A stretch of 63,050 nucleotides of DNA, counting the filler, from Pseudomonadota bacterium (GTDB lineage: Bacteria; Desulfobacterota; Desulfobacteria; Desulfobacterales; JBDRRP01), in the NCBI GenBank assembly GCA_043825735.1. It is 7 parts of 7 records of this genome, joined end to end, with 100 filler letters (N's around TTAATTAATTAA, not from the genome) between each part and the next. Parts side by side here need not be neighbours in the genome. Positions count along the whole stretch, not along the records: positions 20,005 to 35,087 come from JBDRRP010000109.1; 6 more parts are not named here. The stretch is one strand, 5' to 3'. The position numbers and the translations under genes were made by a program. Below the pieces are notes generated by a model that was given only the letters and a program-made list of their open reading frames with translations, was not told where the DNA came from and did no database searches. Position 1 is the first letter of the stretch; the number at the start of each line of letters is the position of its first letter. Of the stretch, positions 1-63,050 are shown piece after piece.

Positions 1-134
1 GACAAACTCGTAAAAAGTCTGAAATCACCACAGAGTACGCAGAGAGCGCAGAGATAACTTATTAATTATTCATAATATTCTCTGCGGCCCTCTGCGGTCT
101 CTGTGGTTCAAAATCACTTTTTACGAATGCATCA
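1..134. repeat. MITE-like palindromic element (CGTAAAAAGT...ACTTTTTACG ends, nested 9-nt-periodic inverted arms)
   Basis: Identical to 10673-10806; diverged reverse-complement copies at 50004-50141 and 52379-52515. Confidence 0.85.
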
Positions 135-191
135 GTACTGACGTCGTTGTAGCGTTTATACAGACAACACTGACGAGGCGCCTGAAAAACA

Positions 192-941
192 ATGGATCAG
201 AAAAAACTGCTGGCTATTCTAGAGGCCGTCTCCAACGGCCGCGTGTCTGCCGCGCGCGCCGCCGAGGAACTGAGCAAGTACCGATCAGAGGATATCGACT
301 TCGCCCATATAGATCATCACCGGAGCCTTCGCAAGGGCTTTCCGGAAGTGATCTTCGGCGAAGGCAAGTCCGCAGAGCAGATCATCGGCATCATGGAGCG
401 TATGAGCCTCCAGGAGCGTGTTATCCTGGCCACCCGGGTGGACAGGGAAAAGGGCAAAGCGGTCTGCGACCGGTTTTCGGCGGCAGTCTACCACGCTGAT
501 GCACGAATGGTGGTATTGAAGCAGGCGCCGCTGCCAAAACAGGGCCGCGGCCGGATTCTCGTTATGTCCGCGGGCACCTCGGACATCCCCGTGGCCAAAG
601 AGGCCATGCTCACGGCCGACGCCATGGGAAACGCCGTGGATGCGGTGTTCGACATCGGCGTCGCCGGCATCCACCGCCTCTTCAGTTATATGGACCGAAT
701 CGGGGAAGCGTCCGTACTGATCGTCGTGGCGGGCATGGAGGGGGCCTTGCCCAGCGTGGTCGCCGGGCTCGTGGCCAAGCCGGTCATCGCCGTTCCCACC
801 AGCGTGGGCTACGGAGTGAGCCTCGGCGGGCTCACGGCGCTGTTCGGCATGCTGAGCAGCTGCAGTTCCAACGTCGCGGTGGTGAACATCGACAACGGGT
901 TCGGCGCCGGCTACATGGCCTCATGCATCAATCAGGGATAA
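192..941 (+). CDS. larB: Nickel-pincer cofactor biosynthesis protein LarB (PurE/AIR carboxylase-like)
   Basis: DHHRSLRKGFPEVIFGEGK, AGTSDIPVAKEA, DIGVAGIHRL, VAGMEGALPSVVAGL, PTSVGYG and VVNIDNGFGAG motifs. Confidence 0.92.
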   Translation: MDQKKLLAILEAVSNGRVSAARAAEELSKYRSEDIDFAHIDHHRSLRKGFPEVIFGEGKSAEQIIGIMERMSLQERVILATRVDREKGKAVCDRFSAAVYHADARMVVLKQAPLPKQGRGRILVMSAGTSDIPVAKEAMLTADAMGNAVDAVFDIGVAGIHRLFSYMDRIGEASVLIVVAGMEGALPSVVAGLVAKPVIAVPTSVGYGVSLGGLTALFGMLSSCSSNVAVVNIDNGFGAGYMASCINQG

Positions 942-945
942 CAAC

Positions 946-1090
946 AATTCAGGAATATTGGATTGGGGAATTGAGGGATTGAGGGATTGAGGGATTGAGG
1001 GATTGAGGGATTGAGGGATTGGAAAGCCCAATTTGCGGCCGTTTTTCGATTTTATTCCTAAATTCCTAAATTGAGATTTGGCCAATCCCC
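946..1090. repeat. 8-nt tandem repeat (ATTGAGGG x6) with an inverted degenerate partner (ATTCCTAA units)
   Basis: Tandem units at 970-1017, complementary-type units at ~1054-1072; lies between convergent larB and aat. Confidence 0.75.
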
Positions 1091-1810
1091 CTACCCTTTT
1101 TGCCCCGACACCAGTGATGCGGCACTGACTTCCCAGTCCCATCTCCCGGTCAGTCCCGGCGCCCTGCTCGCCTGATTTAGTTTCCGGAGGAAAACCGCCC
1201 GCGGCACCTCCGCCGCCCCGAATTGCATCAGGTGTGCCGTCGTGACCTGACAGTCGATGAAATGAAACCCCTGCCTGGAAAGAAACTGAACCAGCGCCGC
1301 CAGGGCAATTTTTGATGCGTTCGGGCATCGGGAAAACATGGACTCACCGAAAAACCCCTTGCCCACGGACACGCCGTAGAGACCGCCGATAAGCGCGCCA
1401 TCGTCCCACACTTCAACCGAGTGGGCGTAGCCCAGCGTGTGGAGGCGACGATAGGCGGCCGCCATTTCCGCAGTGATCCAGGTCCCCTCACCGCTGATGT
1501 CGCGGATACCGGCGCAGGCCGATATGACCTGCGCGAAATCGCGATCCAGAGTGATCTGCCACCCGCATCGCCGGCACTGCCGACGCAAGCGGCGAGGCAT
1601 GTAAAATGTCTTTGGGTCCAGTACCAACCGAGGATCCGGGCTCCACCAGAGGATGGGATCGGTATCCGTGTACCAGGGGAAAATGCCGCCACGGTACGCC
1701 AGCAACAGCCGCTCTACGGAAAGATCGCCGCCAACGGCGAGCAGACCGTCTTCCCGGGCGAGAGACGGCTTCGGGAAAACGAGGTCCTCATTGAGCAGAT
1801 AGACAGGCAT
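1091..1810 (-). CDS. aat: Leucyl/phenylalanyl-tRNA--protein transferase
   Basis: GLLAVGGDLS, AYRGGIFPW, WWSPDPR, HSVEVW and GESMFS motifs; downstream of clpA. Confidence 0.95.
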   Translation of the reverse strand: MPVYLLNEDLVFPKPSLAREDGLLAVGGDLSVERLLLAYRGGIFPWYTDTDPILWWSPDPRLVLDPKTFYMPRRLRRQCRRCGWQITLDRDFAQVISACAGIRDISGEGTWITAEMAAAYRRLHTLGYAHSVEVWDDGALIGGLYGVSVGKGFFGESMFSRCPNASKIALAALVQFLSRQGFHFIDCQVTTAHLMQFGAAEVPRAVFLRKLNQASRAPGLTGRWDWEVSAASLVSGQKG

Positions 1811-1840
1811 CGAAACCGGTTCCGGAAGGCACTCGGCGCA

Positions 1841-4087
1841 TCAAGAAAAATTAAAAACCGGTTCGTCGTCCTCGATGTCCACGCGCACGACGCCCCCTTT
1901 TTCCAATCGTCCGAACAGGATCTCATCAGAGAGTTTGTCCTTGATATCACGCTGAATGGTCCGTGCCAGCGGCCGGGCGCCGTATGTTGGATCATAACCT
2001 TTCAAGGCCAGCCATCTGCGCGCGGCTTCTGAAATACTGATCGCGATACGCTGGCTCACCAACTGACCATTGAGCTCTGCGATGAACTTGTCGACAATCA
2101 TGCCCATGATTTCCGGATCGAGGGCGTTAAAGTTGATGATGTCGTCAAGCCGGTTTCTGAATTCAGGGCTGAAGAACTGCTCTACAGCGGTTTTTCCGCG
2201 GCCTTTGGCATCCATGCGGGTTTCGCTGAAACCGATGGCCTGGGTGCTCATTTCCCGGGAGCCGGCATTGGAGGTCATAATGATGATGACATTCCTGAAA
2301 TCGGCCTTTCGCCCCGTGTTATCCGTCAGGGTTGCATGATCCAGTACCTGTAAAAGGATGTTGTAGAGATCCTGGTGGGCCTTCTCGATTTCATCCAGCA
2401 GCAGCACGCAATGGGGGTGTTTTCGGATGCCGTCGGTGAGCAGCCCCCCCTGATCGAACCCCACATAGCCGGGGGGAGCACCGATGAGCCGGGCCACCGC
2501 ATGTTTTTCCATATACTCGCTCATGTCAAAACGCATGAACTCGACACCCAGGATCGCCGCCAGCTGGCGGGCGACTTCGGTCTTTCCCACTCCGGTAGGG
2601 CCGGTGAACAAAAAAGATCCGATCGGGTGTCCCGGTGTTTCCAGACCGGCCCGGGCCCGTTTGATGGCGGAGACCAGCCCCGTGATGGCGTCGTCCTGCC
2701 CGAAAACCACACCTTTCAGCCCGGGCTCCAGGCCTTCGAGCCTGATCTTGTCCGAAGCGGTGACACTGATGGCGGGAATCCGTGCCATTTTTGCCACGAT
2801 TTTTTCAATGTCCGAGGCATGGATGGTTTTACGGACGCCCGCGGCGCCAGAGAGCCGAATGGCCGCACCGGCCTCGTCGATGATGTCGATGGCCTTATCC
2901 GGGAGATATCGGTCATTGAGGTATTTGACGGACAGATCCACAGCCGCCTTCAATGCGGCATCCGAGTAGCGATAGCCATGATGGTCCTCATACCGGGAAC
3001 GCAGGCCCTTGAGGATTTGGACTGCCTCGTTGACCGGGGGTTCGGTGATCTCTATCTTTTCAAACCGCCGAGACAGGGCCCGGTCCTTTTCAAAATGGTT
3101 TTTGTATTCCTCGTAAGTGGTCGAGCCGATACACCGGAGCTCTCCGGTGGAAAGGACCGGTTTTAATATGTTGGAAGCGTCCATGGAACCGCCGCTGGTG
3201 GCCCCGGCTCCGACGATGGTGTGGATTTCGTCGATGAAGAGGATGGCATTGGGCTTTGAAGCAAGATCCTTGATCACGGCTTTGAGGCGTTTTTCAAAAT
3301 CCCCCCTGAATTTGGTTCCGGCCAGCAAGGACCCCATGTCGAGAGCATAGATGCGCACATCTGCGAGGGGTTCCGGCACCCGTTTTTCATGGATGAACTG
3401 AGCCAGCCCTTCGGCCATGGCCGTTTTGCCGACTCCCGGATCGCCCACGAACACAGGATTGTTCTTTCGGCGGCGGCAGAGCACTTGCAGGGTGCGTTCC
3501 ATCTCGAGCTGCCGTCCTATGAGCGGGTCGAGCTTTCCCTGGGCAGCCTTGGCCACCAGATCTGTGGTAAAGGCTTCAAGGGGCGTGGGTTTGCGCTTGG
3601 GTTCACTCTCCTCGCTTTTATCATCGGTTTCGGATTCGATCGGCGCCTCGAAATCCTCCCGATCCATTTCACTGGTGACATAGTTCAACACATCAAGACG
3701 GGTGATGCCTTCGTTACTCAGGAAATATTCAGCGTGAGAATCCTTCTCGTGGAAAATAGCGGCCAGGATGTCGCCAATAACGACTTCCTGCTTTTCGGCA
3801 GAACGCGCGTGATTGACCGCCCTCTGAATGACCCGTTGAAACCCGATGGTCTGTTGCAGGACATAGTCCGTGCCTTCAGCGATGGTGTTCATGTGGGCGT
3901 CGAAAAACCGCTCGAGTTCCTCTTTGAGGCGCGGCACATTGCCGCCGCAGCTCTCAATCAGTCTGAGGCCGGCGCTGTCGTGGAGAATGGCATAGAGCAC
4001 GTGTTCAATGCTTACGTACTCATGGCGCCGTCGCTTGGCCTCACGGACGGCAAACCCCAGAGTTGCACTGAGTTCCTTGCTGATCAT
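1841..4087 (-). CDS. clpA: ATP-dependent Clp protease ATP-binding subunit ClpA
   Basis: Two AAA+ modules ([16 protein letters not shown]), IGF loop, clpS upstream. Start placed at MISKEL, which overlaps the clpS stop. Confidence 0.95.
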
Positions 4088-4398
4088 TAGTCGTCCTTTT
4101 CCATGGAGCATCGCAACGGGAAGCCGTTTTCCCGCGCCAGGTTATGCACGGTTTCCACTTTGGTCTCAGCCACTTCGTAAGCGTAGACACCGCAGATGCC
4201 GATACCGTTCTGGTGAACATTAAGCATGATGCGCGTGGCGTCATCCATCTGTTTGTGGAAAACATGGATGAGTATGTGCACCACAAACTCCATGGTGGTG
4301 TAGTCGTCGTTGTGTAAAATTACCCGGTACATGGGCGGTTCCTTGACCGTCAACCGCGTGAGTACCGCTTCGTCCGTATCGTGATAGTGGTCTGCCAT
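4087..4398 (-). CDS. clpS: Clp protease adaptor ClpS
   Basis: YRVILHNDDYTTMEFVV and FPLRCSME motifs; start placed at MADHYH. Confidence 0.95.
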   Translation of the reverse strand: MADHYHDTDEAVLTRLTVKEPPMYRVILHNDDYTTMEFVVHILIHVFHKQMDDATRIMLNVHQNGIGICGVYAYEVAETKVETVHNLARENGFPLRCSMEKDD

Positions 4399-4500
4399 AA
4401 CTGTGATTTTCAGGCTCCGCAACTGTTTTACGCAGAATATATACATCCCATTGAAGTGTTGTAAAGTGTGCGGCGTAAAGATCGCTGGGATCGTACCGTC

Positions 4501-7029
4501 TTATCGACCATGGCATTTTTTGAACTTTTTACCGCTGCCGCAGGGACACGGGTCGTTTCGCCCCACTTTGTCCTTAACGCGGCGAACAGGCTTGCGAGTG
4601 GGCGGCGCCTCGCCGCCGCTTGAATAGTGGAGTTCCTGTTGTTTTTCCATTTTTATTTCGGCCACCTGCTGCGGCGCGTCGATCTGGATCCGGAAAAGGA
4701 TCCCGACCGTCTCCTCCTTGACACGTTCGATCATGTCGTTGAAAAGCTCGAACCCCTCTTTCTTGTAAACCAGCAACGGGTTCTGCTGCCCGTAGCCCCG
4801 AAGGCCGATGCCTTCCTTGAGATGGTCCATACTCAGGAGGTGGTCTTTCCACAAGTTGTCCACCGTCTGGAGCATGACATATCGCTCCATCTGACGGAAC
4901 TCATCGGCCGGAATGAGCGATTCCTTCTGCTCGTAGACGGCGACGGCGGCATCGACGATATACGCTGCCAGTCCGTCGGCTGTAAGACCGTCCAGGGTGT
5001 CTTCATCCGGGCTCTGCAAGCGCAGGTTGAACTGTTTGAAAACGGCATCCGTGATAGCCTTCCACTCCCACTCCCCCGGGTAGGCCCGTTCATCGGCATA
5101 CAAGTCGGCAATGTCGTCGGCACAGTCGCGGATCATCTCCATGATGTCGTCGCGCAGATTCTTTCCCGACAGGGCCGTACGACGCTGCTGGTAGATCACC
5201 TCCCGCTGCTGGTTCATGACATCGTCATATTCAAGGAGCTGTTTGCGGATCTCGAAATTGTGGCCTTCCACCCGGGTCTGGGAGTTTTCAATCGCCCTGC
5301 TGATGAGTCCGTGCTCGATGGACTCGCCCTCCTTGAGTCCAAGTTTCTCCATGATGCCGGTAATCCGCTCGCCCCCGAAGATACGCATGAGATCGTCGTC
5401 CAGGGCCAGATAAAACCGCGATGAACCGGGATCGCCCTGCCTGCCGGAGCGCCCCCTGAGCTGGTTGTCGATGCGGCGGCTTTCGTGGCGCTCGGTGCCA
5501 AGGATGTGCAGCCCGCCCAGTTCAGTGACCCCCTCCCCCAGCTTGATGTCGGTACCACGCCCGGCCATGTTGGTGGAAATGGTCACCGCCCCCAATTGCC
5601 CGGCCATTGAGATGACCTCGGCCTCGGTTTCATGGTTCTTGGCATTGAGCACGTTATGAGCAATGCCTCGGCGCTTGAGCTGTGCCGCCAGTTTTTCGCT
5701 CACATCGATGGAAACGGTTCCCACCAGCACCGGTTGTCCTTTCTTGTGCAGCTCGATGATCTCGGCGATGGCGGCCTCGTATTTTTCCTTCTTGGTCTTG
5801 AAGATAACGTCCGGAAAGTCGATCCGGATCATCGGCATGTTGGTGGGAATCACCATCACGTCCAGGTCGTATATCTTCTTGAACTCGGCGGCTTCGGTAT
5901 CGGCGGTGCCGGTCATGCCGGCCAGTTTGTCATACATGCGAAAATAGTTCTGAAAGGTAATGCTGGCCAGGGTCTGGTTCTCGTTTTCGATCTTTACGTT
6001 TTCCTTGGCCTCAAGGGCCTGGTGCAGCCCTTCGCTGTAACGTCGCCCCGGCATGAGCCGTCCGGTGAACTCATCCACGATGATGACGCCGCCGTCTTTA
6101 ACGATGTAATCCACATCACGCTTGAACAAGGTATGCGCCTTGAGGGCCTGGTTGATGTGGTGCAGCACTTCGATGTTTTTAGGATCATAAAGGTTTTCGG
6201 TCTGCAGGAGACCTTCGGCCCGGGCGATCCCCTCTTCGGTCATAACGGCTGAGCGCGCCTTTTCATCGATGGTATAATCCACCTCTCGTTTTAAATGAGG
6301 AATCACGCCGTTGACCATATAGTATAGATCGGTGGATTTCTCCGCCGGGCCCGAAATGATGAGCGGTGTCCGTGCTTCGTCGATAAGGATGCTGTCCACT
6401 TCATCGACGATGGCATAGTGCAGGTCCCGTTGCGCCAGGGAAGACATATCGAACTTCATGTTGTCACGCAGGTAGTCGAACCCGAATTCGTTGTTGGTGC
6501 CATACGTAATGTCAGCACCGTAGGCTTCCTGGCGCTCACGATCATCAAGGCCGTGGACGATGCACCCCACTCTCAACCCGAGGAACTGATAGATCTGGCC
6601 CATCCATTCAGTGTCGCGACTGGCGAGGTAGTCGTTGACGGTAATGATGTGAACGCCTTTTCCCGTCAGCGCGTTCAAATAGGCCGGCAGTGTCGCCACC
6701 AGGGTTTTTCCTTCGCCCGTTTTCATCTCGGCGATATTGCCCCTGTGAAGTACGACCCCGCCGACAAGCTGCATGTCAAAATGGCGCATCTGAAGCGTTC
6801 GGCGGGCGGCCTCACGCACCGTGGCGAATGTTTCCGGGAGCAGATCGTCCAGTGGCTCAGCGTTATCGAGCCGCTCACGAAACCGCTGCGTCTGGGCGGC
6901 AAGTGTGTGATCGTCCATAGCGCGCAGCGTGTCTTCGAAAGCGTTGATGGCTTCCACCAGCGGTTGGATCCGCTTGAGTTCACGATCGTTTTTACTTCCA
7001 AAAATTTTCGTCAAAAATGAGCCTATCAT
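4501..7029 (-). CDS. secA: Preprotein translocase ATPase SecA
   Basis: [38 protein letters not shown] and C-terminal [18 protein letters not shown]; start placed at MIGSFL. Confidence 0.97.
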
Positions 7030-7289
7030 GATGCCGTCTTTCTTCTGAGAGTATGTCAAGACCCCATGCGCAAGAGACGCAGATGCGGGCCGAGACCGTT
7101 TTATCGAATGGGCACGACACACGGGCCTCGTAATTTACGTCGCCCGTATTTAGCACCATTCCCTTCGATTGGCAATTTCCGGACGCCAGTGGGCGCTCAT
7201 CTCTATACAGGCGCTTCCGGCCGGCTTTGAGCGCCGTAAGGACGCCCTGGGCAAGAGGACTGCATTGCACAACAACTCCAGGTGGACAT

Positions 7290-7363
7290 CGAAATCGCTA
7301 TCGGGATCGGTATCGACCGCTGAAAACATCGATCCCGATCCCGATTTCGATCCCGACCCCGAT
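7290..7363. repeat. Hexamer-based inverted repeat (ATCGGGATCGGTATCG ... CGATCCCGATCCCGAT)
   Basis: Degenerate 6-nt units in opposing orientations, intergenic. Confidence 0.6.
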
Positions 7364-7405
7364 AGGATTTTGGGGATGAAACGGAACATTATCCTGACAA
7401 GTATT

Positions 7406-7553
7406 CTATAACCAATTTCAAAAATGTCTTTTTAGCCCATATCGACGTTGAAGCCGCGCATCAAATCCTCAATCTGCCGCGTCGGACCTGCGGGTTGATG
7501 CTTGCCTTCGCCTTGATCTGAACCAAAAATCCATTTTTTGAGATAGGTTCTAG
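7406..7553. mobile_element. MITE-like element with imperfect terminal inverted repeats
   Basis: Left end CTATAACCAATTTCAAAAATG versus reverse complement of right end CTAGAACCTATCTCAAAAAATG; 148 bp, no ORF. Confidence 0.6.
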
Positions 7554-7625
7554 TGAAACGTGTCCGAGGAGTGATGGGGCTCACTGGTCGTACTTTGAAA
7601 AAGGTAGGATATGGTGCGGCTTGGG

Positions 7626-8552
7626 TTAGTTGAGGATGTACTTTTCAGGATCGGTGGGCACACCATTCAGCAACACTTCATAGTGAAGGTGTGGGCCGGT
7701 GCTTCTCCCGGTGCTTCCGACTTTGGCGATAAGATCACCGCGCTTTACGACATCGTTTGCCTTTATGACAACGTCCTCGCAGTGCCCATAGCGGGTAACC
7801 ATTCCGTATCCGTGGTCGATAATGACCACATTTCCCAGCAGCCCCTTTCTGCCTGCGAACGTAATGATGCCATCAGCAGTGGCGTTAATGGCGGTTCCCT
7901 TTCGCGTGGCGATGTCGAGGCCTTTGTGAAATTCTCGCAATCCGGTAAACGGTGATGTTCGGTAACCGAAACCCGATGTGTTCCATCCGGTGGTGGGACG
8001 CACGGCGGGGGTTGAAGCCAGCAGATTGACCTGCTCCTCCAAATGCCCGAGAAGGGATTCAAAGCCTTCCGACTGGCGGGAAGTGGCTGTATCGAGCTCC
8101 TGCGTTTGCAGATGCATTTCACGCACCAGGCTGTTGTGGCGTTCTGTCAGGGGCATCTGTGCGTCGAGGTCTTCAGGAATCGAGCCACCCATGCCGAAGA
8201 GCCCAGTCTGTTCCTCGGCCTTCTCAAGGTTGGCGATGACACGGATCTTGTTTTCGAATTCGTTGAGGGCGACCAGCTTTGTCTTGAGCTGGTTGATCTC
8301 CTGAGCGAATTGCTGGATCTGCTTTCGCTGGATGGCGGTCTCTTCGTACTGGTTGGCCAACTCCTTTCGCAACTGCCGCGCGTCGCTGGCATATTGCTTC
8401 AACCGATAGTAGTCATGCACTGCGAATCCGGCGTAAACCGTTGCGCCGGCAATGAGCAGCACCAGAAAGCGGAGCACCGTCTTTGACATGGTGAACTGCC
8501 GGACCGGTGTTCCGGCATTGGTCATAAAGAAGAGGGTGACAGTCTTTTTCAT
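7626..8552 (-). CDS. M23 family metallopeptidase with N-terminal TM helix and coiled coil
   Basis: HKGLD (HxxxD), YGH and GRSTGPHLHYEV (HxH) motifs. Confidence 0.92.
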   Translation of the reverse strand: MKKTVTLFFMTNAGTPVRQFTMSKTVLRFLVLLIAGATVYAGFAVHDYYRLKQYASDARQLRKELANQYEETAIQRKQIQQFAQEINQLKTKLVALNEFENKIRVIANLEKAEEQTGLFGMGGSIPEDLDAQMPLTERHNSLVREMHLQTQELDTATSRQSEGFESLLGHLEEQVNLLASTPAVRPTTGWNTSGFGYRTSPFTGLREFHKGLDIATRKGTAINATADGIITFAGRKGLLGNVVIIDHGYGMVTRYGHCEDVVIKANDVVKRGDLIAKVGSTGRSTGPHLHYEVLLNGVPTDPEKYILN

Positions 8553-8761
8553 CGTCTCTTTTAGGTATGGTGCGATGGCCGCCAGTAATCTCGCACAATC
8601 GCACGATTGCTATTAAAATTTTTTATCCGTTAACACAGCTACAGCCGTCCTGTCAATGATATCCATATTTTACGCGCGTATTTCTGTACAGGCGAGGTTC
8701 ATTTGCAGGAGTTGTCCATCAATACTGCCCTGCCATAAGCCGCCCGGCAGGCCCTATTCAA

Positions 8762-8803
8762 ATTGTCCGGCAGCGGTGCAAAGCGCTCCCGCTGCCGGAC
8801 AAT
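8762..8803 (-). terminator. Stem-loop downstream of folD
   Basis: ATTGTCCGGCAGCGG...CCGCTGCCGGACAAT, 15-bp stem. Confidence 0.6.
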
Positions 8804-8814
8804 GAGATCGACAT

Positions 8815-9723
8815 CTACATGAGACCAAGTTTGAACTTGAGGGATTTGAGCGTGTTCAGCATCAGCATGGTGATGGTCATTGGACCGACGCCACCGGGAA
8901 CCGGCGTGATATAGCCGGCAATCTCCTTGGCTGCGTCAAAGTCCACATCGCCTTTGAGGATGGCGATCGGCTTTCCGGTTTTTTCGCTGATCTTCTCGCC
9001 GACCCGGTTAACGCCGACATCGATGACACAGGCGCCCGGTTTGATCCACTCAGGCTTTACCAGGTCCGGCACCCCGGCAGCGACAATGAGAATGTCGGCG
9101 CGCTTGCAGTGAGCGGCAAGGTCTTTAGTGCGGGTGTGAACGATGGTCACTGTGGCGTTGGCGCCCTTGCCTTTTTGCAGCATCATGTTAGCGATGGGCT
9201 TGCCGACGATGTTTGACCGGCCCACCACCACGACTTCGGCGCCGCTGGTCTCAACGCCAGCGCGAATGATCATTTCCTGAATGCCGAAGGGCGTACAGGG
9301 CGGGAACTTGACTTCATCGCCGCCGATCATCAGGCGCCCGACGTTCACCGGATGAAATCCGTCCACATCCTTGTCCGGGTCGATGGCATTGAGAACTTTT
9401 TTCTCATCGATGTGCTTGGGAAGCGGCAGTTGGACAAGAATGCCGTTGATGCTATCGTCTTTGTTGTATTTGTCAATGAGGGCCAACAGGTCAGACTCTG
9501 AAATGTCTATCGGCTGACTGTCCTGGACTTCCGTGAACCCCACGCGGTGAGCGGTTTGGATCTTTAACGTGACGTAGGATATGGATGCCGGATTTGCACC
9601 GACCAGGATGGTGACCAGACCCGGGACGACGCCGTGTTTCTTCTTGATCTCAGCTACTTCAGCGGTAATTTCTTCGAGAATTTCTTCCCGGATCTCGGTC
9701 CCCTTAATAAGCTTGGCAGTCAT
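8815..9723 (-). CDS. folD: Bifunctional methylene-THF dehydrogenase/cyclohydrolase
   Basis: GILVQLPLP, KDVDGFHP, PCTP, GRSNIVGKP and TPVPGGVGPMT motifs. Confidence 0.97.
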   Translation of the reverse strand: MTAKLIKGTEIREEILEEITAEVAEIKKKHGVVPGLVTILVGANPASISYVTLKIQTAHRVGFTEVQDSQPIDISESDLLALIDKYNKDDSINGILVQLPLPKHIDEKKVLNAIDPDKDVDGFHPVNVGRLMIGGDEVKFPPCTPFGIQEMIIRAGVETSGAEVVVVGRSNIVGKPIANMMLQKGKGANATVTIVHTRTKDLAAHCKRADILIVAAGVPDLVKPEWIKPGACVIDVGVNRVGEKISEKTGKPIAILKGDVDFDAAKEIAGYITPVPGGVGPMTITMLMLNTLKSLKFKLGLM

Positions 9724-9874
9724 GGCCTTTCTCCTTTCTAGAATGATAAATGATGGAATCGGAATGATGGTGGAGGGGTCGCCCCCGATATTTCGGAGTC
9801 AAGATTCTGTAGTTCAATAACGTGGTCATGTCAAGATTATGGATCATCGCCCAAAAAAATTGAGCGATGGATAG

Positions 9875-10112
9875 GGGCCAAGGGACCAAGAGGCCAAGGG
9901 TTCAAGGGGCCAAGGGTTCAAGGGAAAAGCGACAAAGCGACAATGCGAACGGCAAAATCCGTCTGCGGTCCAAGCCATTTTGCCACATGCATTGGGTGTG
10001 GGTTTTGGTTTCGCCGCTAACACTCCGTGGGAATCGGCTGCCGGCCGTCAGCGGTGGACGTGACTCCCAATGCCGACACTTGACCCCTCGAACCCTTGAC
10101 CCCTTGAACCCT
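9875..10112. repeat. Element bounded by inverted 8-nt tandem arms (CCAAGGGN/TTCAAGGG ... CCCTTGAA/CCCTTGAC)
   Basis: About six units at 9875-9924 and about four complementary units at 10080-10112 around a ~155-bp non-coding core. Confidence 0.7.
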
Positions 10113-10143
10113 TTTCTCCGACTAAATGGGATAAGACCCGACT

Positions 10144-10632
10144 TTATTTATCAGCGCTAATGACCTGCCCCCGGGAAGTAAAACTGATGCCTTGCTGCGA
10201 CTCGGCGCCGATCATCACGGTCTCGATCAGTGGTGGATTGACGGCAGTCTTTGACGTCCACTCGACGATGAAATTGGCTCCCGATCCACCGGCTTTGTCT
10301 CTCTGAGGAACAACGTAGCGCACCGATTCAAGTGGTCCCAGCGTGATCGGCTTATCCAGGTATTTTTTGATGAGTGTGCCCTGTGTCTCGTAGTAATCGA
10401 CAGCAGACACCAAGAGCGAACGCCGCAGATCCACGTTGCGGATGCTCAGGGTCACCGTCAGCAAAAACGGTTGCTCCTTACTTCCCACATAGATGTGTGA
10501 ATAGGCCGGCACGTAAACGGTTTGCCCCTGGGACAGACTGATCTTTTCAGCCGCCCACGAAGACAGCGGCATCGCCACCGCTGTCACGACGAATATGACT
10601 ACACCCCATAGAAATCTCTGGTGATGCCGCAT
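10144..10632 (-). CDS. DUF3124-family exported protein
   Basis: Signal peptide; GQTVYVPAYSHIY, TLSIRN, GGSGANFIVEW and QGISFTSRG motifs recognised from memory. Confidence 0.75.
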   Translation of the reverse strand: MRHHQRFLWGVVIFVVTAVAMPLSSWAAEKISLSQGQTVYVPAYSHIYVGSKEQPFLLTVTLSIRNVDLRRSLLVSAVDYYETQGTLIKKYLDKPITLGPLESVRYVVPQRDKAGGSGANFIVEWTSKTAVNPPLIETVMIGAESQQGISFTSRGQVISADK

Positions 10633-10672
10633 AATATTTTCCTCCCTCCGTCTGTGGATGGATACTAAATAG

Positions 10673-10806
10673 GACAAACTCGTAAAAAGTCTGAAATCAC
10701 CACAGAGTACGCAGAGAGCGCAGAGATAACTTATTAATTATTCATAATATTCTCTGCGGCCCTCTGCGGTCTCTGTGGTTCAAAATCACTTTTTACGAAT
10801 GCATCA
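10673..10806. repeat. MITE-like element, identical direct copy of 1-134, at the contig end
   Basis: Base-for-base match to 1-134. Confidence 0.85.
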
Positions 10807-10906
10807 NNNNNNNNNNNNNNNNNNNNNNNNNNNNNNNNNNNNNNNNNNNNTTAATTAATTAANNNNNNNNNNNNNNNNNNNNNNNNNNNNNNNNNNNNNN
10901 NNNNNN
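10807..10906. other. Artificial contig linker
   Basis: 100-nt N-TTAATTAATTAA-N spacer with stop codons in all frames. Confidence 0.99.
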
Positions 10907-11046
10907 TTGACGACAGAACCCCGGATGAGGTCTACTACGGTCTGCCTCACCCTTACTCTGAGGCGGCCTGATGCCTCTATATTTTATTCTTCTGGCTCTT
11001 AGCTTAACGAACCCATCCGGCTGTCCAAGCTTTGGGGTCCACCCCA
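10907..11046 (+). mobile_element. 3' end of an IS3-family element (transposase C-terminus and right end)
   Basis: DDRTPDEVYYGLPHPYSEAA* (10909-10971), then CTGTCCAAGCTTTGGGGTCCACCCCA, an IS3-like end finishing in CA; located at a contig break. Confidence 0.65.
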
Positions 11047-11286
11047 GTCTAAACTATGGTTACAACTTTTTGTCTTCGTGACCTTCCTGGCAAAGCATCC
11101 AATGGTTCGGATAGCGTCAATTGAAGCTTTCTGTACAAGCCTGAAACCAAATGATGGAGATCGACGATTCAGCGAGCGACTGCGCACCGTTGCCGATCTT
11201 GGTGGTTCCATGATAATTATCCAGCGGGACCATTTTTTATGGACATGCAAATACCGGGAGACCATCCACGGGTTTAAGGAAACGAC

Positions 11287-11739
11287 ATGGATATCGCCGT
11301 TCAATACTGGCACTGGCTCGTGGTTGGCATGATTCTCATTATCGCGGAGATATTCGTGCCCAGCTTCACCATCTTCTGGTTCGGCCTGGGGGGATTGGTG
11401 GTGGCAGGTCTGATGCTGCTTTTTTCTGGCATCAGTTTCACCTGGCAGCTGTTCATCTGGGCCATCGCATCGTGCGTGTTCACATTTCTATGGTTCAAGT
11501 TCATCCGGCCCCGGATGACCGATCGGACCACCGCGGGCGTTTCCCGCGAGGCCGTCATCGGCGAAACCGGGCAGGTGGTCCAGGCGCCGGAAGACGGGCG
11601 ACGCGGCAAGGTGCGATTCACCATTCCCCTGCTGGGATCGGAGGAGTGGCCGTTCATCTGTGATGCCGCCGTGTCCGTGGGCGACCGGGTGTCGGTATCG
11701 GACATTTCCGGCAATACGCTGGTGGTCAAAAAAACATAG
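11287..11739 (+). CDS. NfeD-family (YbbJ-like) membrane protein
   Basis: HWLVVGMILIIAE, three TM helices and a C-terminal OB-like domain; paired with an SPFH gene. Confidence 0.88.
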   Translation: MDIAVQYWHWLVVGMILIIAEIFVPSFTIFWFGLGGLVVAGLMLLFSGISFTWQLFIWAIASCVFTFLWFKFIRPRMTDRTTAGVSREAVIGETGQVVQAPEDGRRGKVRFTIPLLGSEEWPFICDAAVSVGDRVSVSDISGNTLVVKKT

Positions 11740-11753
11740 ATTTGGAGGAAAGC

Positions 11754-12605
11754 ATGGAAGGACTGATCGTTGTCGTTGTCTTCGTCGCGCTGGTGATCGT
11801 CACCCTGGTCCTGGGCGTACGGATCGTTCCCCAGGGCAGCAAGCACGTTGTTCAGCGGCTGGGCAAATACCAGAAGACGCTCGGCCCGGGCCTGAATATC
11901 ATCATCCCCTACATCGACACCGTGGCCCATAAAGTCACCAGCAAAGACATCGTGCTGGACATCCCCTCCCAGGAGGTCATCACCCGCGACAATGCCGTCA
12001 TCATCGTCAACGCCGTGGCCTACATGAACATCATCTCACCGGAAAAAGCGGTCTATGGCGTGGAAGACTACCGGATCGCCATCCAGAACCTGGTTCAGAC
12101 CTCGCTGCGTTCCATTGTCGGTGAAATGGATCTGGACGATGCGCTTTCCTCCCGAGACATGATCAAGGCCAAGCTCAAGGCGGCCATCTCTGACGATATC
12201 TCGGACTGGGGCATCACCATGAAAACCGTCGAGATCCAGGATATCAACCCCAGCCAGACCATGCAGACCGCCATGGAAGAGCAGGCGGCGGCCGAACGCC
12301 AGCGGCGTGCCACGGTGACCCGGGCCGACGGGGAAAAGGCCGCGGCCATTTTAGAGGCCGAAGGCCGCCTGGAAGCCTCCAAGCGCGATGCCCAGGCCAA
12401 GGTCGTTCTTGCCGAGGCCAGCCGGCGCGCCATCCAGATGGTCACCGAGGCCATCGGCAGCAATGAAATCCCCGTGATGTACCTGATCGGTGAAAAATAC
12501 GTGGAATCCCTGAAAAGCCTGGCGGCCTCGACAAACGCCAAGGTGGTGCTGATGCCGTCTGAGATTCCGGCGGCCATCCGCGGGATTTTGGGGGGAACGA
12601 AATAG
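11754..12605 (+). CDS. SPFH/band 7 protein (QmcA/paraslipin-like)
   Basis: VVQRLGKY, PGLNIIIPYID, QEVITRDN, AERQRRA; GGAGGA RBS before ATG 11754. Confidence 0.92.
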   Translation: MEGLIVVVVFVALVIVTLVLGVRIVPQGSKHVVQRLGKYQKTLGPGLNIIIPYIDTVAHKVTSKDIVLDIPSQEVITRDNAVIIVNAVAYMNIISPEKAVYGVEDYRIAIQNLVQTSLRSIVGEMDLDDALSSRDMIKAKLKAAISDDISDWGITMKTVEIQDINPSQTMQTAMEEQAAAERQRRATVTRADGEKAAAILEAEGRLEASKRDAQAKVVLAEASRRAIQMVTEAIGSNEIPVMYLIGEKYVESLKSLAASTNAKVVLMPSEIPAAIRGILGGTK

Positions 12606-12633
12606 CGTGGCCTGGCCAGCGCAGGAGGCCGCG

Positions 12634-13794
12634 TTATTTGAACTTTCTTGAGGGCAAGAAAGCTAAAATAATTTCGCGTTTAACGCGAATGCCATTCTGG
12701 GTACGTTCCATTAATCCCATGCCAATGAGTTTGTTGACATCTCGTACCATTGTTTTTCTTGTTTTTGTTGCGTAGGCGAATGCCATCCGGGTGCTGACCT
12801 CAGGTATTTTAGATATACGAATTGATTCGTCTGTCTGGAAAGAGAGATCCAGCGCTAAATGCCTTTGGCGGATCGCGGATTCAGATTTTTGGTCTTTAAA
12901 TTTTTCATGAACATAGTTACGCCATACAATGTCCCATTGTTGCATTCTGATAATATTTAGTTGGTCCTTAAGTTCATAAACATATCCTTCTATCGCATAT
13001 TTTATAAAATGAGCTATATCGCCCTTGGCTTTGCTTGTTCTATCCAGCTGCCGGTAATATTCGCTTCGTGTTTGGTTATAAAAGTTGCTTAATAAATGTG
13101 CGGCGGGTGTTGGTATCCCAGCTTCTAAAAGGATTTGAAATTCTATCAGCCTGGCCGTCCGGCCGTTTCCATCTCCAAACGGATGTATCCAGACAAAATA
13201 AATATGGGCGATTATGGCCTTGATGATTCCAAAAACAATCCTGTTGTTTTCAGGGATCTCGAATTCATTAAGCCACTGGCAAAGCCTATCAAGCAGGTAC
13301 AGGCAGTCTTCAGCTGGCGCCGCGCGGTAGCCACCAACGCCAACTGGAAAGGTTCTGATTTGTCCAGGTAAGATTGAATCCTCCAGGGATAGATTTCTTA
13401 ATACCAGTTTATTATAAGCCTCAATTTTATTAACTGACAGTTCAACTTTGTCTCGAACAAGAATGTCGGTAGAGATTACTTCGCAAGCGGCTATTATATT
13501 GTCTATTTCATTTGAGAGATATTCTTTTGAGGGAGGCAACTCCAATTTGCCTTCAAAATGCTGAAGAACCTGTGATTCTGTCAGCGTATTTCCTTCGATT
13601 GCTGTTGTAGCTAGGACTCCTTTCGCTAAATAGACTTCGTGCAGCTGTTTTGCTACAGAAGGCCGAAGAGGGACTCCAGAAATATGTTCACACTTAGATT
13701 GAGCTTCTCCGAGCTCGATCCAAATCGAATAATCAAGGTGTCTTAAATCGATTTGAAACGTCAACCATGGATGCGTCTTTAGATATGCCCTCAT
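12634..13794 (-). CDS. Fic-domain protein (class II, N-terminal inhibitory motif)
   Basis: HPFGDGNGRTAR catalytic motif and TTAIEGN inhibitory motif; AT-rich. Confidence 0.92.
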   Translation of the reverse strand: MRAYLKTHPWLTFQIDLRHLDYSIWIELGEAQSKCEHISGVPLRPSVAKQLHEVYLAKGVLATTAIEGNTLTESQVLQHFEGKLELPPSKEYLSNEIDNIIAACEVISTDILVRDKVELSVNKIEAYNKLVLRNLSLEDSILPGQIRTFPVGVGGYRAAPAEDCLYLLDRLCQWLNEFEIPENNRIVFGIIKAIIAHIYFVWIHPFGDGNGRTARLIEFQILLEAGIPTPAAHLLSNFYNQTRSEYYRQLDRTSKAKGDIAHFIKYAIEGYVYELKDQLNIIRMQQWDIVWRNYVHEKFKDQKSESAIRQRHLALDLSFQTDESIRISKIPEVSTRMAFAYATKTRKTMVRDVNKLIGMGLMERTQNGIRVKREIILAFLPSRKFK

Positions 13795-14051
13795 ATATGT
13801 CCCTATTTATGTCCGGTTATAAAACACATAAAATAACTGTAAATACAGCACTGTATCTATTCTCTAAAGAGATTTTTTACATATTCTATGTCCCATTAAT
13901 TTTGCAGTCAACAAATAAATGGTTTTCGATACCGTAACTCGGCGCCAGCGAAGAAGCAGCCGATCCCTTGACAGATGAATCGGGGGTCTATTAAAAAACT
14001 CCCTTTGGTTATCGACGCCGCATCCATCACTCTCATTGAGGAGTAACACCC

Positions 14052-15662
14052 ATGAGCGCATTCGTTTATCAGGACATGTTCCCCCTGGGGCCGGATACCA
14101 CCACCTATCGCCAACTCACCACCGACTTCGTGTCGGTGGAGACCTTCCAGGGGAAAAATATCCTTGTCGTGAAGCCCGAAGGGCTGACGCTGCTGGCCGA
14201 GCAGGCCTTCAAGGACGTCTCTCACCTGCTGCGGCCGTCCCACCTCAAGCTGGTGCAGGCCATATTCACCGATCCGGAGGCCAGCGAGAACGACCGGTTG
14301 GTGGCGCTGGAGATGGTCAAAAACGCCGTGATCGCCGCCGACCGGGTCTACCCCTTGTGCCAGGACACCGGCACCGCCGTCATCCTCGGCAAAAAGGGGC
14401 AGCAGGTGTGGACCGGCGCCGATGACGCCACCGCGCTTTCCAGGGGCGTATTCAACGCTTATACCGAAAACTATCTCCGGTATTCCCAGAACGCCCCGCT
14501 GACCATGTTCGCCGAGCAGAACACCCGGTGCAACCTGCCTGCGCAGATCGACCTTTATGCCACCGAGGGCGATGCCTATAAGTTTCTGTTCATCGCCAAG
14601 GGCGGGGGCTCGGCCAACAAGACCTATCTCTTTCAGGAGACCAAGGCGGTGCTGAATCCCGACACCCTGATCCCCTTCATGACGGCGAAGATGCGCTCTC
14701 TGGGCACCGCGGCCTGTCCGCCTTACCATCTGGCCTTCGTGGTGGGGGGAACCTCCGCCGAGCTGACACTGAAGACGGTGAAGCTGGCTTCGGCCGGCTA
14801 TCTGGACGCGCTGCCCACGAGCGGTGCTGAGACGGGGCATGCTTTCAGGGACATCGAACTGGAAGAAAAGCTCATGGCCGTGGCCCGGGAGCTGGGCATT
14901 GGCGCCCAGTTCGGCGGCAAGCACTTCTGCCTCGATGTGCGGGTGGTGCGGCTGCCGCGACACGGGGCCTCGTGCCCCATCGGGGTGGGCGTGAGCTGCA
15001 GCGCGGATCGCAACGTCAAGGCCAAGATCACCGCCGAGGGGATTTTCCTGGAACAGCTGGAGACCGATCCGGCACGGTATCTGCCGTCGGTGGCGGTGAC
15101 CGGAAAGGCGCCGGTGCCGATCGATCTTGACAGACCCATGGACGAGATCCGTGCCGAGCTCACCCGGTATCCCGTGGCCACCCCGCTGCTGCTTTCCGGT
15201 AAAATCGTGGTAGGCCGAGACATCGCCCATGCCAAGCTCAAGGAGGCCATGGATGCGGGCAAGGGGTTGCCCGATTATGTCAAAAACCACATCATCTACT
15301 ATGCCGGCCCGGCCAAGACACCCGAGGGTGAGGCATCCGGCTCATTCGGTCCCACCACGGCGGCACGCATGGATCCTTATGTGCCGATCTTTCAGGCCGA
15401 GGGCGGCTCCATGGTCATGCTGGCCAAGGGCAACCGCAGCCAGCAGGTGGTGGACGCCTGCAAGAAATTCGGCGGATTCTATCTCGGTTCCATCGGCGGT
15501 CCGGCGGCGCGTCTGGGAAAGGAGTGCATCACCCAGGTGGATGTGGTGGCCTACGAGGAGCTGGGCATGGAAGCCATATTCATGATCACCGTGAAAGACT
15601 TTCCCGCCTTCATCCTCATCGACGACAAGGGAAACGATTTTTTCAAGGGATTGCTTTATTAG
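14052..15662 (+). CDS. fumA: Class I (Fe-S) fumarate hydratase, fused alpha/beta
   Basis: [30 protein letters not shown] and GPTTAARMD motifs. Confidence 0.93.
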
Positions 15663-15788
15663 CGCCTGCGGCCCGTCGATTGCTCACTGCGTTCGCGTTA
15701 ATCGGCTTTGCCGTCAATGAATAGCTTCTGAATTTCAATAGAAGAAAATAGTGCTGCGCCATAGGCGAAAGTAAACTGCTGAAGGCAT

Positions 15789-15957
15789 TGTTGACGTGCC
15801 GAAGGCACATATGACGCCCCGAAGGGGCAATTGAAGCGCCGCCAGGCGCAACTGACGGGCCGAAGGCCCAGTTGACGCGAGCAACGCGAGCATATGACGC
15901 TGGCGAAGCCAGCATGTGACGGCCGCGCAGCGGCCATATGACGCGAGCTCAGCGAGC
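15789..15957. repeat. Tandem array of eight ~20-nt units, six of them mini-hairpins, joined by NNNTGAC-type linkers
   Basis: GTGCC-GAA-GGCAC, GCCCC-GAA-GGGGC, GCGCC-GCCA-GGCGC, GGGCC-GAA-GGCCC, GCTGGC-GAA-GCCAGC, GGCCGC-GCA-GCGGCC, plus two GCGAGC..CGAGC units. Confidence 0.8.
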
Positions 15958-16658
15958 TATTTTCTGGATTTGAAGAAATCGATGACGAAAGTGATGTGCC
16001 GCTGCATGGCTTCGAAAGCGGCATCGGGGTCGTGCGTGCGCAGGCACTCGTAAATGGCGTGGTGCTGCTTGAGGATTTCCTTGATGTTGTCTGGGTTCTC
16101 GTAGAGATGGGCGAGGTTCTTTTTGATGCCGACAAACAGAAAATCGTAAAAACTGCGCATCAGGCTGACTTGGACGGGATTTTTGGTGGCGTAGGCGATG
16201 GCCATATGAAAGGCGACGTCGGCTTCGGTCCCCAGGCGCCCCGATTCGGTTTCGTCCCTCATTTCCTGGATGCTTCTTTCAAGAATCGATACATCCTTGC
16301 CATTGGCCCTCATGGCGGCCAGCGCTGCGGCATTGCATTCCAGCCCCATGCGCACCTCTAAAAGGTCGTGGATGGTGGCGTCTTCGGTTTCCATGGCCGC
16401 TGCCAGGGGATTTTCCGGACGTGTGTCCGGGGACTGAACAAAGGTGCCCTGCCCCTGGCGGTGCTCCAGCAGTCCCAGCGTGACGAGCTTGTTTATGGCA
16501 TCGCGAACGCTCGTGCGGCTGACCTGGAGAACCTGGGCCAGCTCCCGCTCCGGCATGAGCTGCTGTCCGGGCTTGATTTCACCGCGGAAAATGGATTCCC
16601 GGAGCTGCTCGAACACCTGGTCGGAGATCCGTTTGAGTTTGATCGGTTTGAGTTCCAT
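15957..16658 (-). CDS. GntR/FadR-family regulator (LldR/LutR-like)
   Basis: wHTH (PERELAQVLQVSRTSVRDA, QGQGTFV) and FCD domain (DVAFHMAIA). Confidence 0.92.
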   Translation of the reverse strand: MELKPIKLKRISDQVFEQLRESIFRGEIKPGQQLMPERELAQVLQVSRTSVRDAINKLVTLGLLEHRQGQGTFVQSPDTRPENPLAAAMETEDATIHDLLEVRMGLECNAAALAAMRANGKDVSILERSIQEMRDETESGRLGTEADVAFHMAIAYATKNPVQVSLMRSFYDFLFVGIKKNLAHLYENPDNIKEILKQHHAIYECLRTHDPDAAFEAMQRHITFVIDFFKSRK

Positions 16659-17962
16659 CAGCGCTTTCTTTCTATCATTTCAGCATAGAGTTCGATGGGG
16701 TGTCTGACCGGGACATTCACACCGGCCCCAGACAGCATGTCCGAGATCTGGGCCATGCAGGCCGGGCATCCGGTGGTAACGATCCGGCATCCTGACGATT
16801 CGATGTCGCGGCGCTTGAGGGTGCCGATACTACGGGAGATATCGTAATATTGCAAATTAAAGCTGCCCCCCATGCCGCAGCATTTGTCGGGTGCGGCCAG
16901 TTCCCGGAGCCGGTATCGGGGGTTGGCGCGGATGACCGCCCGGGGCTCGGTGAATACGCCGAGGGATTTTTTCAGGTGGCAGGGATCGTGGTAGGCCACG
17001 GCGACAGCATCCGGCGCCGGCTCCGCCGCCGGTGAAACGCCCAGTTCGTTGACCAGGTAGGCGTTGATATCCATGGCCTTGGCACTGAGCCGGGCCACCG
17101 CGCTCTGCCGGTTTTTTGGCTGCCCGGACGCCATTCGCGGCCACACTTCACGGATGGTGGCAGTGCAGGTGGCGCAGGCCGTCAGCAGAACGTCGAACGC
17201 GTCGTTTTCAAAGAGCGCGATATTGTGGGCCACCAGGTGGTTGAAGGTCTCCTGGTCGCCGGAGGATATCGCCGGTATCCCGCAGCAGGCCTGGCCTTCG
17301 GGAAGAAAGACGCCGACGCCGTGGTGATCCATGATTTTCAGCGTTGCGAGTGCGATATCGGGGAAGAGCTTATCGATGAGACACCCGACGAACAGGGCCA
17401 CGCGGCGCCCGGAATTGCCCGTCGGCTGATTCATGGCGGGCACCTGCCGGTGAAACGGGGTTTCGGCGAGCGGCCGGAAGTGGCGCTCCCCGATGAGCGG
17501 CGACATGAACCGGGCGCAGGAAGTCCCGATCACGTCGTTGACCGGGCGGGTGAACACTTTCTGGAATACGGCCCCCCATTCCGTGAGGCGGTCAAAGAGC
17601 GCCGGATGGGCCAGCAGGCCCCGGAGGATGGCTTTTTTCGGTGCTGAAAGCCCCATGGCGGCGGTCAGGATGGCGCGCGCTTTGAGGAAGATGCCCAGGG
17701 TGTCCACACCGCTGGGGCAATTGGCCGCGCAGGAGCCGCAGAGCAGACATTTGTTGAGCCGCTCCAGGGTGCCCTCCGGGTCGTCGAATATCTTCGTCAT
17801 CAGCCCTGCCAGCAGGGCCAGCTTACCCCGGGCCACGTCGGCCTCCCGGCCGGTCTGTTCGTAGACCGGGCACACGGACTGGCACATGCCGCAGCGCATG
17901 CAGACCACCAACTGCTCTTCAAGTTCTCTCATCAACCGGGCGATGGCATCGACATCCGCCAT
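16658..17962 (-). CDS. Fe-S subunit with CCG domains (GlcF-like) of a putative lactate/glycolate dehydrogenase
   Basis: CMRCGMCQSVCP, CLLCGSCAANCP, two CCG motifs and YHDPCHL. Confidence 0.88.
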   Translation of the reverse strand: MADVDAIARLMRELEEQLVVCMRCGMCQSVCPVYEQTGREADVARGKLALLAGLMTKIFDDPEGTLERLNKCLLCGSCAANCPSGVDTLGIFLKARAILTAAMGLSAPKKAILRGLLAHPALFDRLTEWGAVFQKVFTRPVNDVIGTSCARFMSPLIGERHFRPLAETPFHRQVPAMNQPTGNSGRRVALFVGCLIDKLFPDIALATLKIMDHHGVGVFLPEGQACCGIPAISSGDQETFNHLVAHNIALFENDAFDVLLTACATCTATIREVWPRMASGQPKNRQSAVARLSAKAMDINAYLVNELGVSPAAEPAPDAVAVAYHDPCHLKKSLGVFTEPRAVIRANPRYRLRELAAPDKCCGMGGSFNLQYYDISRSIGTLKRRDIESSGCRIVTTGCPACMAQISDMLSGAGVNVPVRHPIELYAEMIERKR

Positions 17963-17964
17963 GA

Positions 17965-19347
17965 TTATCCTCCGATGATCTTTCCGGGATTCAGAATGTT
18001 GTTGGGATCCAGTGCGGCCTTGATCCGCTTGGCATAGAAAATGGTTCCGGCGGATGTTTCCTTTTCAAGGTATTTGGACTTGGCAATCCCGGTGCCGTGC
18101 TCACCGGAGAGCGTACCGCCCAAGGCGAGGGCCCTTTCGAAGATCGCATCGATGGCTTTTTCCACCCGATGCCATTCTTCCTTGTTACGCTTGTCGGTAA
18201 GGATCGTGGGGTGCAGGTTGCCGTCGCCGGCGTGTCCGAAGGTGCCGATAGATAGATCGAACTGCCGACTGATTTCCTGTATCGCCTGGACCATGGCCGG
18301 AATTTTGCTTCGGGGTACGGTGGCGTCTTCGAGGACCAGGGTGGGTTTGAGCTTGGCGAGCGCCGAGAGCGCACTGCGGCGGGCAGCCCAGACACCGTCT
18401 CGCTCCTTGTCGTCGGCAGCGACTCGGATGCCCGTCGCACCGTGTTTGCGGCAGATCGTCTCGATTTTTTCGGCCTCTTCGGCCACCTGGGCCGGATGGC
18501 CGTCGACTTCGATCAGCAGCAGGGCGGCGGCGTCAACCGGCAACCCGACGCCGCTGTAGTCTTCTACCGCACGGATGGTGAAGTTGTCCATGATCTCCAG
18601 TGTCGCGGGCACGATGCGGCCGGCGATGATGGCAGCGACCGTGGTGGAGGCCTTTTCGATGCTGTCGAACATGGCAAGCATGGCGCGGCGGGCCGCCGGC
18701 GGCGGTATCAGCTTTAAAGTGATTTCATTGAATACGCCCAGTGTGCCTTCAGAGCCCACCAGAAGGCCGCTCAGATCGTATCCGGTGGCGCATTTCACGG
18801 TGCGGGCACCGGTTTTCACCAGGTTGCCCCCCGCATCGAAGAATTCCAGCGCCATGACATAATTGCGCGTGACGCCGTATTTGAGTCCGCGCAGGCCGCC
18901 GGCATTTTCGGCCACATTCCCGCCCAGCGTGGACACCGCCTGGCTGCCCGGATCCGGCGGATAGAAAAGGCCGCGGGCTTCCACGGCGGCGGCAAATTTG
19001 GCGGTGATCACACCAGGCTGCACCACGGCATAAAGGTCTTCTTCATTGATTTCGAGGATTCGGTCGAGGCCGTTGGTGACAATCACTGCGCCGCCAGCGG
19101 TGGGGATGGTCCCGCCGCTCAGATTCGTTCCCGCGCCGCGTACGGTTACGGGAAGGCGGCTATCGTTGCACAGCGCGACCGCACGGCCCAGCGCCGCGCC
19201 GCTCCGGGGGCGCAGTACAACATCCGGGATGACCGCTTCCAAGGGTGCGGCGTCATAGGAATAGGTGAGTCGGTCTGTCACATCAGTGAATACATTGTCC
19301 GTTCCCAGGATCTCCTGGAAGGCCTTGATCAGCGCCTGATGGCTCAT
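17965..19347 (-). CDS. FAD-linked oxidoreductase (GlcD/D-lactate dehydrogenase-like)
   Basis: RGAGTNLSGG, PPDPGS, GSEGTLG, GHAGDGNLH and SGEHGTG motifs; start MSHQAL with a CAGGAGG RBS. Confidence 0.9.
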   Translation of the reverse strand: MSHQALIKAFQEILGTDNVFTDVTDRLTYSYDAAPLEAVIPDVVLRPRSGAALGRAVALCNDSRLPVTVRGAGTNLSGGTIPTAGGAVIVTNGLDRILEINEEDLYAVVQPGVITAKFAAAVEARGLFYPPDPGSQAVSTLGGNVAENAGGLRGLKYGVTRNYVMALEFFDAGGNLVKTGARTVKCATGYDLSGLLVGSEGTLGVFNEITLKLIPPPAARRAMLAMFDSIEKASTTVAAIIAGRIVPATLEIMDNFTIRAVEDYSGVGLPVDAAALLLIEVDGHPAQVAEEAEKIETICRKHGATGIRVAADDKERDGVWAARRSALSALAKLKPTLVLEDATVPRSKIPAMVQAIQEISRQFDLSIGTFGHAGDGNLHPTILTDKRNKEEWHRVEKAIDAIFERALALGGTLSGEHGTGIAKSKYLEKETSAGTIFYAKRIKAALDPNNILNPGKIIGG

Positions 19348-19399
19348 GGATTCCTCCTGCTTACAAAGCGTATCGATGGCTAAGCCGTTCTCAGCCAAA

Positions 19400-19416
19400 T
19401 ATTGGTAATACCAATA
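19400..19416. promoter_or_regulatory. FadR/LldR-type operator
   Basis: Palindrome TATTGGT-AAT-ACCAATA upstream of the dehydrogenase operon. Confidence 0.7.
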
Positions 19417-19513
19417 AAAAAGAGACCAAAATGCCTGCATACTGCTGTGCGTAGGGCCGGAAAATTTAGTAAATAATGAATAACATTCAAAATATCTTTA
19501 TTCAAGTTTTTTC

Positions 19514-19556
19514 TTGACCTCTGCAAGAAATTCAAATAGATAAGGTCATACCAATT
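19514..19556 (+). promoter_or_regulatory. Sigma70-like promoter with an overlapping second FadR-type box
   Basis: TTGACC-17nt-TAGATA, then AGGT-CAT-ACCAATT. Confidence 0.55.
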
Positions 19557-19704
19557 GTTTTTCAGATTTAGTTTATTTTTCGTGTTCAGTTGCCGCAGAT
19601 TCTGCAGCGTTGGTGTGTTGCGCACAAGGATGCGGTAGGGCCTGCCACGCCATCCCGGGGTGGTAGATTGTCAACAATATCAGGTGACGGAGGAGGCTAC
19701 GAAA

Positions 19705-19904
19705 ATGAAACGAGTTCTTACCATTGCGTTGGCGCTGGTGCTGGCAGCCAGTTTTACGCTCACCACAGCCAATGCGGCCGAAAAGCGGGAGAAGTTTGGT
19801 GTAGACAAGCGCAGTGACGTTGCCAAGCGTGTGACGTTCAAGCCTTCGACGGAGAAGATCCGCTGGAAGATGGTGATGCCCTGGAGCAAGGGCCTTTTAT
19901 TTTA
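19705..19904 (+). CDS. TRAP transporter substrate-binding protein (DctP-like), 5' fragment
   Basis: GGAGG RBS, signal peptide ending ANA, IRWKMVMPW N-terminal motif; cut by the contig end. Confidence 0.65.
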
Positions 19905-20004
19905 NNNNNNNNNNNNNNNNNNNNNNNNNNNNNNNNNNNNNNNNNNNNTTAATTAATTAANNNNNNNNNNNNNNNNNNNNNNNNNNNNNNNNNNNNNNNN
20001 NNNN
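19905..20004. other. Artificial contig linker
   Basis: N-TTAATTAATTAA-N. Confidence 0.99.
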
Positions 20005-20163
<159 letters not shown>

Positions 20164-20230
20164 TCATAATCATAGGTCAACTAACGTGCGCCGCGCAGCC
20201 GCATGCCGCTCGCGGTCGCAACAGATATCC

Positions 20231-20701
20231 CTACCACCTGAAATGGGCGAATGCCTTGTTGGCCTCGGCCATCTTGTGCGTATCTTCACGCTTTTTTATG
20301 GTGCCACCGCGTTTGTTGGCGGCGTCCATGATCTCACCGGCAAGCTTTGCTGCCATCCCGTTTTCGGAACGGGTCCGCGCGAAATTGATGATCCAGCGAA
20401 TCCCCAGGGCGGTGCGCCGTGAAGGCCGAATCTCGGTAGGCACCTGATAGGTGGAGCCGCCGACACGCCGGGACTTAACTTCAATCGTCGGGCGCACATT
20501 CTCCATTGCCTGTTCGAAAACCTTGACTGGATCATCACTGGTGCGGTCGCTGATGATGTCAAAAGCCCCGTACATGATCCGCTCGGCGGTGCTTTTCTTA
20601 CCGTCGTGCATGATGGACTTAATAAATTTTGAAACAAGCTTGTTGCCGTATATGGCATCCGGAATGACTGGCCTGACTGGGACTTCTCTTCTTCTCGGCA
20701 T
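20231..20701 (-). CDS. rpsG: 30S ribosomal protein S7
   Basis: [17 protein letters not shown] and [13 protein letters not shown]. Confidence 0.98.
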
Positions 20702-20884
20702 ATCCTACACCATAACTTTCAATTGGATTCAAAAACCGGCGCCGCTCACTCTTTTTATTCTGTGCGCCGCATTGCCGTATATTATGGACCCGAAACCGGC
20801 TGCTGGGAATCCACCCTCCCCGGCCCACCGGCAGTGTCTATCTCTCAGTGTTGGCTTCGTACACGACAGCCATCTCACTGGTCT

Positions 20885-21256
20885 CTATTTCGGTCGCTTG
20901 GTTCCGTACTTGGAGCGACTCTGTTTCCGGCCGTCGACTCCGAGGGTGTCCAAGGTGCCGCGCACGATGTGGTACCTGACACCCGGCAAGTCTTTGACGC
21001 GACCGCCCCGGACAAGCACAACAGAGTGCTCCTGCAAATTATGCCCAATCCCGGGGATGTATGCGGTCACCTCGATGCCTGTGGTCAGCCTGACGCGGGC
21101 GACTTTTCGAAGCGCTGAGTTGGGTTTCTTAGGCGTTGACGTATAGACTCTCGTACACACACCGCGCTTTTGCGGAGCGCCTTTCAGCGCCGGTGTATTG
21201 GTCTTTTTATTGACCCGAGTTCTTCCCTTTCTGACCAGCTGGTTTATCGTCGGCAT
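20885..21256 (-). CDS. rpsL: 30S ribosomal protein S12
   Basis: [22 protein letters not shown] and [10 protein letters not shown]. Confidence 0.98.
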
Positions 21257-21394
21257 TGTATCCTCTTAATTCAAATATTTTCCTAATTCGGAGGCTCGAC
21301 AAAAGCAGTCTTGTATATATATGGATGCCGCCTGTCAAGCTATTTTTTCCCACTCATCCGCCCATTATGGTCCCGGGCGGCCCAGAATGGCGTA

Positions 21395-24300
21395 TTAGGC
21401 CACCTCGATTTCGACCTCCCGATATTCCCGGACTCCGGTGCCTGCCGGAATGATACGGCCCATGATGACATTTTCCTTCAGGCCCTTGAGAAAGTCCTTT
21501 CTGGCCTGAATCGCAGCGTCCGTCAGAACCTTAGTCGTCTCCTGGAACGACGCCGCTGAGATAAAGCTCTCAGTGCTCAGAGACGCCTTGGTGATTCCGA
21601 GAATGAGTGATTCAGCCAGTGCCGGACGGCCACCTTGCGCCAAAACAGCCTGATTGGTCTCCTCAAACCGTGATTTATCAACCTGTTCTTCATTGATAAA
21701 ATCGGTATCACCCGGTTCAAGGATTTTTACCATTCGCATCATCTGCCGAACGATGACCTCGATGTGTTTGTCATTGATACGGACCCCCTGCAGCCGGTAC
21801 ACCTCTTGAACCTCGTCGACGAGGTATTTGGCCAGAGCGATTTCGCCTTTGATATTGAGGATATCCTGCGGTATGGCGGAGCCGCCGATCAGCGGCTCGC
21901 CGGCTCTGATGTAATCGCCTTCGTAGACGTTGATGTGTTTGCCCCGCGGGATGAGGTATTCGCGCTTTTCACCCACATCGACCGGGGTTACCGTAATCCG
22001 TTGTTTGCCTTTTTTAGAGGCCTTGGCAATGGAAACATATCCGTCAATTTCACTAAGAATGGCCACTTCCTTGGGTTTTCGAACTTCAAAGAGTTCGGCT
22101 ACCCGCGGCAGACCGCCGGTGATATCTTTCGTCTTTGTTGTCGCCCGCGGCAATTTAGCCAGGATATCGCCGGCTTGCACCGTATCGCCTTCTTCGACCA
22201 TGATGATGGCATCGATCGGTAAAAAATACCGGGCCAGCCCGCCGCCACCGGGCAGTGTGGCTGTCTTTCCATCGACGTCCTTAATAGATATGCGAGGGCG
22301 TTCTTCACCACTCTTGGACTCCGAAATCGTCCGGCTTGACTTGCCGGTGACAGGGTCCACTTTCTCTATGACGGTTTTGCCAGGCAGAATGTCGCCAAAT
22401 TTGATGACGCCGCTGAGCTCAGTGATGATCGGCGTTGAAAAGGGGTCCCAGGACGCCAGCATATCACCAGCGTTCACATCTTGACCATCCTTTACCATGA
22501 GGTGGGCGCCATAGATGACAGGGTGCCGCTCGCGTTCACGTCCGGCATCGCTGACGATTGCAAATTCCCCCCCCCGCCGGTTCATGACCACCATGTCACC
22601 TTGGGCATTCACGACGACTTTCAGATCGACATACTTGATCTTTCCCTCGACACGGGATTTGATATCGGCCTGCTCAACGCGTCGGCTGGCGGTACCACCG
22701 ATGTGAAACGTCCGCATGGTCAACTGCGTACCCGGCTCGCCGATGGACTGTGCGGCGAGAATGCCTATAGACTGCCCCAGTTCGACAGTTGTGCCATGCG
22801 CGAGATCACGCCCATAACACTTGGCACAGATGCCGACCTGCGCGCGGCAGGTCAATGCTGATCGAATCGTCACATTGGTGATACCGGCGTCCTCGATCAA
22901 AGCGACATCACCTTCATCCAACTCGTGGCCTGCGGTAATGAGGACTTCATCGGTAAACGGATCGAGAATATCGTTGAGCGCCACGCGCCCGAGGACGCGC
23001 TCACCGAGGCGCTGAATCACTTCGCCGCCTTCGAGAAGCGGTTCGACCTCGATACCGACCATTGTGCCGCAATCGACTTCTGTCACGCTGCAATCCTGGG
23101 CCACATCGGCAAGTCGGCGTGTCAGATAACCGGAGTTAGCGGTCTTAAGGGCCGTGTCCGCAAGACCTTTTCGGGCACCATGTGTCGAAATAAAGTACTG
23201 AAGCACCGACAGGCCTTCCCGGAAATTAGCATGAATGGGTGTCTCGATAATTTCTCCTGAAGGCTTCGCCATAAGACCACGCATACCGGCCAGCTGGCGC
23301 ATTTGGTCCTTGCTGCCCCGGGCTCCCGAATCGGCCATCATATAGATGGGGTTCATGCTCTCGGTGATGATGGGCGCGCCGTCTTCACCCAAGACAGGGC
23401 TGCCGTCGGGGTACTTTGCCGTTGCAAACTTCATCACTTCCATCATCTCATTTGCAACGTCATCGGTCGCTTTCGCCCAGATATCGACGACTTTGTTGTA
23501 TTTCTCTCCGGGGGTGATAAGCCCCTCAGTATACTGCTTTTCAATTTCCTCAACGCGGCTTTCAGCCTGTTTGAGAATGTCCCATTTTGCAGATGGGATG
23601 ATCATAGCGTCGATCGATATGGACAGTCCGCCTTCGGTCGAATACCGGTACCCGATATCTTTGAGACGGTCAGAGAGTATTACTGTCGCTTTAGGCCCAA
23701 GGTTTCTGTATGCATAGTCAACGAGGTTCCTCAGAGACTTTTTGTCCATAACCCGGTTGATCATTTCGAATGGTATTTCCGGGCGCCGTTCAACAACCTC
23801 GAACAAGTGGAAATGGGTATCATCGGAAATGATCCCGCTGTGTTCTTTGGGATTCAGGCTAAAAACGATGTCGGCATCCTCGACATCTTTGCAGAAGATG
23901 CGTGCGAACTCGTCTTTCCGAAACAGCCCTACACCGCTGGTATTCCCTTTTTGATCATCACTGCATAGATCACCGACGATATCTTCAAACGCCGTCCCTT
24001 TCTTCATTGCGTCCAACGCCGCCAGCGCATCGACTTCACTGGACAACGTCATATACTGCAGGCGCATCAGATTGTCCTGGGGGATAATCTCCCATAGCAA
24101 AATTCGACCGACCGTCGAGTCACATCGTTCCTTGCTGATACGCACTTTTATCGTGGCATGCAGATCGATCATGCCGGCGTCATAGGCGATGCGAACTTCT
24201 TCAGGCCCCGAAAATGTCCTTCCTTCTCCACGCGCGCCGATTTTTTCGCGCGTCATGTAGTAAATGCCCAGAACGATATCTTGGCTGGGAACGATGATCG

Positions 24301-25792
24301 GGCTGCCATTGGCAGGCGATAAGATGTTGTTGCTCGATAGCATCAACACCCGTGCTTCAATCTGTGCTTCAACCGACAATGGCACGTGCACGGCCATCTG
24401 GTCACCGTCGAAGTCGGCATTGAACGCGGTACAAACAAGCGGGTGCAACTGGATCGCCTTGCCTTCAATCAAAATCGGTTCAAACGCCTGGATACCCAAT
24501 CGGTGCAGTGTGGGTGCGCGGTTTAGCATCACAGGATACTCTTTCACAACGTCATCAAGCGTATCCCAAACTTCAGGCACCTCACGCTCTACCATTTTCT
24601 TGGCGCTTTTGACGGTTGATACCAAGCCTTTTTCTTCCAGGCGATAGTAAACAAACGGCTTGAACAGTTCCAGCGCCATTTGTTTCGGCAGGCCGCATTG
24701 ATGCAATCTCAGATTCGGCCCTACAGTAATAACGGTACGCCCGGAGTAGTCGACGCGTTTTCCAAGCAGGTTCTGGCGGAACCGCCCCTGCTTTCCCTTG
24801 AGCGTATCACTGAGTGATTTGAGCGGACGCTTGTTGGTGCCGGTGATCACGCGACCATGTCGGCCATTATCGAAAAGGACATCCACCGATTCCTGAAGCA
24901 TCCGCTTTTCATTTCTGATGATGATATCCGGCGCGTTCAAATCGATCAGTCGCTTCAGACGGTTGTTTCTGTTGATCACTCTGCGGTAAAGGTCATTGAG
25001 GTCAGACGTGGCAAACCGCCCCCCCTCCAACGGGACCAGAGGGCGCAGGTCAGGCGGAAGTACCGGGATCACGTCCATGATCATCCAGGTCGGATCTACG
25101 CCGGATTTGCGGAATGCATCGACAATTTTGAGGCGCTTGGCCAATTTCTGACGTTTAGCCACCGAATTGGTCGCAAAAATATCTTCTCTGAGCTGGTTGT
25201 ATTCGGCATCCAGGTCAAGATTGCCCAGCATGGTCTTGACCGCTGCGGCGCCGATGCCCGCCTCAAATTTACTCCCATACGCTTCTACCGCTTCCCGATA
25301 TTTCTCTTCGGAAAGCAATTGGCCTCTGGCCAGCGGCGTTTCTTTGGGGTCTACGACAATATAACTGTCGAAGTAGAGTACTTTTTCAATGTTTTTGAGC
25401 GTCAAGTCGAGGAGGTTGCCAATTTTACTAGGCAGGCTCTTCAAAAACCAGATGTGCGCGCACGGCGTTGCCAACTCGATATGCGCCATCCGCTCTCTGC
25501 GCACCTTCGACTGAATGACTTCCACACCGCATTTTTCGCAAATGACCCCACGATGTTTCATCCGCTTATACTTGCCGCAATTACACTCGTAGTCCTTGGT
25601 CGGTCCAAAAATCTTTGCGCAAAACAGGCCGTCCCGTTCGGGTTTGAAAGTTCTGTAATTAATCGTCTCCGGCTTTTTGATTTCACCATGAGACCATTTC
25701 AGGATCTGCTCGGGGCTCGCCAGGGCGACCTGCACACCGATATAGCGACGCGGGTCAATCGGTTTCGCAAAAAAGTCGTATAGTGTTTCCAT
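21395..25792 (-). CDS. rpoC: RNA polymerase beta-prime subunit with a ~99-aa inserted domain
   Basis: NADFDGDQM active site, N-terminal zinc ribbon, [13 protein letters not shown]; extra segment at aa ~572-670. Confidence 0.98.
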
Positions 25793-25848
25793 GTGACCTT
25801 CCTGTACTCCGGAAAATGGTTAAGAATTGCTCCTGCTCGTTGGCGGCG

Positions 25849-28800
25849 TTAGATCTCTAGCAATGCCACATCCAGCCCCAGCGCCTGCAATTCTTTTGTA
25901 AGTACCTTGAAAGATTCGGGCAAACCTGGCTCCAGGGTATTCTGACCCTTGACAATCTTTTCGTACATGCGCGTACGGCCGGCCATATCATCCGACTTGA
26001 CGGTCAAAAACTCCTGCAGCGCGTGTGCTGCCCCATATGCCTCCATCGCCCATACCTCCATCTCTCCCAGCCGCTGACCACCGAACTGCGCTTTCCCTCC
26101 CAACGGCTGCTGTGTGACCAGAGAATACGGACCGATCGAACGGGCATGAATTTTATCGTCGACAAGGTGATGAAGCTTTAGCATATACATTGTACCGACG
26201 GTAATTTTCTCTTTGAAAGCCTCACCCGTGCGCCCGTCATAAAGTGTTGTCTGGCCGGTAGATTCAAGACCCGCCAACTCCAGCAATTCCTTGATCTCAA
26301 ATTCTTTCGCACCATCGAATACCGGCGTGGCCATGTGCACGCCGTTTCGGTATTGGGCCACAAACGCATCAATCTGTGCGTCATCAAAGCCAGCTATCAT
26401 TTGTTTGTTTTCATCATCGCCAAATACTTTTTTTAGCTGGTTTTTGAGTTCCTTGGTTTTATGCTCTTCGACGAGTTTGTTGAGCTGCGCGCCTAAGCCT
26501 TTTGCAGCTCGGCCGAGGTGGATTTCGAGCACCTGCCCAACGTTCATGCGAGAGGGGACGCCCAGGGGGTTGAGAACCATATCGACAGGTGTACCGTCGG
26601 CAAAATAGGGAAGATCCTCTTGCGGAAGGATACGCGAGACCACGCCTTTGTTTCCATGGCGTCCGGCCATCTTATCACCGACGGACAATTTTCGCTTCAT
26701 CGCGACGTACACTTTTACCATCTTGATGACACCCGGCGGCAAATCGTCTCCACGCTCAAATCGACTGGCCTGGTGTTCAAAAGTTTTCTCGCAGTGTTCA
26801 CAATGATTTCGGTAAACATCGATGAGGCCTTGCACCCGTTCTGCCATCTCGGGGTCGTCTACAGCGAGCCCCTCCAGCATCGCTACCGGTATCTCGGCCA
26901 AAGCTGAAACCTCGATTTTCGCCCCCTTGGCGATAAGCACCTTCTTGCCCTTTTTAATCGTGCTCCCCGATTGGCGGCCGTCCATCAACTCAGCGATGCG
27001 CTCTCTGGCCACATCAGCGATAATCGACAGCTCATCATCTCGGTTGCGCTCGAGAACGGCAATCTCAGTATCCTCGATTTCACGCGTCCGCTCATCTTTA
27101 TCGGTTCCGCGTCTTGAAAACACCTTGGCATCGATGACGATCCCCTGCACCCCTGGCGGCACACGAAGCGATGTGTCTTTTACATCGCCGGCCTTCTCGC
27201 CAAAAATAGCTCTGAGCAGTTTCTCCTCTGGAGAAAGCTGCGTTTCACCTTTGGGGGTAATTTTCCCGACAAGAATATCACCCGGGGTTACCTCAGCGCC
27301 AAGCCGAATAATTCCGCTTTCATCGAGGTTTTTCAACGCTTCTTCACCGACATTCGGAATATCGCGTGTAATATCTTCTTTCCCGAGTTTAGTGTCGCGA
27401 GCGACTACTTCAAACTCTTCTATATGGACAGAAGTATATACGCCTTCCCGGTGAAGCCGTTCGCCGACAAGGATCGAGTCTTCAAAATTGTAACCGCCCC
27501 ACGGCATAAAGGCGACAGTGACATTTTTCCCCAATGCCAGCTCGCCCTTATCGGTGGCCGGACCGTCGGCAATCACTTCTCCCGCCTCTACGAACTGGTT
27601 CTTCACAACGATTGGGCGGTGGTTAAAGCAGGTGTTCTGGTTGGAGCGGACGAACTTGGACAAATTGTAAACAGTGACCGGCTGGGCATCCCCATGGCCG
27701 CCCTCATGATGTTTCAAAACAATGCGGGAAGCGTCGACATCGATGATCACGCCTGCCTTTTCAGCCAAAATGGTTACGCCCGAGTCTTTAGCCACGACAC
27801 CTTCGATGCCGGTTCCGACCAACGGGGCCTCACTGGTAATCAGCGGAACGGCCTGCCGCTGCATGTTTGATCCCATTAGCGCGCGGTTGGCATCATCATT
27901 TTCGAGGAAAGGAATCAGTGATGCAGACACACTTACCAACTGGATGGGAGAGACGTCCATCAATTCGATATCGTCAGCGTGCGACATCATAAATTCGCCG
28001 GCAACGCGTGAAGTCACCAAGGCGTTGACGAAATGTTTCTTTGCATCCAAGGGCGCGTTCGCCTGTGCGATCGGATGAGATTTTTCTTCGAACCCACTGA
28101 GAAACCGGACCGTTTCGGAAACCGTGCTGTCTTTGACCACGCTATATGGGGTTTCAATGAAACCATATTCGTTCACACGCGCGTAAGTACTCAAGGAAAC
28201 GATCAGTCCGATATTGGGTCCTTCCGGCGTCTCGATTGGACAAATCCGTCCATAGTGGGAGGGATGCACATCGCGCACCTCAAAGCCGGCCCGCTCACGG
28301 GTCAGACCGCCCGGTCCCAGGGCACTCAGACGACGTTTGTGAGTCGTTTCAGAAAGCGGATTGGTCTGATCCATGAACTGGGATAACTGGCTGGTTCCAA
28401 AAAATTCCTTAACGACAGCCGATACCGGTTTGGGGTTGACCAGATCATGGGGCATCAGCGCGTCTACTTCCTGAAGACTCATCCGCTCCTTGATCGCCCG
28501 CTCCATCCGTACCAACCCGATTCGGTACTGGTTCTCTAAAAGCTCACCGACGGCCCGTACACGACGATTCCCGAGATGATCGATATCGTCTACGAGTCCT
28601 TGCGTATCCCGAAGTTCGATAAGTGTTTTGGCTGTGAGCAGAATATCTTCTTTTCGCAGAATTTTAAGATCGATGTCGGTTTCGATACCAAGACGCATGT
28701 TAATCTTGAGCCGACCGACGCCTGACAGATCGTAGTAAGCGCTTTTGAAAAACAGGTGATCGAGAAAATCTTGAGCGACCTCGGGCGTCGCGGGATTCCC

Positions 28801-29940
28801 GGGACGCAGGCGCCGATAGATATCGATGAGCGCGTCTTCTTTTGAAGTCACCTTATCCACCAGAAGTGTTTTCCGAACGGAATCGCTCGATGTAACAACA
28901 TCGACGGATAAGATACCGACCTCTTCGATGCCGGCCTTATTCATCATCTCAAGTTTTGCGTCATCAATTGTGTCATTGGCTTTAAGCAAAAGCTCCCCAG
29001 TTTTGGGGTGCATTACCGGTGTTGCCACCGTTTTCTCAATTAGATCTTCGAGATTGATGGGCACGCGGTACATCCCGAGCGATGTCATCCGTTTTAAGGC
29101 GCGGGCGGTAAACATGCGCCCTTTCTTAACCAATATTTCGCCATTCTCAGGATCCTTGACATCCTTAGTGGCGCGCTGTCCTTTCAGCGAGTCGACAGTG
29201 AAGCTCCGTTCTAACGTTTTCCCCTTCAAAAAAACCGTGTCAGTCAAATAGAAATAGGCGAGTAAATCCTCAATGGTGTACCCGAATGCCTTAAACAATG
29301 TAGTAATCGGGAATTTTCTGCGCCTGTCGATACGGATATAGACAACATCCTTTGGATCGATTTCCATATCGATCCAGGACCCCCGCACCGGAATGATGCG
29401 CGAGCTGTATATGACTTTGCCGCTGGAATGCGTCTTGCCCTTATCGTGATCGAAAAAGACGCCGGAAGAGCGGTGCAACTGGCTGACGACAACGCGCTCG
29501 GTCCCGTTGATAATAAACGTTCCCTTTTCAGTCATCAAAGGGATCGTTCCAAAGTAAATTTCCTGCTCTTTGATATCACGGATATTTGAGAAACCGCTTT
29601 CCTTGTCTACATCATAGACGACCAGCCGAACGGTGATGCGAACGGGGATCTCATAGGTCATCCCTCGATGAATACATTCCTGAACACTATGTTTCACTTC
29701 TGCAAACCGATATGAAACAAATTCGAGGCTAGCGCTCCCGGTGAAATCCTTAATGGGAAAAACAGACTTGAAGACAGCCTGCAGGCCGATGTCCTTCCGT
29801 CTTTCTGGAGGGACATCCATTTGAAGAAAACGTCTAAACGATTCTTTCTGGACACCGATGAGATCCGGAATTTCAACAATTTTCCGAATCTTACCGAAAT
29901 TTTTACGAATGCGTTTGCTCGCCAGAAGTCTCTCCGCCAT
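25849..29940 (-). CDS. rpoB: RNA polymerase beta subunit
   Basis: [24 protein letters not shown] and [12 protein letters not shown]. Confidence 0.98.
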
Positions 29941-30060
29941 GGATTCTCCGCTATTATTTTAAGTTTGTGTTAAGCGTGAAAGGTAAGCGCTTGACCGTGA
30001 AGAATATTTCAGTTCTTGCTGGTGCGTGAATGAGAGAAATGCGCTTTCTGAAAAACAGCG

Positions 30061-30095
30061 AAAATGGGACGGCGCAAAATGCGCCGGTCCCATTT
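30061..30095 (-). terminator. Intrinsic terminator/attenuator between rplL and rpoB
   Basis: Minus strand AAATGGGACCGGCGC-ATTTT-GCGCCGTCCCATTTT. Confidence 0.6.
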
Positions 30096-30138
30096 ACCGT
30101 ATAGGCTCACCAGCTGAAAAAAAACATGCAGAGCGGGG

Positions 30139-30522
30139 CTATTTCACTTCAACTTGTGCGCCGGCTTCTTCAAGCTGAGCTTTGATCTTTTCAGCCTCTT
30201 CCTTCGGAACACCCTCTTTTACGGGCTTCGGAGCCTCATCAACCAGCGCCTTGGCTTCTTTGAGTCCAAGACCCGTAATGGCTCTGACTTCCTTGATGAC
30301 CTGGATCTTCTTGTCTCCGCACGTAGTCAGAATGACATCAAACTCCGTCTGCTCTTCTGCGGCAGCGGCACCGGCATCAGCAGGACCAGCAGCCATCATT
30401 GCGACCGGAGCTGCTGCAGAAACGCCAAACTTTTCTTCAAGCTCTTTGATCATCTCAGAGAGTTCGAGAACGGTCATATTTGCGATAAACTCGATGACAT
30501 CGGCTTTGGTAATATCAGCCAT
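30139..30522 (-). CDS. rplL: 50S ribosomal protein L7/L12
   Basis: [20 protein letters not shown] and GLGLKEAK. Confidence 0.98.
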
Positions 30523-30585
30523 GGTATATTTCCTCCAAAAAAATTACGTTTAAAATGGTTCGATCTTTAGATGTTCGCCTTGTCT

Positions 30586-31107
30586 TTAGGCGGCTTCTTT
30601 TTGGTCTCTTATGGCCGCCAATACCCTGACAATGCTTGCCGGGATGGCATCGAGCGTCCTTACGAATGTTGTCGGGACAGCGTTCATTGCAGCCAACACC
30701 TGCGCAAGAAGCACTTCTCGGGATGGGAGAGAAGACAATGCTTTGATGCTCTCGACAGTGAGCACTTTCCCGTCCATGACGCCGATTTTTATTTCAAATT
30801 TTTGATTCTCTTTGGCAAAATCGGTAAGCACCTTGGCTGGTGCTACGGGGTCATTATAGCTGATTGCAATTGCACTGGGTCCTTTAAAATTGTCCTTGAT
30901 AAGGTCGGCATCAGTACCCGCTGCCGCCCTGACAAGAAGTGTATTCTTGACAACTTTAAATTCAACATCCGCCGCCCTGAGTTTTCGGCGCAGATCGTTG
31001 ATGGCGCTGACGTCAAGGCCTTTATAATCCGTGACGATGAGCACCTTCGATTTTGCAAACCGGCCCTTCAGGTCCTCTACGATCTCTTTTTTTTGAATCA
31101 AGTCCAC
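30586..31107 (-). CDS. rplJ: 50S ribosomal protein L10
   Basis: DYKGL, VVKNTL, LPSREVLLA; synteny. Confidence 0.97.
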   Translation of the reverse strand: MDLIQKKEIVEDLKGRFAKSKVLIVTDYKGLDVSAINDLRRKLRAADVEFKVVKNTLLVRAAAGTDADLIKDNFKGPSAIAISYNDPVAPAKVLTDFAKENQKFEIKIGVMDGKVLTVESIKALSSLPSREVLLAQVLAAMNAVPTTFVRTLDAIPASIVRVLAAIRDQKEAA

Positions 31108-31142
31108 GTTTTACACACACCTCCTTTCGCAACTGTAAAAAA

Positions 31143-31233
31143 CCGGAGGTATCCCCACTAAAAGGCTACCCCATCTCTGTAGGCCGGCTAAAAGCCGATT
31201 AAACACCTGCGTGAGCCTACGGTCTTTGACAGG
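31143..31233 (-). promoter_or_regulatory. Ribosomal protein L10 leader RNA
   Basis: Minus strand AAGACCGTAGG...TTAA...CCTACAGAGATGG in the rplA-rplJ spacer. Confidence 0.7.
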
Positions 31234-31307
31234 AATATAATCGCCATTATGGCGAATCTGGCCAAGTGCGGTCATCAACGATGAATCGCGCACAATGGCA
31301 CGTTTCA

Positions 31308-32015
31308 TCAGGCTTTGATCAGATCCTTGACAAAGGCGGTATCCACCTTGACGCCGGGTCCCATGGTGGATGAAACCGCGATCCCTTTCAGGTAAGTCCC
31401 TTTAGAGGCCGATGGTTTCAGCCGGACCAATGTCTCTAAAAATGCGGCCAGGTTCTGAATGATTTTATCAGGGCCGAAAGACACCTTTCCCATCGGGGCG
31501 TGAACGATACCGGCTTTTTCGACTCTGAAATCGATCTTTCCGGCCTTCAGTTCATTCACGGCCCTGGCAACGTCAAAAGTGACGGTTCCGGTCTTGGCGT
31601 TGGGCATCAACCCTCTGGGTCCGAGCAATCGGCCGATTTTGCCGACCGTGCCCATCATGTCGGGAGTTGCAACAGCCTTGTCGAAACCAAACCATCCCTC
31701 TTTGATTTTTTCAACCAGGTCGTCACCGCCGACATAATCAGCGCCAGCCGCTTTCGCCTCCGTCTCTTTTTCTCCTTTAGCGAAAACCAGCACTTTCACT
31801 TCCTTGCCCAAGCCATTTGGAAGGACCACCGTGCCGCGCACCATTTGGTCGGCGTGACGCGGATCAACTCCTAAACGGACAGCCACGTCGATGGTTTCGT
31901 CAAATTTGGCAAAGGAGGCGCCGATCACTTTGGTTATGGCCGACTCAAAATCGAACCGTTCCTGGCTTTCGACTTTCTCCCTGGATGCTGTGTATTTTTT
32001 ACCCCGCTTCGGCAT
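31308..32015 (-). CDS. rplA: 50S ribosomal protein L1
   Basis: KFDETID, DQMVRG and LGPRGLMPN. Confidence 0.98.
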
Positions 32016-32091
32016 CTTCTTTATACACTCCCTTGTCGTTGGCTGTTATGCGTAAGCATCAGTAGTTGTGGCCGCCGACGGTTTGTTCACG

Positions 32092-32514
32092 TCACGCGAT
32101 TTCAATCCCCATACTTCTCGCTGTACCGGCAATGATACGGGTAGCCGCCTCTAGGTCATTTGCATTCAGGTCGGGCATCTTCAACTGCGCGATCTCCTCA
32201 ACCTGTTTTTGCGTAACCTTTCCAACACGATCACGCTTAGGGTCACTGGCGCCCTTGGCGATCTTCGCCGCTTTTTTCAACAAAACGGCCGCTGGCGGTG
32301 TCTTTGTAATAAAAGTAAACGATCGATCCTGGTACACCGTAATGACTACCGGTATGATCATTCCCTCTTCATCAGCAGTTCGGGCGTTGAATGCTTTGCA
32401 AAAATCCATAATATTCACACCGTGCTGGCCCAATGCAGGACCGATCGGAGGTGAAGGATTTGCCTTGCCTGCCGTAACCTGCAACTTGATTTGTGCTAAG
32501 ACTTTTTTAGCCAT
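32092..32514 (-). CDS. rplK: 50S ribosomal protein L11
   Basis: [17 protein letters not shown] and GTARSMG. Confidence 0.98.
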
Positions 32515-32534
32515 TGTAATTTAGACTCCTGACT

Positions 32535-33065
32535 CTATAGCTTGGTCACCTGAACAAAATCGAGCTCTACCGGCGTGGCTCTACCAAAAATGCTGACAAG
32601 CACTCGAATTTTACCCTTTTCCGGGTTTACCTCTTCCACTGTCCCGTTGAAGTTGGCAAATGGTCCGTCAATAACACGGATCTCATCGCCGTTCTCAAAG
32701 AAGAACTTGGGCTGAGGCTTCAATTTACCCGCTTCCATACGATTGAGTATCTGGTTCGCCTCTTCGTCACTCAGCGGAGTTGGCTTTAACCGACCCCCGA
32801 GAAATCCGGTCACCTTCGCCGTGTCATTGACGATGTGCCATGTCTCATCGGTCAACTCCAAATTCACCAATATGTATCCGGGATAAAACTTCCTCGACGA
32901 CTCTCTACGCTTGCCTTTGACCAACTCGACGACCTGTTCGGTCGGAACCATGACTTCGCCGAATTTATCTGCCACCGTGGACGCAGCAATCCGCTCCTCA
33001 AGGGCAGATTTAACCTTGTTCTCAAACCCCGAATACACATGAACGATGTACCATTTGAGAGCCAC
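32535..33065 (-). CDS. nusG: Transcription termination/antitermination factor NusG
   Basis: WYIVHVYSGFE, YPGYIL, KOW domain (DGPFANF, IFGRATPVEL). Confidence 0.98.
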   Translation of the reverse strand: MALKWYIVHVYSGFENKVKSALEERIAASTVADKFGEVMVPTEQVVELVKGKRRESSRKFYPGYILVNLELTDETWHIVNDTAKVTGFLGGRLKPTPLSDEEANQILNRMEAGKLKPQPKFFFENGDEIRVIDGPFANFNGTVEEVNPEKGKIRVLVSIFGRATPVELDFVQVTKL

Positions 33066-33083
33066 TATTGGTATCTCCCGGAA

Positions 33084-33482
33084 TTATTGAAGAACAAGTT
33101 GGACCAATTTCGACAGCCCGATGTCGATAACCCCCAGAAAAAAAGAGATGATCAAAACCAGAACAATCACGACAAGGGTTGAACCGACGGTCTGTTTTCT
33201 CGAAGGCCAGGTTACCTTTTTCAGCTCGACCTTAACTTCTCGCAGAAATTGAAGGCTTTTGTCTAAAATATTCCTTTTTACCGGGCCAGCAACTGTTCTA
33301 ACCGGAGCGGATATCTTGCGGCTTGCGCCCACAGTCTTTCGCTTTGCTTCCTTGCCTGGCACGATCGTCAGGCTGGAAGCTGAATTATCAATTATTGACG
33401 CGTCCTGCGTTACCTCTGCGTCTGTTGCCTGCGGCACTTTTTTTTTCTGCACTGCCGGCTTTTTTTTCAGTAGGCGTCCCAT
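33084..33482 (-). CDS. secE: Preprotein translocase SecE with a long soluble N-terminal extension
   Basis: FLREVKVELKKVTWPSRK plus one TM helix; AGGAG RBS before ATG 33482. Confidence 0.93.
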   Translation of the reverse strand: MGRLLKKKPAVQKKKVPQATDAEVTQDASIIDNSASSLTIVPGKEAKRKTVGASRKISAPVRTVAGPVKRNILDKSLQFLREVKVELKKVTWPSRKQTVGSTLVVIVLVLIISFFLGVIDIGLSKLVQLVLQ

Positions 33483-33573
33483 TGTACTCCTAAAATGCTG
33501 AAAGCTCCGGATTGAAACCAATAAGCTCGCCAGCCCGTCGTTTCAACCCTGAGCTTCACCGCTTTATGGGGTG

Positions 33574-33650
33574 TGGCAGGCCAGGAGGGATTCGAACCCC
33601 CAACCCTCGGATTTGGAGTCCGATGCTCTACCAGTTCGAGCTACTGGCCT
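33574..33650 (-). tRNA. tRNA-Trp (CCA)
   Basis: AGGCCAG/CTGGCCT acceptor stem, CT-CCA-AA anticodon loop, GGTTCGAATCC T-loop, encoded CCA end. Confidence 0.96.
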
Positions 33651-33699
33651 GCGAACTCGCTTGGCCGGCACAGTCATCCATCGCACCGACCGGTTACAG

Positions 33700-33849
33700 C
33701 TACTTCGTCTCTTTATGCGAGGTATGTTTGCGGCAAAACCTGCAATATTTGTTGAACTCGAGCTTATCGGGCGTTGTCCGTTTATTTTTCGTAGTCGTGT
33801 AGTTGCGACTTTTACACTCTGTACACGTCAATGCGACAATTACTCTCAA
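33700..33849 (-). CDS. rpmG: 50S ribosomal protein L33 (zinc-binding form)
   Basis: Hand translation from [52 protein letters not shown]; below the ORF-track cutoff. Confidence 0.95.
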
Positions 33850-33878
33850 CGAGCGGCTCCTTTGTGCTGTAATGCTGG

Positions 33879-35072
33879 TTATTCGACGATATCACTCACG
33901 ACGCCGGCGCCGACCGTACGACCGCCTTCGCGGACGGCAAAGCGCAGCTCTTTTTCCATGGCAATCGGCGTGATCAACTCGGCCGTAATGGCCACGTTGT
34001 CCCCGGGCATCACCATCTCAACACCCTCGGGCAGCTCCAATATCCCCGTCACATCCGTTGTCCGAAAGTAAAACTGCGGCCGGTAGCCTGTGAAAAACGG
34101 CGTATGACGCCCGCCTTCCTCTTTGCTCAAAATGTAAACTTCTGCCTTGAACTTCGTATGCGGCGTGATCGATCCGGGCTTGGCAACCACCTGACCGCGC
34201 TCGACTTCATCGCGCTTGGTACCGCGCAGCAGCACGCCGATGTTGTCTCCCGCCTGGCCTTCATCAAGCAGTTTTCGAAACATCTCAACGCCCGTGCACA
34301 CCGTCTTGGTCGTCGGACGAATCCCCACGATCTCAACATCGTCGCCAACGTGAACGATCCCGCGATCCACACGACCGGTCACCACCGTCCCGCGCCCGGA
34401 AATGCTGAACACATCCTCAATGGGCATCAAAAACGGCTTATCAATATCGCGCTCGGGCTCAGGAAAATAACTGTCAAGGGCGGCCAACAATTCAAAAATG
34501 CACTTGGCCTCATCGCTGTCCGGATCGTCGCTCTCAAGCGCCTTCAGCGCGCTGCCCCGGATGATCGGCGTGTCGTCGCCCGGAAACTCGTACTTGTCCA
34601 ACAACTCGCGAAGCTCCAACTCCACCAACTCGATGAGCTCCTCATCGTCAACCATGTCAACCTTATTTAAAAACACCAGGATGCGCGGAACGCCCACCTG
34701 ACGCGCCAGCAATATATGCTCGCGCGTTTGGGGCATCGGACCGTCGTCGGCACCGACCACCAAAATCGCCCCGTCCATCTGAGCCGCGCCGGTGATCATG
34801 TTCTTGATGTAGTCCGCATGCCCCGGGCAGTCCACATGCGCGTAATGGCGGTTATCAGTCTGATACTCAACGTGGGCTGTGGCAATCGTTATGCCACGCT
34901 CTTTTTCCTCGGGCGCCTTATCGATCTGATCGAACGGTACGAATTCGGCGTTGCCCCGAAGGCCTGCATGCTTTGTGATCGCCGCCGTCAGCGTCGTCTT
35001 GCCATGGTCGATGTGACCGATCGTCCCTACGTTCACGTGGGGCTTGGTCCTCTGAAATTTTTCCTTCGCCAT
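33879..35072 (-). CDS. tuf: Elongation factor Tu
   Basis: [20 protein letters not shown] and [10 protein letters not shown]. Confidence 0.98.
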
Positions 35073-35087
35073 CTTACCGTCCTCCCA

Positions 35088-35187
35088 NNNNNNNNNNNNN
35101 NNNNNNNNNNNNNNNNNNNNNNNNNNNNNNNTTAATTAATTAANNNNNNNNNNNNNNNNNNNNNNNNNNNNNNNNNNNNNNNNNNNN
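35088..35187. other. Artificial contig linker
   Basis: N-TTAATTAATTAA-N. Confidence 0.99.
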
Positions 35188-35322
35188 GAGCGTTTAGAGC
35201 GTTTAGAGCGTTTAGAGCGTTTAGAGCGTTTAGAGCGTTTAGAGCGTTTAGAGCGTTTAGAGCGTTTAGAGCGTTTAGAGCGTTTAGAGCGTTTAGAGCG
35301 TTGGGAGCGTTGGGAGCGTTGG
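35188..35322. repeat. 9-nt tandem repeat (GAGCGTTTA x12, then GAGCGTTGG x3), cut by the contig start
   Basis: Read directly; it produces the spurious NAL-repeat ORF. Confidence 0.95.
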
Positions 35323-35379
35323 AAAAGCAGTGAAACGTGAATAGTAAAAAGTTAATAGAAAATAAACCGTTATCGGTTA

Positions 35380-35895
35380 TTTGCCCCCTGCCGCCTGACT
35401 TCGGGCCTCCGACATCGGACCTCTGAAATCGGTCATCTGCCATCTGGCAGTTTCCCGGCCGCAGGCCGCCCATCCGCGTCATCCGTGACGCTTTTTAAGC
35501 CGTATAGGCGCAATCCGTGCCAAAATGTTTTTCGCAGTTGCCGTTCGGCCGAAGGCCGCTAATTTTTATCTGCGTTTACTTGTCCGCCGTAGCTGTGGTC
35601 TTTGCGAAGGAGGATCGGCGTTCATCCGCGTCCCATTTCGCAGTTCGCTGTTGCCCTCCGGCCGCAGGCCGCCCATCTGTGTCAGTCCGCGTCATCTGCG
35701 GTTAATTCTCTTTGCAGGTGCTGTTGATTTTTGTTTTTGGTTTTTCTGCCACCTGCCATCTGTCATCTTTCCTCCGGCCGTCTGTCATCCGGCCTCCGAC
35801 CTCGGACCTTGTGCCGTTTTAAACCCCGAACTCGGAACGCCGCGCAGCGGCACGAACGCCGCCGTAGGTGGCCGAACGCGCCCCCGGCGCCGCCG
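35380..35895. repeat. Mosaic intergenic repeat cassette, largely reverse-complement to 43577-43990, 45937-46330 and 48026-48408
   Basis: Shared modules include AAGCCGTATAGGCGCAATCC (rc at ~43596), CCGTGCCAAAATGTTTTTCGC (rc at ~48302), CTGCGGTTAATTCTC and GAAC-hairpin units. Confidence 0.75.
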
Positions 35896-35912
35896 TCTTT
35901 CCCAAAAACCCG

Positions 35913-35941
35913 TTGACCTTACCCCCTAATTCAAGTATATC
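35913..35941 (+). promoter_or_regulatory. Sigma70-like promoter for yajC-secDF
   Basis: TTGACC-17nt-TATATC. Confidence 0.4.
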
Positions 35942-36145
35942 CACGCCGTTTTAGTTAGTGCCCAGCCACAAATGGTCTTTTTACGCGATTTCGGCGCTGG
36001 GCGCCTCGATTTGAATCCTCAAAATAGCCCGCTATTCCTGCGGTTCAAATCTTGCGCCCGCCTTGAACTCACGCAAAAATCCTCATCCGTGGTTGGACAC
36101 TATGATACCCGCAGCCATTTTTCGGCAGCCAAAGGAGGCATTATT

Positions 36146-36496
36146 TTGACAGGAATTGCATACGCGATGGCTCAAGGGGGTGGCGCAGCGACCCCAGGGA
36201 GCGGCGGTTTTTCAGCCTTCGTTCCCCTGATTCTCATGTTCGGCATATTCTATTTTCTGTTGATTCGTCCCCAGCAGAAGAAGGCCAAGGAGCAACGCCA
36301 GATGATCGAGAACCTCAAAAAGGGGGATCGTGTCATCACTTCGGGAGGCATCCACGGGCGGATCACAGGAATTGACGAAAACACGCTGAGAGTGGAAATC
36401 GCTGATAAGGTGCAGATCAAGATCAACCGCGGCAATGTGGCCCAGCTGATGCAAAGCAGCAGTGCCGCACCCGCGCCGGCCAAACAGGACAGTTGA
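36146..36496 (+). CDS. yajC: Preprotein translocase subunit YajC
   Basis: FYFLLIRPQQKK and LKKGDRVITSGGIHG; AAGGAGG RBS before TTG 36146. Confidence 0.93.
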   Translation: MTGIAYAMAQGGGAATPGSGGFSAFVPLILMFGIFYFLLIRPQQKKAKEQRQMIENLKKGDRVITSGGIHGRITGIDENTLRVEIADKVQIKINRGNVAQLMQSSSAAPAPAKQDS

Positions 36497-36685
36497 ACCC
36501 GCCCTTCCTGAGACTGCGGACCAACATTACGAAAAGCCGCCTCAGTGCTTCCAGCCAGCCAGAGCCCCTTGTGCGAGGCGGCATAGACCGCCGTCAATCC
36601 GCGCCCAGGGGGCTTTGATATCATGGGCCGGCAAGACGCGGGGCGCCTGTCAAAGGCCCAAGAAACCGTTACAGAGGATTGATCC

Positions 36686-38263
36686 GTGAAATACTTGAAC
36701 TGGCGTGTTGTTTCGGTCATCGTGGTTGTCATCGCCGCCACGATTTATATTTTGCCGACCATCAAACCAGGCACCTGGCCGAATAAAAAAATCAATCTCG
36801 GCCTCGACCTGCAGGGCGGCATGCACCTGGTACTCCAAGTGGAAACGAAAAAGGCCGTAGAAGGCCGCATTGAGCGCATGACCTATGACCTGCGTGATGA
36901 ACTGCGCCAGGGCAAGGTCCACTTTCAGGATATCTCGCGCATCAATGACGACCAGATCGCCGTTGCTGTTCGCGGTGAGGACAATATCACCAAGTTCCGC
37001 GAGGTGCTGGACAAGGAGTTTGGCGACCTGCGCAAAAAGTCTGAAATTCTTGACGGAGACCTGCTTCGGATCGTCCTCGACCTGCCGGAACGCGAGCAGG
37101 ATGCGATCATGAAATCGGCCACGGATCAGGCCCTGGAAACCATTCGCAACCGTATTGACCAGTTTGGCGTCAACGAACCGGACATTCGTCGCCAGGGCGA
37201 GGACCGCATCCTTATCCAGTTGCCCGGTATCCGTGACACCCAGCGTGCCAAAGACCTCATCGGCAAAACCGCCCTCCTTGAATTCAAGATGGTGGATGAA
37301 GGCGGTGATCTGCAGACCGCCCTCGATGGGAAACCGCCCCAGGGGACCGAGGTGCTCTACCAGACCCGCGAAGATCGGGCGACCAACCGCGCCACCAAAA
37401 CCCCCTTTCTCATCCAGAAACGCTCTGTGCTCACCGGAGCCTCCCTCACCGATGCCCGGGTTGAAATCGATTCCCAATACAACGAGCCTTACGTTTCTAT
37501 CAAATTCGATGCCAAGGGCGGCCGTATTTTCGCCCGGGTCACCGAGGAAAACGTCAATCGCCGACTGGCCATCGTCCTGGACGGCAATGTCTATAGCGCC
37601 CCGGTGATCCAGGAGAAAATCTCCGGCGGCGAAGCCCGTATTACCGGCCGGTTCACCACCGAAGAGGCCCGGGATCTGGCAATCGTGCTGCGCGCCGGCG
37701 CCTTGCCCGCCCCGGTGACCATCCTCGAAGAGCGCACCGTCGGCCCATCCCTGGGCTCTGATTCCATCCGCACCGGGCTTATGAGCATGGTGGTCGGCGG
37801 CCTGCTGGTCGTTCTTTTTATGGCTGTCTACTACAAAGGCTCCGGCATCATCGCCGATTTTGCGCTGATCATGAACATCCTGCTCATCGCCGGCGGTCTG
37901 GCGGCCTTCGGGGCCACGCTGACGCTTCCCGGCATCGCCGGCATTATCCTCACCATCGGCATGGCCGTGGATGCCAACGTACTGATTTTCGAACGCATCC
38001 GTGAAGAAATGCTGCTTGGCAAAACACCCCGGGCTTCTGTCGATACCGGGTTTGAGCGGGCCACGCTCACCATCCTCGATGCCAATGTCACCACGCTCAT
38101 CGCCGCCCTCGTGCTCTTCCAGTTCGGTACCGGGCCGGTGAAAGGCTTCGCCGTGACCCTCAGCCTGGGCGTTATCGCCAGTATGTTTACGGCACTGATT
38201 CTCTCGCGCGCCGTATTCGATTATTTTCTGGCTGGTCGCAATATCAAATCACTCAGCATCTAA
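36686..38263 (+). CDS. secD: Protein translocase subunit SecD
   Basis: LGLDLQGG, RNRIDQFGV, GPSLG and GMAVDANVLIFERIRE. Confidence 0.97.
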   Translation: MKYLNWRVVSVIVVVIAATIYILPTIKPGTWPNKKINLGLDLQGGMHLVLQVETKKAVEGRIERMTYDLRDELRQGKVHFQDISRINDDQIAVAVRGEDNITKFREVLDKEFGDLRKKSEILDGDLLRIVLDLPEREQDAIMKSATDQALETIRNRIDQFGVNEPDIRRQGEDRILIQLPGIRDTQRAKDLIGKTALLEFKMVDEGGDLQTALDGKPPQGTEVLYQTREDRATNRATKTPFLIQKRSVLTGASLTDARVEIDSQYNEPYVSIKFDAKGGRIFARVTEENVNRRLAIVLDGNVYSAPVIQEKISGGEARITGRFTTEEARDLAIVLRAGALPAPVTILEERTVGPSLGSDSIRTGLMSMVVGGLLVVLFMAVYYKGSGIIADFALIMNILLIAGGLAAFGATLTLPGIAGIILTIGMAVDANVLIFERIREEMLLGKTPRASVDTGFERATLTILDANVTTLIAALVLFQFGTGPVKGFAVTLSLGVIASMFTALILSRAVFDYFLAGRNIKSLSI

Positions 38264-38311
38264 GGGAAGTCGCCCTGGACACTGACAACACCGACGAAGG
38301 ACGCGCATTCC

Positions 38312-39352
38312 ATGCAGTTCATCAAACCGGACATCAATATCGATTTTATCGGCAAGCGGCGCATCGCTTTCACCATTTCGCTGCTCCTGATTCTCGGCAG
38401 TTTCGTATCCCTTCTGATCAAAGGTGGCCTTAGCTACGGCATCGATTTTGCCGGTGGCACTCTGATCCAAGTACGCTTTGACGGCCCTGTCTCGGTACCC
38501 GATATCAAAAAAGGCCTGGCGCAGGAAGGTATCACCAACCCGTCCATCCAGAGTTTCGGTGAAGCCGATACCCATGAGTTTCTCATCCGCATCGACGACA
38601 GCAGCACCGCAGAAGGTGAAAGCGCCGACAAACTCGAAGCTGCCCTGAATAGCGCCACCGGAAAGGCCGCCGAAATCCGTCGTACGGAAATGGTTGGGCC
38701 CCAGGTGGGAAAAGACCTTCGGGAAAAAGCCTTGTTTGCCATGTTTTACGCCCTGTTGTTCATCACCATTTATATTTCCGGGCGTTTTGAGATGAAATGG
38801 ATGGTCAGCGGCCTGATGGCTATCTGCCTGGCCGGTGCGGTCTACCTGCTCACCGCGTTCCATGTCGGCGTCCCCTTTCTCATGCTGGCCGCCCTTGTGG
38901 TGACCCTGGTGCTGTTCTGGTTTCTGGAGCTGAAATATGCCATGGGGGCGATCGTGGCGCTGATTCATGACGTCATCATCACCGTCGGGGTTTTCAGTGT
39001 CTTCGACAAAGAATTCTCCCTGCCCATCGTCGCAGCGCTGCTGACCATCATCGGCTATTCTCTCAATGACACAATCATCGTGTTCGACCGGATTCGGGAA
39101 AACCTCCGAAAGCATCACCGGCAGCCTATGGAGTCGTTGATCAACCGGAGTATCAACGAGACGCTGAGCCGGACCATACTGACCTCGGGCACCACGTTGA
39201 TCGTTCTGGTGGCTCTTTTTGTGCTCGGCGGCAGTATTATCCACGATTTCGCCTTTGCACTGACCATCGGCGTCGTCGTGGGAACGTATTCATCCATTTA
39301 CGTCGCCAGCCCCATTTTGCTGGCTTGGCAGCGCCGGACCGGAAAAAAATAG
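38312..39352 (+). CDS. secF: Protein translocase subunit SecF
   Basis: GIDFAGG, VGPQVG, GYSLNDTIIVFDRIRE and GTYSSIY. Confidence 0.97.
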   Translation: MQFIKPDINIDFIGKRRIAFTISLLLILGSFVSLLIKGGLSYGIDFAGGTLIQVRFDGPVSVPDIKKGLAQEGITNPSIQSFGEADTHEFLIRIDDSSTAEGESADKLEAALNSATGKAAEIRRTEMVGPQVGKDLREKALFAMFYALLFITIYISGRFEMKWMVSGLMAICLAGAVYLLTAFHVGVPFLMLAALVVTLVLFWFLELKYAMGAIVALIHDVIITVGVFSVFDKEFSLPIVAALLTIIGYSLNDTIIVFDRIRENLRKHHRQPMESLINRSINETLSRTILTSGTTLIVLVALFVLGGSIIHDFAFALTIGVVVGTYSSIYVASPILLAWQRRTGKK

Positions 39353-39418
39353 AATTCCACTTTTCTATGAAACTCAAGTTGAGCGTCAAAGGCCGGTGTC
39401 CCCGATGACATTTTGATT

Positions 39419-39578
39419 ACCACGGAGGCCACGGCAGTTTTTTAACCCAAAAAGATGTTCTCGCGCAGAGGCGCTGAGACGCAGAGAACTGCGGAAAATT
39501 AAAATGCGCGAGTGCTTTTCCCTGCGCCTCTGCGCCTCTGCGCGAGATATGAATTATAAAATCTCCGTGGCCTCAGGG
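39419..39578. repeat. Nested palindromic REP-like element
   Basis: CACGGAGGCCACGG...CCGTGGCCTC enclosing CTCGCGCAGAGGCGC...GCGCCTCTGCGCGAG; related half-elements at 40878-40960 and 55555-55655. Confidence 0.65.
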
Positions 39579-39690
39579 TTTTTCGGCAGCAACCGATTCT
39601 TTCCGATCCACCGCATGCCCCCGTCAGTCCGGTATGTCGGCGTCCCTTTGCTCGGGTTGGTACAGCGACGACAGACAACGATAGAACCCT

Positions 39691-40812
39691 ATGACCATCG
39701 ACGCCACATCGTGGATAGCCCTCAAAGCCGTGGCCGGCTTGGGCAATCTCCTGTTCCGTCGACTGCTGGAGCGCTTTGGATCCCCCGAGGCGATCATGCA
39801 GGCCGCCGAACCCGCCCTGGCCGCCGTGGCAGGAATCAGCCCCGCCATGGCGCGACGTATCCGGGCAGCGGATCCTGAATCTCCGGAAGCCCGCAAAGAA
39901 ATGGCACGCACCCGGGACGCCGGGTTTCACATTGTTACCGCGGCCGATGAAAGCTACCCGGAGCTATTGCGGCAGATACCCGACCCTCCCCCATATCTTT
40001 ATGTGGTCGGCGATCTGATTCCCGATGCGGTTGGGATTGCCATGGTCGGGTCTCGAAACGCAACGCGCTACGGCCGCGAGGTTGCCGCCGGGCTCGCCAG
40101 CGACCTTGCCGGCATGGGCCTGACCGTTATCAGCGGCATGGCCGCCGGCATCGATACGGCAGCGCACCGGGGTGCCATCGACGGCGGAGGACGCACAGTG
40201 GCGGTCCTGGGCTGCGGCCTGAACCGAATCTACCCGGCCCAGAATAAAAAGCTGTACCAGGACATCGCCGCCCATGGGGCCGTTGTCTCCGAGTTTGCAA
40301 TGGACGCCGACCCGGATGCCCGCCACTTTCCCAAACGTAACCGGGTGATCAGTGGCATGAGCCTGGGAACCATTGTCGTGGAAGCCACCCTGCGCAGCGG
40401 TTCCCTCATCACGGCACGCATGGCCCTGGAGCAAAATCGCGAAGTGTTTGCCGTACCCGGAAGTGTGCACTCTTTTAAAAGCACCGGTTCCCATCACCTG
40501 ATCCGACAGGGGGCCAAACTGGTGGAGCATGCTCGTCACGTCCTCGAGGAACTGAACCTGTCACCGGATGGCATTGAACCGACGGCGCCCGATCCCGCCG
40601 CTGCCGCCATCGATATCAGTTCTCTTTCGGAAACTGAGCGCCGGTTGGTGGGCGCTCTGGAGGCCTACCCCGTTCACGCGGACAGCCTCTGCCGTCGCCT
40701 CTCAATGGCCGCCGGCGACGTGGCCGGTATCCTCATTCAACTGGAGCTGAAAGGGGTTGTGCAGCAGATGCCGGGCAATCAGTACATCCTGGCTCCGGCA
40801 GTTCGCCGATAG
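39691..40812 (+). CDS. dprA: DNA-processing protein DprA/Smf
   Basis: VGSRNAT, SGMAAGID, FPKRNRVISG, SGSLITA, C-terminal wHTH; upstream of topA. Confidence 0.95.
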   Translation: MTIDATSWIALKAVAGLGNLLFRRLLERFGSPEAIMQAAEPALAAVAGISPAMARRIRAADPESPEARKEMARTRDAGFHIVTAADESYPELLRQIPDPPPYLYVVGDLIPDAVGIAMVGSRNATRYGREVAAGLASDLAGMGLTVISGMAAGIDTAAHRGAIDGGGRTVAVLGCGLNRIYPAQNKKLYQDIAAHGAVVSEFAMDADPDARHFPKRNRVISGMSLGTIVVEATLRSGSLITARMALEQNREVFAVPGSVHSFKSTGSHHLIRQGAKLVEHARHVLEELNLSPDGIEPTAPDPAAAAIDISSLSETERRLVGALEAYPVHADSLCRRLSMAAGDVAGILIQLELKGVVQQMPGNQYILAPAVRR

Positions 40813-41260
40813 AAAGTGTGATAAGCGTGTCCGCTTATGCACAAACGCCAGTTGGTTTTTTTCCCAAAGCGATCTTGAACCACGGGGTCACCGGAGGACA
40901 CGGACATTTTATAATTCATATCTCCCGCAGTTCTCTGCGTCTTTGCGCCTCTGCGCGAGAAATTTTCTTTTTGCGTTCAACACCGCCTTGACGCCGTGGT
41001 GATCACAATGTCATCGGGGACACAGTTCTTTGATGCTAAACCGGCGCTCCGGATTGACTTGCCAGCGCTGGTGCTGATGATGTAAGACCGGTGCGACGAT
41101 TTGCACTCGTGTGCATCCAGAAATGGTAGATTGCCTGAGTGGCGCCAAAAAATGCTGTTTTAAGGTTGGACATTGATTATAAACCGCGCTGACCGCCGCA
41201 ATGCACCGGGCGAAACGCCCCTGACACCGAACCGTCGGCGCGAACAAGGAAGGCCGTATT

Positions 41261-43576
41261 GTGACCAAAGCACTGGTTATCGTAGAATCTCCCACAAAAG
41301 TACGTACGATCAAAAAATACCTGGGCAAGGACTATAACGTCACCGCTACCGTTGGCCATATCAAGGATTTGCCCCCTCGGGAAATGGGCATCGACGTCGA
41401 GAAAGGGTTTTTGCCCAAGTACCAGACCATCGCTGGCAAAAAAAAAATAATCACGGCCCTGAAACAGGCTGCCGGAGACGCCACCGATATCTATCTGGCC
41501 CCCGACCCTGACCGAGAAGGTGAAGCGATTGCCTGGCACACCGCCGAAGTACTCAAAAAAAAGGATCGCAAGTTTCATCGGGTACTTTTCCACGAACTTA
41601 CCAAGAATGCCATCCTCGAGGCCATGCGCACCCCGCGGGAGCTCGACCGCAGCAAATATGAGGCCCAGCAGACCCGTCGCATTTTAGATCGTCTGGTGGG
41701 CTACGAGGTATCCCCCATACTCTGGCGAAAAGTCCAGGGCGGGCTCAGCGCCGGTCGTGTGCAGTCAGTGACGGTACGGATCATTTGCGAACGCGAAAGG
41801 GCCATTCAGGCATTCATCCCGGAAGAATACTGGTCGATCACCGCCGCCCTCAGCGCCGATGATCCGCCGCCTTTCGAGGCCAAGCTGACCCGCCGGCAGG
41901 ATAAAAAGCTAAAGATCACCAATAAAGCAGATGCCGATCAGGTGCTCAGAGACATCACAGGGGCCATTTTTACCGTCGCCACCGTCCAGCGCAAGACCTT
42001 GCGCCGCAACCCATTGCCGCCCTTTACCACCAGCAAATTGCAGCAAGAGGCCATCCGCAAGCTCAAGTTCACCGCACGCAAAACCATGATGGTGGCCCAG
42101 CAGCTCTATGAGGGCATCACCATCGGTGACGGCGAGCCCGAAGGGCTCATCACCTACATGCGTACCGACTCCACACGTATTTCCTCAGAAGCGGCTGGCG
42201 AGGCGCTCGCACTCATCAAAGACCAATACGGCCCGGAGTTCGGACTTCCCAAACCACGGTTTTTCACCAATAAGAACAAGGCACAGGACGCCCACGAGGC
42301 CATCCGCCCCACATCGGTCCGCCACCTTCCCGAAGATCTGAAAAATTATCTGACAAAGGATCAGTACGCCCTGTACAAACTCATCTGGGACCGATTCGTA
42401 GCTTCACAGATGGCCCAGGCCCTCATCGATCAAAATTCGGTAACCATCAACGCCGGGGATTACCAGTTCAGCGCCAGCGGGTCCAGAGTCCAGTTTCCCG
42501 GGTTCATGAAGCTCTACATGTCGGCCGACGACATCAGCGATCCTGAAAACCAGCCCGGCAAACTGCAACTGCCCCCGCTGAAGGAAGGCCAACTGCTCAC
42601 GACGACCGAAATTATTCCCAAGCAGCACTTCACCCAACCGCCGCCACGGTTTTCAGAAGCCTCGCTGGTGAAGGAATTGGAGGAAAACGGCATCGGCCGC
42701 CCAAGCACTTACGCTTCCATTTTGTCCACCATCCGAGACAAAGGTTATGTGGAGCGGGACAAGGGTTATTTTCGGCCCAGTGAACTGGGGTTCATCGTGA
42801 ACGATCTTTTAGTGGCGAGTTTTCCCGATATTTTCGATGTGGAGTTCACCGCCCGCATGGAAGACATGCTCGACAGGGTGGAAGCCGGCAATGCGGACGC
42901 CACCCAGCTACTGGAGAAATTCTATTCCCCCTTTTCCACGGCCGTCTCTCACGCCACCGATAATATGCTCAGCATGCGCGGTGTTGGAGTGAACACCGGC
43001 ATCAGCTGCCCGGAATGCGGCAAGCACGAGCTGCGCATCAAGATCGGTAAAAACGGACACTATCTGGCCTGCAACGGTTATCCCGCGTGTACCTTCACCC
43101 GCAACTATTTCCGAGACGAAAAGGGGCAAATCCGTCTGGAAGAACTCCCAGAGGTGGAAGCCTCCGATCAGAAATGCCCCAAGTGCCAGAAGCCAATGGT
43201 TGTCAAGCAGGGAAAATTCGGGCCGTTTCTGGCCTGCAGCGGATATCCTGAATGCAAGACGACACTGTCGCTCAGCGGCGAGACCAACGGAAACAGCACC
43301 GGGGTGAAATGCCCCGAGGCCGGCTGCGCCGGACAGCTGATGGAACGTCGCTCCAAACGGGGCAAGATTTTTTTCGGCTGCAGCCGGTTTCCAGACTGCA
43401 CATACGCCTCCTGGGACAAACCGATCCCCTCGCCCTGCCCCATCTGCAAATCACCGTTCATGTTAGAAAAATCCACCAAGCGCGACGGCCATTTCCTGGC
43501 CTGCCCAGATACGGACTGCGGCCACCGGGAGGCCGTTATCTCGCCCATGGACGCGCCGGAAAAAGACAGCGCGTGA
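41261..43576 (+). CDS. topA: DNA topoisomerase I with C-terminal zinc ribbons
   Basis: IVESPTK, DPDREGEAI, SAGRVQS, ITYMRTDS, GIGRPSTY and repeated CxxC motifs. Confidence 0.97.
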   Translation: MTKALVIVESPTKVRTIKKYLGKDYNVTATVGHIKDLPPREMGIDVEKGFLPKYQTIAGKKKIITALKQAAGDATDIYLAPDPDREGEAIAWHTAEVLKKKDRKFHRVLFHELTKNAILEAMRTPRELDRSKYEAQQTRRILDRLVGYEVSPILWRKVQGGLSAGRVQSVTVRIICERERAIQAFIPEEYWSITAALSADDPPPFEAKLTRRQDKKLKITNKADADQVLRDITGAIFTVATVQRKTLRRNPLPPFTTSKLQQEAIRKLKFTARKTMMVAQQLYEGITIGDGEPEGLITYMRTDSTRISSEAAGEALALIKDQYGPEFGLPKPRFFTNKNKAQDAHEAIRPTSVRHLPEDLKNYLTKDQYALYKLIWDRFVASQMAQALIDQNSVTINAGDYQFSASGSRVQFPGFMKLYMSADDISDPENQPGKLQLPPLKEGQLLTTTEIIPKQHFTQPPPRFSEASLVKELEENGIGRPSTYASILSTIRDKGYVERDKGYFRPSELGFIVNDLLVASFPDIFDVEFTARMEDMLDRVEAGNADATQLLEKFYSPFSTAVSHATDNMLSMRGVGVNTGISCPECGKHELRIKIGKNGHYLACNGYPACTFTRNYFRDEKGQIRLEELPEVEASDQKCPKCQKPMVVKQGKFGPFLACSGYPECKTTLSLSGETNGNSTGVKCPEAGCAGQLMERRSKRGKIFFGCSRFPDCTYASWDKPIPSPCPICKSPFMLEKSTKRDGHFLACPDTDCGHREAVISPMDAPEKDSA

Positions 43577-43990
43577 GATACAGCGGATTCAGGGATTGCG
43601 CCTATACGGCTTAAAAGCGACAGGGATTGGCGGCCTTCCACCTTCGCTCTACGAGCTACGGCGGACAGGTCGGCCGGGGACTGCCAGAGGGCAGATGACA
43701 GATGGCAGAAAAACCAAGACCGAAGATCAACTGCAAGGACGAATTAACCGCAGATTGCGGGGATACCGCGGATGAAGGACCAAAAGGATCAAACGATCCC
43801 AACGATCCCAACGATCCCAACCATCCTAACGATCTCAACGCTCCAAACGTTCCTGAACGCGCCTCCGGCGCCAACCCGGAACCCGGAACGCCGCGCAGCG
43901 GCCAGAACGCGCCAGCGGCGCCTAACCCGGAACGCCGCGCAGCGGCACGAACGCCGCCGCAGGCGGCCTGAACGCGCCGCAGGCGCCAAC
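43577..43990. repeat. Mosaic repeat cassette (copy A) with AACGATCCY x~7 and six GAAC-hairpin units
   Basis: Same module order as 45937-46330, including AATTAACCGCAGATTGCG and GATGAAGGACCAAAAGGA. Confidence 0.8.
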
Positions 43991-44086
43991 CGCATTGTAT
44001 TGACAACCTTACCACTTTTCCCACAAATTTCTTGACAATGCCTTTCGGCCGCTGTTAATTAGTTCACTTAAGAACGGAAACTATTG

Positions 44087-44173
44087 ATGCGCACTGGCTT
44101 TTTTCACATTCTCGTCCTTATTAGCCTCCTCGTAGTAGGTATCCTACCTGCTGCGGGGGGAGATGGCGATTAA
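44087..44173 (+). CDS. ilvL: ilv operon leader peptide (28 aa)
   Basis: Hand translation MRTGFFHILVLISLLVVGILPAAGGDGD*; 11 of 13 consecutive codons are Ile/Leu/Val; TTGACA at 44032. Confidence 0.8.
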   Translation: MRTGFFHILVLISLLVVGILPAAGGDGD

Positions 44174-44202
44174 TGGCCTAAACGCATCACGCACCAAAAG
44201 CC

Positions 44203-44245
44203 AAAACCGTTATCAGCCCCTTCCCCCGCTGATAACGGTTTTTTT
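44203..44245 (+). terminator. Attenuator terminator upstream of ilvD
   Basis: AAAACCGTTATCAGC-loop-GCTGATAACGGTTTT plus a T-run, 20 nt before the ilvD start. Confidence 0.85.
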
Positions 44246-44265
44246 ATTCTGAAGAGGAGACGGCG

Positions 44266-45936
44266 ATGATCAGCGACAGCGTGAAAAACGGTGTTGAACG
44301 GGCACCTCACCGGGCCCTATTCAAATCCATGGGATACACCGACGAGGAAATCAGGCGGCCACTCATCGGCATCGCAAATTCGGCCAATGCCATTATCCCC
44401 GGCCACATTCACCTGGATAAGATCGTCGATGCCGTAAAAACCGGCATCTCCATGGCCGGCGGCACGCCGATCCCCTTCGGGGTCATCGGTGTGTGCGACG
44501 GCATCGCCATGAACCACGTGGGCATGAAGTACTCCCTGGGCAGCCGGGAGCTCATCGCCGACAGCATCGAAGTCATGGCCACGGCCCACGGTTTCGACGC
44601 CCTGGTGATGGTGCCCAACTGCGATAAAATTGTTCCCGGCATGCTCATGGCAGCGGCCCGGTTGGACATCCCAACGATCGTTGTGAGCGGGGGGGCGATG
44701 CTGGCCGGCGAGCACCCAGACCCCGAACACGGCGGCAAGATCGACCTCATCACGGTTTTTGAAGCCGTCGGTGCGGTGAAATCCGGCCGCATGAGCGAAG
44801 CGGCGCTTTTGGACATCGAAGACGCCGCCTGCCCCACCTGCGGTTCCTGTGCCGGTATGTTCACGGCGAACTCCATGAACTGCCTGACCGAAGCCATCGG
44901 GCTGGGGCTACCTGGAAACGGCACGATCCCGGCGGTGATGGCCGCCCGTATCCGTCTGGCTAAAACCGCCGGCATGCAGATCATGGATCTTCTTGCGCGG
45001 CAGATCACACCCAGCCGGATTCTTACTGCCGAGGCCTTTGAAAACGCTCTGACCGTGGACATGGCGCTGGGATGTTCTACCAACACGGTGCTCCATCTCA
45101 CCGCGCTGGCCGCCGAAGCCGGGGTGCCCTTCACTCTGGACATGATCAACCAGGTAAGCGAAAAGACCCCGCACCTGTGCTCCATGAGCCCCGGCGGCCC
45201 CCACCACATTCAGGATCTCAACCGCGCCGGCGGGATTGCCGCAGTAATGAAAACCCTTGCAGCAACAGATCGTATCCACGGGAACTGCCTCACCGTTACC
45301 GGACGCACCGTCGAACAAAACCTGGCCGATGCCCGAGTCAAAAACACGCAGGTCATCCGCCCTCCGGAAAACGCCTACCATGGCAAAGGCGGCCTGGCTG
45401 TATTGTTTGGCAATCTGGCGCCTGAAGGCTGTGTGGTGAAGCAGTCTGCCGTAAGAGAAGAAATGATGCAGCACAGAGGCCCGGCCCGGGTATTTGACAG
45501 TGAAGAGACCGCCAGCGAAGCGATCATGGCGGGCCGGATCGTAAAAGGGGACGTGGTCGTGATCCGCTACGAAGGTCCACAGGGAGGCCCGGGAATGCGA
45601 GAGATGCTCACACCCACGTCCACCATCGCCGGCATGGGCCTCGATGCGGATGTCGCCCTGATCACCGACGGCCGGTTTTCTGGTGGAACCCGGGGCGCGG
45701 CCATCGGTCACGTGTCGCCAGAGGCCATGGCCGGCGGTCCCATCGCCGCCGTCAGAGAGGGCGATATGATTGCCATCGACATCCCGGCCAAAAGCATTTC
45801 CCTGGAAATCAGCAAAGACGCTATGGCCGCGCGCATGGCCGCTTGGACGCCCCCGGCGCCGCGCATCACCAAGGGCTACATGGCCCGGTACGCAAGGCAG
45901 GTCACCTCTGCCAGCACCGGCGCGGTGTTCAGGTAG
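44266..45936 (+). CDS. ilvD: Dihydroxy-acid dehydratase
   Basis: [31 protein letters not shown] and TDGRFSGG. Confidence 0.97.
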
Positions 45937-46330
45937 AGACAGAAAATTCGAATTCAGGGATTCAGGGATTCAGGGATTGGCGGCCTACGGCCGGTAACTG
46001 CCAGAGGACAGAGGTCAGAGGTTGGAGGTCTGAGGTCGGAGGACAGATGTCGGAGGTCAGAAGTCAGAGGACAGAGGCCGGAAAAATCAAAAACAAAAAT
46101 CAACTGCAGAGAGAATTAACCGCAGCTGGACGGCCTTCGGCCAGAAAACAACTGCAAGGGCAAATTAACCGCAGATTGCGCAGATGAAGGACCAAAAGGA
46201 CTAAACGATCCTAACGATCCTAACGATCCCAACGATCCTAACGATCCTAACGATCCTAACGATCTCAACGATCCTAACGATCCAAACGACCCCAAACGAT
46301 CCAAACGCGCCGCAGGCGGCCTGAACGGAG
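45937..46330. repeat. Mosaic repeat cassette (copy B) with GGGATTCA, CAGAGGTCAGA-type and AACGATCCY x~11 modules
   Basis: Read directly; parallels 43577-43990. Confidence 0.8.
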
Positions 46331-46339
46331 CTAAGAACC

Positions 46340-48025
46340 ATGAAACTCAAAGGGACCAAGATACTGATGGAAGTGCTTCGGGAAGAAGGCGTCGATACCA
46401 TTTTCGGCTTCCCCGGGGGTGCGGTCATCGACATCTATGATGAACTGGTAAAAACCGATATCCGCCATATCCTGGTGCGCCACGAACAGGGGGCGGTCCA
46501 CGCGGCCGACGGCTACGCCCGGGCCACGGGTAAAGTCGGCGTCTGCCTGGTCACTTCGGGTCCGGGCGCCACCAACACCGTGACGGGTATTGCCAGCGCT
46601 TACATGGATTCCATTCCGCTGGTGGTGATCACCGGCCAGGTGCCCACCCATCTCATCGGAAACGACGCGTTTCAGGAAGTGGACATCGTGGGCATCACCC
46701 GTCCTTGCACCAAACACAATTATCTGGTGAAAGATGTGGCCGACCTGGGCCGTATCATGAAGGAGGCATTCACCATCGCCCGTTCCGGTCGTCCCGGTCC
46801 GGTTCTGGTGGACATCCCCAAAGACGTGGGCAACGCCAAGGCGACCTTCAAACCCAATCTGGAAGTCTCTCTGAAATCCTACAACCCCACTTACAAGCCC
46901 AACACCCGGCAGCTCAAAAAGGTGGTGGACCTGATCAAGGACGCCGAGCGGCCGTTGATCTTTGCCGGCGGCGGCATCATCCTTTCCGGAGCCGCCGAGG
47001 CGCTCACACGACTGGCGCGCACCGCCAAAATCCCGGTCACCGCATCACTGATGGGCCTGGGCGGGTTTCCCGGCACCGATCCCCTGTGGTTGGGAATGAT
47101 CGGAATGCACGGCACCTACCGAGCGAACATGTCGGTTGGCAACTGCGATCTCATGATCGCCATCGGTGTCAGGTTCGATGACCGGGTAACCGGCAAGATC
47201 GATACCTTCGCCAAGCACGCCAAGATCGTCCATATCGACATCGACCCCACCAGCATTCGGAAAAACGTGCCGGTGAGTATTCCCGTGGTGGGGGACTGCC
47301 GCATGAGCCTGGACATTATCAACGAGTTGATGGCCGGTGTCACCCTGGAGAATTTGGACGAGCGCCGCGCCCCCTGGCTGGGCCAGATCGCCGAGTGGAA
47401 GAGCACCTCACCTCTGGCCTACAACCAGAAAGACATCATCAAACCCCAGTACGTGGTGGAAACGCTGTATGAATTGACCCGTGGCCAGGCCATCATCACC
47501 ACCGAGGTGGGACAGAACCAGATGTGGGCGGCCCAGTACTATCATTTCGATCGCCCCGGCCACTTCATCACCTCCGGCGGTCTGGGCTGCATGGGGTTTG
47601 GTCTGCCCGCTGCCATCGGTGCCCAGGCGGCATTTCCCGACAAGACCGTGGTGGACATCGCCGGCGACGGCAGCATCCAGATGAACATTCAGGAAATGGC
47701 CACCGCGGTTGAATTTTGCCTGCCCGTCAAGGTGGTCATACTCAACAACGGATATCTTGGTATGGTCCGGCAGTGGCAGGAGCTTTTCTACAACAAGCGC
47801 TATGCCTGCACGACCATGGCCCAGATCCCTGATTTTGCCAAACTGGCGGAGGCCTACGGTGCGGTGGGGCTTCGGGCCACGCGTCCGGAAGAGGTGGCGA
47901 AAGTGCTGAAAGAAGGGCTTGAGATCCCGCGGCCGGTGATCATGGATTTTCAGGTGGAAAAGGAAGAATGCGTCTATCCGATGGTGCCAGCCGGCGCCAG
48001 CCTTACGGAGATGCTTCTCGTGTAA
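46340..48025 (+). CDS. ilvB: Acetolactate synthase large subunit (biosynthetic)
   Basis: [26 protein letters not shown] and TPP motif GDGSIQMN...NN. Confidence 0.96.
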
Positions 48026-48408
48026 CGCAATTGGCGGCCTTCGGCCGGAAAGAAACTGCAACGGCTTTTTTGGCACGGATTTCACGGATTACGCTGATGG
48101 GCGGCCTGCGGCCGAAGGGCAACTGTAAAATCAAATGGGACGCGGATGAACGCTGATAAGAATTTGCGGCCTTCGGCCGGGAACTGCGAGATGACAGAGG
48201 ACAGAGGACAGAAAAATCAAAAACAAAAGCCAACTGCAAAGAGAATTAACCGCAGATGACGCGGATGACGCAGATGGGCGGCCTTCGGCCGAACGGCAAC
48301 AGCGAAAAACATTTTGGCACGGATTTCACGGATTTCGCTGATAATCGGCCTTCGGCCGGAAAGCAACTGCAAAGAGAATGAACCGCAGATAACGTGGATG
48401 AGCGCTGA
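48026..48408. repeat. Mosaic repeat cassette (copy C) at the contig end
   Basis: Repeated GGCCTTCGGCC, TTTTGGCACGGATTTCACGGATT and AACCGCAGAT modules. Confidence 0.75.
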
Positions 48409-48508
48409 NNNNNNNNNNNNNNNNNNNNNNNNNNNNNNNNNNNNNNNNNNNNTTAATTAATTAANNNNNNNNNNNNNNNNNNNNNNNNNNNNNNNNNNNN
48501 NNNNNNNN
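48409..48508. other. Artificial contig linker
   Basis: N-TTAATTAATTAA-N. Confidence 0.99.
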
Positions 48509-48509
48509 G

Positions 48510-48665
48510 CCCAAGACCCGCTCGGGTAAGATCCTGCGCGGCACCATCCAGAAGATCGCCGACAACAAGGAGTACAAGGTGCCGGCCACCATCGACGATC
48601 CCACCATCCTGGGAGAAATGGAAGCGGCCCTCAACACCATCGGTCTGGCGGGTTCGAGAAAATAG
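48510..48665 (+). CDS. prpE: Acyl-CoA synthetase C-terminal fragment (propionyl-CoA synthetase-like)
   Basis: Hand translation PKTRSGKILRGTIQKIADNKEYKVPATIDDPTILGEMEAALNTIGLAGSRK*; A10 motif PKTRSGK and PATIDDP. Confidence 0.75.
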   Translation, partial: PKTRSGKILRGTIQKIADNKEYKVPATIDDPTILGEMEAALNTIGLAGSRK

Positions 48666-48864
48666 CAAATCCATTTGAGCCGGTTTCGATCTTCATACTG
48701 AACCTGATCTGGCATCGTTGGGCTGAAACGCGATCTGATTTGTTGAGGCCGGCTCGATTCAAGGCGGGCACCCTCCCCGGGTGCCCGCCGACACCGCCCT
48801 GGAAATTGCGCTTCCTGCTGATGCACAATTCTCAAGTTGATGTTACCGGCAGCACTGCATGTGA

Positions 48865-48947
48865 ACCACGAAGGCCACGAAGTGCACGAAGAAAACCTAA
48901 AAACAAGTTTGTTAGAAAACCTTCGTGCCCTTCGTGAACTTCGTGGT
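48865..48947. repeat. Palindromic element with three 9-nt units per arm (CACGAAG type)
   Basis: ACCACGAAG GCCACGAAG TGCACGAAG ... CTTCGTGCC CTTCGTGAA CTTCGTGGT. Confidence 0.8.
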
Positions 48948-49377
48948 GATCAAAAACATCGGGGGCTGCGAGGCACCTGCGCGGTTACTTGAGTTTTGTG
49001 CATAACCCGATTGCGCTTTTACCATGCCCCCCCCCAACGGGCAAAGGCTGCGCATCATGGATGACCGTATTCTGGCTTTTCCAGGCCTGCACCGGGGCAT
49101 GCGGCATCGCCTGCCAGCGCAGCCCGCAGGATCCGACATCACGGCCGCCCATTGCCTGGGGGCGTGTGACTGAATCCTGATCATTAAATAGAGAATGCCG
49201 TAAAAAGGGTGTTGACTGGGGAAAAGACTTGGTTTAAGGATTCTGAAACATTGTTACATGAATGCGGGAAACAGCCCCTGCATTTAATTATAAAAATTAC
49301 ATAAAATCAGTGTGTAACGCAATTACCGGCGCGCTATTTAGAAAACGCCACTACACGCTTGGGGCGTTGATCTCAAT

Positions 49378-49980
49378 ATGAATGAACAGCTGAACGGACT
49401 TAATCCTGCAGTACACCAGCGACTGGAAGCAGCCGTACTGGAGGTGTTTTCCAATTCCGATTTTCATAAAGCCAACATCCGGGAGGTGGCCCGAAAGGCC
49501 GGGATCAGTTTCAGTACCATCTATCACCATTTCGGCTCCAAGGAGCACTTGCTCTTTGCTTTCGTCGACATCTGGATGGGCAAGCTCACGGACCGGATCA
49601 TCGATCACCTCCAGGGCATCGAAGATCTGAAGGAAAAACTGCGAAAGGTGCTCTGGCTGCAGTTGGACTATTACGAACACCATGAAGGGTTGGGACGCAT
49701 CGTATTTATGACGGTCCCTATGAAGACATGGATGGCCGATAATTCCTTCCGTCAACGGAAAATGATTGAACTCTACCTGGGAGTCCTCAGGCAGGGGCAG
49801 CGAGACGGTGTGCTCAATTCGAAAGTGCGTGCCGGTGTGCTGCTCGATTTCATGCTCGGCATGGTGCAGCGTACTTTTTTCATGTGGGTGTCCCGGGGGC
49901 AGCAGGAAGGCCTGGCCGCGCAATCCAACACCCTTTTCGAGATGATCTGGCGGGCCATGTCCAACCCGGACAGGCCGTAG
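49378..49980 (+). CDS. TetR/AcrR-family transcriptional regulator
   Basis: N-terminal HTH: IREVARKAGISFSTIYHHFGSKEHL. Confidence 0.92.
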   Translation: MNEQLNGLNPAVHQRLEAAVLEVFSNSDFHKANIREVARKAGISFSTIYHHFGSKEHLLFAFVDIWMGKLTDRIIDHLQGIEDLKEKLRKVLWLQLDYYEHHEGLGRIVFMTVPMKTWMADNSFRQRKMIELYLGVLRQGQRDGVLNSKVRAGVLLDFMLGMVQRTFFMWVSRGQQEGLAAQSNTLFEMIWRAMSNPDRP

Positions 49981-50003
49981 GCGTTTTGGCTGAACGCATA
50001 AGA

Positions 50004-50141
50004 TTGATGAGAATGGGAAAAGTGATTTCGAACCACAGAGAGCGCAGAGGACCGCAGAGAATATTATGAATAACTAATGAGTTATCTCTGCGCTCTCCGC
50101 TTCCTCTGTGGTGGTTTCAGACTTTTTTACATAGCCATCAA
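50004..50141. repeat. MITE-like element (diverged reverse-complement copy of 1-134)
   Basis: TTGATG...AAAAGTGATTT...ACCACAGAG...CTCTGTGGT...ACTTTTTTAC...CATCAA. Confidence 0.8.
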
Positions 50142-50243
50142 GATTGAAGGATGAAGGTAGACTGAGAACAAACAAAATACCGGGAACCTAGAACGCTCGG
50201 CCGCCTGTCGTGACGGGACGGCCCACACCTTGGAGGAGAGACC

Positions 50244-52376
50244 ATGGCAGAACATCCCAAATTTCAGGAATGGAAGGCATTTTCCGAAAAACAGTTGCGG
50301 GGAAAACCCCTCGATTCGCTCAACTGGAACACCCCCGAAGGGATCGTGGTTAAGCCCCTTTATACCGCGGAAGACGTCGAGGGGATGCCGCAGGTCAATA
50401 CATTGCCCGGGTTTGCACCCTACATGCGCGGACCCATGGCCACCATGTACGCCGGCCAAAAGTGGACCATCCGCCAATACGCCGGTTTTTCCACAGCCAA
50501 GGACTCCAACGCCTTTTACCGGCGCAACCTGGCCGCCGGTCAAAAGGGGCTGTCAGTGGCCTTCGATCTGGCCACGCACCGCGGCTATGATTCCGATCAT
50601 TCCCGGGTGGTGGGCGATATCGGCAAGGCCGGCGTGGCCATCGACTCGGTAGAGGACATGAAGGTTCTTTTTGACCAGATCCCGCTGGACCAGATGTCGG
50701 TGTCCATGACCATGAACGGCGCGGTGCTGCCCATTCTGGCTGGCTACATCGTGGCCGCCGAGGAGCAGGGGGTCACCCACGAGCAGCTCACGGGCACCAT
50801 CCAGAACGATATCCTCAAAGAATACCTGACCCGCAACACTTATATTTACCCGCCGGAGCCGTCTATGCGGATCGTCTCCGACATCATCGCCTTTTGCTCC
50901 ACCGAGATGCCAAAGTTCAACACGGTGAGCATCAGCGGCTACCACATGATGGAGGCCGGCGCCGACTCCGTTCTGCAGTGCGCCTTCACCATCGCCGATG
51001 GTCTGGAATACGTCCGGGCGGCCATGAACGCAGGATTGGACATCGACGCCTTCGCCCCCCGGCTGTCTTTTTTCTTCGGGGTGGGGATGAATTTTTTCAT
51101 GGAGATCGCCATGCTGAGGGCGGCCCGCGTCCTGTGGCACAAGCTGGTGAGCCGGTTCAATCCTAAAAATCCCAAATCCACCATGCTTCGAACGCATGTG
51201 CAGACCTCCGGCTGGAGTCTCACCGAACAGGACCCCTACAACAACATCATCCGCACCACCATCGAAGCGCTGGCCGCGGTCCTGGGCGGCACCCAGAGCC
51301 TGCACACCAACAGTTTCGACGAGGCCGTCGGGCTGCCCACGGATTTCAGTGCCCGGATCGCCCGAAACACTCAGCTGCTCATTCAGGAGGAATCCCAGGT
51401 GTGCCATGTGGTTGATCCCTTGGGCGGCTCCTACTACGTTGAGGCACTCACCAACGGCATCATCGAGGAGGCCGGCAAGATCATCGACGAAGTCGAGGCC
51501 CTGGGCGGTATGGCCAAGGCCATCGGCACCGGTATGCCCAAACGGCGCATCGAAGAGTCCGCCGCCCGCCGCCAGGCCCGCATCGACCAGGGACTGGACG
51601 TCATCGTGGGGGTGAACAAATACAAGATCGAGGATAAACCGCTGGACAACCTTTTGGAAGTTTCCGAGACGGTTCGCGACGAGCAGATTCAGCGTCTCGC
51701 AGAATTGCGCGCCTCGCGGGACAGTGCGGCGGTACAAAAGGCCCTGGCCGACATCACCGCGGCGGCGACATCCGGCGCAAACCTGCTGGAGGCCTGTCTG
51801 CCCGCTGTCCGCGCCCGGGCTACCGTGGGAGAGATCTCCGATGCCATAGAGAAAGTGTTCGGCCGCTATGTGGCGACCAGTCAATGCATCTCCGGCATCT
51901 ATGCTGCCGAATTCGGCGACAGCGCAGTCATCGCATCGCTGCGCAAGCGCTCAGAGGCGTTTATGGAAAAGGAAGGGCGGCGTCCGCGGATTCTGCTCAC
52001 GAAAATGGGACAGGACGGGCATGACCGCGGGGTCAAGGTCATCGCCACCGCCTTTGCCGACCTGGGATTCGATGTGGATCTGAGCCCCATGTTCCAGACC
52101 CCAGAGGAAGCGGCCCGCATGGCCGTTGAAAACGACGTGCACCTGGTGGGCGTATCCTCGCTGGCTGCCGGCCACCGTACGCTGGTTCCGCAGCTCATCG
52201 ATGCCCTGAAGAAGGAAGGCGGCGAGGATATCATGGTGGTGGTGGGTGGTGTCATCCCGCCGGCAGACTACCAAGGGCTCTTTGATGCCGGTGCGGTGGG
52301 TGTTTTCGGCCCCGGGACCCCGGTTCCCGATTCCGCCAACAAAGTGTTGAACGCATTGGAAAAACGTTACATGTAA
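50244..52376 (+). CDS. scpA: Methylmalonyl-CoA mutase (fused catalytic and B12-binding domains)
   Basis: [37 protein letters not shown] and [10 protein letters not shown]. Confidence 0.96.
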
Positions 52377-52378
52377 CC

Positions 52379-52515
52379 TTGATGGGCCCGTAAAAAGTGA
52401 TTTTCAACCACAGAGACCGCAGAGAACCGCAGAGAATATACCGAATAATTAATAAGTTGTCTCTGCGCTCTCTGTGTCCTCTGTGGTGGTTTTAGACTTT
52501 TTACATTGCCATCAA
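52379..52515. repeat. MITE-like element (diverged reverse-complement copy of 1-134)
   Basis: TTGATGGGCCCGTAAAAAGT...ACTTTTTACATTGCCATCAA. Confidence 0.8.
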
Positions 52516-52539
52516 TCTTGCCATGGAAAAACGGAGTTT

Positions 52540-53550
52540 ATGAATCTGACCGACCCGCAGGCATATGTTGATGGGGTTCTGGCCGGCGACCGACGGTTGC
52601 TGGCCAAAACCATCACCCTGGTGGAAAGCAATCGCGCTGAACACCAGGCGCTGGCCACCCGGATTGTCGACATGCTGCTGCCGCATACCGGCAACGCAAC
52701 GCGGCTGGGCATCACCGGCGTTCCGGGGGTGGGCAAGAGTACCTTCATCGAGGCCTTCGGCATGATGCTGGCCGAAGCCGGCCACCGGCTGGCGGTGCTG
52801 GCCGTCGACCCCAGCAGCACCCGTAGCGGGGGCAGCATCATGGCCGACAAGACCCGGATGGAGCGGCTGGCGGTCCACCCGTCGGCGTTCATCCGGCCGT
52901 CCCCAAGCGGGGGGTGTCTGGGAGGCGTGGCTCGAAAGACGCGTGAGACGCTACTGGTGTGTGAGGCCGCCGGCTTTGATGTCATCATTGTGGAAACCGT
53001 CGGTGTGGGCCAGTCGGAGACCACCGTTGCTTCCATGGTGGATTTTTTTCTTGTTCTCATGCTGGCCGGTGCCGGCGATGAGCTGCAGGGAATAAAAAAG
53101 GGCGTGCTGGAATTGGCCGATGCCCTGGCGGTGAATAAGGCCGATGGGGACAATATGGAAAAGGCGGCCCTTGCCCAGCGCCAATATGCGGCGGCCCTTC
53201 ACCTGCTCTCGCCCGCATCAGCGGCATGGTCGCCGCCCGTGCTGACGTGCAGCGCTCTGGAGAACGCCGGCCTGGAGGCTATCTGGGAGACTGTCGGCCG
53301 CCATCGGACGGTCCTGACGGGCACTGGTGAGTTTGCCGATAAACGCCGTAAACAGGCAATGGACTGGCTCTGGGCGCTCGTCGAAGAAGGACTGCGATTT
53401 CGCTTTCGCAGGCACAGCGGTGTTCAACAACGGTTGCCGCAATTGCTGCGGGCCGTTGAATCCGAAAGTGTGGCGCCCACGGTGGCTGCCACCGAATTGT
53501 TGGAATTGCTTGACCAGAAGGGGCCATTCGCACCGGCGAAGAACGGCTGA
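52540..53550 (+). CDS. meaB: Methylmalonyl-CoA mutase-associated GTPase MeaB/ArgK
   Basis: GVPGVGKST, AVDPSS, DKTRM, ETVGVGQSE and NKAD; true start MNLTDP (the ORF-track extension lies in the MITE). Confidence 0.95.
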   Translation: MNLTDPQAYVDGVLAGDRRLLAKTITLVESNRAEHQALATRIVDMLLPHTGNATRLGITGVPGVGKSTFIEAFGMMLAEAGHRLAVLAVDPSSTRSGGSIMADKTRMERLAVHPSAFIRPSPSGGCLGGVARKTRETLLVCEAAGFDVIIVETVGVGQSETTVASMVDFFLVLMLAGAGDELQGIKKGVLELADALAVNKADGDNMEKAALAQRQYAAALHLLSPASAAWSPPVLTCSALENAGLEAIWETVGRHRTVLTGTGEFADKRRKQAMDWLWALVEEGLRFRFRRHSGVQQRLPQLLRAVESESVAPTVAATELLELLDQKGPFAPAKNG

Positions 53551-53642
53551 TGTCGATGACCGAGACTCCGGATCATCGATGCCGGCAGCGGACAGGCCCC
53601 CACCCATGACATGACGCATCGTCAAGGAAAGGAAGAAAAACA

Positions 53643-55196
53643 ATGGGTATCGTGAGTGACAAAATCAAAGACCTGAAAGCACGCGAGGCCAGCATGCGCC
53701 AAATGGGCGGCGAGGCGGCCGTGGGCAAGCATAAGAAAACGGGCAAATTGACTGCCCGGGAGCGGATTGGCGTGTTGTTCGATCCGGGGACCTTCCGGGA
53801 GATCGACATGTTCGTCACCCACCGCTGCGTCAATTTCGGTATGGAAAAAGTGGACATCCCTTCCGACGGCGTTATCACCGGCCACGGCATGGTGGACGGC
53901 CGGCCGGTGTTTGCCTTTGCTCAGGATTTCACGTCCCGGGCCGGAAGCCTGGGAGAGATGCACGCCAAGAAGATCTGCAAGGTCATGGACCTTGCCATGA
54001 AGGCGGGTTGCCCCTTCGTGGGGTTGAACGATTCGGGCGGCGCCCGCATCCAGGAAGGCGTCGATGCGCTTTCCGGCTATGGACAGATTTTCTTTCGCAA
54101 TTCACTTGCTTCGGGCACGATTCCACAGATTTCGGCCATCATGGGCCCCACGGCGGGCGGTGCGGTCTACTCCCCGGCCATGACCGACTATATTTTCATG
54201 GTGAAGAACACCAGCTACATGTTCATTACGGGGCCCGAGGTCATCAAGTCGGTCACCGGCGAAGAGATCTCCTTCGAGGATCTGGGCGGCGCCATGACTC
54301 ACAACGCCAAGAGCGGCGTGGCCCATTTCGCCTGCGAAGACGACACCGATGCCATCGGCCAGATCAAACGGCTGCTGTCCTATCTGCCGTCCAACAATAT
54401 GGAAGACCCGCCGGCGGTCGCCACCGGCGACGCTCCGAGCAGAGTGAGCCCGGAGCTGGACACCATCATTCCCGATAATCCGAACCAGTCCTATGATATC
54501 AAACAGGTCATCGCCGCCATTGTGGACAATGGGGAGTTTTTCGAGCCGCACGAATACTTCGCCCCCAATATCATCGTCGCCTTTGCGCGTCTCAACGGCC
54601 GATCCATCGGTATCATCGCCAACCAGCCCAGTGTCATGGCCGGCTGCCTGGACATCGATGCTTCGGATAAGGCCACACGGTTTATCCGGTTCTGCGATGC
54701 TTTCAACATTCCCATGCTGACCATCGCCGATGTCCCCGGATATCTGCCCGGCAGCAATCAGGAATGGGGCGGCATCATCCGCCACGGCGCCAAGCTGCTC
54801 TGGTGCTATTCCGAGGCGACGGTGCCCAAACTGCTGCTGGTCACCCGCAAGGACTATGGCGGGTCCTACCTCGCCATGTGCTCCAAGGATTTGGGGGCCG
54901 ACATGGCCTTTGCCTGGCCCACCGCCGAGATCGCGGTCATGGGCGCCGAAGGGGCCGCCAACATCATTCACCGCAAGGAGATCACCGGGGCGGGCGATCC
55001 CAAGGCCAAGCGTGCCGAGAAGATCCAGGAGTACAAGGAGCTTTTTTCAAATCCCTATTGCGCGGCAGCGCGGGGCTTCATCGATGCGGTCATTTTGCCC
55101 AGCGAGACCCGGCCGCGGCTCATCGATGCCCTGGAAATCATGTGCACCAAACGGGAAATGCGGCCGGCCAAGAAGCATGGGAACATACCGATGTAA
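53643..55196 (+). CDS. Acyl-CoA carboxyltransferase (PccB/MmdA/transcarboxylase 12S-like)
   Basis: DSGGARIQEG, AGGAVYSPA, DVPGYLPG, AEIAVMGAEGA and KKHGNIPM. Confidence 0.93.
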   Translation: MGIVSDKIKDLKAREASMRQMGGEAAVGKHKKTGKLTARERIGVLFDPGTFREIDMFVTHRCVNFGMEKVDIPSDGVITGHGMVDGRPVFAFAQDFTSRAGSLGEMHAKKICKVMDLAMKAGCPFVGLNDSGGARIQEGVDALSGYGQIFFRNSLASGTIPQISAIMGPTAGGAVYSPAMTDYIFMVKNTSYMFITGPEVIKSVTGEEISFEDLGGAMTHNAKSGVAHFACEDDTDAIGQIKRLLSYLPSNNMEDPPAVATGDAPSRVSPELDTIIPDNPNQSYDIKQVIAAIVDNGEFFEPHEYFAPNIIVAFARLNGRSIGIIANQPSVMAGCLDIDASDKATRFIRFCDAFNIPMLTIADVPGYLPGSNQEWGGIIRHGAKLLWCYSEATVPKLLLVTRKDYGGSYLAMCSKDLGADMAFAWPTAEIAVMGAEGAANIIHRKEITGAGDPKAKRAEKIQEYKELFSNPYCAAARGFIDAVILPSETRPRLIDALEIMCTKREMRPAKKHGNIPM

Positions 55197-55295
55197 ACAA
55201 CCGTTTCGGGTTCCAAGTTCCAGATTCACTGCGGGATGAAAAACCGGGAACCATGGTCTTGAGAACCTTGAACCGCGCTATGATGGGAGCCAATT

Positions 55296-55526
55296 ATGGA
55301 TAACAAGAAAAAGGTCGCTGCGATTTCCGCGGTGATCCAATACATCCGGACGGAAGAAGAAGCCCTGCTGATGCAGGCCATGGCGGCCCCGGGCCCGGCC
55401 GCGGAAGCGCCGGTGTCGCTTCCGGCGGTGGCGGCCAACGCATGGGGCATGAGCGGTCGTCAATCGATCATGCAGGTCCGGACACTGATGCAGATGCGCG
55501 CCTTTCATGGCGCCCGGCTGCGCTGA
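55296..55526 (+). CDS. Small accessory subunit of the carboxyltransferase complex (epsilon/delta-like)
   Basis: AAISAV motif, Ala/Pro linker and W..SGR tail; lies between two carboxyltransferase genes; GGGAG RBS. Confidence 0.7.
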   Translation: MDNKKKVAAISAVIQYIRTEEEALLMQAMAAPGPAAEAPVSLPAVAANAWGMSGRQSIMQVRTLMQMRAFHGARLR

Positions 55527-55708
55527 TGCCGATAGAAACAGCGAAACGACAGTTCTCGCGCAGAGACGCGGCGGCGCAGAGAAATTCATGTGAAAATGCA
55601 AGGGACCTTGCCAATCAATGATTTTCTTCGTGAGCTTCGCGCCATTCGCGGTTCAGTCAACGATACCGGTAACGGTTTTTATAAATGGGAAATATAGGAG
55701 ATCCGGCA

Positions 55709-55849
55709 ATGAGCAAGCATGACCAAGTGAAGATGACCGAGATGAACTACGCGGCGGATCGCCCGAAGGCGAAGAACCCGGTGAAGATAGAGGATTTGTC
55801 CCTTCGCGACGGGCACCAGAGCCTTTTTGCCACGCGCGGTCGCACCGAG
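55709..55849 (+). CDS. Pyruvate/oxaloacetate carboxyltransferase (PycB/OadA/transcarboxylase 5S-like), 5' fragment, copy 1
   Basis: DLSLRDGHQSLFATR motif; AGGAG RBS; cut by the contig end. Confidence 0.85.
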
Positions 55850-55949
55850 NNNNNNNNNNNNNNNNNNNNNNNNNNNNNNNNNNNNNNNNNNNNTTAATTA
55901 ATTAANNNNNNNNNNNNNNNNNNNNNNNNNNNNNNNNNNNNNNNNNNNN
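55850..55949. other. Artificial contig linker
   Basis: N-TTAATTAATTAA-N. Confidence 0.99.
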
Positions 55950-56304
55950 CCATGCCCACCACCCGCCGGGCCAGCTCGATGCCGATCAGGACCCCGACCA
56001 CGGCCATCCATTTGTCCAGGTCGTTTTCGGCGCCGGTGCGGTAGTTGATGGCCTCAAAGTTGAGAATCCAGTAACCGATGGTGACGATGGCGGCGATGAT
56101 GAGCAGATAGTCCACCACCCGGAAAATGGGCGTCTTGGACTTGTAGAGCAAAAACACCAGGACATAGGTGATGATGACATAAATGCCCCGGTGGTACTGG
56201 GTGGCCGCCGGCTGCAGCACCGCCGCCCAGGAATAGAATACCACCAGGACCACGGATAAGACGTCGAAGATAATTTTTTCGAACCTGTTGAGTTTGTCGT
56301 ACAC
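55950..56304 (-). CDS. TRAP transporter fused permease (4TM/12TM, TAXI-type), 5' fragment
   Basis: Multi-TM N-terminus with HRGIY, FLLY, DYLL and IELARRVVG; GGGAGG RBS; TAXI binding-protein remnant upstream. Confidence 0.75.
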
Positions 56305-56390
56305 GGTTTCCCTCCCGTATGCCTTCGAAGCAATAATCTCCCGGGGAACGCAGTAGCGGCTGCGCTCCCTGGGCGCGTTTCATGCAGGAC

Positions 56391-56482
56391 CTATTTCAAA
56401 ACTCCTTTTTCTTTCCAGAACTTTTCGGCACCCGGATGCAGCGGGGTCACGAACCCTCGATGCCGCTGTGGATGCTCATGGC
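56391..56482 (-). pseudogene. Remnant of a TAXI-family TRAP solute-binding protein (last ~30 codons, frameshifted)
   Basis: AMSIHSGIEG, then a 1-nt shift, then VTPLHPGAEKFWKEKGVLK*; PLHPGA..(F/Y)WKE.G is the typical TAXI C-terminus. Confidence 0.75.
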
Positions 56483-56493
56483 GGCCGAATACC

Positions 56494-56509
56494 AGCAAAA
56501 AATGTACCA
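56494..56509 (-). promoter_or_regulatory. Sigma54 -24/-12 promoter for the TAXI-TRAP operon
   Basis: TGGTAC-ATTTT-TTGCT with exact GG-N10-GC spacing. Confidence 0.65.
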
Positions 56510-56617
56510 CCAATTGAAATTGCCCCGCCGCTGTGCGTTTTCCCTCATGATTAAAGGCCGATTGAGCAGATGCCTCGGATGGTCCCGAGAGGCCTGGGGC
56601 TCAAAAAAAGCACCTGC

Positions 56618-56633
56618 CGGTGAAAATTCACCG
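56618..56633. promoter_or_regulatory. Candidate enhancer-binding-protein UAS
   Basis: Near-perfect palindrome CGGTGAAAATTCACCG between two divergent sigma54 motifs. Confidence 0.4.
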
Positions 56634-56842
56634 ATTGCTGGCCAAAATCCGCCGCTTGTGGTATGGGAACAGGTTCGCGCGACTGGGCGCGCCCATGCTG
56701 ATCTTTCCGGATCCGTGATCCAGACAGCATCGTGCAGATGCGTGCCATCCCGCACCCGGCGCCGCCTGACAAGCTCAACCTGCGGTTGGATATTCGAAAA
56801 ACGTGTCTTTTCAGACAGTTTGACGCCTGAACAAGAAAATGC

Positions 56843-56858
56843 AGGCACACTTATTGCT
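56843..56858 (+). promoter_or_regulatory. Sigma54 -24/-12 promoter for sdhCAB
   Basis: AGGCAC-ACTTA-TTGCT, ~50 nt before the sdhC ATG. Confidence 0.65.
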
Positions 56859-56909
56859 ATGACTTATTGTTTTTTTATTTTACCTAAACTTCACCATCAG
56901 GAGGCAGGC

Positions 56910-57551
56910 ATGAATTGGGTGACGGACACAGTTGGGTCCTCGGTGGGCAAGAAGGTGATGATGGCGCTGACGGGGCTGTCGTTTTGCGGGTTTCTGGCGG
57001 CGCATCTGGCGGGCAACCTGACGCTTTACGGCGGCCGGGAGGCCTTTAACGGGTATGCGGCGCATCTGCATTCGCTGGGCCCGCTGGTGACAGTGGCAGA
57101 AATAGGGCTGCTCACACTGGCGCTGGTGCATGTGACGACCGGTCTATTGCTGGTCTACCAAAACTTCATGGCACGCCCCGAGCGCTACGCGGTGAGCGCC
57201 CGGGCCGGCGGGCGCACCATCGGTTCGGCGACCATGCCCTACACCGGGGTGCTCATACTTTTGTTCGTGATCTTTCACCTGGCCAACTTTCATTTTGTGG
57301 ACAAGAGCCACACGACGATTTTCGACATCGTCAGCCGGGCGTTTTCCAGTCCGCTATACGTGGCGCTTTACATCGCGGCCATGGTGGTGGTGGCCCTTCA
57401 CGTAAGCCACGGGTTCTGGAGTCTGTTTCAAACCCTGGGGGCCAACCATCCCAAATACATGCCGCTGATCATGGCCGCCAGTGTGATTTTTGCCCTGGTG
57501 GTTGGGGTGGGCTTCGGGTTTTTGCCCATCTACGTGGCCATGCTGGCGTAG
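56910..57551 (+). CDS. sdhC: Succinate dehydrogenase/fumarate reductase cytochrome b subunit (b558 family)
   Basis: SSVGKKVMMALTG, HLAGN, HVSHGFWSLFQTLG; CAGGAGG RBS before ATG 56910. Confidence 0.92.
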   Translation: MNWVTDTVGSSVGKKVMMALTGLSFCGFLAAHLAGNLTLYGGREAFNGYAAHLHSLGPLVTVAEIGLLTLALVHVTTGLLLVYQNFMARPERYAVSARAGGRTIGSATMPYTGVLILLFVIFHLANFHFVDKSHTTIFDIVSRAFSSPLYVALYIAAMVVVALHVSHGFWSLFQTLGANHPKYMPLIMAASVIFALVVGVGFGFLPIYVAMLA

Positions 57552-57579
57552 GACTGACAACGAAAGCAACTGCAAATTT

Positions 57580-57662
57580 ACCACGGAGGACACGGAGTGC
57601 ACAGAGATTGATATGGAAAACCCCAAATCGCTTTTCTCCGTGTACTCTGTGATCTCCGTGGT
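57580..57662. repeat. Palindromic element with three 9-nt units per arm (CACGGAG type), between sdhC and sdhA
   Basis: ACCACGGAG GACACGGAG TGCACAGAG ... CTCCGTGTA CTCTGTGAT CTCCGTGGT. Confidence 0.8.
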
Positions 57663-57690
57663 TTAACAGCACTTCAGGAGGCAATTACCC

Positions 57691-59604
57691 ATGGCATTAG
57701 ACGCAAAGATCCCCTCGGGCCCGATCCAGGACAAATGGGACCGGCATCGGTTCGAGCTCAAGCTGGTCAATCCGGCCAACAAGCGCAAATTCACGGTGAT
57801 CGTTGTGGGCACCGGTCTGGCCGGCGGCTCGGCGGCGGCCTCGCTGGCCGAGCTGGGCTACAACGTGAAGAACTTTTGCATTCAGGATTCTCCGCGCCGG
57901 GCGCACTCCATTGCGGCCCAGGGCGGGATCAACGCGGCCAAGAATTACCAAAACGACGGCGACAGCATCTGGCGTCTGTTTTACGACACGGTCAAGGGCG
58001 GCGATTTTCGGGCCCGAGAGGCCAACGTCTACCGGCTGGCCCAGGTATCGACCGCCATCATCGACCAGTGCGTGGCGCAAGGGGTGCCCTTTGCCCGGGA
58101 CTACGGCGGGCTATTGGCCAACCGCAGCTTCGGCGGCGCCCAGGTGAGCCGGACCTTTTACGCGCGGGGCCAGACTGGCCAGCAGCTTTTACTCGGCTGT
58201 TACAGCGCGCTGATGCGCCAGGTGGCCGCGGGAAAAGTTGAGCTGTTTCCCCGGCGCGAGATGCTCGAATTGGTGGTAGCGGGCGAGCGGGCCCGGGGCA
58301 TTATCGTCAGAAATCTCGTCACCGGCCAGATTGAGCGCCACGCGGCCGATGCCGTGGTACTGGCCACCGGCGGCTACGGCAACGTATTCTTCTTGTCCAC
58401 CAACGCCATGGGCTCCAATGTGACCGCGGCCTACCGCTGCCACAAGAAGGGCGCCTATTTTGCCAACCCGTGCTTTACCCAGATCCATCCCACCTGCATC
58501 CCGGTGCACGGCTCCTACCAGAGCAAGCTCACGCTCATGAGCGAGAGCCTTCGCAACGACGGGCGGGTGTGGGTGCCAAAGGACGGCGCCGACACGCGCC
58601 GGCCCTCTGATATTCCCGACAGCGATCGGGACTATTACCTGGAACGAAAGTACCCCAGCTTCGGCAACCTGGTGCCCCGGGACGTGGCCAGCCGAAACGC
58701 CAAGCAGGTCTGCGACGAGGGCCGGGGCGTTGGCGAGACCAAGCTGGCGGTCTATCTGGACTTTGCCGATGCCATTGGTCGCGACGGAAAAGATCTCATC
58801 GCGAAAAAATACGGCAACCTGTTTCAGATGTATGAGAAAATCACCGCCGAAAACCCCTACCAGACCCCCATGATGATCTACCCGGCCGTTCACTACACCA
58901 TGGGTGGACTGTGGGTGGACTACAATCTGCAGAGCTCGATCCCGGGTCTTTTTGTCCTTGGCGAAGCCAACTTCTCCGATCACGGGGCCAACCGGCTTGG
59001 GGCCAGCGCCCTGATGCAGGGGCTGGCTGACGGCTATTTTGTCATTCCCTACACCATCGGCGGCTACCTGGCCGGCATCACCCCGGGCGAGGTGGGAGAG
59101 GCCAGTGCGGCATTTGCCGACACCGAGGCCCAGGCCACCGGACGCATCGATCGGCTGCTGTCCATCGATGGCAAGCGCACGGTGGACGACTTTCACCGGC
59201 AGCTGGGGCTGATCATGTGGGACTACTGCGGCATGGGCCGCACCGACGAGGGGCTCCAAAAGGCCCAGGGGCTGATCCAGGAGCTGAAAGAAGAGTACTG
59301 GAAAAATGTCACTGTGCCGGGCACCGCCGGCGAGTTCAACCAGAGCCTGGAGCGCGCGGGCCGGGTGGCGGACTTTTTGGAGTTTGCCGAGCTCATGGTC
59401 ATCGACGCTCTGGATCGGCGAGAATCGTGCGGAGGCCACTTCAACGAGGCCTTCCAAACACCGGAAAACGAGGCGCTCAGAGACGATGAGAACTTCGCCT
59501 ACGTGGCGGCCTGGGAGCACCGGGGCGAAGGTGCCGCGCCCGCGCTTCACAAGGAATCGCTGAACTTTGAAAACGTGAAACTGACGCAAAGGAGCTACAA
59601 GTGA
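57691..59604 (+). CDS. sdhA: Succinate dehydrogenase/fumarate reductase flavoprotein subunit
   Basis: [30 protein letters not shown] and HGANRLG. Confidence 0.96.
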
Positions 59605-60368
59605 GCGCGAAAAGCATCAACGTGACCTTGAAAGTGTGGCGCCAGAAGGGCCAGGGGGTCAAGGGCCGCCTGGAAACCTACCGCGCCGATAACATATCCA
59701 CCGACATGAGTTTTCTGGAAATGATCGATGTCGTCAACGAGGCGCTGGCCATCGATGCACGCGAACCCATCGCCTTTGACCACGACTGCCGCGAGGGCAT
59801 CTGCGGCATGTGCGGGGCGGTGGTCAACGGCCGGCCCCATGGTCCGGAAAAGGGTACCACCTTGTGCCAGCTGCACATGCGCCACTTTGACGACGGCGAT
59901 ACCATTGTCATCGAGCCTTTCAGAGCCCGGGCCTTTAAAATCATAAAAGATCTGGTGGTTGACAGAAGCCCGCTGGACGCCATCATCGCCGCCGGCGGCT
60001 ACATCTCGGCCAACACCGGTGGGGCTAAGGATGCCAATGCCATCCTGATCCCACAGGAAAACGCCGAAAGGGCCATGGACGCGGCCGCCTGCATCGGCTG
60101 CGGGGCCTGCGTTGCCGCCTGCCCCAACGCCTCGGCCATGCTCTTTGTCAGCGCCAAAGTCAGCCACCTGGCACTGCTGCCCCAGGGCCGGCCCGAGGCC
60201 GCCCGGCGCGCACTGGCCATGGTCCGGAAAATGGACGCGCTGTGCTTTGGCAACTGCTCCAACGAGCGCGAATGCGAAGCCGAGTGCCCCAAGGAAATCT
60301 CCATTGTCAACATCGCACGGCTCAACCGTGAGTTCATCACCGCCGGTATCGCCAGCAGCGTGATGTAA
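59601..60368 (+). CDS. sdhB: Succinate dehydrogenase/fumarate reductase Fe-S subunit
   Basis: [21 protein letters not shown] and [12 protein letters not shown]. Confidence 0.96.
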
Positions 60369-60385
60369 ATTCAAAAAGCGTATTC

Positions 60386-60496
60386 ACCACAGAGGACACG
60401 GAGAACACCAACAGCATTTAACATGGGTTGCGACGCTGGCGCGTCACAACCCATGAGAACCGGGTTTTCCTCCGTGTCCTCCGTGAGCTCCGTGGT
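60386..60496. repeat. Palindromic 9-nt-arm element with a nested hairpin
   Basis: ACCACAGAGGACACGGAG...CTCCGTGTCCTCCGTGAGCTCCGTGGT around CATGGGTTGCGACGC..GCGTCACAACCCATG. Confidence 0.75.
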
Positions 60497-60522
60497 TCAA
60501 TTGCAGTTCATCAGGAGACGAC

Positions 60523-60687
60523 ATGGACAATTCAGTGAAGACCGCTGCGGCAATGAGCGCGGTGATGACCTATATCCGGGACCAGGAGGCCGCGGCTGCC
60601 GCGCACAACGCACCGGTAGCCATCCCAGCCGAGGTTTACCGGCAGCTGCAGGCGCTTTATCGCGAGCTTCAGCAATTCTTTCAGTAA
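60523..60687 (+). CDS. 54-aa paralog of the small carboxyltransferase accessory subunit
   Basis: Hand translation MDNSVKTAAAMSAVMTYIRDQEAAAAAHNAPVAIPAEVYRQLQALYRELQQFFQ*; CAGGAG RBS; N-terminus aligns with MDNKKKVAAISAVIQYIRTEEEA. Confidence 0.75.
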   Translation: MDNSVKTAAAMSAVMTYIRDQEAAAAAHNAPVAIPAEVYRQLQALYRELQQFFQ

Positions 60688-60740
60688 CCAACCGGCAACG
60701 GTTCTAATTTTTTCTGGTAGCAGAGAGGAGAACTCCGACC

Positions 60741-60881
60741 ATGAGCAAGCATGACCAAGTGAAGATGACCGAGATGAACTACGCGGCGGATCGCCCGAAG
60801 GCGAAGAACCCGGTGAAGATAGAGGATTTGTCCCTTCGCGACGGGCACCAGAGCCTTTTTGCCACGCGCGGTCGCACCGAG
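60741..60881 (+). CDS. Pyruvate/oxaloacetate carboxyltransferase, 5' fragment, copy 2
   Basis: Identical to 55709-55849 from the ATG; has its own GAGGAG RBS. Confidence 0.85.
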
Positions 60882-60981
60882 NNNNNNNNNNNNNNNNNNN
60901 NNNNNNNNNNNNNNNNNNNNNNNNNTTAATTAATTAANNNNNNNNNNNNNNNNNNNNNNNNNNNNNNNNNNNNNNNNNNNN
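60882..60981. other. Artificial contig linker
   Basis: N-TTAATTAATTAA-N. Confidence 0.99.
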
Positions 60982-61025
60982 AAAACAAACGGGGTGCCCA
61001 CTTGGAAAATGGGAGGTGCTGCCAA

Positions 61026-61649
61026 GTGGCAAGAATACCGAAACTGTTTTGGTTCGACACGGAAACGACGGGGACCGAGCGGTACCGCAACTCGATGATC
61101 CAGCTCAGCGCCCTGATCGAAATTGGGGGCGAGGTGGTGGAGGAGCTCAACTTGTTCTTCCGGCCGCTGCCTGACCGGGAGATCAGTCAGGATGCGCTGG
61201 ACATCAACGGACGCACTCTCGGGGAGATTGAATCTTTTCCCGATGCAGCCGATGGCGTTGCGCAGCTCAAAGCGGCGTTCAATCGGCATGTCAAAAAGTT
61301 CGACAAAAACGACAAACTGGTTCCTGCAGGGTTCAACACCGGCTTTGACACCGACTTTTTAAGGGAGACCTTTTTTGCCAGTGCGGCGAGGTTTCCTGAC
61401 AAAAAAGAGTACGGGCCGGGGAGCTATCTTTTCAACGCCGCAATCGACGTGCGCCATCTCATTGCCGAGATGATCGCTCGCAAAGGGTTTCGGTCGAGAA
61501 ACTTCAAGCTCTCCACCTGTTGTCTGGAACTGGACGTCCCGCTCGATAACGCCCATGACGCCCTGGCCGACATCCGTTCCACCCGGGCGCTCTATTATCG
61601 GTGCATGAAAGAGCTGGGCTATTCACAGGAGGCCGCCCATGCAGCGTAG
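61026..61649 (+). CDS. DEDDh (DnaQ-like) 3'-5' exonuclease, phage-type
   Basis: ExoI FDTETTG, ExoII GFNTGFD, ExoIII HDALAD; GGGAGG RBS before GTG 61026. Confidence 0.88.
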   Translation: MARIPKLFWFDTETTGTERYRNSMIQLSALIEIGGEVVEELNLFFRPLPDREISQDALDINGRTLGEIESFPDAADGVAQLKAAFNRHVKKFDKNDKLVPAGFNTGFDTDFLRETFFASAARFPDKKEYGPGSYLFNAAIDVRHLIAEMIARKGFRSRNFKLSTCCLELDVPLDNAHDALADIRSTRALYYRCMKELGYSQEAAHAA

Positions 61650-62028
61650 GGAAGGCAATCTGTGCGATCGGTGCGTGAAGCGCGCAAACAGCTACCCTGG
61701 CGTCTATTTGGAAAAACGGTATGCCGGTCCCGGTCGAAAAGGCCGGCCCGACATTACCGGGGCGATCCACGGCAGGCGTGTGGAGCTTGAAGCCAAGATT
61801 GACGACAACACGCCGACGCCGATTCAAAAACACTGGCTAAAGGTCTGGAAGGATTGCGGCGCTCTGGCAGCGGCATTTTGGACCGATGCCGAGTTTAATG
61901 CCTTGGTGATGCCGCTGATTGTTTCTGGCGGCAATATCGCGTCCATGCTCAGGCTGGACGATAACTGGCGACCTACTGCGGGGTACACGGATTGGTACGA
62001 AGGCGTGTTTTTAAAAGAGGCGGCATAG
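61639..62028 (+). CDS. VRR-NUC-like PD-(D/E)xK nuclease
   Basis: GRPDI...ELEAK...PTPIQ..W....G pattern; overlaps the upstream stop. Confidence 0.8.
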   Translation: MQRREGNLCDRCVKRANSYPGVYLEKRYAGPGRKGRPDITGAIHGRRVELEAKIDDNTPTPIQKHWLKVWKDCGALAAAFWTDAEFNALVMPLIVSGGNIASMLRLDDNWRPTAGYTDWYEGVFLKEAA

Positions 62029-62285
62029 TTGTCCTTGCAAAGGCCGATGCGGCGCTGCGGCAACTGAGCGATGAGCAGCGCGAGTTTGTTCGTGGGCGGA
62101 TCAGGGCACAGCTACGCCTGTCCAGGGCGAGCATTGCCAACAAGGTGCGAATCGAGCTGCTGGATAGTTTGATTGGCGGCGGCGGTGTTGATTACCAGGC
62201 TGTTGAATCGGTTTACGATGACGTCATGGCCCCGGTACTGAGTTGCAAAAATGAAACAACCGGTGGCGAAATTACAAATATGTAA
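61992..62285 (+). CDS. Hypothetical phage-like protein
   Basis: Co-directional, tightly packed ORF; start uncertain; no motif recognised. Confidence 0.4.
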   Translation: MVRRRVFKRGGIVVLAKADAALRQLSDEQREFVRGRIRAQLRLSRASIANKVRIELLDSLIGGGGVDYQAVESVYDDVMAPVLSCKNETTGGEITNM

Positions 62286-62456
62286 GACCGGCAATGTATA
62301 GGCTATGTGCATAAAATGTACATGGCCTCGGCTACACTGGTACGGCTTCGCAATGGGCAAGAGCCCCGCGTAACTTTTAAAAATTATCAGTAATTTGGGA
62401 GTGGCAACACCGAGAAAACCGGCAAAAACACAAAATCGGATCAAAAACAGGGGCTT

Positions 62457-63050
62457 ATGGGCGAAGATCAAGTGAAAAAAGACACAACTCAAGAATTACT
62501 GCGCATGATGAGCGAGATTTTACTATCCAATGGGCAGCTCAGCCACATCGCCCAGCAGTGCGACGGGCTGGTTGCGCATTTTGTGGACGGCTCAAGTACA
62601 TTTTATGCCATCACCATCGGCGATCTGAACGCAATTTACGCCGTCAACAAGATCATCGGCGCCGAGGACCGCAGCACCGAGGAAAAAGCGCCACAATCCG
62701 GTGAAAGGGTCACCGAGGCAAAGCGCGCCGAGCACTTTGAGGCGTTCATCGGTGGTATGCGCGGGGTCATGGTTGCCAAAAACGCCGATTACAGCGCCGG
62801 CATGGCAAAGGAAGACGGCCTTGCCAACTTCAACGAGGTTGCGCGCCTGTTGAAGGGGGCGCCCATTACGCCGTACACCGTTGCCATGGTCTATTTCCTC
62901 AAACACGTCTTCAGCATCATCAAGTACTGCAAAACCGGCACCCAGGAATCTGGCGAGGCACTGGGCGGTCGGCACACGGATCTTGGAAATTACAGCTTTT
63001 TCCTCAACGAGTTGGCCGGCGTCCACCAAAAGTGGGTCCAAAATGAGCAG
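62457..63050 (+). CDS. Phage protein with a C-terminal DUF1599/Nmad1-like all-alpha domain, 3' incomplete
   Basis: Open frame from ATG 62457 to the window end (198 codons, not in the ORF track): ...KNADYS...DGLANF...VYFLKH...ESGE...RHTDLGNYSFFL. Confidence 0.6.
   Translation, partial: MGEDQVKKDTTQELLRMMSEILLSNGQLSHIAQQCDGLVAHFVDGSSTFYAITIGDLNAIYAVNKIIGAEDRSTEEKAPQSGERVTEAKRAEHFEAFIGGMRGVMVAKNADYSAGMAKEDGLANFNEVARLLKGAPITPYTVAMVYFLKHVFSIIKYCKTGTQESGEALGGRHTDLGNYSFFLNELAGVHQKWVQNEQ

Follow-up and report, generated by a model that had tools for sequence, protein, structure and literature searches.

Residues 572–670 of the largest RNA polymerase subunit, β′ (RpoC), encoded in a genome of the Desulfobacterales, a large order of sulfate reducers, are confirmed here to be a parvulin (PpiC-type) domain, inserted in frame into a surface loop between conserved blocks of the host protein. 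The insert is carried by nearly all matched genomes of the order, evolves under purifying selection, and has been cleanly deleted in one genome. Most probably (we would put it at roughly 55%), it serves as a non-catalytic protein-binding module that tunes transcription, by analogy with two parvulin domains that lack activity, SurA P1 and that of PpiD.

The insert, its fold and its site

The window, that is, the whole stretch of DNA analyzed (63,050 nucleotides), consists of contigs of one genome; paired runs of N at positions 10807–10906, 19905–20004, 35088–35187, 48409–48508, 55850–55949, and 60882–60981 are contig joins, and the genes outside positions 20005–35087 (clpA, secA, topA, ilvD, and those for acetolactate synthase, methylmalonyl-CoA mutase, and sdhA) are no true neighbors of rpoC. 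The rpoC gene itself lies on a single 15-kb contig in the ordinary cluster rplA–rplJ–rplL–rpoB–rpoC–rpsL–rpsG, with tuf further up (Table 1). An antisense ORF of 308 aa on the plus strand, at window positions 24857–25783 over the 5′ part of rpoC, is probably a shadow frame due to codon bias.

Table 1. Features of the rpoC region of the window (positions count along the whole window).
Feature	Position	Strand	Remarks
Parvulin (PpiC-type) fold domain in RpoC, aa 572–670	23783..24079	minus	Translation, Pfam, orthologue profile, AlphaFold model, structure searches
rpoC host gene, 1465 aa	21395..25792	minus	Intact; all five Rpb1 Pfam domains; genome has one rpoC match
N-terminal host flank, aa 488–571	24080..24331	minus	Final residue aligned to proteobacterial β′ Pro584
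C-terminal host flank, aa 671–800	23393..23782	minus	Residue 8 = position 3 of cyanobacterial RpoC2 model
Insert residue 9	24053..24055	minus	Tyr here; first tetrad His position; His in 91/121 family members
Insert residue 41	23957..23959	minus	Asp here; catalytic Asp/Cys position; Asp in only 7/121, mostly Ser/Gly/Ala
Insert residues 54–62, family-specific helix with pocket Phe58 and Phe62	23894..23920	minus	Consensus R-K-D-E-F-x-R-x-F; then 6-residue insertion
Insert residues 86–93	23801..23824	minus	Thr/Ser tetrad position (Asp here), second His (91), family-specific Phe93 (119/121)
rpoB	25849..29940	minus	Upstream of rpoC; without Rotamase match

The 99 extra residues reported by the original prediction are the exact, in-frame translation of the minus strand, starting from residue 572 of the RpoC ORF; the first of them is Gln and the last, Arg. 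The base composition of the insert (GC 0.505, GC3 0.61) is like that of the remaining rpoC (0.532 and 0.62, respectively). In sequencing run X1, which may be the source sample rather than an independent one, a single contig spans positions 23000–24410 with zero differences, and the RNA runs cover small shares of the window only, X3 having a 216-base piece about 81% alike within the insert.

Taken singly, the insert matches three Pfam families at E-values up to 10, all of them Rotamase models and all below the cut-off, the best being Rotamase_2 (E 0.0039; 18.4 bits, under the 27-bit curated cut-off), and it matches NmPin at E 0.055. The family as a whole gives a much stronger signal: 25 out of 30 orthologous inserts match Rotamase at E ≤ 0.01 (best value 3.8e-13), and a profile made from the alignment of 30 orthologous inserts matches PrsA of B. 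subtilis at 1.7e-15, followed by NmPin, SurA, PpiC, Par14, and Pin1. The AlphaFold model of the insert (pLDDT 87.5) has the four-stranded sheet and four helices of the parvulin fold, superimposable on solved parvulins, and one extra helix. Foldseek with this model yields parvulins at probability 1.00 and TM about 0.7, while an independent search, covering 48,161 chains, matches PrsA with Z 11.7 and rmsd 2.4 Å over 91 residues; the top 21 rows of the latter search are all of parvulin type, the third being SurA P1 with a bound peptide (2pv1, Z 10.8), and FKBP folds come next at Z ≤ 5.3. ESM Atlas features of the insert point to Rotamase clusters only (top 0.95). Given the Rotamase matches of the orthologues, the profile match to PrsA, and the model, the likeness to parvulins goes beyond chance; the residue-by-residue correspondences on which it had originally been proposed hold, and the profile and structure checks suggested at that time both came out in its favor.

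The β′ structures solved for proteobacteria have the two flanks directly joined near residues 584–586 (584/585 in E. coli), as had been claimed for E. coli; the NCBIfam RpoC model passes from position 562 to position 565 across the site, and 20 out of 20 measured outgroup loci from other orders of the phylum have 0–4 aa there. In a 313-aa model of host plus insert, the host part matches residues 490–722 of E. coli β′ with Z 20, the rmsd being about 11 Å over the whole fragment. The insert is a lineage-specific RNA polymerase insertion, being an in-frame domain of more than 50 aa between shared regions of a host whose fold stays intact. The loop that holds it presumably faces outward from the pore domain, with the alpha subunits to one side and the rim of the secondary channel to the other, at a distance from the DNA channel.

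Residue 5 of the C-terminal flank corresponds to position 8 of a second cyanobacterial RpoC2 model; judging by the flank matches to the starts of the RpoC2 models, only a few residues lie between the end of the insert and the cyanobacterial β′ split, the end of RpoC1 being not pinned, as its match stopped at 558 of 619. The split has been located in a surface loop whose local fold is unchanged (10.1101/2022.10.06.511230) and placed before region E (PMC10895346). The insertion loop, at or next to the split, is shown to be permissive and to accept a 99-residue domain. Unlike the cyanobacterial and plastid rpoC1/rpoC2 arrangement, the loop in the Desulfobacterales holds an inserted domain within one chain, and the site common to both shows permissiveness, not common origin.

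Distribution, inheritance and loss

All 151 genomes searched in the class belong to the same order, and 143 of the 147 matched ones carry the insert, as judged by match spans; the non-carriers are the genome G059 and three genomes of family f51, in which the insert is missing from ten out of ten genomes. Among 41 relatives, 38 were matched and 36 are carriers (one with frameshifts), the genomes G009 and G022 being without the insert. The comparison of RpoC across the Desulfobacterota, called for by the original prediction, yields no insert-spanning match in the other orders of the phylum (243 genomes, 235 matched), where all matches are flank-only at E ≥ 5e-21, compared to E ≤ 9e-37 for intact carriers. 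The best 80 loci are mostly Desulfobacterales or deltaproteobacterial records. Beyond the phylum, where sampling is indirect, the 120 listed out of 147 full-length matches are all RpoC and at least 84.9% identical in the N-terminal core. Databases thus already show this architecture, most RpoC records among these 120 bearing an automatic Rotamase label. In a library of 1.84 billion sequences, the best single-domain matches are fragments of RpoC, and the others are multi-parvulin, chaperone-like proteins.

Several individual records deserve separate mention. Because of the insert, the source of one partial RpoC (P0227) mislabels it "peptidylprolyl isomerase." The locus L101, titled "Nitrospinaceae," has the insert and an rpoC core 97% identical to deltaproteobacterial records, and is probably misnamed or misbinned. 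In family f46, some inserts reach 125 aa through roughly 26 additional residues that separate helices one and two, a secondary insertion within the insertion; the length was measured in G143 (L061, G143:C97:1000–6500) and is probably shared by G084 and G051. The genome G010, a single contig of 2.5 Mb with 60% completeness, contains another rpoC-like region that is divergent and lacks the insert (L065, G010:C1:45000–51000; 66% and 54% identity); the bin may be chimeric, or a second polymerase may be encoded. In G003 (L053, G003:C12), frameshifts interrupt the insert, and in G160 (L060, G160:C288), the conserved Glu codon immediately preceding the insert reads TAG; the gene being essential, both are probably errors of assembly.

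The tree of the RpoC core was built with the insert removed and comprises 73 out of 90 loci, after exclusion of duplicates, broken rows, and near-copies; in it, all 47 carriers and five non-carriers form one clade of 52 rows with SH-aLRT 99, and G009 falls outside. In the domain tree (104 columns), 15 sampled inserts are monophyletic against 49 free domains (SH-aLRT 96), the sister group of the inserts being not resolved, so that no donor family emerges. On the sampling described above, the insertion is confined to a clade and inherited vertically.

The clean loss is that in G059 (L056, G059:C14:21500–26500), where 93 codons have been removed in frame and four residues of the start and two of the end of the insert remain, eight out of nine genomes of the genus being carriers; comparison with two congeners shows no obvious direct repeat at the junctions. 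The trees also nest family f51 and G022 among the carriers, as if there had been three independent losses, yet the AU test permits their placement outside the carriers (p 0.447), and thus only the loss in G059 is firm. Transfer of the domain to a free gene was considered for three non-carriers and rejected, since their best matches to the A1 profile (E 2e-10 to 2e-9) are at the level of ordinary parvulins, true inserts yielding E 1e-32 and 1e-39. A presence trade-off with GreA, DksA, or omega was rejected as well, all three being encoded in five out of five genomes checked (two carriers and three non-carriers). In the same five genomes, rpoZ is immediately preceded by greA, which has the same orientation (G000:C108:21193–21876 and matching places in G025, G059, G088, and G161).

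The dN/dS ratio is 0.19 for the insert and 0.09 for the flanks (Nei–Gojobori, 32 disjoint close pairs), and the mean pairwise identity is 39% for the insert and 67% and 77% for the flanks. Out of 121 distinct copies, obtained from 141 full-length, stop-free segments of loci L001–L170, 93 are exactly 99 residues long. The insert is therefore under purifying selection yet dispensable, the latter following from the clean deletion in one genome and from the family without the insert.

Active site, pocket and family-specific residues

The catalytic tetrad of parvulins is C/D-H-H-T/S, and the NmPin mutants D42A and S82A keep 0.7 and 3.5% of activity, respectively (PMC4922055). By alignment to NmPin, the tetrad corresponds to insert residues 41, 9, 91, and 86, which in the window copy are Asp, Tyr, His, and Asp, that is, not the set of an active parvulin prolyl isomerase. 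Among the 121 inserts, His9 is found in 91, His91 in 101, Thr or Ser86 in 45, and Asp or Cys41 in seven; both histidines are present in 84 and neither in 13, and all four positions agree in one, that of locus L110. The picture holds when each coded family contributes a single row (Asp41 in four out of 38). As a control, we considered 172 free domains in the same columns (score of at least 30 bits, reaching position 92), of which 123 have Asp or Cys, 130 have Thr or Ser, and 67 have the full tetrad; many of these domains also lack it, and hence sequence is an imperfect predictor of activity. The family has mostly lost the outer Asp/Cys of the tetrad, and often the Thr/Ser, the window copy being among the few with Asp at position 41; within the limit just given, the insert is probably non-catalytic, as originally suggested. 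The accompanying claim that the first His is replaced and the second kept describes the window copy correctly and does not extend to the family, where both are usually there and the Asp/Cys is gone instead.

The proline pocket of Pin1 is formed by L122, M130, and F134 (PMC6468809). The corresponding insert positions, mapped by alignment columns rather than by coordinates, are jointly L/I/V50, F/L/M58, and F/Y62 in 101 out of 121 copies, so that, on this mapping, a hydrophobic proline pocket is retained. The equivalent of the Met is Phe, situated in the new helix, and the following six-residue insertion remodels the loop. Conservation specific to the family, compared to free domains, is observed for E57 (92% vs. 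14%), F58 (86% vs. 9%), R60 (81% vs. 9%), F93 (98% vs. 23%), and D43 (70% vs. 1%); these residues, D68, the helix at about 54–62, and the six-residue insertion make up the family signature. The median net charge is −6 for inserts and −2 for free domains.

The insert shares with the domains of PrsA, PpiC (Par10), NmPin, and Par14 (PF00639, PF13145, PF13616) the fold (Z 9–12), the order of motifs, the Gly/Phe/Ser core, the hydrophobic pocket and, usually, both histidines, and differs from them in mostly lacking the catalytic Asp/Cys, in the Phe for Met within a new helix followed by the extra six residues, and in being acidic. Unlike free parvulins or those of periplasmic chaperones, it is cytoplasmic and embedded in RNA polymerase.

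Possible role of the insert

According to the reading we prefer, a parvulin domain from a gene for a prolyl isomerase of the PrsA/SurA/PpiC type would have entered the β′ surface loop (584/585 in E. coli numbering) by a single in-frame insertion near the root of the Desulfobacterales and been inherited vertically afterwards. The domain would have lost efficient isomerase chemistry along with the outer Asp/Cys but retained its fold, its hydrophobic pocket for proline or peptides and, in most copies, the two histidines, and it would have gained a conserved helix of its own (54–62) and Phe93. Tethered to the outer face of the polymerase, the domain would contact a protein, either a neighboring subunit or a transcription factor, a nucleic-acid ligand being unlikely because the domain is acidic; since it can be lost, it would tune transcription rather than enable it. 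Parvulin domains without activity are known from SurA (P1), PpiD, and TbPar42 (PMC4922055, PMC6468809, PMC2956729), and these, like the insert, have the parvulin fold without the full catalytic set inside a larger protein; they belong to chaperones, however, and the inactivity and peptide binding of the insert are predictions. Some observations speak against such a module. The family-specific residues may serve core packing of the extra helix and not a binding surface, the faster change of the insert relative to the flanks equally fits a passenger held by folding only, and G059 and all ten f51 genomes do without it. As for the absence of catalysis, the acid at position 43, found in 96 out of 121 inserts, could replace the lost Asp.

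The insert could instead be a tolerated passenger, which landed in a loop where anything goes, was fixed early, and persists only because exact deletions seldom arise and a copy that misfolds would damage a subunit the cell cannot do without. The permissive loop, at or beside which cyanobacterial β′ is cut with no change in the local fold, agrees with this, and so do the clean in-frame loss from a genus otherwise made up of carriers, the ten f51 genomes, and the presence of GreA, DksA, and omega in carriers and non-carriers alike. The pTM of the 313-aa model is only 0.55, too low to tell how the domain is oriented, though the fragment has other floppy parts. A mere passenger would hardly be expected to persist in 143 out of 147 matched genomes from dozens of families, to keep both histidines in most copies, and to acquire new conserved positions, among them the charged E57, R60, D43, and D68, not needed by free parvulins. 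We regard this explanation as unlikely, although worth keeping in mind.

An active, rewired prolyl isomerase, in which the two histidines, the pocket, and the shifted Asp43 catalyze and the target proline belongs to RNA polymerase or a bound factor, so that the domain acts as a switch or a folding aid, seems distinctly less probable. It would account for the co-occurrence of an acid at position 43 with His9 and His91 in 73 out of 121 inserts, for the near-restriction of Asp43 to the inserts, for the retained pocket hydrophobics, and for the tendency of acids to alternate (position 43 only in 92 copies, 41 only in six, both in four, neither in 19). It does not easily accommodate the single complete tetrad, the replacement of His9 in whole lineages, including that of the window, the 13 copies with neither histidine, or the Phe for Met and remodeled loop, and besides the insert the genome encodes five parvulin proteins, a small PpiC-like one among them.

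Still more doubtful is a structural brace or a cis-acting assembly aid, which would pack on the adjoining surface of the polymerase and stabilize the core, as proposed for epsilon of Bacillus. The insertion site is, we assume, near the alpha subunits. The strongly conserved length and the fair confidence of both linkers in the contiguous model (block pLDDT 78–89) are consistent with a brace, and epsilon and the Thermus inserts have been proposed to be stabilizers near alpha/β′ (PMC7749167); the presence of omega in carriers and the pTM of the same model argue against it. Lastly, an artefact, an intein, or a mobile element, to which the sub-threshold Pfam match of the single sequence might point, has a negligible chance: the site is identical in 143 genomes, which also disposes of the misassembly the original prediction had allowed for, the codon GC is like that of the host gene, the Pfam matches up to E 10 are to Rotamase models and to no intein or mobile-element family, and an insert with a Gln start, an Arg end, and the parvulin fold is no intein.

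The folds described for β′ insertions are HABAS/SBHM (SI3, or β′i6, of E. coli, β′i2 of Thermus, Si3 of cyanobacteria), BEAN, and sLC (Opalka, 2010, PMC2939025; Alvarez-Carreno, 2024, PMC11515920). Like them, the insert folds as a domain about 100 aa long, interrupts a surface loop in frame with conserved blocks on either side, follows the species tree, and is dispensable in some lineages. Its fold, unlike theirs, comes from a family of protein-folding enzymes, and its identification as a parvulin by both sequence and structure rules out membership in any of the three. Sections 2.1 and 2.4 and Table S4 of PMC11515920 name only HABAS, BEAN, and sLC among β′ insertions; the words parvulin, rotamase, and isomerase are absent from its main text, as are parvulin, PPIase, and rotamase from its spreadsheet, and the 16 unique architectures of Table S4 include no Desulfobacterales. 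We found no description of a parvulin insert in β′ among the titles and opening abstract lines listed by literature searches, although Lane and Darst (2010; β′i1–i7) or Iyer (2004) may list the insert without its fold; an order-wide parvulin insert in β′ is apparently undescribed.

For the Desulfobacterales, the insert is a near-diagnostic marker. The β′ insertions described so far represent a few recurring folds, mostly without an assigned function; as the chemistry and ligand pocket of parvulins are well understood, the function of this one is directly testable by standard PPIase and peptide-binding assays, for which nature provides controls in a whole family without the insert and in the one genome of a carrier genus that has cleanly deleted it. 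A bolder and rather improbable variant, based on the pocket, the two histidines, and the shifted Asp43, is that the domain acts as a proline-reading head on the RNA polymerase of the Desulfobacterales, binding and maybe isomerizing an X-Pro motif that belongs either to a transcription factor or to a polymerase subunit. If true, these bacteria would have, covalently built into the polymerase itself, an equivalent of the way in which Ess1/Pin1 controls RNA polymerase II.
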